From the NCBI RefSeq assembly GCF_000150275.1, contig NW_002060948.1, positions 248,001-312,000 of the forward strand: a stretch of 64,000 bases of DNA, given 5' to 3'. Under the pieces are notes generated by a model. It had not been told where the DNA came from and did not search any database. It saw only the letters and a list, made by a program, of their open reading frames with translations. Within the stretch, counting starts at the first letter, position 1. Every line of letters begins with the position of its first letter. Below, in pieces: positions 1-64,000 of this stretch. Both the position numbers and the translations under genes were made by a program. This stretch comes from Trichoplax adhaerens (Eukaryota; Animalia; Placozoa).

Positions 1-3000
1 ATCTATAAATTGCATAGCATTAGCTTGCTTGGCAGCATATATTATTTCTTCAGCAGTGATCGACTTGGCATCCTGGGTACCGTAAGCAATATTTTCATAG
101 ATTGTTGTAGAAAATAAGATTGGATTCTACAATGATGATAAATCAATATATTAGTCACGCGTTAAACTAGTTTATTTGTAATAATTTATATTATTTTCAT
201 TAGTATATAATAAAAGATGCACATTTCTGATCTTTCTAACCTGACTAACTAAGCCTACATTACTACGAATCCAACCAGGATTGATTGACCTTATATCTTC
301 ACCATTTATCAATACTTGTCCGATATCTGGATCATAAAATCGTAGCAACAGCGATGATAATGTGCTCTTTCCACTTCCACTAGCACCAACAACTGCAGTT
401 ATAGAACCAGCTGGAACGTTGAGAGTCAAATTTTTAAATATTACATCATTTGATCTTGAGGGATAGGAAAAGCCAATATTCTTAAAATCGATATCTCCGT
501 TAAGGATTGAAATATCCGGTATAATTCCGGCTAAATTATAATTATTGATATGATTTGATTTAGTACTGTGGCAATAATTACTTGTAGTTTCAGACGACAA
601 AACCTTCATTAATAAAGCGATAATTTTGTTATTACTGACCATCAATGGGAATTTTGGGTTTGCGATCAATAATCTGCCATAATCTAGTACTGGCACCGAC
701 TCCTCTCATAAGTTCAGAATAAAATGAGCTCATTCCTAACAATAATTGTAAAATAGACAATTTAGAGCCAGCAATATTGTAACCTAAATCAAAACTACTT
801 CAAATTCTTAAAATGGCTTACCTGCTATCGCAATACCAACATAGCCGGAATATAATAAGAAGGATGTCAATTGGCCGACAGTTAATTGCGCTTGCGACAT
901 CATCATTCCCCCATTCCATAGTACAGCTAATAGTAGAAGGTTACCGGAAAATCCAGTCTAAAATGACATTCATTTAATTTTCCGCTTTAGTGGTATCATA
1001 TTATAATTTATCGATAGTACATACTTTTCTAGTTAAATTACAATACAGTACTTACAAAGCCAAAAAAAGTACCATTTACAAAAGCCTGTTTATTGCCAAG
1101 ATGAAGAACTTTGTCGATTTTTTCTCCATATCTGTTTATTATCATAAATTTAACGTCAAGATATCTTTTACTTTTGTTAATAATGCGCAATCTTTTAATC
1201 GTCACGGCTTCAAATGTACATTCAAACCTTGTCAATTCCTTCATTTCATTCGCAAATGCTCGCACAGTAGTGAAATTGCTAATTTTTTCCTCGGCAATCT
1301 AATATGATGTGTTAAGAACAATTTCCTTCTTTATCGATTCAATAGTTATAATGTAACATTGCGCCAATATTTAATAAGCTGCTGCAATATTATAGTTACC
1401 TTACTCTAACTGCAGGAAATTATTTTGATAGTCAATATCACTTTACATACGGTACTCGACTGTGAATAGGATCAGTTTATATTTATGCGTTACCTCAGTT
1501 GATGCAGCTAAAGCATTTTGGGTTTTCTCGGATAAAGTTTTTAAATATCTTCCGTATAAGATGAGAACAATTGATAATGGCGCAACCATCCCAATACCAA
1601 CAGTAGCTAGGTAAGGTGATACGTAAATCTAATCCATTTCAAGAATATAAAGTGTACATGACCATTAGTAAGTATTTAGCATCGAATTAATATCGTAGAG
1701 AGGGGAATATGATTACGATAAAATTGATGTATAAAACAGCAGTCAATTACCATCATTGAAGCTCCAATGCTAACTTGCATAAGCGCTCTTAAGCCGTCTG
1801 AGAGATTATTGGTAATTGATAAGCCGACCACTGATGTATCTGTAGACATTCTGTTAATTAATTCCCCTGTACGAGTTTTATCGAAAAATGCAATCTCTTG
1901 CTTTACAACAGAACCAAAAAGTGATTGCCTAATATTTCTTACGATGCGTTGACCTGCAAAAAATAGTGAGCTCGAGGTCAGGTTTATTGAGTTTTTTCAA
2001 TAAAAGTATATAATTAAATATATTCCTTGAGATACGTTTAGTGACAGTCGCTGTAACGAAAGTAAAGTTTGATTCCTTCCTTGAATTGAAGTAACGTGAT
2101 TTACTGTACCTGCAGATTGTATCAGATAGACTCGACCAAAATTTGCTAAACTACCAATAAGAAAGATTCCCGACAAAATATAGCAAGTTTGGGTCAATTT
2201 ATCCATCATTGGACCACTGCGAGCGGATTCCGAACTGATTACATCAATAATATCACCCATAAAGTATGGAACTGACATTGTTACAGAAGAGGAAATAAAT
2301 AAAAGTATAACAGCACCTAGAAGAATAAAAATTCTGTATTTTTATATTGTATCATAATAATATTAACACAGTAGTTAAACTGATTGACATAGGCATCCAT
2401 CAAGGTAGTAAATGATACCGATAAAAGTAAAACAGCTTCCATAATTAACGAGCAGTAAGTTGGACAAATTACATCATAAAGAGTAGCAATACTGTAATAG
2501 CTTCCGTAATTACGGCATTATCTAGCAGTAGGCTGGCCATATTGTATCATAAAGAGCAGCAATACTGTAATCGCTTCCATCATTACAGAATGGACTAACA
2601 GTTGGCTCGATATACTGGATTGCATCATAAAGAGCAGCATTGTCCAGAACAGATCTTTCAGCAAATTTCCTATTATGGATCTACTCTCAATAATACCCAT
2701 AGATATTTATGGATAACGATTTCAATTAACTTTCATCCGTCACTTTAAAGTATTGAAATGGCAAGAATGGTAAAATGACTAGCACTTCAATGGTGTTATA
2801 CCTTTATCGACTGCTAGTGAACCAAGCTAGAGAAAGGCATTCTAGTCTACTTGTACTGTTATGTTTATACCGTCATGTTGTACTACATCAACAATAACAG
2901 CCGTTATTCATGCATGATTAAGATAGGATGAGTAGCCATTATTGAGCCGTCATTTTGCTCAATTTCTTTAGGCAGTTGCAGCTTGAGTCATTATGTGCAA

Positions 3001-4305
3001 CAACGATGCTATGCCATGTCAAAGAGAGATTTATTGATCTAGTAGTCTCGCAATTTCAAATGCAAAATAGGTCATGATTGTGCCATGATTCTAATGCAAA
3101 ATTTTCAACCTCCATCGACTACAAGTAGTAGTTATGCCACAAAGTTTCGATTCTACTGTACGTGAGAACGAGTCATTTTCCCCTCATATGGATACCAGCT
3201 GCAGATATTGTGCTTACGGTAGAGTAATTTATAATTTGATAATTTCAACTCCAGCTATCACAGCTATATAAACTACCATAACCTAAATTAGCTATCGCTA
3301 CCTTACATCTACTGTATAAGCTACATGCATACTGCACGAAGGCAATGGTACTACCATCAAGAGTATCGGAGTCAAATTAGAACACCCATTTTTGGCGTGT
3401 ATCGCGTTCTTGTAAGACGAAGAAGCTGTTACTAGTAATGAAAAAGCCAACATTGATTGCACTGAGTGTTACAGAACTTGACGATCCTTGTTTACGACTA
3501 GTAGGTACTTCTAATTAATCATTCAACCAGAATGGTGAGAGATTTATGATTGAAAAATTGACGTTGTTGATTTAATATGAGAGACTGTAGCAGAGGGGCA
3601 TTTGTAATGACATGGTGATATACTGTAAGCTTGATTGTAAATTTTTTCATCTCAGTTCGACTGAAGCTAGTGGAGGCTAGCGTAGAGTACACAGGTACTA
3701 ATTTACATTATAGCTAGTAGTAAATACAATTGCGTGAAGGTAAATCCCTCTCGTTTCACTCCATTCTCTAGTATTGAAATAAGTGAGTTTCCTTATAGAG
3801 AGCATGCTAAAGTTAGTTGAAGATTAAATAGAGTAGATAGGCTAGTTTAGGTCCGATTACGAAAGCTATTTTGTGACACTGAGTAAATAATATGTGCAGG
3901 ATGCAGCAGCATCAGACATTCACTTTATTGAATTTGCAAATTGCATAGCCATCCTTCCATTGCAGCACGAAGTGTTGTCATCAAATGATACACAGATAGA
4001 TGAAAAAAGATGTAGAATAACTTACATGTCAAACGCTTGGATTCAGGCTTGGCTAAAGTGATTAAACGTTGAAGTCCAGAAATATTAGACTTGGATTTTT
4101 TTTTAACTTGATTAGACGTCGATTCCACTGCAAATCGAACAGTACTCGAGTAAGAACGAAGTAAATGCCACCATCGACCATGACTAGCTAGCCGATTGTA
4201 AGGTCGATTGATAACGTTTACAGAATAAGAAGGAGTTATTGGAGTCATCAAGCTATACGTTAGTTTGCTAACTCCTCCTCTCAAGTACACTAATTTAGAA
4301 GCCAT
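1..4305 (-). CDS. ABCB10: Mitochondrial ABC half-transporter ABCB10-like (multi-exon, 3' end outside window)
   Basis: Exon 1 (4026-4305) encodes an Arg/Ser-rich presequence ending ...[16 protein letters not shown]. Later exons give [70 protein letters not shown], Walker A GASGSGKS and Q-loop VSQ/NPILF. GT-AG boundaries are phase-consistent where checked. Confidence 0.93.
2428..2640. repeat. Degenerate ~72-79 bp minisatellite (~3 units) in ABCB10 intron 1
   Basis: The core ATCATAAAGAG(C/T)AGCA recurs at ~2473, ~2546 and ~2624. The first two copies continue ATACTGTAAT(A/C)GCTTCC, and the intervening segments also resemble each other. Confidence 0.75.
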
Positions 4306-5357
4306 TAGGAGAACTTGCTAGGAATAGATGATGCAATCGATAAATTACTTTCATCCACAAATGAATTGGCTGGACTTGCAATGGTCTCCTAGCAATGGCG
4401 AGATTGGACTTTCCTATACTGGCACAGTATTAAAGTGGTCTAGAGAGCGGCCATGGGCGTATGTTATGGGCCAGTCCAAGTATAAGAATTCTTTTTACTG
4501 CTACAGTATGGCCAGAGGAGTGCCATTGAAGTACCTGTATGATGACCAACCGAATGAAATTCGACACCCGAGAGAGACGGACCGATGGACAGGTGGGTAC
4601 ATGGCCGGATGGGCGGACGATGCTAACGCGAAATTGGCGGTGCTGAATGCAGTATAGTGGATCGTGTTGTAGACTGCATTCAAGGTCTCAACGTAAAACC
4701 AATGTTGTACACGGGCCAAAATGTCAGCTAAAAGTGGATGGAGAGGTGGATAGTAGTCAATAATATCCATTTCCTCATTTTCTATGCTTGCCTAACTCAA
4801 AAGTAATCAATACGAAGTCATTCTAGCGGGATTGATGGTCGTATAAATGTCCCTCAAAGAGTGAGACATCCGTAAGAGCTTGAACAATGTTTGAAAAAAT
4901 GCTGTATGTTTTATCGTCAATCACCAACCAAGACCTCTTTTGCATATTGCTCCAACTCGGAGTAACTAGCCTGGCCGATAGCATCATTTGCACCGAGTCT
5001 GTGGACTAGTATGCAAGAGAGAGGGACTTGTAAAAAAAGTTTCTTCCCTCATCCTCAATCTATCTCGACCATCCTTGTGAATCAGGACATCATATTACAG
5101 TAGGCAGGGAGCTCATTGCAAAACAATCGTGCATAGTCCAGAGCCCACTAGCACTTGAAATGGAAATCAATCACTTATAGATTGACTACTGCAGGTGAAA
5201 AATGGATCACTCTGCAGTCTTTAGACTTACAGTACAGGCTAGTGACTTGAACAATGACTTCCATAAATAAATTAAATTTGAGTTCAATGCGCATCCTACC
5301 ATTTCAAGGTAGCTTAGTCAAGTAAGCATGACATCAACACGAAAGCAGGAAATCTGA

Positions 5358-5935
5358 TGACCAAATACTGTCCAATATGTGCCGCTACACTGTGCACCTC
5401 TAGAACTACATGACAGTCGTTCAAGATTTCTAGTTGGATAATGCACTTAAAAGAACTTTGGTTAGTCGGTGACTTTCACTACGTGCACTGCTAAAATGGG
5501 CTCCAAAATGCGGGCAATATTTTTAAGAGTCTATGCACAATCCTACGGTAGATGATCAGCTCGGAGCATGGTTTTGGAGGCGCACTGTTGACCAAGACAG
5601 TCGTTCAAGATTTCTAGTTGTGCTCAGTATTAAAAAGAGCTCGGGTAGTCCATGACAAAGACTGTATGCACTATTAGCATGGACTCCAAAATACGGGCAA
5701 CATTTTAGTAGTCCGTGCACAATGCTACGATGGATAACCACCAGCTCAGAGCATGGTTTTGGAGGCGCACTGCTGACCAAATACTGTTCAATGCGTGCAG
5801 CTATACACCTTTCTACAATCTAGAACTACTTGACAGTCGTTCAAGATTTCTAGTTGTGTACGGTACTAAAATGAGCTTGACTACTAAATGGGCTCAAAAA
5901 TGTAGGCAACTTTTTAGTAATCCGTGCACAATCCT
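5358..5935. repeat. Three diverged tandem copies of a ~185-235 bp unit in the ABCB10/SRBD1 divergent intergenic region
   Basis: The identical 25-mer GACAGTCGTTCAAGATTTCTAGTTG occurs at 5412, 5596 and 5832. GAGCATGGTTTTGGAGGCGCACTG occurs twice and TGCACAAT blocks three times. Confidence 0.88.
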
Positions 5936-6829
5936 CTAGTAAACATACTAATTCAATACCAAGAATCCAAGATGAATACTTTTAATGCTGATTACCTTTA
6001 CAGACCTGATGGAGGATTCATCATTCGAATGCCTCCATCACCTGTATTTATTTCTCTATTTAGCATCAGAGAAAACGCAATTTAACCGGTTTCGTATAAA
6101 AATGGAGGTTGTCACTCAGCAAAACAAAATTGGGCTCAGAAAAATGATATTTTTCATATATTTGAGCATGATTTTACAGACTCTATGCTGACCATGGCAA
6201 CCTCGACTTCTAGTCCTGCTTCTGCAGTCATGGACTACTACCATACTGTACTGTGGCTTCCTTTCTCGTAGCCCATGGGTGTACCGCGAAACATCCATAC
6301 GGTAGGGTATCCAGTATGACAGGGGTGCCGTTCTGGACCGTCCAAGTGTCCAGGTGTCAATATTTCTTCATCGGCTAGCCGGCGAACTCCTTGCCATCCA
6401 ACCAGTTCGAAATCGTCCACATCGATGCAAAGACATTGGGCAGGCCATTGCATGCGAAAAGATTCGTCATTGCAGCCTTGGAAATACAACGTGAAAGCAA
6501 CAAGCTGAAGTGAAAGCTAAAACAGTGGCCGCTACTAGACTGACCGTAGAATCGCCAAGAGCTCACATTCCATTCATAGCCAAGATTCCATCATTATAGA
6601 ATCATAATAAGAAGGACAAATTGAGAGCGATCACGGTAATCATTTATTTTCCTCCTCATTTCTCATGCAAGTTATGATCTCCTTGGCTTTTTCTCTCGTA
6701 TCTCTCTCTCCCCTTGTTCATAGAGCATTCTTATCCATTAGTAGAGATGGATAATGTTTCTAGACGAATGAATGATAGCTATACAACCTGTGATAAAGTT
6801 ATTATTGTTTTGGGGACATTTTAATTTAG

Positions 6830-9800
6830 ATGGCAAGTCAAAGACACGATCAATCATTGCAAGCATTTTATATCAAGCGATTAGCTCAACGTTATCAAGC
6901 CAATGAAGTCGCAGTCAAGAACGCAATCGCTCTATTACGAGAAGGAAATACTGTGCCATTTATCGTTCGTTACAAGAGTAGCATGATCCAAGGAATTAAT
7001 GATATAAATATTCAGCAAATTCGAAATGACTACGAAGACTTCATGTAAGTTGCGTCTACATCAATAAGCATAGTCAACAGGATTGGTGCGGTGTCTATTT
7101 TTAACGTGTTTCAGCACCTTGTTTTTCAACTCGATCATTTGCTGGCGCCGATATTCATCCCACTCATGTTGCATGCTACGATCACTGAAATCTTACTGTT
7201 ATGCCTGGTTAGTATTAGCCAAGGTTGCTTTACAGTACTACAAACAAAATAAACTTCCAATATTGAGTTAATCCTAAGGCTTTTTGTCCCGACCGGGCTA
7301 GAAATTGCAGTACTAGTTTTCAAGATGGCTTGCAAAATGATTTCTCACTTTAAACGCTAGTATGCATACTGTACGATCGATATGCAGGCTAGGAAAATCC
7401 CTTGCTTAACTTTCCTCTGTGCTGAACCTACTATGCAACTTGCTTAGCTCAAGGCGATGTTGACTATCTCATTTCGCATCCAATAAGAATATTGAATAAT
7501 AATAATTCTTGAATCAAGTCCAATACATGGACCAATGATCGTTCCATAACTGAATCCTATACAAATAGGCTTGAGCCTTAGTCGTGATAGTCTACACGAT
7601 CGACTTTACAGATGATTAGTGTTAACTTGCTAGCATTCAATGGATGGCAAACCTTCTAATACTTTACTTTGATTGAAAATAGCCATGATATATACCTTCG
7701 ACTGTGCTAGCTGTATCATTCTTCACATAATATTTACTATGGCTAGACTTTAAAGATATTATGACTATCAATTCAAAGTCGTGACGCCTTATGATGAAAC
7801 GATAGACAGTCGTGATTCGATCTGGTACAAATCGATTAAACAAAATTATTCCGATAGCAAATGGTTAAATTGTACTTTTTTTAAAAACATTTATACTAAC
7901 ACAGTAACTTTACGATTAACTTAATGCCAAATATGATTCAGATGAGTTACTTCGTGGGTTGTGATGCACAAATGCACCTTTACTAAATGACTAATCTTGC
8001 TCAGTAGAAGAATCCTATCCATCCTGATACCGTAGGATGAAGACTTTCACACAGTCCATAGTGCACCATAAGTCTGCGGCCACAAAATGCCGTCGATAGC
8101 ACTGTTATTCTGTGTTCAGTGTGCTCACTGTGTTATTATATGCGTGCGATCAGTTATGCAAAGGATGAATTTCAGTAACCTACTATTGACGTTGTTCAAC
8201 TTACAGCTTCATGCATAATCGTAGGATAAATAGGATGGAAATCTCAATGCCATAATTCTTTCATCATGTTGTACTACAGTCAGCAGTAACGAGCTCAAAA
8301 CTTCACCTTGTGTTACTGGTGACTATATCTTTATTTCATCCTACTAGATTACTTCAAGAAGAAAGCAAGAAACTAAAGACAAGGCTGCAAAAAAGCGGTG
8401 CTTTAACTTTACAGCTAGAGCAAGAGCTCGATCGCGCTGAGTCTGTGGAAGAAATTAAAGAATTGGTGAGAGAAATGACTGGCAATAATTACTTCAACCT
8501 AAGATAGGACGGCACTGTTTTATACTCAAAGTTTACTAGTATATTGTTGTCTTATCCATAACTTACTACAGTGGCTACCATTGTCAACAGATATTATATA
8601 TTTACCGTATTCTACTGTAGGCTAAACAGTTTAAAACAACTCCCACTGGATCATTAGCCGATAGAGCTAAAAAACTTGGTCTGGATAAGTTAGCCACTTT
8701 ATTACTTGAAAATAAAATTGATCAAGTGAATTTTAAATCGTGGATCAAAAGAGATACTCAAGGTATGAACTTTGAACGTAAAAGATGTATTACTTTTAAT
8801 TTTATTATATATCGTATGTAAGAAATAAATTGTTATATATAATAGTTGCTATCGTATTGTCAGTAACTGAACTTGCAACATACCATTGGCATATCACTTA
8901 TTGATAACCCTAGTGTGCAAGTAATATCACTTCTAGTACTGAAGTACGTATAGTTGTGTTTAGCCAGATAACCATCTGTGATTAATTCTGTCGCTGAATC
9001 GTTTATTGGATAGGACGTGCACTGTAGTAGATAGTTATGATTAAATGGTTGAAACTGAAATATCTTAACTACCAGGTCTAGCATCAATCGAAGAGATCCA
9101 GAATGGTGTCAAACACATCTTAGCTAATGTAATCGCCAAGAATTCTAATTGCAGAAGTTACGTCGGCAAACTGTAAGCTGAGTCATTATTTTTAGAGTAA
9201 GAGCAAACACAGTGTACATCATTAAGACCAACTTATTATAATTATCATTCCTATGATAGCAAGTCGTACGTATACATTATTACCGTATGTGTAAGCCTTC
9301 CCAATTTACAGTTATACAAATGCAAGATAATATCAGTTTTGTATTCTAAGACTCTTTATACATAATGCTTATTAGATTTAAAAATGCTGAGATCACTTCA
9401 TTCCTATCGTCAACAACAATCAAGCAGCAAATGCATAATCCCTCATTCGATAATGTTTTGGAGAGATATTCTAACTTTCAAAGAAAAGTTACACATGTTC
9501 TACCTCATCAGGTACATATTATACGCCGTCAGTCACACTTGCATACTTTGATCAACGCCTACTATATCTACTGTACAGATATCAGTAGACGAGTTTAGAT
9601 GTGGATAGGACGAAAACTGCTATGAAATCTGGCATGTATAAAATTAGATTTTATTGACTTACCGGTATCATTAGGTGTTGGCTCTGAATCGTGGTGAACG
9701 AGAGAAAATCCTAACTGTGAAAATAAAAGCTGATTTCAAAGCTCAGGAAAAGTTCTGCACATGGGCAAGAAATGAAATATTCCCATTTGTCCCGAAAAGA

Positions 9801-12571
9801 AAAGGTCTAGCTAAACTTTATCGCCATAAGAATACCAATTTATAAATTACTTTGTGAAATTTCCCGTGAGATGATCGTAATTTATTCGATCGTTTATCTA
9901 TGGATATTCCGATTTTTTCTCTATGATTAGATGTTGAACGCATATTTAATGAAGCAACAAAGGATGCATTTGTTCGATTGCTACAACCTGCTGAAGAAAG
10001 ACGGATTCGGTAAAAACAAGCGCCTTTTTGCATTAATTCAATATGTTAGAATAAATTAAATATTGCACAGCTACTTGTAGTTGCAGTCAAATGAGTAGTG
10101 AAGTTTTACGCTTGCGATGAAATAATGCCAGTGTTGTTATTGCTAGACGTAATCTGACATGTCAAGCCCAAAAAGCGGCTGTGAGTATTTTTACTCAAAA
10201 TTTGCGTCGGATGTTGTTGACTCCGTCAGTAAGCGGAAAAGTCATCTTGGGAATAGATCCTGGATATAAAAATGGTTGCAAATTAGCTATAATTGATAAA
10301 TTAGGTATTTAAATTGTCTATTTTAGGCATTTGTAGGAACACCAATTATTATTTTATTTTAATTAATGTAAGGCGTAATTACAGGTGAAGTATTGCACGC
10401 TACTATAATCTATATACATGATGCAAGAATCAGCGAAGCTGAGGCAACTCTAGTCAACCTTGTCCAAGGATTCAAGTAAGATTTTTTTGAATTAAAAAGT
10501 ACTAGTAAATCAGTATTATTGACATTTTTAATTAAAGCATTATTACTGTATAATAATTACTTTTACGTTTTTGGGGGTTTATGGATACCCAGGTGTTCGC
10601 TTATAGCAATTGGTAACGGTTGTGCGTGCCGCGATGTGGAAACTCTACTCAGTAACTTGACCTCAAGGAGAGCTTTCAATTTTCAAAAGGTCAAGTACTG
10701 GTAAGATCTTGTGTGCTTTTTAAGCTTAATTTTGTTCTATCTTGATAGTAAAATGTCTTTCAGCTTTGTCAACGAATCTGGGAGCTCTTGGTATAGTATA
10801 TCGGAACTTGGCAGAGCGGAACTGCCGAAGTTAATGCCAAACTTAAGGAGTGCCGGTAAACGGATAGATGTATTAATTACTAGTTTCTTTCTATTGAACC
10901 CTTGAAGATTATTGTAATATTGCAGTACGTATAAGGCAAATTAAGCATTAAACTGATATTTCTTACTACAGTTTCTATCGCTAGAAGATTGCAAAACCCA
11001 CTTGCTGAGATGACAAAAGTAGAGCCAAAACATTTGGGTGTTGGTATGTATCAGGTAATTATGCACATCGCTAAAGATTGGGATGAAAATTGTTTAGTTA
11101 TTTTATTTATCAAAACTTACAAACTCATAATATTATGTCATAGCATGATATTCCTGATAAGTTACTGGAAAAAGCGGTAAAAGGTGTCTTAGAGGCGTGC
11201 GTTAGTTTTGTTGGAATCGATTGTAATACTGCCGACGTGACAATGCTACAGTAGGATACTTTTAGATAATTTAAAATAGTATTTGTTGCAAGTCCGCTTA
11301 ACTTTGGCCTACGTATTATAATAGGCACGTTGCCGGTCTCAATCTTAAGTGTGCAAAAGCTATAGTTGAATATAGAAAAGAGAATGGTCCGCTATGCAAC
11401 CGTGAACAGTTAAAGAAAATAAAAGGAATTGGACCGAAAACTTTTGAACAATGTGCTGGCTTTCTACGAATTAATCCTGGTACATATCATTCTGCAAGAG
11501 ATCCGAAAGCAAAGATACCATTATATAGTTTTGAAATGGAATGTATTTTTCTTGCTTGTCAATAGCTTCCTATGAGGAAAACTTGAGCAACTACACGAGC
11601 CTGACGGTATCAACAAGTTCTGGGAAAAGGAAGATATCCACTGATAGTAGTATCGTTGCAAGAAAGAAACAGAGAATAATAGCAGAATCTAACAAGCTAG
11701 ATATGACGATAATTCATCCCGACAATTATCCTTCAGCACTGAAGTACGGTATTTCTATCGTCGACTTTGCATGATACCGACAGTGATTGATTAGAATTTT
11801 TTTTGCCAGATTTCTCCGGTACTTAGGAGCTACAATGGATGACATAGGCGACCAAAAACTGATTGAAAAAGTTACGCTACAGCTCAATATTCCAGGTTCG
11901 TATTCCGATGATGTAGACTTTGTTTACAGTCAATCTACGGTACCGTATAGCGAATATAAACTGTTCCAATAAAGTTACTTCTTATTTAGATCTGTATTAT
12001 TCTGCAGTAGAATCTAATAGATTCTAATGTGCATATATTATCATTTATTGAAAGGATTTGAAGCTTTGCAAAAATGTCTAGGGATTGATTCTGACGTATT
12101 TAAAAATTTATGCGATGCATTGCAACAGAACCTTGATTTTGATATTAGATCCGGTAACGAAAAATTTAAATATTCGTATCTAGTTGTGCAAGTTTCCGAC
12201 TTACTCTTTTTTTAACAGATTATGATGAACCTGTATTCCGAAGTAGCATTATTTCATTGCAGTCAATTGTAAATGGCACAATTTTGACCGGTTGCGTCAG
12301 AAATGTGACTACTTTCGGTATATTTGTGGATTGTGGACTAGGAACAGACGGCATGATTCGGATTGGTGAGGAAGTGATAACTCAATCTGGTATGTCTGCG
12401 TTTGCTAAGATGTACGTCAAATTCTTTTATCTATTCGATTAAACTAACGTGAAGTATAATCATATAGAAAGCGAAAAACGCCCATTGGGTCCAGGAGATA
12501 GAGTAAAGGTAAAGGTTAAGCGTGTGAGCGGTGTAAATAACAAGAGAATCTTACTAGAATTAGCACAGTAA
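6830..12571 (+). CDS. SRBD1: S1 RNA-binding domain protein 1 (Tex family), multi-exon
   Basis: Exons encode the Tex N-terminus ([11 protein letters not shown]), YqgF domain ([31 protein letters not shown]), [29 protein letters not shown], HhH ([19 protein letters not shown]) and S1 ([18 protein letters not shown]). Stop TAA at 12569-12571. The start codon is provisional, and an upstream exon is possible. Confidence 0.93.
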
Positions 12572-13095
12572 CTACTATAAAATGTCCTAACACGTATGAT
12601 GTAATGTTCGTTAATTAAACTTTCGTTACGTGTTGGTTTAATCCAATCAAATGGTTTGCACACCATTACATATTAATGTAAAGAAATTCTTTTTATTTTA
12701 TATACGCGTATAAAGGCGATATTAAATATTGTCATATGCATGATGCATGCTGTATATTAAAAGCTGGCTGATATTAAAGAGAATTTTTAAAAGTATTCAG
12801 TTTCCAAATATAGGATTAATTAAAACCTTCTTTTCGTGATAAAGCGTGTCCGATTTGAATGTTTTACAATAAAAACAGATGTTGTATCATTAGCGTATTG
12901 TAAGATCTTTAGATATAATATAGTAATATTTTACATACATTGCTAATCTTTATCCAATAAAACATGGCTTGACTTTTATCAATGGTCATAAAAGGTTGAG
13001 TGATTTTTTTGAATATTGCATAGTGATTTGTTCACCTAAAGGTGGTGTCTGATCCTCAGTTATCGATGGAAATACATACAGTTATCCTATAAAAA

Positions 13096-16000
13096 TTATT
13101 GTTCCTGTTCGTGTTCAGAATGGCTACCGATCAGCTCTTCCATCCCTTTGATGTCATCCTTACTGGGCGTCTCTTTTTTCTTAGGATCAGTGGATGAGTT
13201 AGGTGGAAATATGGAACTCGACAGCGCTGGCAATAGTGCCTTCCTTGATAGCCGATATCTGTTTGTTATCGGATCACGACCAAAGCACTTCACCGTCATT
13301 TCGTGACCAATACTGTAACCAAGTAATTCTGGTCTAGATACCTATGAAGTATTCATATGGACAATAACAGTTAAAACTGGAACCAATGTGACCATAGAAA
13401 TACTCTAATAAGACTGCTACAGTACTACCCTTCGATGATCCAACTGAGATACGTGCAACAGAATCGGTTGAGTATTAGGTTCCATTTCCAACATCACTCC
13501 AAAATTCCTGCAAATTAAAAATAAAAGACATCAATTAAATCGGATACTAGTCGTGTTTTAGATAACTCAGGATTTATACTTTATATCAACAATCTTCCCG
13601 GTATAGATTTGAGAGAATTTAAGATCTGGTTCCTAAAGTAAATTTTGCAAATACTTGTTAACAAAGTCATAATAGCAGAGCAACGCTGCCGTGTGACATT
13701 CTAAATTTAGTGTGAATAAGGAAAGCTACGATATACTCGTACTTTCAAATCAGCCATCAACTCTTCTATTCTTTGCTTCACATTCGCTAAGGCTTTGGCG
13801 CTTGGAGCATAAATTGAAACTTTGTCTTCATCTACGAAATTTATGTCACACCCTAATATGTAATTTTAGACAAATATTAAGAACTGCTTTAAAAAATGAT
13901 AACTGTAATCATGACTGACCGTATTCTTCCTGTAAACCCTTGATTGTGACACCGCCTAAACCTACTATACTGAACCTCTTACCCGCAGGCACATCAACAA
14001 TGTCTTATAAAAAGTAGCAATAAATGGTAGTAAGAGTCTGTGACATTCTCATAAAATAGTCAGCAACGATAATACACATAAAGCACTGATTTACCAAAAA
14101 CTGGAGCGCTACTTTTTACGTCCAATCGTGGCTTATCTATTACGCCGTACATTATGTCGAGCACCTTTCCTCTAGCCACTAAAAATGTGCGGTGAATCAT
14201 AATGTTAGGGAGAGTATTACAGGCACTTGCAATCACGGTTGATAGACTATTTAAAGACATAAACGCAATGTACGAACCAGCCGACTTCTTTATCGCTTCC
14301 TCGATTAGTTCCATAGAGACTCCTGTTACTTTAAAATCCGCCTACATAATTATCATTATTGTATCATTCACAACATGTGATAGCATGAAAAAGATACCAC
14401 AATTGCTCTCTAACCTGCAATGATGTGATGCCTTCTCTTGAGCCTGCAATTTTAAAATCCATTTCTCCAAAATAGTCCTCAATACCCTGTATTAATAGTA
14501 TTTGTGCGAGAATTATATTGTATCATAGAGAATAAGATTCGGCGATTTAACTAGCATTGCATTCATTTCGTGTACATATCTATATATTTGATACTTACCG
14601 CAATATCAGTTAAAATCTTATAGTTAAATTTTGAACCATCATCACTAGGATTAGCTACTAAACCCATCGCTACTCCAGCAATATGACGAGAAATAGGTAC
14701 TCCTTAGGTTAACGAAATTATAGCGATGTAATTAGTAATTAATGAAATGATAAAATACGAATACGAATGTATCTAACCATAGAAACTGATTTAAGATTAA
14801 GTGTTAAATATATGCAGCGATTCAGGTGCTTACCTGCATCCATCAATGCTAAACTTCCACCACAGGCAGATGCCATCGATGTCGATCCTGTCCACATTGA
14901 ATATTATCTTTAACATTATTTAAATATCCATTAATAATTAACTAATATAACCTACCATTTGACATCAAGACTTGACCAGTTAACCGAACTGTAAACGGAA
15001 AGTCGTCAGATACAACAGATCGTAAAGCATTCTTTGCTAAAGTACCTGTTGCAGTAATTCAGATCATGGTTATACGACTTCTTAAGCATTAGTAATTATT
15101 AACTCTTAAAACTGAACTGACCATGACCAATTTCTCGTCTAGAATTTTCCATAACTCTTCCAATTTCATTATTTGCATACGGAGGAAACTGTCACCAGGT
15201 TAACCGAAGTAATTAGCTTATATATATATTATGATAAGAAAGTTAGAAAACATAACCCTGAATACTAACTAACATACTTCATAATGGAGAATAAAACTGC
15301 GATGACGTTCGCCACTGTAAATAAATCGAATTAAGGATACTGTTAGTGTATATATAATGATAGACTGTAATTATTACGAAAAAATTTATAAGAGGACGGA
15401 CTTAAATTCAAAATACTCTATAGTCTTGAAGAGTCATTATCTAACCCTAATATCGCAGTGGTTATATCAAATCTTTGTAGCGAAAGTTTAGACCCTAGTA
15501 CAGCTGTGGTAAAAATCTGAAACCATGCAAGAACACTCATTACATAATGGTATTAGTTATTATTGACGCTATCGAAAGCAGTGAAGCTTTGTGTAACACC
15601 TGACTCTCTCCACGCTTAAAAAGGGAAGAACCATGTAAGGCTGGAAAAATGTTTATCTCTGCATCGATTGGCCGTAAATCATTCAATCCACGACCATCAC
15701 AGCTATTTACATTGAAGCAAATAGTATCAACTCATAAGTAATAGTTCTTCAACGCATTAACGAACAATTATAACACAGTATACTCCATGAGCGCTAATTA
15801 TTAATTTAAAATGTACCGAATAGATTTAGTCATCACATTTTGAGTTATACATCTCTTAGTAACGGAACTGAATGAATCTGATAATTGAAAGTTATCAGCA
15901 TTTGGAAACATTTCTATGTAAAATGAGATATAGAATAAGTAATTATTACACCAAGATAATCAACTTAGTACGAAAATAATATAAGGCTGAATTTTACCTT

Positions 16001-19000
16001 GGAGAGTTTTAAAATTTTCATCCACAACTTTCCTTGCAGCTCGATCCCGGGAAAGCTACATTAGAGTGTTTAAGACTTTATTTAATGCACGTACTTAACG
16101 AGCGATAAAAAATACTTTCATACTGTTATTTCGCTACAGTTTAACGATACCTTTTTATGAGAAAAGTCCAGCATGATATCATTTATCTGATCGCCTATAA
16201 GACTGCATAAAAGAGAAATAATAGTACTTCTTAAGTTGCATAATTGCGTAAGGTAAGCCTTAAAATTTTTAATCCTACTTATAAGCTCCTTCTTTGATGC
16301 TTTCATCTAATCTATAGAAAGTTAGATTAGTCTTATCTTTGCCATATCTATGACCAAAATCTTCTACGGCTTTAACAACATTTTGGGCCTAATAAATAAC
16401 GACAGTAGCAATAGTTTAATTTTCTTTAAAGTCAAGTCGTTTCATATGCAAAATAAATCATGTGAGATACACAATTTTGCTCACGGATTTTCAATATCGT
16501 TAATGTCTAACCTCTTCGAGGCCATACGTGATAGCTTTTAAAACCCCAGCGTCAGGTAACTCAGAGGCTGTGCCTTCCAACATAACTAGAATCATTTGTA
16601 AGCATTGAGTTATTTTATAAAGGCATACCAATCAATGCAATTAATATGTTAACAATTGCGAATACAATATTACCTAATCCTTTCGCAGAAGCTACAATAA
16701 CTAAGTCTAACTTCGATTGATATAACTAAAGAACAAAAGATGAATTAATAATGGCAGTAAAATAGCAAGGAGAAGCAATGTGTCTATCAGATATCCCTAT
16801 TTACCACAAAATCTATAATAAGTACTTCGTCTAGCAAATTTATTCTGATCACATTACTACTGTTACTAACCTCAACTCGCGTAGGATTGATTATTACTTC
16901 ATCATTAATATAACCCACTCTAACAGCCCCTGTAATATTAATTTGTCAATCAAAATTTTTAATTTCAAGATTTTACATCTCCTAATCAAGGCTATACCAA
17001 TTGGTCCGTTCCACGGTATGTTTGATATCGTTAAAGCGGCCGATGCTACATACGGTATGCAAAAATTTGCAAAACTTTTCAATAGCTTACTAACAAATTA
17101 TTTGTCATTAAATAATAAGCTGGTGCATATATGATTAGTAGTAAGTAGTCTCCTACCTCCATTTATAGCCGGAACTATCGTATCGCGTTCGGCATCAGCA
17201 GACATCAAGCTACATACAATCTATTAGTAACATAAGGCAATCGTGATATATATTTTTGGCATAGATGTAGTAAAGCAAAGAAAATATTTCTTCAGTACAT
17301 AAAGTTTAGCATTTCTTTCCGTACCTGCACTTCTTGTGGCATACCACGTTGAAAAGATGACCTTATGGAACGATCTATTAATTATATACATAATTATAAT
17401 GAATGCAAGGATCAATACAATGCAGTCTAAAAGTTGCGAGTGAATAATTATTAACTTAAACGAGAATGATAATAATACACACCAATGCTTCTGCTTGCTA
17501 GAATTTCTCTTTCACTTGGACCTAATTCTCGCTTGAAAAAATTAACTGGTATCTTTCCAGTCGCAGAGGCTTTCTCTCTATAATCCACCTATTTAGCAAT
17601 AAAATAATGTCAAGACCGTTTCACATTTTATTAATTAATTAAGAACGATCAATTATTTATTCTTATTGATTTCAAGTACTAATGCACTATTACATACAGG
17701 TTGCTTCAAAGCTTAGAAAGTATTCTATTTATTTTAGCAGTATTCAGTAAATGATTTGAGTTTGGAATAATAAGCTTATGCTGACATGTATTACCCGTAA
17801 GGGAGCGAAGCCAGCGTAGGAAGTAGTAGCTCGACTCATCACTGCAGTAACTAAGACTGCGGTCGATCCAGTCTATAGTTATAAAATACAGATTACTGGT
17901 TTGAGCAAGAATCCATAGAATACCTGAATCTATCACGTAATTTATAGCCCATACTTCAGACCTCTGAATAGGAAATATTATATTCAACTAAATAAGGCAA
18001 ATCTATTATCTGCAACGTTATCCCTATGCACTATTGACATTATTCTACAGTAATACAAAATATAGTAGGTAAAGGTTAAAATTATACCGATAAGTAGGAC
18101 ATAAGTTATCAAAGTCTGGAGATTAATTTAAATTAGCAGTCAATGAATAAGTTCTACAGTTACTTCAATTTGAACTTACTTCTACAAGGACAGATCCATC
18201 TGCAATAGTTGCAAGCTTACCACAAGAAAATTTTATTTCGCTAAAAAAATTTTAATATCATGAGAATTTTTCAATGGTGTAAGAATTCAATATGGATAAA
18301 ATAAAAATTGAATGGCATCCCAATTAATGTGATAATCATTTAAAGTACAATCAATAAAGGAGTTGAAGATAATCCGTCATGTATTCTGGTTATGTTCTAA
18401 CAAGATTATTCGAATAGTATGCCTTACATACACTACTTTGTATTAATTATTTTATGCTAACACTTTTTTATTGTGATATCAAAATAGTCAGTGATCACTA
18501 TCGAGCAAAAGACGGATTGGTAGTCAGCAGCGACGAATTAACAGACAAATAACCACTACCTCAGATTCATGTTATACATATTAGGAAAGGGTTACGCTTT
18601 CCACAAACACGCGTATGACCATCTGCATGTTAAGAATGACCGATGTTATTGATTGTAAGTTAGCTTTTCAAGCTAAATCGTTGACTCTAATGTAAGATTG
18701 AAGCATCTTCCACAAGAAGAGTTATTGATGGCAGTAGCATAGCCATGTAGTATCAATGTACTCGTTTGCTTGCATGCACGAGTATGCATGCAAACATGGA
18801 TTGCTCTGACATGAAGAGCCATTCTAAGCATACTATACAACAGTGTCGTAAGCCCTCACAACATCGATCCAAGTAAATACTGTAAGCCCTATTTCCGTTA
18901 TGGGATATTAACCAATGGAACTATCTACTGCCTAAAATGAACCTTTTATCTATTTAAGTTACTGCAATCAATCAATCCATAGCTTACCTATTGCCAGAGA

Positions 19001-19142
19001 CGGTCGTCAAGCAACCTGTATGTGCATGATTGTAACGACGAGTAATTTCTCTACAATATCGGTGAATCTTCAAGCCATATCTGTAAGCTTGACTATTATA
19101 GGATATAATATTAGCTAATCTACTCAAAGAACTCAACGGCAT
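13096..19142 (-). CDS. PNPT1: Mitochondrial polyribonucleotide nucleotidyltransferase (PNPase), multi-exon
   Basis: Exon 1 (18988-19142) encodes a basic presequence [13 protein letters not shown].... It is followed by [82 protein letters not shown] (IVGLGG) and S1 (FGVMLE, GRDP...RLSRK). Confidence 0.95.
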
Positions 19143-19290
19143 ATCGAGGTAATGGAGTTACTACAAGTCAAAACTGAGCAAATGACGTTGGAGATGTGGG
19201 CATCGATTCGCGAGCAAACACAATCTACTGCTGTACACGGTTTGACGCGATTTAGCTGGTGTGCTGCCAGTTGGATCTTCGTCAATAAAT

Positions 19291-19330
19291 TACTGTACCG
19301 TACTGTACGTTTTCACAGTACGGTACAGTA
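19291..19330. promoter_or_regulatory. Perfect 16-bp inverted repeat of TACTG/CAGTA units ~150 bp upstream of the PNPT1 ATG
   Basis: TACTGTACCGTACTGT (19291-19306) + 8-nt spacer + ACAGTACGGTACAGTA (19315-19330). The regulatory role is inferred from position only. Confidence 0.55.
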
Positions 19331-19392
19331 TGCCAATACGGTACTGGACACTGTCCACCGTATAGGCATCTAACTCACAATCATCGTACGTA

Positions 19393-20635
19393 CAGTCATG
19401 GCGGACTAAACTCCAGGTTGCATCATTCAATCTGACATGTACACTTGTAAATGTGCAAATGGCGGAAGCACATGTGCAATGGCGGTACTGTAGCACACTG
19501 GTCTACACTAGTCTGCGCCATTGATCTTGAAGCATACAGTACTGTTGAAGTTTCCGGTGTTTTTTTTATTCTTAACCTCCAAGCCGACCACTCATGGCAG
19601 CTATTATTTTTAACATCATTTGCAGAGGTCTGCTTCCAAGACTCTAGCTATGCCGTTGCTCCAGGTTGCATCATTCAATCTGACATGTACACTTGTAAAT
19701 GTGCAAATGGCGGAAGCACATGTGCAATGGCGGTACTGTAGCACACTGGTCTACACTAGTCTGCGCCATTGATCTTGAAGCATACAGTACTGTTGAAGTT
19801 TCCGGGTTTTTTTTACTCTTAACCTCCAAGCCGACCACTCATGGCAGCTATTATTTTTGACATCATTTGCAGAGGTCTGCTTCCAAGACTCTAGCTATGC
19901 CGTTGCTCCAGGTTGCATCGTTCAATCTGACTGCACTTGTAAATGTGCAAATGGCGGAAGCACATGTGCAATGGCGGTACTGTAGCACACTGGTCTACAC
20001 TAGTCTGCGCCATTGATCTTGAAGCATACAGTACTGTTGAAGTTTCCGGGTTTTTATTCTTAACCTCCAAGCCGACCACTCATGGCAGCTATTATTTTTG
20101 ACATCATTTGCAGAGGTCTGCTTTCAAGACTCTAGCTCTGCCGTTGCAGGTGCTTCAAATTGAACTACAAACACTTATGTGAAGTAGGTCAGGATAGTCA
20201 GGGATGGCCTGCTGGTCTAGGGTTGTGGTGCAGCCTGAAATACAAATGGCACAGGCTGAAGAAAGCTTGGCTGAATGCAATAATTCATCATGAGCTGCTC
20301 GGACTAGGGGGATAGATTGCAAGTGTCGTTAGCTTAGAGTAACTGATCCGTAGCATTATTGGTAGTGCTTTGCTGATTCACCAATTCTTCTCGATCATCT
20401 AATCATGGGAATGTTCAATATAAATTGTTCGTATTGTATACTTCGACACGGCCATTTCTGTATGTACTGTATATTGCTCCCATGTCGATGTGTATGAAAA
20501 ATCCAGATTGAAATAGTTAGGTCTAGTGTACAATATACCTAATTAGAATCTCCAGAATTTGGTGAATATGGTGCCACCAACCAAATCATGAACGAAATGG
20601 GCATGATGTACATCTAGTGTAGTAGTCCATGACTG
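19393..20635. mobile_element. Possible degenerate non-autonomous TIR element (~1.24 kb) containing the 247 bp triplication
   Basis: The left end CAGTCATGGcggACTAaACTccaggttgCATCAT resembles the reverse complement of the right end, CAGTCATGGactACTAcACTagatgtaCATCAT. No clear target-site duplication and no transposase ORF. Confidence 0.35.
19411..20147. repeat. Three near-identical ~247 bp tandem repeats upstream of PNPT1
   Basis: Units start CTCCAGGTTGCATC at 19411, 19659 and 19906, with only a few substitutions or indels between copies. Confidence 0.97.
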
Positions 20636-21583
20636 GTTAGGTCTGCTATACTGTACAGCTTACAGCCCAGGGTTGCAGTACTCTACTTAAACTTGGTCAT
20701 TTAAGCTACAATAAGCTGTTCATTAGCCCTCGATATTCAGTAATTGCACTCTTATTGATATAATACGCCTTGGACTGTAATGAATAGATTTTACAACCGC
20801 CTCAAAATTTGAGTTGTTAAAATTCAAATCTCTAATGTGACGCAATTATATGTCTACAGCTACAATATTAGAGTATTCGTGCCTGCTCGTGTGCAGTAAT
20901 GGATCGTAACAGGGCGAGACAGTTAATGGAACTCGAAAGAAAAACCGTCAGGCTGGAGCAGTATAGAGTTAAATTGGATATTCTTTTCGATGCTCATTTT
21001 ATTTATAGTTTTAAATTAAATTTTCTGAAAAATTATAAATTACAAGATAAAACAAATGACGCCACACTGACTATACAGTATATAATATAATAATATTAAA
21101 TTTCGTAAAGTACGTATAAATGGCAATATTTCACATTACGAAAGGGCTTTTGATTATAATCATAGAATAAATAAAATATCGGACATTATTAATTCTAGGA
21201 GTTGAGGTTTCGTTTTAAACAGCCAATGCTGTTATATAATAATATTCTTGTAGAATAATAATTATCACAGATGCAATAATTTCAGGAAATCATAAGGCTT
21301 TGTATATGGCAAAACTTAGAATATTCCGGTAATCCAAAACGTATACATTTAAAATATTACTATAGCAAATATCCAGTAAGGTAATATTGTAAATAAAACT
21401 TATAAGGAATTGTACAACAATTCAAAATCCTTATCTTAAACATGATGATGAATAATTCTATCGACAATCAATTCAGTCAAGATAGATAGCGTTAGGTAAT
21501 TAAATTATTATAGTATCATTTAGTCTTAAGATAGTTTCTATAAAGCCAGTATGACTTCTTTAACAAGAGAATCAATTTCAATT

Positions 21584-24348
21584 CTAAGTCGAATTACCTG
21601 ATCTACATTCCTGGAGCTCATGGTCCAGTAAATTATACAATATCGATGAATTGGTGTCGCCTCTAGACTTTAACCAATCCATCAAGCTGTAAAATACTTT
21701 CAATTGCATATTAAATAGTCTTAGCAACAAAGACCTGCTTTTATTATTTGATGAAGTATGTCGGAGTTCTAATTCTTGCAGATCATCAACTGTTAATAAT
21801 TCTCGCTCGAATAAATAATCAGACAACGCAGTTGCATCGATTTTATTGCAGATGGTTGTAAAATTTTTTTGTAGAATTTTCCCTTCCATTGTTCCTTTCA
21901 AAGTCATCTTGTTATCATTTTTGTCTAATAACGAATGAAGCATAATGAAAATTAACTGCAGTTGAATCGATTATAGCAAATAACTACCGACAACTACTGC
22001 ATTGGTGAACATTAATCCACAGGCAAACATGCTCTATAGGCGTATAAGAGTATATAGTATAGAAACTTTTACAAGTGAGAATTGCTCAAACTTAGAAACT
22101 GAAATATCCTACGATAAAATAGTTTATCAGCAACTGATGTGCTACTCCAAATAAACTATATTAACCTTTAATCATGCGAGGGCTGGTATTCTTGTAATCA
22201 TGGACCAGTTGAGCTTCCTCAAATACATCATCTAAGCTATCCCAAGTATCTGTAGAACTTGCTAAAGATGTATTACTGATATTCCGATCATTAGGTGTCG
22301 CATATTGGTGCCTTTGTAGCATTTCAACAACATCGCCATAGCCATTCGATTTAGCTAAATCGATTGGATATTTCTTTTTCTACATGATAAAGCAAATATT
22401 CACTAAAATTGCTAAGTGGTAATTGTACTATTTAGTAATCTAGATTTCTATGTAACATTATAACAACATTTAAGAAGTAGTTCAATTAAATTTTCTTAAC
22501 CTTATTCTTCAATAGATGATTTGCTCCTAGATTTAGTAAAGTCCTCACACATGCTTTGTAACCCAGATAAGCAGCAGTATGTATAGGTGTATTCCCTCGC
22601 TGTTAAATAGAATAATTATATAAAATAAATGCTTACCTATTTTATTTAAATTCATTGAAATAATAAATGATTACTTCTAACTTATTATTCGTAAGCAATT
22701 CAGATTTAGTTATCAATAAATTATAACCTTGTCTCTCTTATTAATTTTTGCACCATTACGTATTAGCCATTTTATTAATTCAGTATCATTTGCAAATACT
22801 GCAGTATGAATTGGATGATATCTTTCCTGCACGAATAAGTATAAAATTTAAAACTAATGACAATCAGACACCGTATACTATAGCTTAAAAGGCCTACCTT
22901 GCCAGTAGTACAACTAATTATTTTCGGATCATGTCGAAAAAGTATTTCTACACAATTTTGATGGCCAAGTAAAGCAGCATAATGTATGGGAGCCCAACTG
23001 CTGCTCTAATTACGTAAAAGAACATTATATTAAATCCTTTTCACTATTAGAGAAGGGCAAATTATAGGAAATTCCGGCGTAATTAGTCGAAGTTTTACGA
23101 GTTTAAACCATTTATTATTGTAAATTTAAAGTAAATGATGTTATTAATACAGGTAAAGACTTGTTAATAACTTCTTGATTTTGCGTAACGGCATTAAATA
23201 ATTCTTCTTATACTGTATATAAGTAGCGTTAGAAGCTAAGGCACTTACTCCGATATCTAAAATTAAGGGATCCGCTCCATAACGCAACAACAATTCAACC
23301 GCGCTTAAGTCTCCTTTTGCACATGCATAGTGTAAAGCGGTTGCGTTTTTAGCCTATAAAGTATGTACAGAAGTTGATACAAAATTAATTATTATTTGAA
23401 CAACATTGCGATAAGTGGTCGAAATATGGATTATGCATCGATAAGATAAACCTGAGCTTTAATTCATAAATAACTATAAATAATTTTAATTTGATAATGG
23501 CTACTCCCTTATATAAATTTGTTAACATTGTAAAATGCAAATGTCTAAGTGTAGTCGTCTACTACAGTACCAATGTGCTGGTAATAATATAGCCTAATGT
23601 TTTTGCCAATATAGTATCATAGGAAGTGCATTAATAAATACCAGTTTATACTTTACTGTTTATATCTGATATCACTTGAAATCTCCCTTCTGGAATATCA
23701 TAATAAAGACAATAAACAGAAATATAAGACTTTTACAACTACAGATCAATCCAGCAATATTAGATTTTACCTATAGTAATATGCAATTCGACGATTTTGT
23801 CACATTATATTGTAAATAAGATTAAATAGTATTGGTAATTGGATGATGTACTTCAATTTGATAATGTGCCTTTAGACCAAGAATAAACTTTCTAACTGTC
23901 TCTTGATACTATATCGTTGGACGACTAACTCATATTACGTATAATCAACAGCTAGTATTTTCTTACTTTAATACGAAAATAGTCAATTTCCTTCTCACTT
24001 AAAGTCGCTTCATTAATATCACATTGATGTTCTTTTAATACTTCTTCATCTTCGTACTTAGCCGCAAAATAAATCTTTTCTACAAGATCGTTTGCCTATT
24101 TTAATAGTATCGTATAGTAGACAATTTTTAAGAGATTGATAAAATCAAAACAACCTCTGCATGACATAGTGGTAAGGTAATTATCAGCCAAACAAATGAA
24201 CGATCAGTAAGTAAACGATGTAAATAGATCGATTAATTGTTAACTAGATAGAATATAATTATTGACAGCGCTTAAATTGCGATATCATAACACAAGGAGC
24301 AAAAATATAATTTAAACCATTTGATTCATTTCATCTTACATTTTCCAT
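21584..24348 (-). CDS. Ankyrin-repeat protein with C-terminal CARD (death-fold) domain, ~367 aa
   Basis: Phase-consistent exons: 24340-24348, 23967-24095, 23249-23353, 22898-23005, 22728-22826, 22501-22599, 22166-22379, 21584-21924. Ankyrin motifs: TALHYACAKGDLSAVELLL, APIHYAALLGHQNCVEIL, HPIHTAV, GNTPIHTAAYLG. The last exon (ILQKNFTTICNKIDATALSDYLFERELLTVDDLQEL...KSRSLLLRL...FYSLMDWL) fits a CARD pattern. Confidence 0.8.
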
Positions 24349-26664
24349 TGCGGTAAATTATCAATTTCTACGGAATTCTTCTAGAGTTCTAGTGATTGAT
24401 ATAAGAAATAATTACTATTTTAGTGACAATAAAGAAATTATTCTTGAAAAACGTATTATCAACTTAAACAGAGTTCTTTTTTAGCCTTAATAATTAATAA
24501 TAAGACATAATTACGGTATGAATAACAATGAAGAAGTTATCATGAAAATATCAGTTATACTATTAATTTCGTGTCCGTAGCCGCAGCTATAGCATTTAAC
24601 CCGTCTAACTTTATATTAAAAAAGATAACAACACTAATATTAACTACGCTACTTTACCAAATCTCTAACGATAGTTAGTATCAGTCTGTATGGTGACTAT
24701 ATACGTAAAACGTACGATAATGACTCAGAGATATTGTTGTTTTTAAGTTCATTGCTATCATGTTAAATCATATTTCTGCCTACTTGCAACGGGGATGATT
24801 ATGCACCTACGTATACTATATAATCAACGTTACCCGATCACTACTTCCTCTGAAATCTTTTGAGTATATACCGTATGATATAGTTCTGCTATATCTGTAC
24901 CATAACATCTAATTACCTAATAAAAGTTTAATCAATCTTTTAAATTTCTTTACCTTCCAGCTTATAACATCCTTTAGGAGAACCTTTAAACATGATTTTA
25001 GCGTCTAGATCAAAGGAGAAATGTGACGACACATGATGGCGATCTTTATTTAGAATAGCATCGATGACTCTATAATGAGTAGCACTGAGTAAAGATTGTA
25101 CTACCCCGATCAAATTGTTACGGTCTATTCATAATTGATTATGCAAGCGTTCGAACAATAAAGCATGGTTATGCATTTATTTACTCCAAGATATGTTTAC
25201 GGTTCCTTTGTTTTATATCCAGTATAGACACTATACAATATGCAAAGTAAAATAATGTAAAATAATTTCCACTTATTATAGTACTAAATCGTGCTACTAA
25301 ATATTAATAGATGGTCTTAGATGCAATATTTTATAATTAAATTCATTCTAGTGTTCACTTCAATCCTGCTAAGATCAGGAGCAATTGAGAGTAAAAATAT
25401 AACTAGGAATGGTTTTTACTATACTCGTATGCCCAGTATACAAAACCCGTAACCTATATAGCGTATACAGAAGGAAAAAAAGCGCGCCTAGTTAAGCTAT
25501 GGCGATTCAGACATCATATGCAATAGACCAATAATGCAAAGGATGCTAGCTATTGCATTACTACCTGTAAGATACACTTAAGATCTGGATTGTGTACGTA
25601 AGTTCGCAATAACTTACGGAATAGTACAATATCGCGAAATTATTGATCGCGTCCATTTAGCCATTACAAGTATGGTATCGTCTATAATTACATTATTACA
25701 GACGCCCATGCTTACTATAGCGATCACAATCGATTGGAACGCAGTTGCTATCTCGCCAATTTATACTGTAGCACTTATAGTTGTTGCTAGAAATTCCATA
25801 TGAAATAGGTTAAGAAAATATAGCGTCTGAAAGTTGAGTAGCTTTAATTAATTTCCTGTAGTTAATGTTTTATTGCTATTTACTGTACTGTACTATGTGC
25901 CATATTGCGAGCCCATTGACAGTATTAGTACTGTAGAATTATGCATTTTTATTAGTTCTTATTTTACCTGTATAAAAGAGCGATTATGTATAAAAGAAAT
26001 TCCTATCATTTATTATCACTAATACAGTGGAAGTATCAAATTTAAGCCTAATCCGGCTTTAAAAAATCTACAAATTACAACGTGGTATTATTACCATTTA
26101 ATGTAAAAACTAAATAATAATCACAGGATAGTATATCTTGTACAATACGTTTGTATACATATTATCGTGGCCTAAAGACATAAAATTAAGAAAAGAAAAC
26201 TCCTCTATCAGCTCATTCAATGACATAATTTACGAGTTTGATGAAATAGCGTCGCTATCGTGGAAATGCTAATCAACTGCATTCTAGCAAAATTGTGATG
26301 TCGGTTATCCATCTGTCTTGTTGTAAAATGGCTGTCAACTGAGCTAGTGCGTGTATATTCCTTGTTGGCTGTATATTACAACAACTAGAGCTACGTACTG
26401 CATTTATTTGATCCTCTAATTTTACTGCTTCATGATTTATTTTTGAATATCATGCGTTGTTCGACATGTAATCAAAATCTTGAAATTTTCCTGGTTGCTA
26501 GCTCCGTATTTTGTAGTATCCAAGTCATGAAACCAGATTATATTCATAAGCTATCCTCTGTACTGACGTTTGCGTGTTTGCGTACCCATCTCATTAAGGT
26601 GGACGAGCCATGACTGCACTCGTCCTCTCTGTCCGTCCGACCGCACTATATTTCATCGCACACC

Positions 26665-26795
26665 AGAGTACAGTACAGTATTGTACAGTAGTGCACTGTA
26701 CACTGTACTGTACATTGTACAAGTGTACAGTACAGTACAGTGGTGTCGCGGTTGACGTGAGCCGGAGTGAGGCGTGCAACGTACAGTACAGTACA
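26665..26795. repeat. Inverted (CAGTA)n/(TACTG)n low-complexity array between the divergent ANK-CARD and otubain genes
   Basis: CACTGTACACTGTACTGTACATTGTACAAGTGTACAGTACAGTACAGTG is a near-palindrome, flanked by more CAGTA units. Confidence 0.75.
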
Positions 26796-27097
26796 ACACT
26801 CTACAAGCTGACTCTACCAGCTGACGGTACCAGATTAGGGCCTGGCCTCCAACTTGACTGGAGGGTCTCTAGGGGATCTCAAGGCCACACTATGCAACTT
26901 TTCAACGTTTCATGACCCGCAAAGAATGAATTGACCCTGGAGTAAAGTCAGACCTGTTTCGATGACACTGTAATAAGACACGATCGAGTGATTCTAGTCT
27001 ACTGTAAACTGCCTGCGTTATTTACCTATTCGATAGGATCAATGTTAGCCAAGTAAAAACTTTAAAAATTAGCAAAGGATCGACGACGAAAGCAGAC

Positions 27098-29506
27098 ATG
27101 GAAGCAGAGAATGGTAAATCAACACAAGAAAATACTGGAATGGATGCAAGTACCGAAGCAGAAAACTTAGATCAAAAGATCATGGATCAGATGGAACTGA
27201 TAAGGAAAGAGATAGAAGAATCTGTACCGTTACTTAGCCATAAAGAGGACATAGCCTCATTGGCTAAAGAATATCCTCCGGACGATGCTATTTACCAAGG
27301 CAAAATACGATCATTATATTCCAGTTATCGATGGATAAGGAGAACTCGTCGTGATGGTAACTGCTTTTATAGAGCTTTTGGTATTTCATTGATGGAAATG
27401 CTTAAGCAAAATCCCGATGAATATCATAGGTATGTTGAAACTCCAAGGAGATGACCTGATAAGCTAGCTAGTCAAGTAGACATCCTGCACAAATAATTTC
27501 TTGCTGCAGTTTGAATGCAGTTACGATCTGTTGTATAAGCAAGTGCTGGCTGCCACGACACTGTGATATTCAATGATATCGAAAATAGAATGCAATAAAT
27601 AAATTCAATTCAAAAATATTATTCTACTACAAAGCTGTTAACTAGATACTGACTATTACTAAATAGAATAACTACATTTATGATATTGTATTGTATCCAT
27701 CATCCATGAGATACCACATACTCCAATGGACACACTAGTCTACTCATGACGCTTAAAAACTTCGCGGAAATACTATGCCAAATAATTCCTTATCCAACCC
27801 GATTGTACATTATAAAGTGATGAATATAATTATATAATAGTTAACTGGTATACACTGATTCGGGTTATAACCTAGTGTAATCAAGACGGGCATAGAATTA
27901 CTTGTATTACCTAACATGAGTGGTATTAAAGCGATAAGTTCAAGGTATAGTAGAAGTTTAACAACTGAGTGATAAATGCTTCATCTATCGTACATTGCGT
28001 CGAGTAATACTTGCATAGTATTGAACAAATACGTGCATTATGACACTATATTTTCGTATTAAAAATCGTATTGAAATCCTATTGCGCTGACAAAGTGGCT
28101 CCGTAATATATCTATGCCGCACTGTACCATGGACTACCAGAAGAAACCTCTCGGTTTTCTTCTAAAAATCCATGACTGTACAATTTACATATCAACGCTT
28201 AAATAGTTATTTCTTAAATTATTTCCCGAAAATCAATACCATGACTTCATTCATGGCTTTTAGCTAATTTTTACTTTTAGTCATATAAATTAATTATATG
28301 TCGCAAGAGACTATCAACTAAGTAACAATGTATTTATATATCGTATAGATATACGTACGAAGTAAAGTGCGCCATTTTTAGCCGTAACTTTTAGGTGCAA
28401 TCTCCTTATTTCTAGCCCGCTTCATATCTGCTTTAATTTATTTAGGGGCCTGAAATAGTTTCTTAAATTTACAATCAGTGTAATTAATTAAACTTACATT
28501 CTCGCCTGTTTTAAAGTTAAATTGCTCCCTACAGTTGTTACGTTTATTTTGATCTTTAGTAATATCTGAAATTATATCAATACTTCTGATTTAGAGTTTA
28601 CAAAGTCATCGAAGAAAGCAAAGACCGATTAATAGAACTTGGCTATCAAGCTTTTATCATTGAAGATTTCCATCAAACTGTGAGTAATAAATAATAGGCT
28701 AAATATTTTATAAAATCTACTATATTTATAATTTTATATCGACCATAAACATCTTCTTCTTGAACAGCATTCATATCAAAATGGATATAATATAATGTCA
28801 ACTTGCTATTCAATCATTCTTCGATGTACCGATTACATCAATTTTCGATTAAATGACAATTAAAGACTGTGCCAGCCATATTATTCACTTTTTTTCGACT
28901 CTTCCTGCTTACGCAATCATTACATGCAATAGCTCGAATTCCTATGCATTACTGTATATCTTCAAATTACATGTAAACAGATACCAGAGTCTAAAAATAT
29001 GTCAGTTTACACTTGGAGATAAATGTACTAACCGATTTAAAACAAAAGCTGAAATTTACTAATGAGTGGCATACTGATTTTTGCTAACTAGAATATTATT
29101 TTATCGAAAATAGGTTCTTACTTTGCTAAAGAATGTTCGTAAAGACGATTGCACTAACGATGAATTGGTAGAATGGTTTAATGATCGAGATCTATCAAAT
29201 TACTTCGTCGTCTACTTCAGATTATTGACATCGGCCCATTTAAAGACTAATGCAGAATTTTTTGAAAACTTTATAGATGGATATCAATCAGTAAAGGATT
29301 TTTGTTCTTACGAAGTTGAGCCTATTGGTAAAGAAAGCGATCACATTCATGCTATCGCTTTAACAGGATTCCTTAATACGGCTATTGAGATTGTATACTT
29401 GAACCATACGGATGATGATCTTTCCAAACATCGATTTCCGGAACATTCCGCTCCACAGTTTACTTTACTGTATCGCCCTGGCCATTATGACGTCCTGTAC
29501 AAATAA
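27098..29506 (+). CDS. OTUB1: Otubain (OTU deubiquitinase, OTUB1/2 family)
   Basis: Exons 27098-27429, 28595-28679 and 29114-29506. Catalytic motifs RRTRRDGNCFYRAF and LLYRPGHYDVLY, plus EVEPIGKESDHIH. It is probably a co-ortholog of vertebrate OTUB1 and OTUB2. Confidence 0.95.
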
Positions 29507-31460
29507 GATGTCCGTACTGTAATTTGTATAAATGGATTTTAAACTCTACCGTTGTATCAAGAAGTTTATGACATTGATAAGATCACTTGAGGAGTCTACC
29601 CCACTAAAATCTATGAGACATTTTACTGCATGCTATTGGGAAAATTTGGGGCTGATAAATTGAGCACATGTGGGCATACTTAATGTCACATAAAATTCGA
29701 ATTATGACTAATATATTTCTTCCCTCATATAATCACGACTTATTGATAGCATTAATATTTGTTCCGATTGTTTTATTTCTTTTTCTGCTATATTAATTAA
29801 GATTTGATTATTAATCCGATCAACGCTGTGGCTAGAGTTACGGCGTATTACCGACTGTTAGCACTGGAAGGAAACGTCGAACGTTACTGTGCGTAGACTT
29901 GTTGTTATTATATTATTAATTGTTGAAATTTCTTAAGGTTGTGTTATACACGTTTGATACTACGTTTTTCAATAAATATTAAGTAACTATTAGCGGTTAC
30001 GTTCCTTTACTTAAGATGCTATATCCATTAATCGAACAGTAGCAAACTAGAAATCATAAAAAGATACTTATCTACAAATTATCAGTTTACCGATAAGCTT
30101 ATTCCCGACAATATAGCACTCAATCCTATTATATTTTCTGAAATATTGATAAATTTCACATTACATGTAATCAAAAAATTTATCCATTCAGCTAAATTTC
30201 GATTAGCTTAACCATTGATCTATTATAAGAAATTAAAGTAGGAGATAACAACAGAATAAGGTCTGATGGCACGAATTGTCACTTTACATTATTAATACGT
30301 ATTTTGGGTATTTATGTAGTGCTTAATTTTACAGATTCCGCTTGCTATTATACAGTAAATTCACTGTATAAGCTTCAATTCTCTACTCAAGTTCCGTATA
30401 TCTGTAATATGCGTACATCATGGTGCAATTGCAACGCCAGCTGAATATGGATTGCGTAATAGATCGCTTTTAAAATTAGTAAGATTATAGTCCGATAAAC
30501 TGTAATCGGTATTACTACGAACCATTAATTTTTACTGGTACAAAGGTCCGCGAACAGCTTTCATTTAAAATCTTGTCAATATGTTTTACATTATAATAAG
30601 AAAATTATGCAAACTTTTGCAGACTTTACCTTATGATGTTAAATAGGGATGTTACGCTTAGAGTGTGGCTAGTAAATCGAATATACGTATTTTATAATCT
30701 CACATGCAACGCATACTGCCTTTACCTTATAAAGCTATAAACCTGTGATCACAGAAATCTTGGCACATAACAAATTTATTGATCAATGAGCCTTCATACA
30801 ATACTGCATCAAATACACATTACTTCTCATTGATAAGATAGAGACAAAATTTGAGGATAAATTATAATAATTATCATCGCCGAGCGATCAGATACTTATC
30901 TGTTAAATATTATTGCAAGAAATTTTAGGAGTTTAACATTAATTTAAATTGGTACTGTTGTCGTTATCGACAATAAACTATTCTTAACCCTGTACGAGGC
31001 TATCTTCAGTGTACAATATTCGTCCTTATTCCAAATACTTATCGGAATGGAAGTAGTATCTTATTGATGCTCCTGAAAGAAAATTTAAAGCACAAGCAAT
31101 AATTTATCCCTAAAAATTGTAATGTACGCCATCAGTATTAGTCATCGTTGTATTTATTTTTAATACTGATGTACAGGATTTACGTATCTTCGGTATTGCT
31201 ATAATATAGTTTAATTGCATAGCTATGGGCTATAGGACACAAGAATTGTTAAAAATGACTGCATGGAGCAAGCATTCAATAAAATTACTTAACTATTTCA
31301 AGATGGAGTAAAAACAGGAAAAAGCAAATGAGGAATAAAATATGTAATTCGATGTATTCAGCAATAACATAACTTTTGGTAGAAAGATAAAAGTGAAAAG
31401 GCTACTGTATTAAGACGCTAATGATATCAGTTTTAATCTTCATCATATTTCGCTGAGATT

Positions 31461-34400
31461 TTATTTCTTCTTCAATGAGGTGTAAGCATAATATTCTTCT
31501 TCTTCAGCTTGATTATGTAACTTGCCTTTACGTAGTAAAGCGTTATAAACTGCTATGATAACCATGAGATTTAATATACCAACAATGACAATAGTAAATT
31601 CATAAGAAAGATCAGTAACCTTGCTTGTTAATAATAATTGATTTCTACGATGAGTGAAATCACTCATGATACCTTTTATGAATGCATCATTGCCAAATGC
31701 CAAAAAAATATGAAGCCATTGATGACTATGGCCGATTATATCAAACTGGCCAGGTGCTAGGCGTTCTGGTAGCCTAGCAATATTGCTCACAAATGACATA
31801 GCGTACCAAAACCAGTTGAGATAATAATAGCGTAAGGCTTCAGGATTGCAAGCATCAACAGGACATGAGGAAATGCGATAGAATAACGGGAGAGCATTGT
31901 AAAAGTAAGGTACCGTAAACGCTAAAGTACGAATTAGGTAGCGAAATCTTAACCATTTATGTCTAGATATGCACGTGAGGAGACATATAACGTTAGATAT
32001 CACTACAGAAATAGATAAGAACAATATTCTATGACGATAGAACCAATCGCTGTCTGCTTCGAGCGCAGGTCTGGCGTAAAACAAGAAAGAAAATCCTCCA
32101 CATATAGAATATAAGCAAATACCAGCGTAGTCTATGTAGTAACAGGTATGGCGGACATTTGCTGACAGGCAACAAAATAAGTGTGCTACACTACTAAAGC
32201 CAAGGAAGCCACATGAACCAATCGCGGTAATGATTATTCCGCGTACATATGGGTCCGATATATCATTCTTTAAGAAAAATTGCACGTAATTAAAAGCGAA
32301 ATATAAGCAGGGGATGAGATGCGTCCATACATTTAAAGTTTCATTTGTCCGTTGAAATAAAGACCTGAAGATAAAAAATTTATTGTTGCTGTTAGTATAA
32401 TGCATACGAGTACCCGTATATACGTATTGCATGAATAAGCATACGATCAATCATAGAATATTAAGATATACGAATACCTTACTCGTGTGTGTATTTTACC
32501 TTACGATATACGCATTAAGTAAGATATTAAATAAACAACACTATAATTTACAGCATTACACTAAATATTGAATTAGAATATTGAATTAGAATCTCCATTG
32601 TAAATTTAATTTATAGTTTATTAGCCTGGCGTAATTTTACTGTACTGTACATCAAGGCAGAGCTCCCAGTCGTTTCAAAGCCAATAAAATTCTAAATAAT
32701 GAAATTAAATTATCAACTGCTTAATTATCGTAATGTAAAATTGCACGTACTCACCTACAGTTTTATCACCTACCCTCAAAAACTGAAATACACTAACTAA
32801 TGAACGTATAGGAGTGTAATGTAAATACTTATACTAGCAACTGAGCTAAACCAAAATATGGTAAATTACTACAATTATTTTGATTGGTATTTTAAGCCAA
32901 GCTCAGTTCAAATATCAACATTTCAATGAAAACTTGATTTTGATTCACTAATTACCATATGTTTCTGGGATTAAATAATACTACATGATATGAATTGAAT
33001 GCTATACGTGCCAATGGTAATCTAACACACACCATACTTCGCAAACAGCGATATACTCATAGTATTAATCAAACTTTGTGCGTTATATCTTACCGTATCT
33101 GCTGCAAATAGCATTTAAGCAATATTATAGCATACTGTATAATGGTACACGCTACATTTATCCTTAAATAATTGTAAAATTGTCATTTTACTCATAATAT
33201 GTAAAGTATTCAAACGACAGCTATAAATATTCTTTCCTGGTGCACCATTAAGTATTAGCGTATTAAGAACTTTTTTTCATTTATAAAAATAGTTTACCCA
33301 ACTGCGGGCACGGACTGCTAGAGAGATTTCATTGAAGGAATATCTCTAAATTAATTTCTGACTATAGCTGTACACTGTACAACATACAGTATGCCTTACA
33401 TGCAAAAGGATGTAGAGCATCAGTAACCAATCCTCCATATATAATATACTGCATATTAAATAGGGAACAATACCAAATACTCGAATAGTTTAATGATTGA
33501 AATACTTAATTGATGTCATCACGTAATTTATAAACTAATTATTTAATCTAATGACTGATCCAGTCATGGAAGCATATGAGAGCCCACTACCAATATATAA
33601 TTAATCATTACTTTCAATACCTATTCAGTTTCGTCAAAGATAAGAGAACCTAATTCAAAATTTGGCATGAAAAAGTAACTGTAGTGACACTAAAGACCCT
33701 AAAAAGTAATATTTTTACCGGTCTAAGCTATGCTAAAGCTGTACTCTTTTAAAGAAATATTCTCCTTTAGTATCATAAGTACGTGCTATGTAGTAGTAGT
33801 AACAAATCATACTTGTATTTTATATATATTGTGTACAATTATAAGTGCCACAATAAAGGAAATTTCTATTATAGAAATGACAATGAGTACTAAATCTTAA
33901 ATCCAGTTGATTTCATCTGTCAATCTTTGAAGATCTACGCACCGCGAGCGAAATTAGAATGCATATTGTAGTAAATATTAATATACTACTGCAAGTGAAG
34001 CCGTCTAGTCAAAGCTCCAGTACATGTAATGTTTAATCAAAGTTTACTGTAAATACTACAAGACAATCCTACGCGTAAAAGGAAAAAAAATTGAATGATT
34101 CTAATTATTATACGAGTAATTGCATACCGTATTATAAAAAAAAAAGTAGGTAATGATCATTTGAAAGAGAATAAGGACGCAACTTGTAAGGATATAAAAT
34201 CACTCAGACTACTTAGTAATGCGTGTTTAAGGGTCAGTTTAATATTGATGGTAAGAGATTTAAAAAGTGGCATGTATACTGCACAGTATTTCAATATCAT
34301 AGCATTAGCCATCAGTTGGCTCTTTTAGGAAATTTGTCCATCAATAAAAATTCTTCATTTCCTAACACGTGTTTCTACAACTCTCACCGAAAGCAAACTG

Positions 34401-34545
34401 AAAGGTCTGAGAATAACGGGCGATATCCAGATAGTATATACGGTTCTCGATAGAAACTTGGAATTTGTTTTGCTGTCAATAGCTTTTGATGAAAGGTTTT
34501 CTTGTTATCTCGATGACAAGTTGATCTTGCGATTGGTGCACCCAT
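31461..34545 (-). CDS. PAQR family membrane progestin receptor-like protein (paralog 1)
   Basis: Exons 34388-34545 and 31461-32364. Motifs FYREPYILSGYR, NETLNVWTH, SSVAHLF, IDYAGI and PERLAPGQFDIIGHSHQWLH, with multiple hydrophobic helices. Confidence 0.92.
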
Positions 34546-36871
34546 AGCGCAATGTTGATTCTCCTTCAATAATGATAATTACAACAGCAATTTCATATAG
34601 ACGATCCTCAATGGAATAAAATCCTATACGAATATATCAACAAACTGTAAGTGAAGATCTCTCTTCAAACAATATTAGTTGGATGATCCAATCGCAGGAT
34701 CAATCGCCCAGAGGTGCACTCAAAATCGGCTCAAGTTGCTGCAACCCAAGATGAAATTGAATGGAAGCTGGCGAGGTCACTAAGGTTTATGTAAATCTCT
34801 GCTATGATACCAACTGAACAGCCAGCACAGTGCAGTACAGTACACTCAGTTGCCGTTGTTTTACTCACTCTGCAGTGCTCATACTGTACAGTACTATAGA
34901 CGTCTTGGAAGGATAAACTATGAAAAGGCAATGTGTAGAATACTGTACTGTACAGCACTGTACTCCAGTTGTAGTGTACACTATATAAACTAAACTAAAC
35001 TGACTTTTATTTAATTAACGCTGGACAAGGAGATGAACAACGCTTCAAAATCAAAATCAAATTGAACTTGTATAGAATCAGTCTTGAGTCTACAATCAAG
35101 ACAACTCGTAGATACTGTATACTGAAAGTTGGATTCCATTTTGACTATTTTTATAAAATATGAGAGTGCACAACTGCACATCCTAATAAAGAATAGAAGT
35201 ACGAGACGCCAACGACTCTTTCTTCTCATTGGCCAGTGTCTTATTACGTCAGTTCCATACAGAAAGCCCCCCTTGTCTCTGTGGTCAGTTCAATTCGTAT
35301 TTTCCACAGAATTAATCCAAAAAATAACATAGTTTTTATCAAAATGCAAATTAAGTCAAAAACCACTAGAATCTCACACAAGATACTACAACTGTCGAAC
35401 TAAGAAACGACTCAATTTTCCCCTTAGCAGTCTTTAGATAGTCTTCAATTTCACTCGAATAATTTCACTCGACTTTGTTACTTCCCAGTTACATAAAGCC
35501 TCAGAGAAAGTGGTTAAGTAAAGTAGTACCATCGACAAGAAAATGATCTATGCCTACATTCGAATAATCGAGCTACTACAACTAAGTCTATCGAGATTTG
35601 TTATTCACAAATTACATACAAACTTAAAAGATAACACCTAAATTAGAGTTTGTAGAACAATAATTCATTGTTATAATAATTTTAATGTCGAATGTATAAT
35701 CATAAAAAGTAATGTGATCAGCATTCTAATGGATGTGTTTCCATATGGTTTGACCTGTCTACTATCCTTTCATTTTAAAAGATTTCTGTGAAGTTGATCT
35801 TTATTATGAGGTTTTGCAGCAAGAACATCATTTGGTTGGGATAGGAATACATTTAATGCGGTAATATACCGTTATTTATATGCAGTACTTGTAGGTATGA
35901 TGGGAGTGTAGATTAGATCATCTCATGCCCGGAAAATATTTTACCAAAAAAAGTAGTGATACATTATCCGACCTTTTCGCTATGTTTATTAGGTATTGTA
36001 GTTCATATTCAATTCATTTCTGATTGATAGTTCAATCCACTTTTTATGAACTCATCAAATTGGAACGGCGAATATCTGTACTAAATGCATCAAAATTGGG
36101 TCCGCAACGACCAAAGAATCACTGCTATCACTTAACTATGGCTATAATCTCATATTTTATCATCTTATTTTCGTTTGAAAATTTAGAAAGATTGATACTA
36201 CTCTTACTCAATAGGCTATATGTTTTCAGTGTTCAATTTATCGGATAAATATTTTTCATATCTATCAATATGGCTTTTAAATTATGACTACGACGACACT
36301 TTTACAGTAGCATAGCTACATGTTGATAATAGTTTAATTTTTTATTGTCTAACTGTAAACAAATCAATGATGATTGTTGTACGTGGTAAGATGTATTTTC
36401 TTTATTAATCAGTCGGAAAATTGTAAAAATGGCAAACCTCCCACTACTATAAGTGTGGTAATAACAGTCATTGAAACATAGTTGTAAATATTTCCTATCA
36501 AAGCTACCCTTTATTATAAAATAGTAATATTGACTTATAAAAACATTTTACGTCGTTAAGCTTAGAGCAGCACGTATGTGGCTTCGCGTAATGCTATAAA
36601 AATAAAAGATACATACCAAAAATAACGAGTAAGAGGTCCTAGTAAATAAAAAGTGATATATTTACCACAATATAGCAACCATACAATTATGAAACGTCCG
36701 GTAACCTAGCACCGGAAAATTTTCAAATAAGTTACTATAAAGAAAGATTAAAATAATAAATGATTCTCTATGGCTAACTGAGTTCTGATACATTGTACTT
36801 TGTCTTTGAGATTGGGTCATTAGTGGTACTATCCATTGGTATCCATCATTTACAACGTTATATCACAGCTA

Positions 36872-38221
36872 TTAATCCATTTTGGCATGCCTAGCTAGTT
36901 TGTAGCTACAAATACTAACTATCAATGCATTCAAAAGAATTGCAAGCATCATTGATCCAATGGTTATAAAGAAACTTGGCGCATCAGACGGCATGTACTT
37001 TGGCCTACATGCATTTACATCAAATTCCAAAGAATTTATTTGCTCCACAGTTCCTAAACTTAAAAATACATGAAACCATTGATGGCTATGACCAATGACA
37101 TCAAATTTTCCAGGAGCAAATTTCTCAGGAATTTTGAAAACATAAGCGGTAATTGCTGCTACATACCACGACCATTGGCGAACAAGATGAGTTGCTGAAG
37201 GCAATTGATTTTGCCAAAAGAGCCACAAGCTTGGACTTGTATTGAATATTAAGTTAATTGCAAAAGCTCCTGTTCTTATGACCGCTCCTGTTGACCTCCA
37301 ATAATGTCTTGAAATACACGATACTAAACAAACACTTAAAGATACACCAAATGATAATATCGTGAAGGCAATTTGTGACAATGGGTAATTATTGGTCGGC
37401 GCGTTTGGTAATACGTATAGATTATAGTAAGTAATTCCAGCACCCATAGCATAAATACAAATACCAGAATAGTCGATGTAGAAACATGTATGACGATATT
37501 TTATGGACATTGAACAAAACAAGTGTGCAATACTGCTGGCCAAATGATAGAATATAATGCCAATGTAATTTGGCATGAAAGGATAATATTGAAATTCGAA
37601 ACAGCCGCTATCATTATTTGAATAGAATTGAATGGCTCTATTCAAAAAGTAAATAATTGGTAGGAAATGCGTCCAAACATTTAAAGTTTCGTTGCTAGCT
37701 CGAATTAACGATCTGCAAAATGATCATAGCAATGAAGAATAAGTTTACAAATCTTTGAATGCATAGCCAACAGCAACGTACATTAAAGAATATCAAATGG
37801 ATATCATGATTGATTTAAAAATGTCAAGCACTTACAGATACAAGTACAGTACAGTCAATTCGAGGTTATTTTCTACAGTTAATACACGTAAACTGTGCAA
37901 TGCTTGTATGCCCATAGCTTCATCGCTATTATACTGTATTTGATCTGACTACTTAGTTTTTTACCTATCATACAGTATCCTAGTTGATGTCATATTATGA
38001 CACTACAATAAAAAGAGTACTGTTAATTACCCTTTATTCCACGAGATATATTACAAAGTTGTAGAAATTTTATGAATAAATTACCTTAAGCAGCTCTTGC
38101 AAGTAGAGCATGGTTCACGATAACCAGTTAAAATATAAGGTTCACGATATTGAGTTGGCATTTGATGGACTGGTAAATAAGAAATGCTGTTTGATTTCCT
38201 CATTTCAGTCATGTTCACCAT
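36872..38221 (-). CDS. PAQR family membrane progestin receptor-like protein (paralog 2)
   Basis: Exons 38085-38221 and 36872-37712. Motifs QYREPYILTGYR, NETLNVWTH, SSIAHLF, IDYSGI and PEKFAPGKFDVIGHSHQWFH. The phase-2 intron is at the same position as in paralog 1. Confidence 0.92.
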
Positions 38222-38983
38222 CTGCCGTTGGAATCGTTAAAATCAAACAAGATTGGGTCAATTTTCGTTTAAAATAGGATACGGCAGTACTACAAATAGA
38301 GCTTGAGTTTTCAAGGAGGTAATAGGATGATGATAGCACTCGCAGACTAATTTCAATCTACAGAATTTATATAAGCAAGGCATGAATAAGTTTCGAAATT
38401 TTATCGGTCATTGCATTGAGATAAAATGTAGAAGTTACAAGGAGTAAGGATGAGCAAACCTTATACCAATATTAGCACTTTGAAAGAGAACTGCATCCTC
38501 CTTGAAATTTTAATTTTTACGCCTAACCCTAGTTGAATATTTGCAAGACAGTTTATAAAGGCACATTGGATTGAAACATAAGAAAGACAAATGATCAAGA
38601 GTATGCTGTCATTACATTTAACAAAACAAACAAGCAGGATCCAATTTTTCAATTTTAACCACAGTATAAGAATAGAGTTTAGGATTACCAATAACGCCCA
38701 AGCTACTCGAATGGCTTGGCTTAAAATGATACTCGTCTATCTCGTCGATGAAGTTGATTTTAAAGGGTTAACCACACGCGCCGGTAAGAAAGCACCGAGA
38801 TCATTGGCCTATTTACAGTTAATTAATACCGAGGTCATCATACTGCCTAATGGAGTATCATCTGAGGAAGGTTCATGACAGATCTGCGACCCCTATCGAT
38901 TTAGTCTCTGTAGACAGTCTCGATGCCTAGTTGTCTGACTTAGGCATCGAGTTTAATAACTGCTTCTCTCTGATTGACTTTAC

Positions 38984-38997
38984 GTTGCCATGGCAGC
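38984..38997. promoter_or_regulatory. Candidate RFX X-box upstream of PAQR paralog 2
   Basis: GTTGCCATGGCAGC is one mismatch from the palindromic X-box GTTGCCATGGCAAC. Confidence 0.45.
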
Positions 38998-39337
38998 ATC
39001 TCCATCATGATGGATCCTATAGTAGTAATTCTACTACTAACAACAGTATAGTGCGGTACTCAAATAGATTCAATGATTTACTTATTGATTCTAATTAATT
39101 CATTATTAAATTAATAGGTAAATCAAAGGTGCGATCTTTTTACGAAGCTTTCTCCAGCGCGCTTCTCGTCCATGTACAATGTACACTGAACACTATACAC
39201 TATACAGTACTGTACGCGTACTATCACAGTGTCAACATGGTAGTCCAAATTTCAATACTAATCATGATAAATACGAGTCAATATTAAAATTTGAAAAATC
39301 AATGGTGAGATCGATCACTGTCAGCGAGTTCGACAGT

Positions 39338-40245
39338 ACTATTTTTTAGAGATTTCTAATAAGAGTAAACCTTCAAAGTCTCTGGTATACTGTATCATTT
39401 GTTCTTTGAGTAATCCTTGATTAACTAATTAACAATCGAATGAAGACTTACTTATAGTCGCGAGTACTAGCAGCACACGCCCCTTTCTAACTTACAATCT
39501 ACAACTGTACTAGGAACTTCGAAGAGGAATTAGGGACTGAAGTCTCGCTACGCTACTCAAAGCGTAACAAATGTGGAGGCCATTACTCTAAATGGGTACA
39601 GTAAAGAGTAGTGTCAAAAATAATGTGAAATTGTTTGTAGACGCCTGGTAATAGTTAGTAATACGAAGGACCTTAAAAAGTTAACCCGAAACCTGACTTG
39701 CACTCGGATTCGAGAGAGGGATTCGGCTTAAGTAATTCTATTCTGATACAGTATACTGTACAGTATACTGTTTACTGGCATACTATTTCTTTTAGGAAAT
39801 TCTAATAAGAGCAAACCTTCAAAGTCCCTGGTATACTGTATCATTCCTTCCTTTAGTAGCCGTTGATTTAGTCATTAGCAATCGAATGAAGACTTATTTG
39901 TAGTCCCTAGTACTTATAGCACACGCCCCTTTCTCACTTAGACAATTTACAACGGTAGCAGGGACTGCTAAAAGATAGAAAATCTCTTTCTCAGGACTGT
40001 CTGACAGTAGTTAGGGACTTCTGAGAGGAATTAAGGACTGAAATCTCACTACTCAAAGTGTAACAAATAAGGAGGCCATTACTCGAAATGACTACAGCGT
40101 AGAGTGGTGTCCAAAATGATGTGGAATTGTTTGCAGACGCCTAGTAATAGCTAGTACGAAAGACCTTAAAAAGCCAAGCCGAAACCCGACTTTGAATTCG
40201 GACTCGAAGGAGAGATTCGTCTTGAGTAATTCTTTCCTGATACAG
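39338..40245. repeat. Diverged direct duplication (~415 and ~465 bp copies) in the PAQR2/EXOC5 divergent intergenic region
   Basis: Copies 39338-39752 and 39781-40245 share collinear blocks (TTCTAATAAGAG.AAACCTTCAAAGTC, CAATCGAATGAAGACTTA, GCACACGCCCCTTTCT, GGAGGCCATTACTC, GACCTTAAAAAG). Copy 2 has a ~50 bp insertion. Confidence 0.9.
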
Positions 40246-41180
40246 TGTTTGTATAGCGATTGGACTCATTTCGGGTTCCAAAATCAACCGTTTGATCGGG
40301 TTTTACAGCATCGGGTTGTACTGTGTACACTCGTCAGTGGCTAGTAGGACAGACGGCAAGACAGATGCTGAGATCATATCTGCCTCAGAAGTCCCTGGTA
40401 CAGTACTGTACTACAAAATACTGTATTCAAATGTGTAAAATAGATGTCGCTTAAAATGCGTTTACTGAAATCATCAAGTTACGACAAGGAGACTACTCGA
40501 AATCACTTTAGTAATCCATCGCTCAGCCACAGGTTATAGAAAAATAGTATATATCCACTTGTACACTCACTCAAATGTACAGTACAGTGCTGTGGTTAGA
40601 GTTGATAATACTATACTGTCTACTGTCCATACAGTACTCTACGTTTGCAAAATGTGGACCCTTAAAACAGGACAACGATATCACCTAACCACCAGCCTCC
40701 GGTAGCGACAGATATTTTGCACCATAGACTCTTATGGCTGACAAAATACTAAACGGAAGGACAGAAAGACAAGGGGTGTCATGATTTCGTGCCCAGACTG
40801 TAGTGGGCTACTACTACTCCAGTATGGGTAGACTGTCCAGTGTTGTCAAGGAGAAAAAAGGCTCAGGCCCATCTCCAACTTTGGGATTTCACTTCGCCAT
40901 TCCAATCATCCAAACACGACAGTACTAGACGACAGATTTCAACTGGAGATTGATTCCTCAATTATTCTATAACATCCAATCGAAAAGTTTGGATTATGCT
41001 AGCTGCAAAGTGTAAGTCATGATGATTTAGTAGTATGCTTGCAAAGTATTTTTTGATATGCTGCCTAGAAGTAGGACAGGCAGCAACTTTTCAACAGGTT
41101 TAAATTGCATCATGTAAAATGGATTCAATCGTCTTTTCCAACTTTCTAGAGTGCACCTAAAAACTTAAGAAATCGCAATA

Positions 41181-44100
41181 ATGCAGTTTACTGTGGATGA
41201 TTTTGAGGTAATATTGTGCATAGTGTAGATTGTAGACGGAAATAATTTCTAGTTATGCTAGAATGACATGGAATTCTATCATTAATAAAATTACTCGAAA
41301 TTACGGATAGATTGTCCTATGCGATTTTGACAAGCTTATAGAAAGCATGCAATACTATAGTCGAACTGTTTGATATCAAGATACTTTAGGCCACTTTAGA
41401 ACCAATGTTAAGAAGCACGTTATTGTTATTCCATCTTGTCATGTAGGTCAAAAACAGTCTTCATCGTCAGTCTTTAGACCTATATACTAGAAGCTAGAAA
41501 GGATAGAGTAATAGACAAGCGTTGATATCAACTTTCTGTTGATTTTTGACCTTGACGAGTAATACAACGTAATGACGACAATCACTATACCTAAACACAA
41601 TTTCTTCTTGTAACTCCCTGATTCAGTTTGTTGGGCAATTCGTGTAATAACGTCTTTACTAAACTATTATTTATCAACAGAACGATTTCGATCTGAAAGA
41701 TTTCATTGAGCGAATCTCGCGTTCATCAACCGGTAGCGGAATTCGTGGCAAGCCGGAATCTTTCAATCCTCAAGCTTTGCATGTAACATTTGAAGAAGCT
41801 ATTGATAGCTTACAAAGTGTATTAAAAAGCACAGAAAATAGAGTTAATGCAATAGAAGAAACTTGCAAAACTGAAGAATATGAACATCGCAAGCGATTAC
41901 AATCACTGCAAAAGGCCTTAGATGTACGAAATTGAATTAGAATGCTTTTAATTTAATCTTATTCTATGGCTTCCACTTTAAATATTATCCACTACTCCAT
42001 GTAACTAATGTGTCAATTAGTGAGCTAGCCATACCCAAAATTAGCGATAGCTTAGTGCTTTTATTAATGATGTCCCTTTTACTCTGTGTATAATTCTTCT
42101 AACAATAATACTAGACTGCCATTGATCGTTTTGAAGATCTGGATCAACGTGTAAACTTTGTAGCGACGAAAGTTGTCCATGTCGGTGATCAATTAGAAGG
42201 GGTTAATATGCCCAGATCCCATGATGTCGAGGCACAAAAGTTAATGTCCTACTTTTCTGAATACATGGCAGACAGAGATCCACTGGTTATCGTTGTTGAA
42301 GATCCTAACAAAGTACGTTATATAGCATTTCTTGACCGATCTAGATGGTCTATACTAATTGCCAATGAATTAAAATTATTATTTTGAAAATTTTAAATCA
42401 GCTAAAGTCATCGTATCTAGCAATTTTACAATAACATCCAATTTCCATCGATACAAATAAATTGTTATTAGTAAAGACAGACTTTAGTGGGTATAACTCA
42501 AAACTAACATAGCCATATCCAATGCACTATATCAAGGTTGCCGAAGCAGCGGATATCATTCAAAACTTATATCATCTATCTCAAGATCTGCCTACCGAGG
42601 GGTATGTAGCTAGTAATATCAAGGCTATGTAAATATCTATCTCGTATTGTAGTATTAACGATTGGTAATACTGCCAAGTCTACTCCGAAATGAATGATTG
42701 TATTCAATTTTAAATTCTTTTCACAGATTTGAAAATGTCAAAAGCAGAATAAATGGTAAATAAAATAAAAATCATCTTACAAGAATTAAACAAGAATCAG
42801 CACAGATACTATCACTACATTAACTAAATTATCCCTTAAATTTAAGATTGCTTTTTAAATATTGAGCGAATGATTTGCTCTTGAACAGAAAAATACAAAG
42901 AAGTTGAAAACCGATTGAAATGTGAATTTGCGGTAGCACATCAAGCAAAAGATGTCAAGAAAATGAAGGATATTTCCAATACTTTAGCACCATTCAAGGT
43001 AATTTATTATTATGCTTTAATTGGACGTCTTACAAATGCGGAGGTTATTTATTAAGGCAATTTGTCCAATTTAAATATATATTACGGATCATAATGAAAG
43101 TCTGTATTATTTCTATGATATAGGGATATAATCAATGCATAGAAGATTTCATTACCGCTTGTCAAAGGGTATATTTGGAACTAGTGCAATGCTCAAATAT
43201 CTTTTCAATTTTCCAACTATTTTACGTGTCCTTTCATTAACAAATTGCTAATAAATACAGAATCAATTTACCTCGGTCAACGCATTTGATGATATTTTAC
43301 GAATTTGCGAACGAGTAAGTTGCCAAGGAAGTTTACATGATCATTATAAGATTCTATTATTATATTCAAAAGAATCGATGTCATTTAGCCTTGTCATTCT
43401 TCTCTTTACTGCCTTTATAGGCCTACGATATTATTAAGGAAGTTTTTAGCGATTATAATCATATTATGGCAACTCTAGTTGAAAATATCTTTGATGGACA
43501 TGTCAAGGTAACAATTAGCTGTAACAATATCACATTCTATTTGACTGTTACTATGCACAAAATAATCAGAACGATTTGTTTTAAAGGAATACGTCCATAC
43601 AAATCTTGATAAACTTTACCAAAATGACAAAGAAAAATATTTGAAATCCCTCTATGATTACTATGACAGGTATATACATAGGTAGAATTAACACTTATCG
43701 GCTACTGCTAGGATAATAACATACTGCTGTCATTCTAAAGACAGTAATCAAGTTATCCAATTTTCTTCTCTCAAGATTTCACAAAGTCACCAGTATAATC
43801 ACTAAAAAGTATGACTTAAGTTCAGAGGTCAGCATTGTAAATAAAAGCAAAAAGAGCATATTTGGTTCATACATGGAAGACTATATTAGTGTTGAAGTAA
43901 AACATTTGCGAGATATGTTTGATAATTCTATATCGTCGTACTACTCGTCAATTGGTCATCAAAAAAGGCAAATTGCAACCGGAGGGTAAAGTTTTTGAAA
44001 TATAAAAATGAAGCACTGTAAATACTGTGATTTCCTTGTAAGTCTTATTCTGTACTTGACTTTTTAAATAAGACTCTCTCAAGCATTCCTAAAACGTTCA

Positions 44101-45747
44101 ACTGATACAAGTGGTATAGGAGATGAATCTTTAGTCTCTCAAGAAGTAGCAATTAATATGTTATCCGAAAGTCGAAATGCCATTTTACGATGTCATCTGG
44201 TATCTTCTTTAGTAAAGTTTTTAACCCATAACTACAAGGAATTGACTAATACAACAATTTATTCTATATTATTATAGCTTGCACCGAAACTGAGCTTACC
44301 AAATTATATATGGCAGATTTTTGAAGTTCTACTTGAAAAACTATGTTTAGACCATATTAGTTATGCTATTGATATCAGTCTCCAAAGTATGCAAATTGTT
44401 GAAGTTTATTAATAAATTAGGACAGAACTTAAAAATTATTAAGTAGCAATTGCAAATTTTTTATTGATACATTTTTGCAGTGATTCCCAGCTCGTCTCCT
44501 AATACGCAGCCAGATGGCCGTTTTTACGATGTTTCCGGACAAGCAAACGCAATTATTCAATTATTAAAAAAACATTTCAACGAAAATGTTTTGCCTGTTA
44601 TTGGGTAGGCTGTTACATAATTGCATAACACTGTTTCCATTATCTGTGCTTAGAATTTATTATTTTTTCAACCATATTTTCAGGTCTACCGCAATTTACG
44701 ATAGTAGTATCCAAAAAAGAAATGCCATATTACAACAACTAGAAGAAAAAATTGATCAGGGACTTGAAAAGTAAGATAAATAGTATATCTTTGAATAACT
44801 AACAAACGCTAAAAAATTGACTTATTTATATTTTAGATCTGTTCAAGCAGCGATTAGTTGGTTAAAGCATATACTGTCAACTGAACAAAAGAAGACTGAC
44901 TTTAGACCAGAAGATAGTAAGATCGTCGTGGAATTGACCACTCCTGTAAGTCGCATAACTAATGCATGCTATTAGCTGGTCTATTAGCGTATTTTCTGTA
45001 TAAAATTCCCATTAAAAGTATGTAATTTAAAAAGTTTACTTGTTATACAGGCTTGTTCCAGTTGTATTCAGTTTATTAGACTACAAAGAAAGTTAATAAA
45101 AAGTTGTTTAGATGGTAAAAATGTTGAGGAAGTATTAAAAGAATTTGGCGTACGATTTCATCGAATTTTATATGATCACTTACAACAATTCGCGTACAAC
45201 TCCATGGGTAAATATTGATAACGAGTGTTTTATGCTTTTAGTTTTAATGGTATAAACCTAATTCCATTCCTATACGAATTGATTGTACTTTTTTATCTGT
45301 AGGTGGAATGTTTGCTTTAGCTGACGTTCACAGTTACCAAGATTGCATTAAAGAATTCCAGGTATTTTTTTAAAACTTCCAATTTAAGTAAACCATTACT
45401 ATAACAACTGAATGAGCTTTGTACCTATAGTATCTGAGCAACTTCACTGTGTATTACTCGCTTCAGATACCATTGTTAGATAAATTATTTTCAACTCTAC
45501 ACGCACTATGCAAGCTCTTAGTCACAAACCCAGAGAATATACGTCAACTTTGCTGCGAAGAACAACTGGTATGTAGTTCATTTAATGTAGGAAAATAGTA
45601 CATCACTGGCACAGATTAATTTAATCTAACTGCATTATTTTAAACCCTATGACGTTGTAGGCCTCCATGGATCGAAATGTTTTACAGCAATTTGCCAATT
45701 TAAGAACAGATTATAAAACTGCTCGATTAGCAAAGCACTTTCAGTGA
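41181..45747 (+). CDS. EXOC5: Exocyst complex component 5 (Sec10), multi-exon
   Basis: Motifs MQFTVDDFE/NDFDLKDFIERI...PESFNP, VNFVATKVVHVGDQLEGVNMPR, AADIIQKLY, EQKKTDFRPE, LDGKNVEEVLKEFGVRFHR and LRTDYKTARLAKHF*. The GT-AG junctions I checked keep frame. Confidence 0.96.
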
Positions 45748-46542
45748 TATAATACAGTAATAATTCCAACCTGTAGCGATATATTTTGTAGCAATTATTG
45801 TAATTTTACATGGACATAACTAGTTACATCTGTTATGGACTGGTATCATTAATGGGTCCTCTTTAAAAATCGATAACAATACAAGGTACATATTCAGTTT
45901 ATGGATTTGTTAGATTGTTCTTATCGTTTAACTGGAATATATGAACGAAGGACTACGACAGTCATCATCGTGTATCAATCGCAATAAACATCACAAATGG
46001 TCCGTTACTGTAGATTTTTAATCACAGTTTTCATGTAGTTTCTACACAAAAAGGTATACTATGTCTATCATGTAATGACCATTGCAAGTTTTATCGTAAT
46101 GTTAAATTTGTCTTATGGATTGACCTTAATCATTGTCTCATATCTTTTACAATTACATATTTACTATAACTGGAGTATCGCAATTATCGGTACTATTTAC
46201 GGCAACAATTTTATGTTGTTTGTCCTGTCATGTTAAGGGTATCGAAATTGAGAAATTATTTGTTTTCTATGTAAAACATTAGAAAAAATCAGATGTAAAA
46301 TATTACATTTCTGTTTGGATATATCATGTTCAAGCTTTTGTGATAGATTCGTTAAAAAGAACGTAATGTTAACTCCAACTTAACAGGATTACTTTTACTT
46401 AGTAATATGTAAATGATAATATGATTATAATTATTAAACGATGTACTGTACAAGGGTAACATTGTAGATAAATTTAGAGTATCATCATACATACAATCCA
46501 AATTACCTATACGAAGTAATTGCCAATAGATACGCCTGAAAC

Positions 46543-48621
46543 TTAAAGTAGCATTTTCAAGAGCATAATTTGACTATCAGTTATAATATTATCTTGAATA
46601 TCATCAATTAGTTCAGCATCATACTTCTGTTCGTAAGCGATTTTGATATCATCTAGATCGACCTGCATCAAAACAAATTTCACATCAGTTACAATTACTT
46701 TAACAAGCTTTTCTACCTGCTAGAGTTTAAAAGATAGTCGATCATATTAGTAAATACTATCATAGTATTAAATCTGATTTTAATGTGGCTTTCACAACAT
46801 AACGATATTTAATGCATTAAGCATTTATAATTCCGATCTTATCGAACCTCATGTCTAGTTATGATCACCCTTGAAATGGTTTTCAAATCCATCTCATTAA
46901 TGGCAGCATGTAACACGACAGCAAAATAACCCGGTGTATCAGTTACACATTTAAGGATTGACTTTAAACTCTCATTAGTTGGGCTTTGAATTTTTTCATC
47001 AACAGTTTGATAAATATCCCCAGTGGTACTTTCCTAGACGTTATCCAAATGTATTATGATTAAATTCAATATGCATGTACCGGTATATCTCATATACCCG
47101 TATAATTATCGAATTATTCATTAAGTAATTTATGACGTTACCTCTTTAAAATGATTACAAACTTCCCTGATATGATTAAAGTTTCGTGTTGACAATGTGG
47201 TATTCAATTTGGAATTATCTGATGCCCAATCTTCATTGTCGGCCTTCATAGATCAGTTATCGATTAATTAATATGAATAATTAAGTTCCTCTCATGATAT
47301 CATTTCATTGATACGGCACTATGTACCATTAAACTTAGGAATATTTATCGAAATACATTCAAATTGTTTACAAATATCCACTCATAGAGAGAGAAAGAGA
47401 AAACAACTTCACCTTCATTGTATCCACTATCGTACTATAGTCTAATAAGAATTTGTGCTCACCTCAAGCAACTGACGAACATCATCTTTAACAGCGGACT
47501 CATCCACAACATCATTGATTTCTCTCCTTGTCTGAAGAATAATTAATTAATGCAAGCGCTGTATAAGTAAAATTGGTGTAGCTTTTGGTAGCACATCCAC
47601 ATTAGGGTAACGACTATCGGCACAAGCTATGCAAGCATTCACTATATTAGCTATAAGTTATACCGTAATAAATGATGTCAAGAGTTTTCCTATTCTAGAC
47701 TGGCGATCTCCAGATAGATTCGCTTCCAATGTCATACCAAACTCAGATTCATATACTTCAGCAATTGCTTGTAATTCCTATTCAATAAATTTATAACCAG
47801 CATTATATATGGTATTCTATATTACTACAATGCTGAGCATACCAATTTCAGATATATTTGCAAATGACCTACGGTTTGACACTAACATTTATAAATAATA
47901 AATAATCCTTACCAAAAATGTTCTACTGCAAACAATTTCAATCATAACAGATGCTCTATTTCCACTTCCCTAATTCAATATCGAAATAGTGTGTATTAGT
48001 CTAATAAAACATAAGGCTATTGACTAGAATCGAGCTTTCATCTACTGTACATATCGATCTCAATCTAAGTTTACCCATAGATTCAATCAATCATCAAACC
48101 TGAATTGCATCATGAAGCGCCTTTGCATCGTATTCTGATTTCTCCGTTAGCATCACGTTAAGAAGCTCTGTATAATCACCTCCCAATTCAACTTTAGTAT
48201 CGCTTAATAAATCCTAACAAATTTTAAATAGTTCTAGGTAAGAAAAAATCAAATAACAAATGATAACCATTTAAATCCGTTCTTGCCTGTGAATATTTTG
48301 AAGTATATGCTTTAGAAATTTGTATTCGTTGGTCTCGTCTTCTTTCTCCCAGCAGATCAACTATGGTATCACCACCTGAATCTAATCATTCGTATGATAA
48401 TTTATGCAAAAAATATCATTATTCGCACTTCACTATATTACATTAAAATAATTTATTTTATATTTTATCACATTATAAGATAATTTAACCTCCTAAAAAT
48501 GCAGCAGTATATACTATTCGATTGAATTCTAATATTATTATCGCCTACCCAAATCACCAAAGGCATGATACAAAATTTTAGCATCATCATCAGGATCAAA
48601 ATTTGTCGATTCAGGAACATC
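46543..48621 (-). CDS. Four-repeat annexin core with degenerate Ca2+-binding loops (3' part of the composite locus)
   Basis: Exons 48549-48621, 48287-48381, 48100-48213, 47913-47969, 47664-47777, 47463-47531, 47142-47243, 46848-47033, 46543-46662. Motifs FDPDDDAKILYHAF, QRIQISKAY, ELGGDY, YDAKALHDAIQGSG, IEIVCSRT, TRNFNHIR, TPGYFA, RVIITRHEVDLDDIK. Confidence 0.9.
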
Positions 48622-48739
48622 CTATTTTTGTATTCGTTATGAAATAGTAATATTGATCATCAAATTAATCTAATCGTCCAACTCTCTTCAAGACTTTACT
48701 TAAATACTTAAAAATAAAGCCTTATATTTATTCCTTTAC

Positions 48740-50148
48740 CGATTTTTTATCCTGATCATCTACTTCCTTAGAATCTTCATTTTTGCCATCTCCATGAACT
48801 GATTCATTTTCTTTCTTACTATGATGACTGCTATGGCTACTGCGACGACTACTATTTCCATGACTGCTGTGATGGCTACTATGTTTGTTGTCATCATCGC
48901 TACGATGGCTATGACTGTTATGATTTCCACCACTGGAGCGACTACCAGCATTACTACGATCTGAAGGGATATGTCCATGGTTTTCGTTTGCAGTTGCTAA
49001 ATCTTGATCATGATTGCTCTTATTATCTTCCTGCTGCTGTTCATCAGCCACATTATCATTCTGATCTTGATTATCTGCCTGTTCTTGGTCTCCAACCTGA
49101 TCTTTATTTTCAACTTGGTCGTGAATTTCAGTTTCGTCCTGATTTTCAGCCTGGTCTTGAATTTCAGTCTGATCTTGATTTTCAGACTGATTCTGATTTT
49201 CAGCCTGGTCTTGAATTTCAGTTTGGTCTTGATTTTCAGACTGATCTTGATTTTTAGACTGATCTTGATTTTCAGCCAGATCTTGATTATCTAGTTGATC
49301 ATGATTTTCAGCCTGGTCTTGATTATCAGGCTGATCTTGCTTTTCAGACAGATCTTGACTTTCAGCCTGATCTTGAATATCTAGTTGATCATGATTTTCA
49401 GGCTGATCTTGATTTTCAGGCTGATCTTGATTTTCAGGCTGATCTTGATTTTCAGACTGAGCTTGATTTTCAAACTGACCTTGATTTTCAATCTGATCTT
49501 GATTATCTGGTTGATCATGATCATCAGCTGAGACAGGTTGAGTTTTATTTACATCGTGAAGGTCTTCATCAGCCAATTTATCCTGATCATCATATACTTC
49601 GCGATTCGTTTCGTGATCATCAACTGGTGAAGGCTGATTGCTCCTGGCTTCAGATTTTGCGTCCTCAAGTAGCTCTAACTGCCGATCCCTATCATCATGA
49701 TTTTCGCTAACACCTTCTTTCTTATTTAGAGCATCGTCAGTTTCATGATGCTCATCATCGCTATAACTCGTAGCACCATTCATTAAATTGTCATCATGCA
49801 TCGATTTTTGATCATCAGGTGTTACAGCTCTACTAGAGTGTTTACTACTGTGTTCACTATCGAATTTATCACTGTAAGGTGTCGGAGTTCGACTTTTATC
49901 CATTTTTTCTTGATGGTTATCGCCATCACGTTCATCTATGTGGCTATCTTCTACAGCAACGGGAGATCTAAGGTCATCATCCGGTGATTTTGAGTTTTCG
50001 TTTTTCGATTTTATATTAGGAAGAACTTTCGGTTTTGGTTTAATTTGCTTCTCTGTCCCATTAGCTTTCTTTACCGGTGGTAAAACATTATGGTTATTTT
50101 AAAGCTTTTATTAGGTACAGTTTTATGACGTGCTCGATTTGGCGCAGC
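48740..50148 (-). CDS. Large low-complexity acidic/Ser-His-rich exon linking the CFAP97-domain exons to the annexin core
   Basis: Contains the 391-aa ORF. A donor at TCG|GTAAAG (48740) splices in phase 0 to the first annexin exon. The 5' part has a frame break near 50097-50104. Confidence 0.75.
49060..49510 (-). repeat. Coding 18-bp tandem repeat (QDQxEN hexapeptide, ~20+ units)
   Basis: The plus-strand unit TGATCTTGATTTTCAG(G/A)C is repeated and translates on the minus strand as QDQPEN/QDQSEN/QDQAEN/QDQTEI. Confidence 0.92.
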
Positions 50149-50315
50149 CTGAAATGATATAATTCTCTATTATTATTATATTCAATGTTTAGAAGGAGAT
50201 AATTTCGATATTGCTCTACTTTAAATTATTTTCTATCTTATCATTAGAGATCTGTATCTATATAGATGATCAATCATCCTCTTGACTACGAATTCAATCT
50301 TAGTATTCTGCATAC

Positions 50316-53300
50316 CACTTTAGGAACATTATTTCTCTCAACTTCATCATTACTTTTAGTACGATGATGCCGGTAGCTGTCTTTAGAATAGTCCTTAAGA
50401 AGAACATTGTAATTAAATTCATTTATGCCGACATTTACAGATAATATAAAATTGATAAGATTGTTAATGAACGGTAGCGTTAGTCTAAACATTTAGTGTG
50501 TAAAAACATGGATAACCTTTAATTATTCCAATTACCTTATTATTGCCTCCTCTTAGTTGCAGCTGAATAATTATCCAGAAATGTGAATTAACAAAACGTA
50601 AGTAAGGAAAATTCGTACTATATCCGGATTATCAGCATGGTGCTATTTAAATAATATAATCTTTTTCTCCTTAAAAGTATTCTATAGCGCTTATAGACAT
50701 TACTAACATTCATAGCGACTTACAGATGTTTTTACGTCTACTCGATAATCTTTAGTCGTATCATCATGACACTTTAAGTAGTATAAATGCTTCTGAAAGT
50801 CTTCCTCCTACGAAATGAAGAAAAATAGATTGATAAAGGATTGATTCGGTACAGATATAGTCGCATACTTCACATGATAACAGAGTAGAACTGATTGAAT
50901 TATAACTTTTAACATAAATTGGATCATCCTCTATAATACTGTATTACATAATATATTCCGATATAGTATGGGCAAGTAATAAGCCTTACTATCAGCATAG
51001 TTTCTGCATATTAATTATATAAAGCAACAACATAGCATGAAATTGATTTAATGTAATTAAAGTAAAATTGATAATTTATCATATTTTACCCATCGTCCAG
51101 TATGATAGGTTGGCCCAATGCTTTTTAGTTTTCCTAAAAGAGCCTAAATTATACAAGCAATTATAATTACTGGAGCAATAAGTCTTACCAATATACAAAA
51201 TTTAATCAATTCGAACATTCATTCATACACCTGTAGGTAGTACATTACAGTCAACACTACAAGAAATTAGTGACATATCGAAAATATCCATGCACCTGTC
51301 ATTATTCATAATGTGGTCTAAACTATGTTATGTTTTGAAAGATAAACTACAGACAATATAAAGTACTAAAGAAAAACATCACTACTTTTTATAAGCTTCG
51401 GTTAAATATGGCATAACCATTAAAACAGCTGAACATAATCAGAATAAATATGTGCGCAGATTTCAAATTCCATTCACTAAACATTTTTTGATTTTAAGAG
51501 TAAATTCATTTTATTCACCTGATTTTCCTGATTAATTTTATTAACCACTGCCTCTCGATAGGGTTGATTTAAGCTACCATAGAATATTAAAAAACGATTA
51601 AGAAATTAATTTATCCATGTAGCCTAATGACAATGGTAAACCACAGTCATTACTGCATCATTTTAATAAAGCCACTTTATAGAAACTCGAGCTTCTAAGA
51701 GTATATCTTAGCTTAATTATCCGATATTTTGATTAAGGTACAACTCTGCCTATTTATGTTTTGTTTTAAATTAATTATATGACTAATAAGAAATTCTAAA
51801 GAGGAATACTGGATTGTGCGATGTTAATCTATTAACGACTATTAATAAATGTGACGTTAAATTTTTCGGACGGCAAATATAAATATTTTCACATTGTAAC
51901 TCACGCATTCCGAATGAGCTAATATGCTCCACACTGTGATACTCTACAACGTACTTTGTTTATAAAATCTATAAAATTGTATGCAGTCTACAGTATGTTA
52001 ATTCAATAATCTGTTGTCTAACACAACCGTATATATGTCACGGTGAACCCCGGGAATCAGTTTCTATTAACTAGAGGTCATGAAAGGTTCATAGACAGAA
52101 AAACGACTATAACTTTGAGGCAGAGTATGCTAATGAAGTAATGTAGTTATTCAACCATGCATATCATCTTAACACGTTGAATAAACCGAATACTTTCACT
52201 TATCTAATAATTGACCTAATAGTTGTTTAAAGTGTGAGTGAAATTATTTCAGGCCAATCTGAGTCATTTCTTCTTATTATTTACAAAATCGCTATTATGC
52301 CATTTTCCAGTCTATTACAAGATATCAAGCGACGAGAAGCAATTTTACCTTTTAGCCCCTTGCTCATTCCAGTTATCCACTTGGCCCCGCCTGCTCATAA
52401 TATGCGACATTTTAGCTAGTAGAATTCTATTCTCCTGCTTGATAGTTGCCTGACGATCTTCCTCTTGCTATTGGCGATACAAAATACATAAACATCAATA
52501 TTAACTCTCTAAATGGATATAATCAACAATAAACATAATATCATAGCAACCTCTAACAATCCCATTCCGAATATTAATGACATAAAATAGGCAAATGAAA
52601 TGCTTACTATATTTAAATAAATTGAATACATTGAAACTAATTGAACTATAAAGAGGTTATTTTATTTCATTTCCAATGCCACATATATTCCACTACTATT
52701 TTGTTAGCCCACTCCCAACTCCAAAATCAACAGTAATGATTACCGTAATATGAATATAAATTGTACGTACTGTATATTCTTATATATTAAATTAGAGATT
52801 GCGGTAAACAGTACAGTTAGTATAGCATGGGAAAAATTCTGTAATTGCCATCAGGTGTATTCAAAAATAAAATGATTTCTTGAATGTAAAAATTAGTTCC
52901 GCTGTAAACGATGATTACAATATATGAATGAATGTTAAAAATTCTGTCATTTAACTTCCGACCTTCATCTTTTTCATTCGAATCTGTAAATGAAGATATT
53001 CTTTTGGTGGCTTATTATCAATATCGGCTTTCATCCGTCGAACCTATAAACCGCATATAATCCAGAAATGTAAATTCTATCGAAATCAAAAATTAATTTT
53101 ACAAGTGGATCATATATTAAACTATTGTAAAATAGCAATAAAAAATTTTCCGAACAATAGTTTCACAACATAATCGAAACGAACAGAAACAAAATAATTA
53201 AATGAAAATTTAATTTTGGTTTTGTTTTTTCGCTGCCATAAACATCATAGAAATTTATAAGACAGGAAAATAATAATAGACTGCAAGAATTGGAACACGA

Positions 53301-54775
53301 TATTATAGCCTAGAATAATGTCAAATCCATAATTAAATGTAGCATCATGCTATAACCATCAGTCGCGGTATAATGAACATCATTTCACTTTTCTGCTCTC
53401 TCATACATGTATAGATATGATCGTTATTGTAAAATGCATTATCAAATTGGTCACCAAAAACTTCCCATAAGTAAAATAAAATATATAAACGTTGATAGAA
53501 AGGCCAGTAAATAATCAATAACGCTAGTTTAATTCCCTTAATCTAGCTGCTAATAAGTAGAATCTTTTAACTTTTTCTTACATGTACACCAATATTTAAT
53601 ATTAATCATTCGCAAATCTAAATTATTGTCAGTCTGATGATTCAAATATTAATTACTTTGATGGCATTATTCAAGAACTTGAAGGTCTAATAAAGAACTA
53701 TTTCAATCTCAAAACCTTACGTACATGTCAGTACTCTTACTGATTAGCTAACGATGGAGAAGCTTTAATCAATCTTGCACTAATATTAACTTCAAATATT
53801 GGATCTACTGAATAACGGATTATGTTAAAACTGATATCTCTCAGAATAGTCTAATACAAGTCTCTTCAATAAGCTAATGCTGAGTTTATACAGCATTTCC
53901 ACAGAGTATCATAGATACAGAACAAGATTTTACAACTTGTCCTGCATTATCTATTAATTCATAAATTGTTTTAAGCTGTAGATATTTCCTTAAATCAGAC
54001 TGTTATTATCATAACTTTGTATTTAGATAGCTCGATTATTCAGTCTAACTTGTTTTGAAGCGAGATGGATCTTCATACTATATTTGCTATGATAAGATAT
54101 TTAACTAAATGATTAAATGTAATTCAATAGAATATCTGCTATATTATATACTCCCTGACTCTTTCGTCGTAATTACTATACTTTACTAATAAACGTACTA
54201 CTCATCCTCGTTTTAAATTAAAAATAAAGATAGTACAGAATTAATCGGTAATTTTAGTAATATGCGTATGATATTCTACTTTAATTGATTTTAGTTACAG
54301 CAATTGATCTAGATATAGTAAGGATACAGGTTTATGATCATGAGTTAAATTTAATAGATAAAGGCTGTGGAATTGAATGAATATCGGTTTTCATCCTATT
54401 AACAGCATTAGGAACCTCATCTAGTGACTATTCATTAATAAGAAAATATTCTACGTATCTTATGTCAGTAGTTAACAGACAATATTTAGATATCCGTAAC
54501 TCGTAAGTTAACATTTAATGGGTTTTTTATTTGCATATTTATGAAAAAGTACGTTGTTATTTTCCAGTTAGTTTTCGGATTCAAACTAAAGTAGTAATAT
54601 GGAAAGATGCTAATTTTCTCAAGCTTTCAACAATTTTTAATTTCTTCTCGGCAATAGAAAATGTCTAGAATCTTAGTTTGCTTACTTTCTTCATATGTAA
54701 ATCATATGCACGATCTTCCCATCGCTTCTGCAATAACTTGCTTGAAGGCACGAAGCTGGGTGTTGATTGTGGCAT
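50316..54775 (-). CDS. CFAP97/KIAA1430-domain exons (CFAP97D1/D2-like; 5' part of the composite locus)
   Basis: Phase-consistent exons: 54686-54775, 52963-53043, 52349-52467, 51519-51573, 51090-51143, 50724-50807, 50536-50562, 50316-50393. Translation: SKLLQKRWEDRAYDLHMKKV...IDNKPPKEYLHLQIRMKKMKQEEDRQATIKQENRILLAKMSHIM...VDNWN...SLN...KINQENQALLGKL...PTY...WEEDF. Confidence 0.85.
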
Positions 54776-55623
54776 ATTTCCAAATTAGAATCCAATGTAA
54801 TAAGGTTTAATAATTAATTTTGGTATCTTCTCTTATTGCTATAGCTTGATGGCTATAGCTTAATTGCTACTACGATGTATTCGAATACGCTCGACGATTT
54901 GGAATTGATTTTACTATAGTTAAAGATAGTAGTTTAAGAAGATAAGATTAGAGTTATAATTACATCGGTCGTTGCATCAAAAAAATTAATCCATCCAGCA
55001 CAGCTATTTGTAAAAATTAAAATATATCAATTGATCAAGTCATTTGCATTAGCAATCTAACAGACAATCATTATTAACTTCAAATGGAATTCTAATTCAT
55101 ATCCAAAACTGATTAATTCAGGATTGATTTGCAGTAATTATAACTTTAAATCATCATTTCCATATTTAATATAAGTTGGCTATCGGTTGATAAAGGTTGC
55201 TATGGGAATATCGTCTTCAGCAATAGAGCAAGCTTACTAATGTAACAATTTCTATCGAAAGCCAGCCTTTCCTAACATTAGCTAAGTTAAAATTTAACCA
55301 AATAGATGATATAACCGGTTCAACTTGATATTGCTTCGCTATTTAGCTTACCTTTAGACCTATCGTTTGCCAATTATTTCGATTGAGTTATAATGAGCTA
55401 CCGACGGTCGTTCCCCAATTTGTCTAAACTAAGTATCACACCGTTTTGTGTACATCTTCTAAATTGATTAACAGTAAGGGTCAATTGTATGACTCATTAG
55501 GTTATAGATTGGCCATAGACTTGATTCGATAAGCTGCTGAGCTACTTTTTCCCAATACTAATAAGCATACCCAACCAGATCTTTCTACTTGTCATCAATC
55601 GACGTCAGGACACATTGTTCCGG

Positions 55624-55636
55624 GTAACCTAGCAAC
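55624..55636. promoter_or_regulatory. RFX X-box upstream of the CFAP97-domain gene
   Basis: GTAACCTAGCAAC matches GTNRCC-N(0-3)-RGYAAC. It lies in a locally GC-richer patch with GACGTCA (55601) and CCAAT (55672), ~850 bp upstream of the ATG. Confidence 0.65.
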
Positions 55637-58240
55637 CGTGAACAGCGTTGCGATCGACAACGGAGCCATAACCAATATTAATAGGTACAATGGTTTCCTT
55701 ACGTCTTAACATGAATATGAATTCTTTAATAGAGTAAACAAACCTATTAATTCGATTATCTCATATAATCATTCCGTCTTTATTACTCGAATATAGGGAC
55801 AATATCAGTTATTAGCCTTTTGGTATCGTCATGCTTCCAATGATGATATTATAAATATTGTAAATGCTCGTAGAGAGAGGAACTTATATTAATAAGTATT
55901 AACCGGAATGAAATTTACAGGAATATCCAAACAAAATTAAAGCGATAACTATACTATACTATCTTGGAATTATACTGTAGTTACACAGGCAACAGTACAG
56001 GACAGACTAAATTGTATGTCAGACATTGTGTTAATTGTAAGCAGGGTTTCGATTTTCAAGATTAGCGAAAATGTATTACAGTATTTTGAACATGTAAAAA
56101 GATGCATAGATATACTATACTATTAATATACCATAGCAGTACAACGTCTTTCACTTAAATCGCACTTAAAATACCACATTATATATAATAAAAATTTTAT
56201 TTTCTATGCTAGCTAGAATGAAACTTACAATAATATTACAGTATAATAATCAATTACAGTAATAAGCCAAATTGGATGCACTATACTATTGTCTTATACT
56301 AACCTTATTAATTAATAGAAAAGGATAGATATACCATACCAGCGTTTTATACTGTAACTACTGTATACAGAATGTTTTGACTAAGTTACTCAAGAAGAAA
56401 TAATGTATCAAAGTATTTTAAAAATTTTACATTCAATGTTAGCTGAAATCGAAACTATTTGGAATGATAAGATTGCAAATGAAAGGTGTACCACATAATC
56501 ATTTAGTTACACGATATTTTACACTGCTGTGCGGTTCGAACAAATTGTATATAAATGTTGTTATTATTTATTGTATAAATTCTAGTTTGCAACATTAGCT
56601 GGAATGGAACGTACCGGGATAATCTAACAATAATAATAGAAAATTAGATATCTTATACTGTACCACCGTCCAGTTATATTGTATCTGCGCGCATTCTTAC
56701 TAAATTCTATATAAAGTGCCATGGCATATTATGTAATTATTTACTATCGATATTCTATTACACTATTAGTTGGTATTAAACTTCTCTAAATATCCCAGCA
56801 AGTAGTGAAAAAAATAATCTGACTGAATTATATCCGAAATGTTCACATTGATATTAATTGTAGGATAAAAATTTTAATAAGCAGCTTATATAGCACAATT
56901 GCAATTATGCTAACAACAACTATGATGTTACTCTTACAGAAGTGAAACATGCCAAAGGTTGCATCAACTCGACTTCATTCGCATACGATCATATTAAACC
57001 ATGTATCATTTTTTTAAAATCACATTTAGTCACTGAAATGTGCAAACGAGTTAGCGAGGGAATTAATCCTTATCTATTTATTAAGACCATATGCATCTAC
57101 ATTATTGCTAAAGTTAAATCCAATATAGAGAAATATGAGTGGAAACTATACAATGCTTATCAGCAATATCAGAATTTCGGACGCTTATTGAACGTTAACT
57201 CACTTTTCAAAGGTATAGCTTTCAAAGACAAGAGGTAATGTCCAACTTATTTTAAGTCGATTAGATCATTCTTTCTAAGTCATTTATATTTATACATCAA
57301 ATAATTTGAAGTTTCTAGCTATAGACAATATTGCACACGTTCAGTTCGCTCAGACATAGCAGTATTATATTCATGCAATTAATACTTAGCAATGTTATAA
57401 CACTTGAAATACGAATGATAATTCTAAATTGGAAAATGCATGGGAGGATATCTCACGATAATGTTATAATTTCACAGATTATGTAGGAAAAATCAAAGGC
57501 AACATGCACAACTGTATTGTAGCAGGAAGTTTCTTAGCTTTATACAAATGAATATATTGCTAATCTAAACACTTTATCTGCTAGCATTTTTGGCGAACGA
57601 TTAAGAGGTATGCAAACATTGCTATAGAAAACTATTTAGTAGCGATTTAAAATCTACCATGAAGCATAAGCTCAGCAAAATTTTCTTTCTCAAACTATAC
57701 TAAACGAGATTTTTATCAATTTAAATCAAACAGATTTTCAAATACTAAATAATTTTTCTTGCAGTAGCCATTAAGATCGAAAGAGCAAAAATAAAATTGG
57801 ATTGATTTGACGAACAAAATCGATCTTTATTTAAAAGTTTCGATGATAAACCGTCTTAAATAAGTCATATATATATATGTTACGATAAATTTTAGAAATT
57901 TACAAATATTTGTGAATCATCCCAAATCATAGGATTTACTAAACATTCGAATTTCTCATGAATGAGGGAAAAATCTTATGAATAAGTTGATAGTCCTCAG
58001 AAATCTTGAGCATCTTAATTATCGTAATATATATTTTATATACACATTATTTCCAAAAGAATTATCTTAACAAGACCCAATTCTTTAAGAATTAAGGAAA
58101 TAAGATTGTTATGATATCAATTAACCATAGTCAACATATTTATTAACCGAACATGCAAATATGACGAAAGTAATACAATTATAAATTACAGCAAGCAAAA
58201 CACCTCTTAATTCATATTCTAGTTAAATATAGGGATAACA

Positions 58241-61200
58241 TTAATTACACCATGAAGCATCGTCTTTACACTTCAACATAAACCATTTTTGCATCAGGAT
58301 ATCGTTCGGTAAAGTATTGTAGTCGATGCTATCATCATTGGCTTTATCTTGCGTCTAGGAAAGAAAGCCAAAACATTTTAACAATATGCTACAGCAATAC
58401 CGTTATCAACACTGTTATCGCTTAGATAGCACTTAATCATTGAAAAATAAGGATATCAACGTCAGTAGACAGGCTAGGTTTTATCCCATGCTTGGTATTA
58501 ACTACATTGTCTTACTTAGAGTTTAGCTCGATACCCTAACCATATAATGTTGATATCTGTAATGAAAAGTTTATAAACTCACCAACGGCCTAGGAAATAC
58601 TCGTCTAAAGTTTCGTCTATGAACATGTTCTAGGAATGCATCGTAAAGGAATTCCGTTTGATGTTGTTGACGACATTGTAAACAAATTTGGCATTTCTAA
58701 ATTTAACAAGGCGTAAATATATCTGTCGTCAGCATACTCATCCTTCAAAAATCTAAGTTCATATTTCCTCAAGTAATTTTTTTCATCTGTATTAGGATAG
58801 TACCGATTTCACTAATGGGCATATTTTAAGATGAGCACTTACATCACTTTTACAAGCTGAACAATCGGCACCAGAGCAAATATCATAACCAACTTGAACG
58901 TCACGATAGCAGATTTTCATTATTTCTTCATCGGGCGAACTAATTTAATGATTACATTTAGAAAGCGAATTAAAATGCAATATAATTATAAAATAGTAAT
59001 TCCATGCCTACAATACATTGATATTGAGGAATTACTGCATTATAAAGTGAAATTATTGATTTACGCGGGATACTAAATAAAGATCAATGTACCTTTGGAC
59101 AACAGTTCGAGGAGTAAGAGATGCTACACCAATTAGACTAAGGAGATTATACATAACTTGTTCATATAGTAGCTTATTTGGTGGATGAACAGCAGATGAT
59201 AAGTTCGGCGACATATTTACCTGTTAATAACATTATGACGTTTCTGTAAGTATCACTATTGAGAGTATTTAAATAGACGTGAAATTTATAGAGATTACCT
59301 CCATTAACCAGACATTCATCTTGCTATCTACTACGAAATCGAATCGAACCATTTCGAAAAAATTTCTGAAGGCAGAATGAGAAAATAATACTTCAATTGC
59401 AATATATATATAACTTTCTTCATAAGGTACTAAAGGCAGTGCATATACTATTTTTCTGAAAAAATTATCGTAGCTATCAGAAATAATACCAAGCAAGCAT
59501 TTTTATTTTATAAATCATGATTTATTACAATGCATTATCTGTTGATTAGTATCATATAAACCTAACAGCTGCTGTTACCTTGTACTTTTATATCTTCTGG
59601 TCGTCGCTAGTATCTCAGCTTTCTTATTCAAATAAACCTAATTCATTGGTAATAACCCAAATAAAACTAGATCAAGCATTCATCTCATAATGAATAATAA
59701 ATTTCATAAACGCTAACAAATATGCTAAACTTGAAATATGAAAGTATGCATCACATAAGATTAATTCTTCACTAGTGGTGATTTTAATAAAATTTGAAAT
59801 TTGAAGTAAATTTACAAAAAATTTAAAATAAATTATAGCTGCTGTCACATCTGCATTACCTGAACGATAGCCTCATTAATATCTGCCCAAAGTTTCTTAT
59901 AATTAAAGCCTTAATTTATCGAAATAGGTTACCATAGTTATTGAAGTATTACAAAATATTGGTCTTATCTGTTACAGTAAAACACATAAGCTAGAACATC
60001 CAATGATAGCATTTAATTAATTAAAACTATCTACCTTTCCGTCTTAAAAATGCATTCAACGACTGTTTGTGACTAAATTGCCCATCACTGTACATCTTCT
60101 TGAGTGAAGGAATCTGAAAAACGCTACTAATTAGTAAAGTTAAATCTTCGTTCTATTTCATAGTAACGAATACACACTTGTATTACGCATATATCAGTAG
60201 CAAACATAATATAATCTATCATTTCTTCAATACACTGCTTGTCCAGTTCATATACTGTACAAACTAACCTCCCATGTAGGAGTATAATCATCAGCCACAA
60301 CATATTGCCGTGTATTAGTTACATCAAGAGGGAGGTAGTCTTTTGGACAAAATCTACGATCAAAAGCGACCATGAATTATTTCATAGAGTAAATAATTTT
60401 ACTTTAAATTTAATATTTTAAACGCAAGTAATAAATTGACTTCAAAACTGCTTTCGTGTTGCAAACAGCCATACAAAGTTGATTGACTTTATTCGTATTT
60501 TCATTTGTTAATGCTAACCGAAGTAAAGCTTCTTCATCATAAACATATACTCGTAATGGAGACACAGATGTCATAACTGTATAGATTCCTATGTCAAATT
60601 TTCTTTTTATCGTTCGAGATAATAGAAAGGATAAAATTAAAGTGTTAGCGGTAAACATCATCGGTGCGCTTTCAGATATCATTTATATCATTGTATCTGA
60701 TCACCTTCCATCAATTAGTAAAGGATCCATAACGTATTCTTGGACGAAAACTTTTTTCGACTTTGATGACAGATCCATTTCTATTTATATATATATATAT
60801 TATACATATAAAAATATTGGATTTATGTGATTTGCATGAAAGTATTCGCACTGTCTCAGGCATATAAACGGCTAGTATACGAGTATAATACTCTAAATCG
60901 TATGTATATTATCAACTAAAAAGAAATTTACTTACAAGGATCATATCTACATCTACACAAATTTTTTGAACAAAAGTGTTTGCAACTGATACTCACCTTC
61001 AATCTTACGAATGAAAATTCCGCGATGAGCATTACTTTTTTGAACATATAACTGATTAGGTTTCAATTTAGCCTATGGCGATAATAATCACAATTAATAC
61101 GGAATAATTGACTATTAACCCATACATTTAGGCTCCTAAAATATGTAATGTATTTTAAAAATAGGTACGAACATCTCTTAATAGCTTTTCTTTATCTTCT

Positions 61201-61950
61201 GGAATCTTGTAAGCTTTCGGTGTGAAAGAAAATCCGCTTGTGGCTAGAGAAGCTTTATTTGTTATGAACCCTGAGCCAGGAAATTTGTTAACCTTAAAAA
61301 TACGAGAATCGATTATAATTTTGTGTAAAATGGATCCAAAACTCAAGTGCTGCTTTACAGCCATATTTAAATTCCACAGTATAAGCAAACCTTTTGATGA
61401 GGCTTCATTTGTCGTATCATGTTGTAAACCTTCGTTTCGGTGAATGGATACTCATGCGACCATAAAACATCCCATTTTTGTGGAAAGTCCTTTTTCATAA
61501 CATAACCAACACGTTCGAAGACTTTTATAGGATGATCTAGATATCCTTTCTCGATCTTATAATAAAAGTAAAAATTCTACGCTGAAATCTGTTGTTATAC
61601 TGCACTATCAGGTTCATATTTATTTGTCAAACACGCTACTTATAATTATTTATTAATTTAAAATTGCAAGCGAAGATATTAAAATGAAACGATAGCAAAA
61701 AAATAATTAATTGATTGATATTAAATATTTATAAACAAACGTCTTTTGCATGAAACCAAACCACGGGAGCAGTTTTTTTCTTTTCTTGAACGACAGCATC
61801 ACCAACTCTTTCATTAACTGTTTTGATAGTTTGTTCTCTTAGCTGACCAACTAAATATCTTAATTCAAAGATATTGACTGTCATGACAGTGACGCCGATC
61901 AACAGCAGCAAGACGACAGCACGGTTATATCTCATTGACATGCTGAACAT
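58241..61950 (-). CDS. Tubulin-tyrosine-ligase-like ATP-grasp ligase, invertebrate TTLL15 type, with N-terminal hydrophobic anchor
   Basis: Exons encode WDVLWSHEYPF, QKVNKFPGSGFITNK, FVQEYVMDPLLIDGRKFDIGIY, RFCPKDY, NFFEMVRFDFVVD..VWLMEVNMSPNL, a Cys-rich segment and KCKDDASWCN*. N-terminus: RAVVLLLLIGVTVMTVNIF. Confidence 0.88.
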
Positions 61951-62380
61951 AGATAGATTTCTGCTACTACATATCTACAAATGATGAGGGAAAAATTATT
62001 TTAATATGCAAATAACGTCAAAATTAGCTGTATTAATTATTTAGTTTGAATAATCTCTTAATTTATAATTTACAAAGGGTTATTTTTATGCAGATAACTG
62101 GAACAGATCAGTTAATGTGCAAGCTTACAGAAAAAGATTGATCAAAATTTCTCGACCGTATCATGAGCACTGAGGAGATTACTTGATTTAAAAATGATAG
62201 TCAAGTAATCGATTGTTTGACTAGAACTACGTACTTTATTTTTAGAAGTTAAACAACTGTAGAAGCCTCTTGTAATATATAATGCTCATCTATGTTATCA
62301 ACCAAACAATTGAAATAGAAGATAATTGACGATACCAAATACAATAATTTTACACGGCACTTTCTGATGAAATATCCGAT

Positions 62381-63074
62381 ATTCGATAGGTTGCTGTAAT
62401 GAAGCTTTGTTCCTATTTCCATCGATACAGTACTAATTCATCTATTATTATTATAGTTAAGTATCGGGAATCACTATTATGTTTCTTTAATTAAAGTGTA
62501 ACAAGAGCAAATCGCTTGAACTAAAACCTAAATGCCAAAATGAAATCTTTTGCAATTAGAATTCACTACCTGCCTTTTACTAACTATGAATTCATTGCAG
62601 TAAATGATCGATGTGTACTATATTGCAATGTTTTTGCAATGCACGTGAAAGAATTATTGTACTCGTATGCAATGACTACATCATATAAACAAAGCAAGGA
62701 GCAGGAGTTTCTTAACGCTTTAATAGGGATTCGATAGGTTACTATAATGAAGCTTTGTTCCTATTTCCATCGATACAGTGCTAATTCATCTATTATAGAG
62801 TTTAGTATCGGGAATCACTTTTATGTTTCTTTAATTAAAGTGCAATAAGAGCAAATCGCTTGAACTAAAACCTAAATGCCAAAATGAAATCGTTTGCAAT
62901 TAAAATTCACTACCTGCCTTTTACTAACTATAAATTCATTGCGGTAAATGATCGATGTGTACTATATTGCAATGTTTTTGCAATGCACGTGAAAGAATTA
63001 TTGTACTCGTATGCAATGACTACATCATATAAACAAAGCAGGGAGCAGGAGTTTCTTAATGCTTTAATAGGGAT
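62381..63074. repeat. Near-identical ~345 bp tandem duplication upstream of the TTLL gene
   Basis: Copies start ATTCGATAGGTT at 62381 and 62729. They explain the duplicated spurious ORFs 62540-62737 and 62884-63090. Confidence 0.96.
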
Positions 63075-64000
63075 CGTTTATCAATTTTAGCCACCAATAT
63101 AACAATTAAATTAAGTCATGACGCACAATTCTCATTTATAATTAATTAAAAATGAGCGAAAAGGATAAAGATCCAATGTAATGGAGTAGATATCAAAAGT
63201 GATGTCTACCCCGACAACCCAATGTCCAGATGAAATCCGATAAAGTACTACCCATTCAAAATGTATTAACGGTTAAATGCTTTGTCATTCCCTATACAGT
63301 ACTTATGCACTTTACTTTATGTACGCATTATCTAAAATAATTCTGTGATAACCCGTAATGAATGAATAATTCCAAGCAAAATGTACCGGCAAAATCGTGC
63401 GGTATTATATAATACCGCGAATATCGATTTGACAACTATCCAATCCTCGAATACCGCTAGCAAACTTAACCACATTCGTATATTCCTGTATCAGGACTAT
63501 CACTACACGTCTATTCCTTGCAAATAAGAGGTGCTCCGCTATCCCAATACTATATCGTTTTTTTGACTGAATCATATTCATGTCTCATGCCTACGTTAGA
63601 TCCCATCAGGCCATCATCGCTCTCATTTATTCTACAGGATAGGCGATCTTAAGTTTACTACTTTCTGATATCAATAGCGTTGAATGCGTACAAATAAAGT
63701 ATAACTCACATCGTTATTGTATTCTCACTCTACAAGTTTCGCCGAATCCATCCTTAAGTTCAGAATAAGCTCTACCGTCATTGATAACAAGGATAGATTG
63801 TATGCTAAGCTATTCCACAGTTCTGATAGACAAATAAAGACAGTACGCCTCTAACGAGCGGGTGTTCGACTAGTTACCGTCATATCTAATTGGCTATACA
63901 GTCATTCTATTTACAGTTGCCTATTCGTATCAACTATAAACTGTCTGCACTCTCTTGTCATTTATTTACGTACAGTATTTGGACTAATCAAGTTAGCACT

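Follow-up and report, generated by a model that had tools for sequence, protein, structure and literature searches.

On its minus strand, from 54775 down to 46543, the window (the whole stretch of 64,000 nucleotides of Trichoplax adhaerens DNA that was analysed) quite probably holds a single gene of 18 exons, which encodes a protein of about 975 amino acids in three parts (Table 1). The first part (residues ~1-215) would be a CFAP97D-type module, made up of the Pfam domain Hmw_CFAP97 and two flanking motifs; the second (residues ~215-666) a strongly acidic, repetitive and probably disordered spacer with a His/Ser-rich tract at its end; and the third (residues ~667-975) a divergent annexin core of four repeats. 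The fusion of CFAP97D and annexin as such is well supported, given the splicing, the reading frame in RNA, the domain matches and the relatives in hexacorals. The grading of the single gene as quite probable applies to the explanation as a whole, i.e. one gene, one base in an A-run and a counterpart in hexacorals. The initial annotation had read the locus as a CFAP97D domain, an acidic spacer and an annexin core in one open frame, and this reading is sustained by the frame in RNA and by the recurrence of the layout in hexacorals.

Splicing and reading frame

Every intron within 46510-52500 was matched by RNA contigs from three studies (runs X5, X4 and X9), including the two junctions that the initial annotation had singled out for checking (50316>50148 and 48740>48621), each of which is present in all three runs. 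Upstream of this interval, a loose contig end at 52469 reads into exon 2 (52963..53043) in the three RNA runs. The eight exons that had been proposed for the CFAP97D part agree in phase and have GT-AG borders throughout; what had been missed is a micro-exon of 27 nt (50562-50536), which the RNA reveals as the ninth exon of this part. The alternative acceptor that had been offered at 50068 is joined in none of the RNA, as all three runs splice to 50148. Within the annexin part, the RNA places one acceptor at 48381 and not at 48375, and the intron 48286-48214 is of the GC-AG kind. A scan of the window for RFX X-boxes yielded 18 matches, where 17.7 were expected, and the X-box-like site upstream of the gene (55196-55209) is thus at chance level.

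The RNA contigs are interrupted at 49421-49426, inside the repeat, and the CFAP97D and annexin exons are not joined in any single record. A Logan contig does not represent one molecule, and the same contigs extend by around 3 kb into Sec10, a convergent gene. Given this run into Sec10, the continuity of the contigs is by itself no proof of a single transcript, and the case is built on the uninterrupted frame together with the orthologues.

In the assembly, the CFAP97D frame terminates at a TAA (50073-50071), and an in-frame ATG follows downstream at 49903. The RNA of all three studies (X5, X4 and X9) has one additional base in the A-run at 50097-50100 (a T inserted behind 50096), which merges the CFAP97D frame with an open frame of 456 codons (50098-48731). 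With this base, the coding sequence comprises 975 codons with zero internal stops, so that the length of about 975 amino acids that had been predicted for a continuous product is recovered (stops were counted and SNPs classified on the concatenated exons, with an N at the absent base). Two SNPs flank the indel (50104 and 50072), and each is synonymous in the frame that is predicted for its own side. In the assembly the gene is split by a stop that results from one base absent from the A-run, be it a base-call error of the reference or a minor allele, and the expressed frame is intact. Membership of the fusion family depends on this RNA-supported base.

Table 1. Exons and other features of the proposed gene (positions in the window)
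Feature	Position	Strand	Evidence or remark
Exon 1, start codon ATG 54775-54773	54686..54775	-	N-terminal motif common to coral fusion proteins
Exon 2, Hmw_CFAP97 profile positions 5-31	52963..53043	-	Pfam E 0.012, 16.7 bits
Exon 3, Hmw_CFAP97 core, profile positions 33-60	52349..52467	-	Pfam E 9e-7; RNA joint 52349>51573
Exon 4	51519..51573	-	RNA joints on both sides; phase consistent
Exon 5	51090..51143	-	RNA joints on both sides; phase consistent
Exon 6, KHLYY...TKDY motif	50724..50807	-	RNA joints; tblastn to coral/anemone fusion proteins
Micro-exon of 27 nt	50536..50562	-	RNA joints 50724>50562 and 50536>50393 (X5, X4, X9); GT-AG
Exon 8	50316..50393	-	RNA joints, including 50316>50148
Large exon, end of CFAP97D part and acidic linker (470 codons in RNA form)	48740..50148	-	Open frame; RNA contigs
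A-run, one base shorter in assembly than in RNA	50097..50100	-	X5, X4, X9
Tandem array in linker	49061..49521	-	Tandem Repeats Finder
Annexin exon 1, start of repeat 1	48549..48621	-	RNA joint 48740>48621, three runs
Annexin exon 2, repeat 1	48287..48381	-	Pfam Annexin E 0.003; RNA joints 48549>48381 and 48287>48213; GC donor
Annexin exon 3, end of repeat 1 and start of repeat 2	48100..48213	-	RNA joints
Annexin exon 4, repeat 2, near-canonical calcium loop	47913..47969	-	RNA joints; translation
Annexin exon 5, repeat 2	47664..47777	-	Pfam Annexin E 0.01; RNA joints
Annexin exon 6, between repeats 2 and 3	47463..47531	-	RNA joints
Annexin exon 7, repeat 3	47142..47243	-	Pfam Annexin E 6e-4; RNA joints
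Annexin exon 8 (longest), end of repeat 3 and start of repeat 4	46848..47033	-	RNA joints; best match Nematostella P0001
Last annexin exon, repeat 4, stop codon 46545-46543	46543..46662	-	Pfam Annexin E 0.003; RNA joint 46848>46662

The shorter A-run could be a real allele, heterozygous or private to the clone, of a fusion gene that is nevertheless ancestral and expressed; such an allele would give a truncated CFAP97D and perhaps an annexin with an internal start. The RNA of X9, which is closest to the reference (only two substitutions elsewhere), nevertheless departs from it at 50104 as well as at the indel, and these differences, lying 8 nt apart, look like a haplotype and not like random error; at 49132, too, the reference has a state of its own. 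Against this, the assembly holds neither a second copy nor a haplotig of the junction, and the short form occurs in no RNA contig, although rare variants are lost from contigs and transcripts of the short form may undergo degradation. We therefore regard a real allele as rather improbable. Far less credit is due to the assumption of two neighbouring genes, one for a CFAP97D-like protein of 221 amino acids ending at the TAA and one for an annexin with a long acidic N-terminus starting at ATG 49903. Their transcripts would overlap, or the two be transcribed together, and the RNA contigs would have merged them. The assembly does have both the stop and the downstream in-frame ATG, Logan contigs do merge neighbours here (the 3' end of the annexin part into Sec10), and no single RNA record covers the whole gene. 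Yet the additional base in all three RNA runs abolishes the stop, the CFAP97D frame is then without a stop until that of the annexin itself, the ~170 nt between stop and ATG leave no room for a polyadenylation site and a promoter, and at least six species of hexacorals have orthologous fused frames, all of which makes two genes very unlikely. That slippage in transcription or RNA editing adds the base is unlikely for an A-run of 4 nt.

Composition of the three parts

Exon 3 alone matches the Hmw_CFAP97 family (PF13879) with 30.0 bits, above the gathering cut-off of 25.6 bits, so that the KIAA1430 profile on which the initial annotation had staked its reading does recognise the protein. Exons 2 and 3 cover adjoining positions of the profile in colinear order, and the matches to Hmw_CFAP97 and Annexin likewise follow one another colinearly along the gene. 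In a search of the whole genome with the Hmw_CFAP97 profile the locus scored 31.5 bits and was one of three CFAP97 loci. Among protein structures, exon 3 matched the PDB chains 8snb_4T (E 3.4e-6), 9e78_3r (E 1.2e-4) and 9e2g_4R (E 2.4e-3), the first of which was deposited as 'Cilia- and flagella-associated protein 97' in what we take to be the structure of a sea urchin sperm doublet. Exon 1 showed a weak colinear match to residues 11-31 of the same chain (E 0.22), and the KHLYY...TKDY motif of exon 6 matched no PDB chain.

The Hmw_CFAP97 domain is what the Trichoplax gene has in common with CFAP97D1 and CFAP97D2 of mammals, Hemingway of Drosophila and 8snb_4T, a family that is axonemal. These are small stand-alone proteins without annexin, in contrast to the Trichoplax frame of 975 codons in RNA. 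The PDB chains matched by the module measure 158-231 amino acids, and a Trichoplax product in the range of stand-alone CFAP97D proteins (~160-230 amino acids), namely one of 221, follows only from the shorter A-run of the assembly. CFAP97D1 is listed among the external MAPs of sperm doublets in PMC11779644 (legend of Extended Data Fig. 3), and has been placed together with TSSK6 at the junction of doublet and outer dense fibre, on the outward face of the doublet (PMC13066092). Both the integrity of the axoneme and the motility of sperm require it (PMC7444823, PMC11779644, PMC13066092).

The initial annotation had the acidic linker splice in phase into the annexin core, in agreement with the RNA junctions and with the open frame of the large exon. 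After the indel, the linker counts 452 residues, with 117 D+E against 43 K+R, and in none of 2000 shuffles was it free of stops. Tandem Repeats Finder describes the array within it as 24.7 copies of an 18-nt period with 79% matches, which corresponds to around 25 hexapeptide units rich in D, Q, E and N. No Pfam family was recovered for the linker exon, and its start aligned weakly with the coral proteins (E 0.07). A word-indexed search with the 453 amino acids of the large exon, confined to proteins of 249-793 amino acids and so shutting out one of 975, gave no match at E<=0.001. Between strains, the linker differs by 11 nonsynonymous and 5 synonymous changes.

The four-repeat annexin core of the initial annotation could be retraced with Pfam Annexin (PF00191), which matched four exons in order, one per repeat, with 18.0, 16.3, 20.3 and 18.0 bits; each of these scores lies below the cut-off of 25 bits, as the exons are fragments. 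The genome has at least four annexin loci, of which that of the fusion gene is the most divergent: in a genome-wide scan its exons fell short of E 0.01. Between strains the core differs by one nonsynonymous and four synonymous changes, and it is under purifying selection. Inspected by eye, the translations do not conform to type II calcium sites (a G-x-G-T loop with an acidic residue some 38 positions on): the loop is near-canonical in repeat 2, distorted in repeat 1 and absent from repeats 3 and 4.

Annexins have a C-terminal core of four repeats, and a long variable N-terminal region sets their localisation. Annexin A6 has eight repeats, annexins A7 and A11 have long N-termini, and the Trichoplax protein likewise would combine a C-terminal four-repeat core with a long N-terminal region. 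The tail of A7 and A11 is rich in Gly, Pro and Tyr, whereas the N-terminal region in Trichoplax consists of the axonemal domain and the acidic repeat. The Trichoplax calcium loops are mostly degenerate, in contrast to those of A6, A7 and A11.

Relatives in hexacorals

In a search of 1.84 billion protein representatives with annexin exon 8, the best match was a protein of Nematostella vectensis (P0001; LOC5516017, XP_048586536.1, 1969 amino acids), at residues 1871-1929 with E 3e-7, i.e. within the last annexin core of that protein. P0001 and P0003 were the only annexin-family matches, and a Trichoplax gene model containing this exon was not among the proteins returned. P0001 carries Hmw_CFAP97 at residues 32-128 and 15 annexin stretches. 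Among the apical-organ genes of Nematostella, PMC4300403 lists the JGI models 96324, 96179 and 34056 ('Annexin A') and 240545 (KIAA1430/C17orf105); should these prove to be pieces of LOC5516017, in situ data on the fusion would already be at hand and would point to cells bearing long cilia. The same layout was found in Actinia (A. tenebrosa LOC116300181), Stylophora, two Acropora species (in A. digitifera as 'annexin A6-like' X2/X4) and Oculina, so that, Nematostella included, at least six hexacoral species have the fused frame. A coral-like Logan transcript contig of 5.7 kb holds an uninterrupted open frame of 1646 amino acids with both domains in this arrangement. The distribution was drawn from Trichoplax and hexacorals. 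The hexacoral fusion proteins are all computer-predicted and uncharacterised.

The correspondence extends beyond the domains, as exons 1, 2, 3 and 6 of Trichoplax are colinear with the N-termini of the coral fusion proteins. By tblastn, the N-terminal motif (PSSKLL..W) in exon 1 is 61% identical to residues 13-35 of P0001 (over 23 residues), and the KHLYY...TKDY motif in exon 6 is 52-62% identical, over 21 residues, to P0001, P0007 and P0009, all coral/anemone fusion proteins. Within ~3 kb around each of the three CFAP97 loci of the genome, the two motifs were present at one, the fusion locus. A search of the ESM Atlas with the Acropora N-terminus gave no usable match. Judged from these sequence comparisons, the Trichoplax gene would quite probably be the counterpart, in placozoans, of a CFAP97D-annexin family of hexacorals that is itself uncharacterised. 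The initial annotation had stated that it knew of no characterised protein with this architecture, and in the literature searched we indeed found no description of a fusion between CFAP97/KIAA1430 and annexin, while uncharacterised predicted proteins of this kind exist in databases.

The hexacoral proteins share with Trichoplax the N-terminal module with its two motifs, followed in one open frame by a low-complexity linker (acidic/basic in their case) and annexin repeats. They are 1076-2533 amino acids long and contain 6 to 19 annexin stretches, in one to several cores, whereas in Trichoplax there is one divergent core of four repeats and no tandem of annexin modules. Their linker before the first annexin measures ~100 amino acids, compared to the acidic repeat of 450 in Trichoplax, and their calcium loops look canonical where those of Trichoplax are mostly degenerate.

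A possible link between axoneme and membrane

A tether between axoneme and membrane, as the initial annotation had suggested, is a plausible function for the protein, albeit a doubtful one. As CFAP97D1 does in sperm, the N-terminal module would reside on the outside of the axonemal doublets; the acidic spacer would point outward, repelled by the acidic surface of tubulin, and the annexin core would engage acidic phospholipids of the ciliary membrane. In corals, this engagement is proposed to be calcium-dependent, as their sites look canonical; in Trichoplax it is possibly calcium-independent or weakened. That the fusion protein resides in cilia, binds microtubules and binds membranes is, taken jointly as a mechanism, equally tentative. 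The tether gains plausibility from the placement of CFAP97D1 among the external MAPs of sperm doublets (PMC13066092, PMC11779644), and loses some because the canonical calcium-site motif is missing from three of the four repeats in Trichoplax.

We give close to even chances to a reading in which the fusion protein is real and is not a mechanical tether. The CFAP97D module may merely bring an annexin to the axoneme or basal body, there to sense calcium or lipid, to serve in vesicle/ectosome formation or membrane repair, or to scaffold other proteins; or else the divergent core in Trichoplax may have lost its lipid binding. The degeneration of three of the four calcium loops agrees with this, as do the annexin stretches of the coral proteins, which at 6 to 19 exceed the needs of a simple tether, and the fast evolution of the linker. 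The purifying selection on the annexin core, on the other hand, the outward-facing doublet surface on which CFAP97D1 is found (PMC13066092), and a spacer whose 450 residues would more than span the gap between doublet and membrane argue for the tether. A broader and more speculative version of the tether has the CFAP97D-annexin proteins form the doublet-to-membrane links all along the shaft of placozoan and cnidarian cilia. The tether would then be calcium-switchable and go back to the last ancestor that both groups share, bilaterians having later lost it or split it up.

Electron microscopy shows connections that run from the outer doublets to the membrane of the cilium, and to our knowledge few of their proteins have been named outside the transition zone. 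The reference assembly splits the Trichoplax gene at a one-base difference, and the coral relatives are at present mislabelled as 'annexin A6-like' or 'uncharacterized'. In the proposed gene, one polypeptide couples a module of the outward doublet face to the lipid-binding annexin family, and this coupling is conserved in two early-branching animal phyla. Considering the conserved fusion of a doublet module with an annexin, the CFAP97D-annexin proteins are a concrete candidate for a link between the ciliary skeleton and the membrane, and one that is approachable in the genetically tractable Nematostella.

Gene structure and domain content

The window is AT-rich DNA of a eukaryote, and on its minus strand a combination of stop-to-stop translation and reading of the DNA revealed a series of short exons with consistent phases between 54775 and 46543. 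The intron borders are GT-AG throughout, with 48286-48214 (GC-AG) as the sole exception. Contigs from four sequencing runs, each from a different study, were aligned over 46510-52500; three of these (X5, X4 and X9) behaved like RNA and the fourth (X6) resembled low-cover DNA. Every intron within this range was recovered as a joint in all three RNA runs, including the two splices that the initial annotation had queried (50316 to 50148 and 48740 to 48621). The RNA added a 27-nt exon at 50562-50536, shifted one acceptor six bases upstream, to 48381, relative to the first sequence-based model, and made no use of the acceptor at 50068 that had been considered as an alternative. With these small corrections, the exon chain originally read from the DNA was confirmed.

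Pfam domains were assigned exon by exon. Exon 3 matched Hmw_CFAP97 (PF13879, profile positions 33-60; E 9e-7, 30.0 bits against a cut-off of 25.6) and exon 2 matched positions 5-31 of the same profile (E 0.012). The CFAP97D-type (KIAA1430) domain that was proposed earlier is backed by a match above cut-off on exon 3. Likewise, the proposed four-repeat annexin core was recovered as Annexin matches (PF00191), with one matching exon for each of the four repeats (E 6e-4 to 0.01). According to the translations, the calcium loop of the Trichoplax annexin is near-canonical in repeat 2 only. The 1.4-kb exon between the two domains (48740-50148) matched no Pfam family. It contains a tandem array at 49061-49521 (18-nt period, ~25 units) and its C-terminal end is a His/Ser-rich tract. 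Within 48740-48990 (minus strand) the acidic D/Q/E/N repeats give way to a His/Ser/Arg-rich composition over the last ~85 linker residues; this segment preceding the annexin core could be metal- or pH-sensitive, or rich in phosphorylation.

The frame break and the continuity of the transcript

In the assembly, the exon starting at 50148 runs for 25 codons up to a TAA at 50073-50071, and the long open frame lies in a different phase from the frame entered at 50148. The A-run at 50097-50100 is one base longer in all three RNA runs than in the assembly. When this base was modelled as an N at the A-run in the script that assembled the spliced coding sequence, 975 codons without a single internal stop were obtained, in agreement with the ~975 aa estimated initially. 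The 452 residues following the indel include 117 D+E against 43 K+R, and shuffling the linker DNA 2000 times yielded no stop-free sequence. The SNPs at 50104 and 50072 are synonymous in the upstream and the downstream frame, respectively, and therefore agree with the extra-base reading. A second copy of the junction was not found in the assembly.

The short A-run in the reference is either a base-calling mistake or a genuine minor allele. X9, the run nearest to the reference, shows no more than three differences from it, and two of these, separated by 8 nt, fall at the break, a pattern that hints at a haplotype. At 49132, 50104 and 50097-50100 the reference is unlike every run covering these positions, X9 being identical to it elsewhere, and these sites represent either a locally poor consensus or the rarer haplotype of the sequenced clone. 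Comparison of the reference with the runs gave one nonsynonymous and four synonymous differences in the annexin core, and 11 and five in the linker. The annexin core is conserved; the linker retains its frame and composition, not its sequence.

The contigs that carry the annexin extend ~3 kb into Sec10/EXOC5, a convergent plus-strand gene, and they also break at 49421-49426, within the linker repeat. Continuity within a contig hence does not prove that there is one molecule, and the case for a single protein is built on the frame that stays open in RNA and on relatives with the same architecture. The Sec10/EXOC5 exocyst gene itself (41663-45595) was recognized from four open segments with Pfam matches to Sec10_N and Sec10_HB; its transcript and the annexin 3' end are linked in RNA contigs, so the two 3' UTRs probably overlap. 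Elsewhere, an RFX X-box-like site is present at 38984-38997, a near-perfect palindrome that departs from the 14-nt consensus at a single position on either strand and may be the promoter mark of a ciliary gene elsewhere in the window.

Relatives and orthology

The longest annexin exon (62 aa) was used as query against 1.84 billion protein representatives. Five proteins reached E<=0.001, two of which are annexins by Pfam. The top match (E 3e-7) was XP_048586536.1, an uncharacterised protein of Nematostella vectensis (1969 aa), in which residues 32-128 match Hmw_CFAP97 and 15 stretches match the annexin family in Pfam. Further relatives were sought with the N-termini of this protein and of an Acropora relative. 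The Logan contig derives from an unidentified hexacoral-like sample and its N-terminus is 68% identical to Acropora.

Relatives with the fusion layout and the other CFAP97 loci of Trichoplax
Layout	Source	Coordinates	Basis
Hmw_CFAP97 + annexin	Actinia tenebrosa		N-terminus search
Hmw_CFAP97 + annexin	Stylophora pistillata		N-terminus search
Hmw_CFAP97 + annexin	Acropora digitifera		N-terminus search
Hmw_CFAP97 + annexin	Acropora muricata		N-terminus search
Hmw_CFAP97 + annexin	Oculina patagonica		N-terminus search
Hmw_CFAP97 + 12 annexin stretches	Logan contig SRR5963056_1100 (L006)	205-5145	uninterrupted 1646-aa ORF, 5.7-kb contig
Hmw_CFAP97	Trichoplax (L001/L004)	G000:C1401:971499-972293	63.7 bits
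Hmw_CFAP97	Trichoplax (L002)	G000:C1410:4804826-4805071	40 bits

Trichoplax exons 1, 2, 3 and 6 align colinearly to the N-termini of the hexacoral fusion proteins. Two motifs lie outside the Pfam domain, one near the N-terminus and the other being KHLYY...TKDY of exon 6, and of the three CFAP97 loci in the genome (~3 kb around each) the fusion locus is the only one with either motif. In Acropora the domain is followed by an LPxV/LPxI stretch, and the residues that come directly after the indel in the RNA frame show a weak alignment to it (E 0.07). The genome scan covered 105.6 Mb in 1414 contigs. The two other CFAP97 loci lack the flanking motifs within the compared DNA, no annexin is located near them, and they are probably the stand-alone CFAP97/CFAP97D genes. 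At least three annexin loci occur elsewhere in the genome, none adjoining a CFAP97 locus. All in all, we are confident that the fusion gene is real.

Known biology of the parts

Exon 3 also matches PDB entry 8snb, chain 4T ('Cilia- and flagella-associated protein 97', E 3.4e-6), which we take to be a sea urchin sperm doublet, and two more axoneme entries. Annexin cores bind membranes, and in a simple cilium the outward face of the doublet is the membrane-facing side.

In sperm doublets, CFAP97D1 is classed as an external microtubule-associated protein (PMC11779644, legend of Extended Data Fig. 3). CFAP97D1 forms a module with TSSK6, positioned at the junction of doublet and outer dense fibre, and EFCAB3, and in Tssk6 knock-outs this module is lost while luminal proteins are kept (PMC13066092). 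These two reports put the family of the N-terminal module on the outward doublet face. Knock-out of Cfap97d1 is described in PMC7444823 as impairing axoneme maintenance and male fertility. The genes given as enriched in the Nematostella apical organ in PMC4300403 include JGI models 96324, 96179 and 34056 ('Annexin A') and 240545 (KIAA1430, C17orf105-like), which could be fragments of the Nematostella fusion gene (LOC5516017).

No description of a CFAP97D-annexin fusion was found in the literature searched; the fusion combines two known kinds of domain and the same architecture is already present in databases as unnamed predictions. The initially proposed function as an axoneme-to-membrane tether is reasonable, if doubtful as a mechanism. 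The fusion itself is common to Trichoplax and hexacorals.
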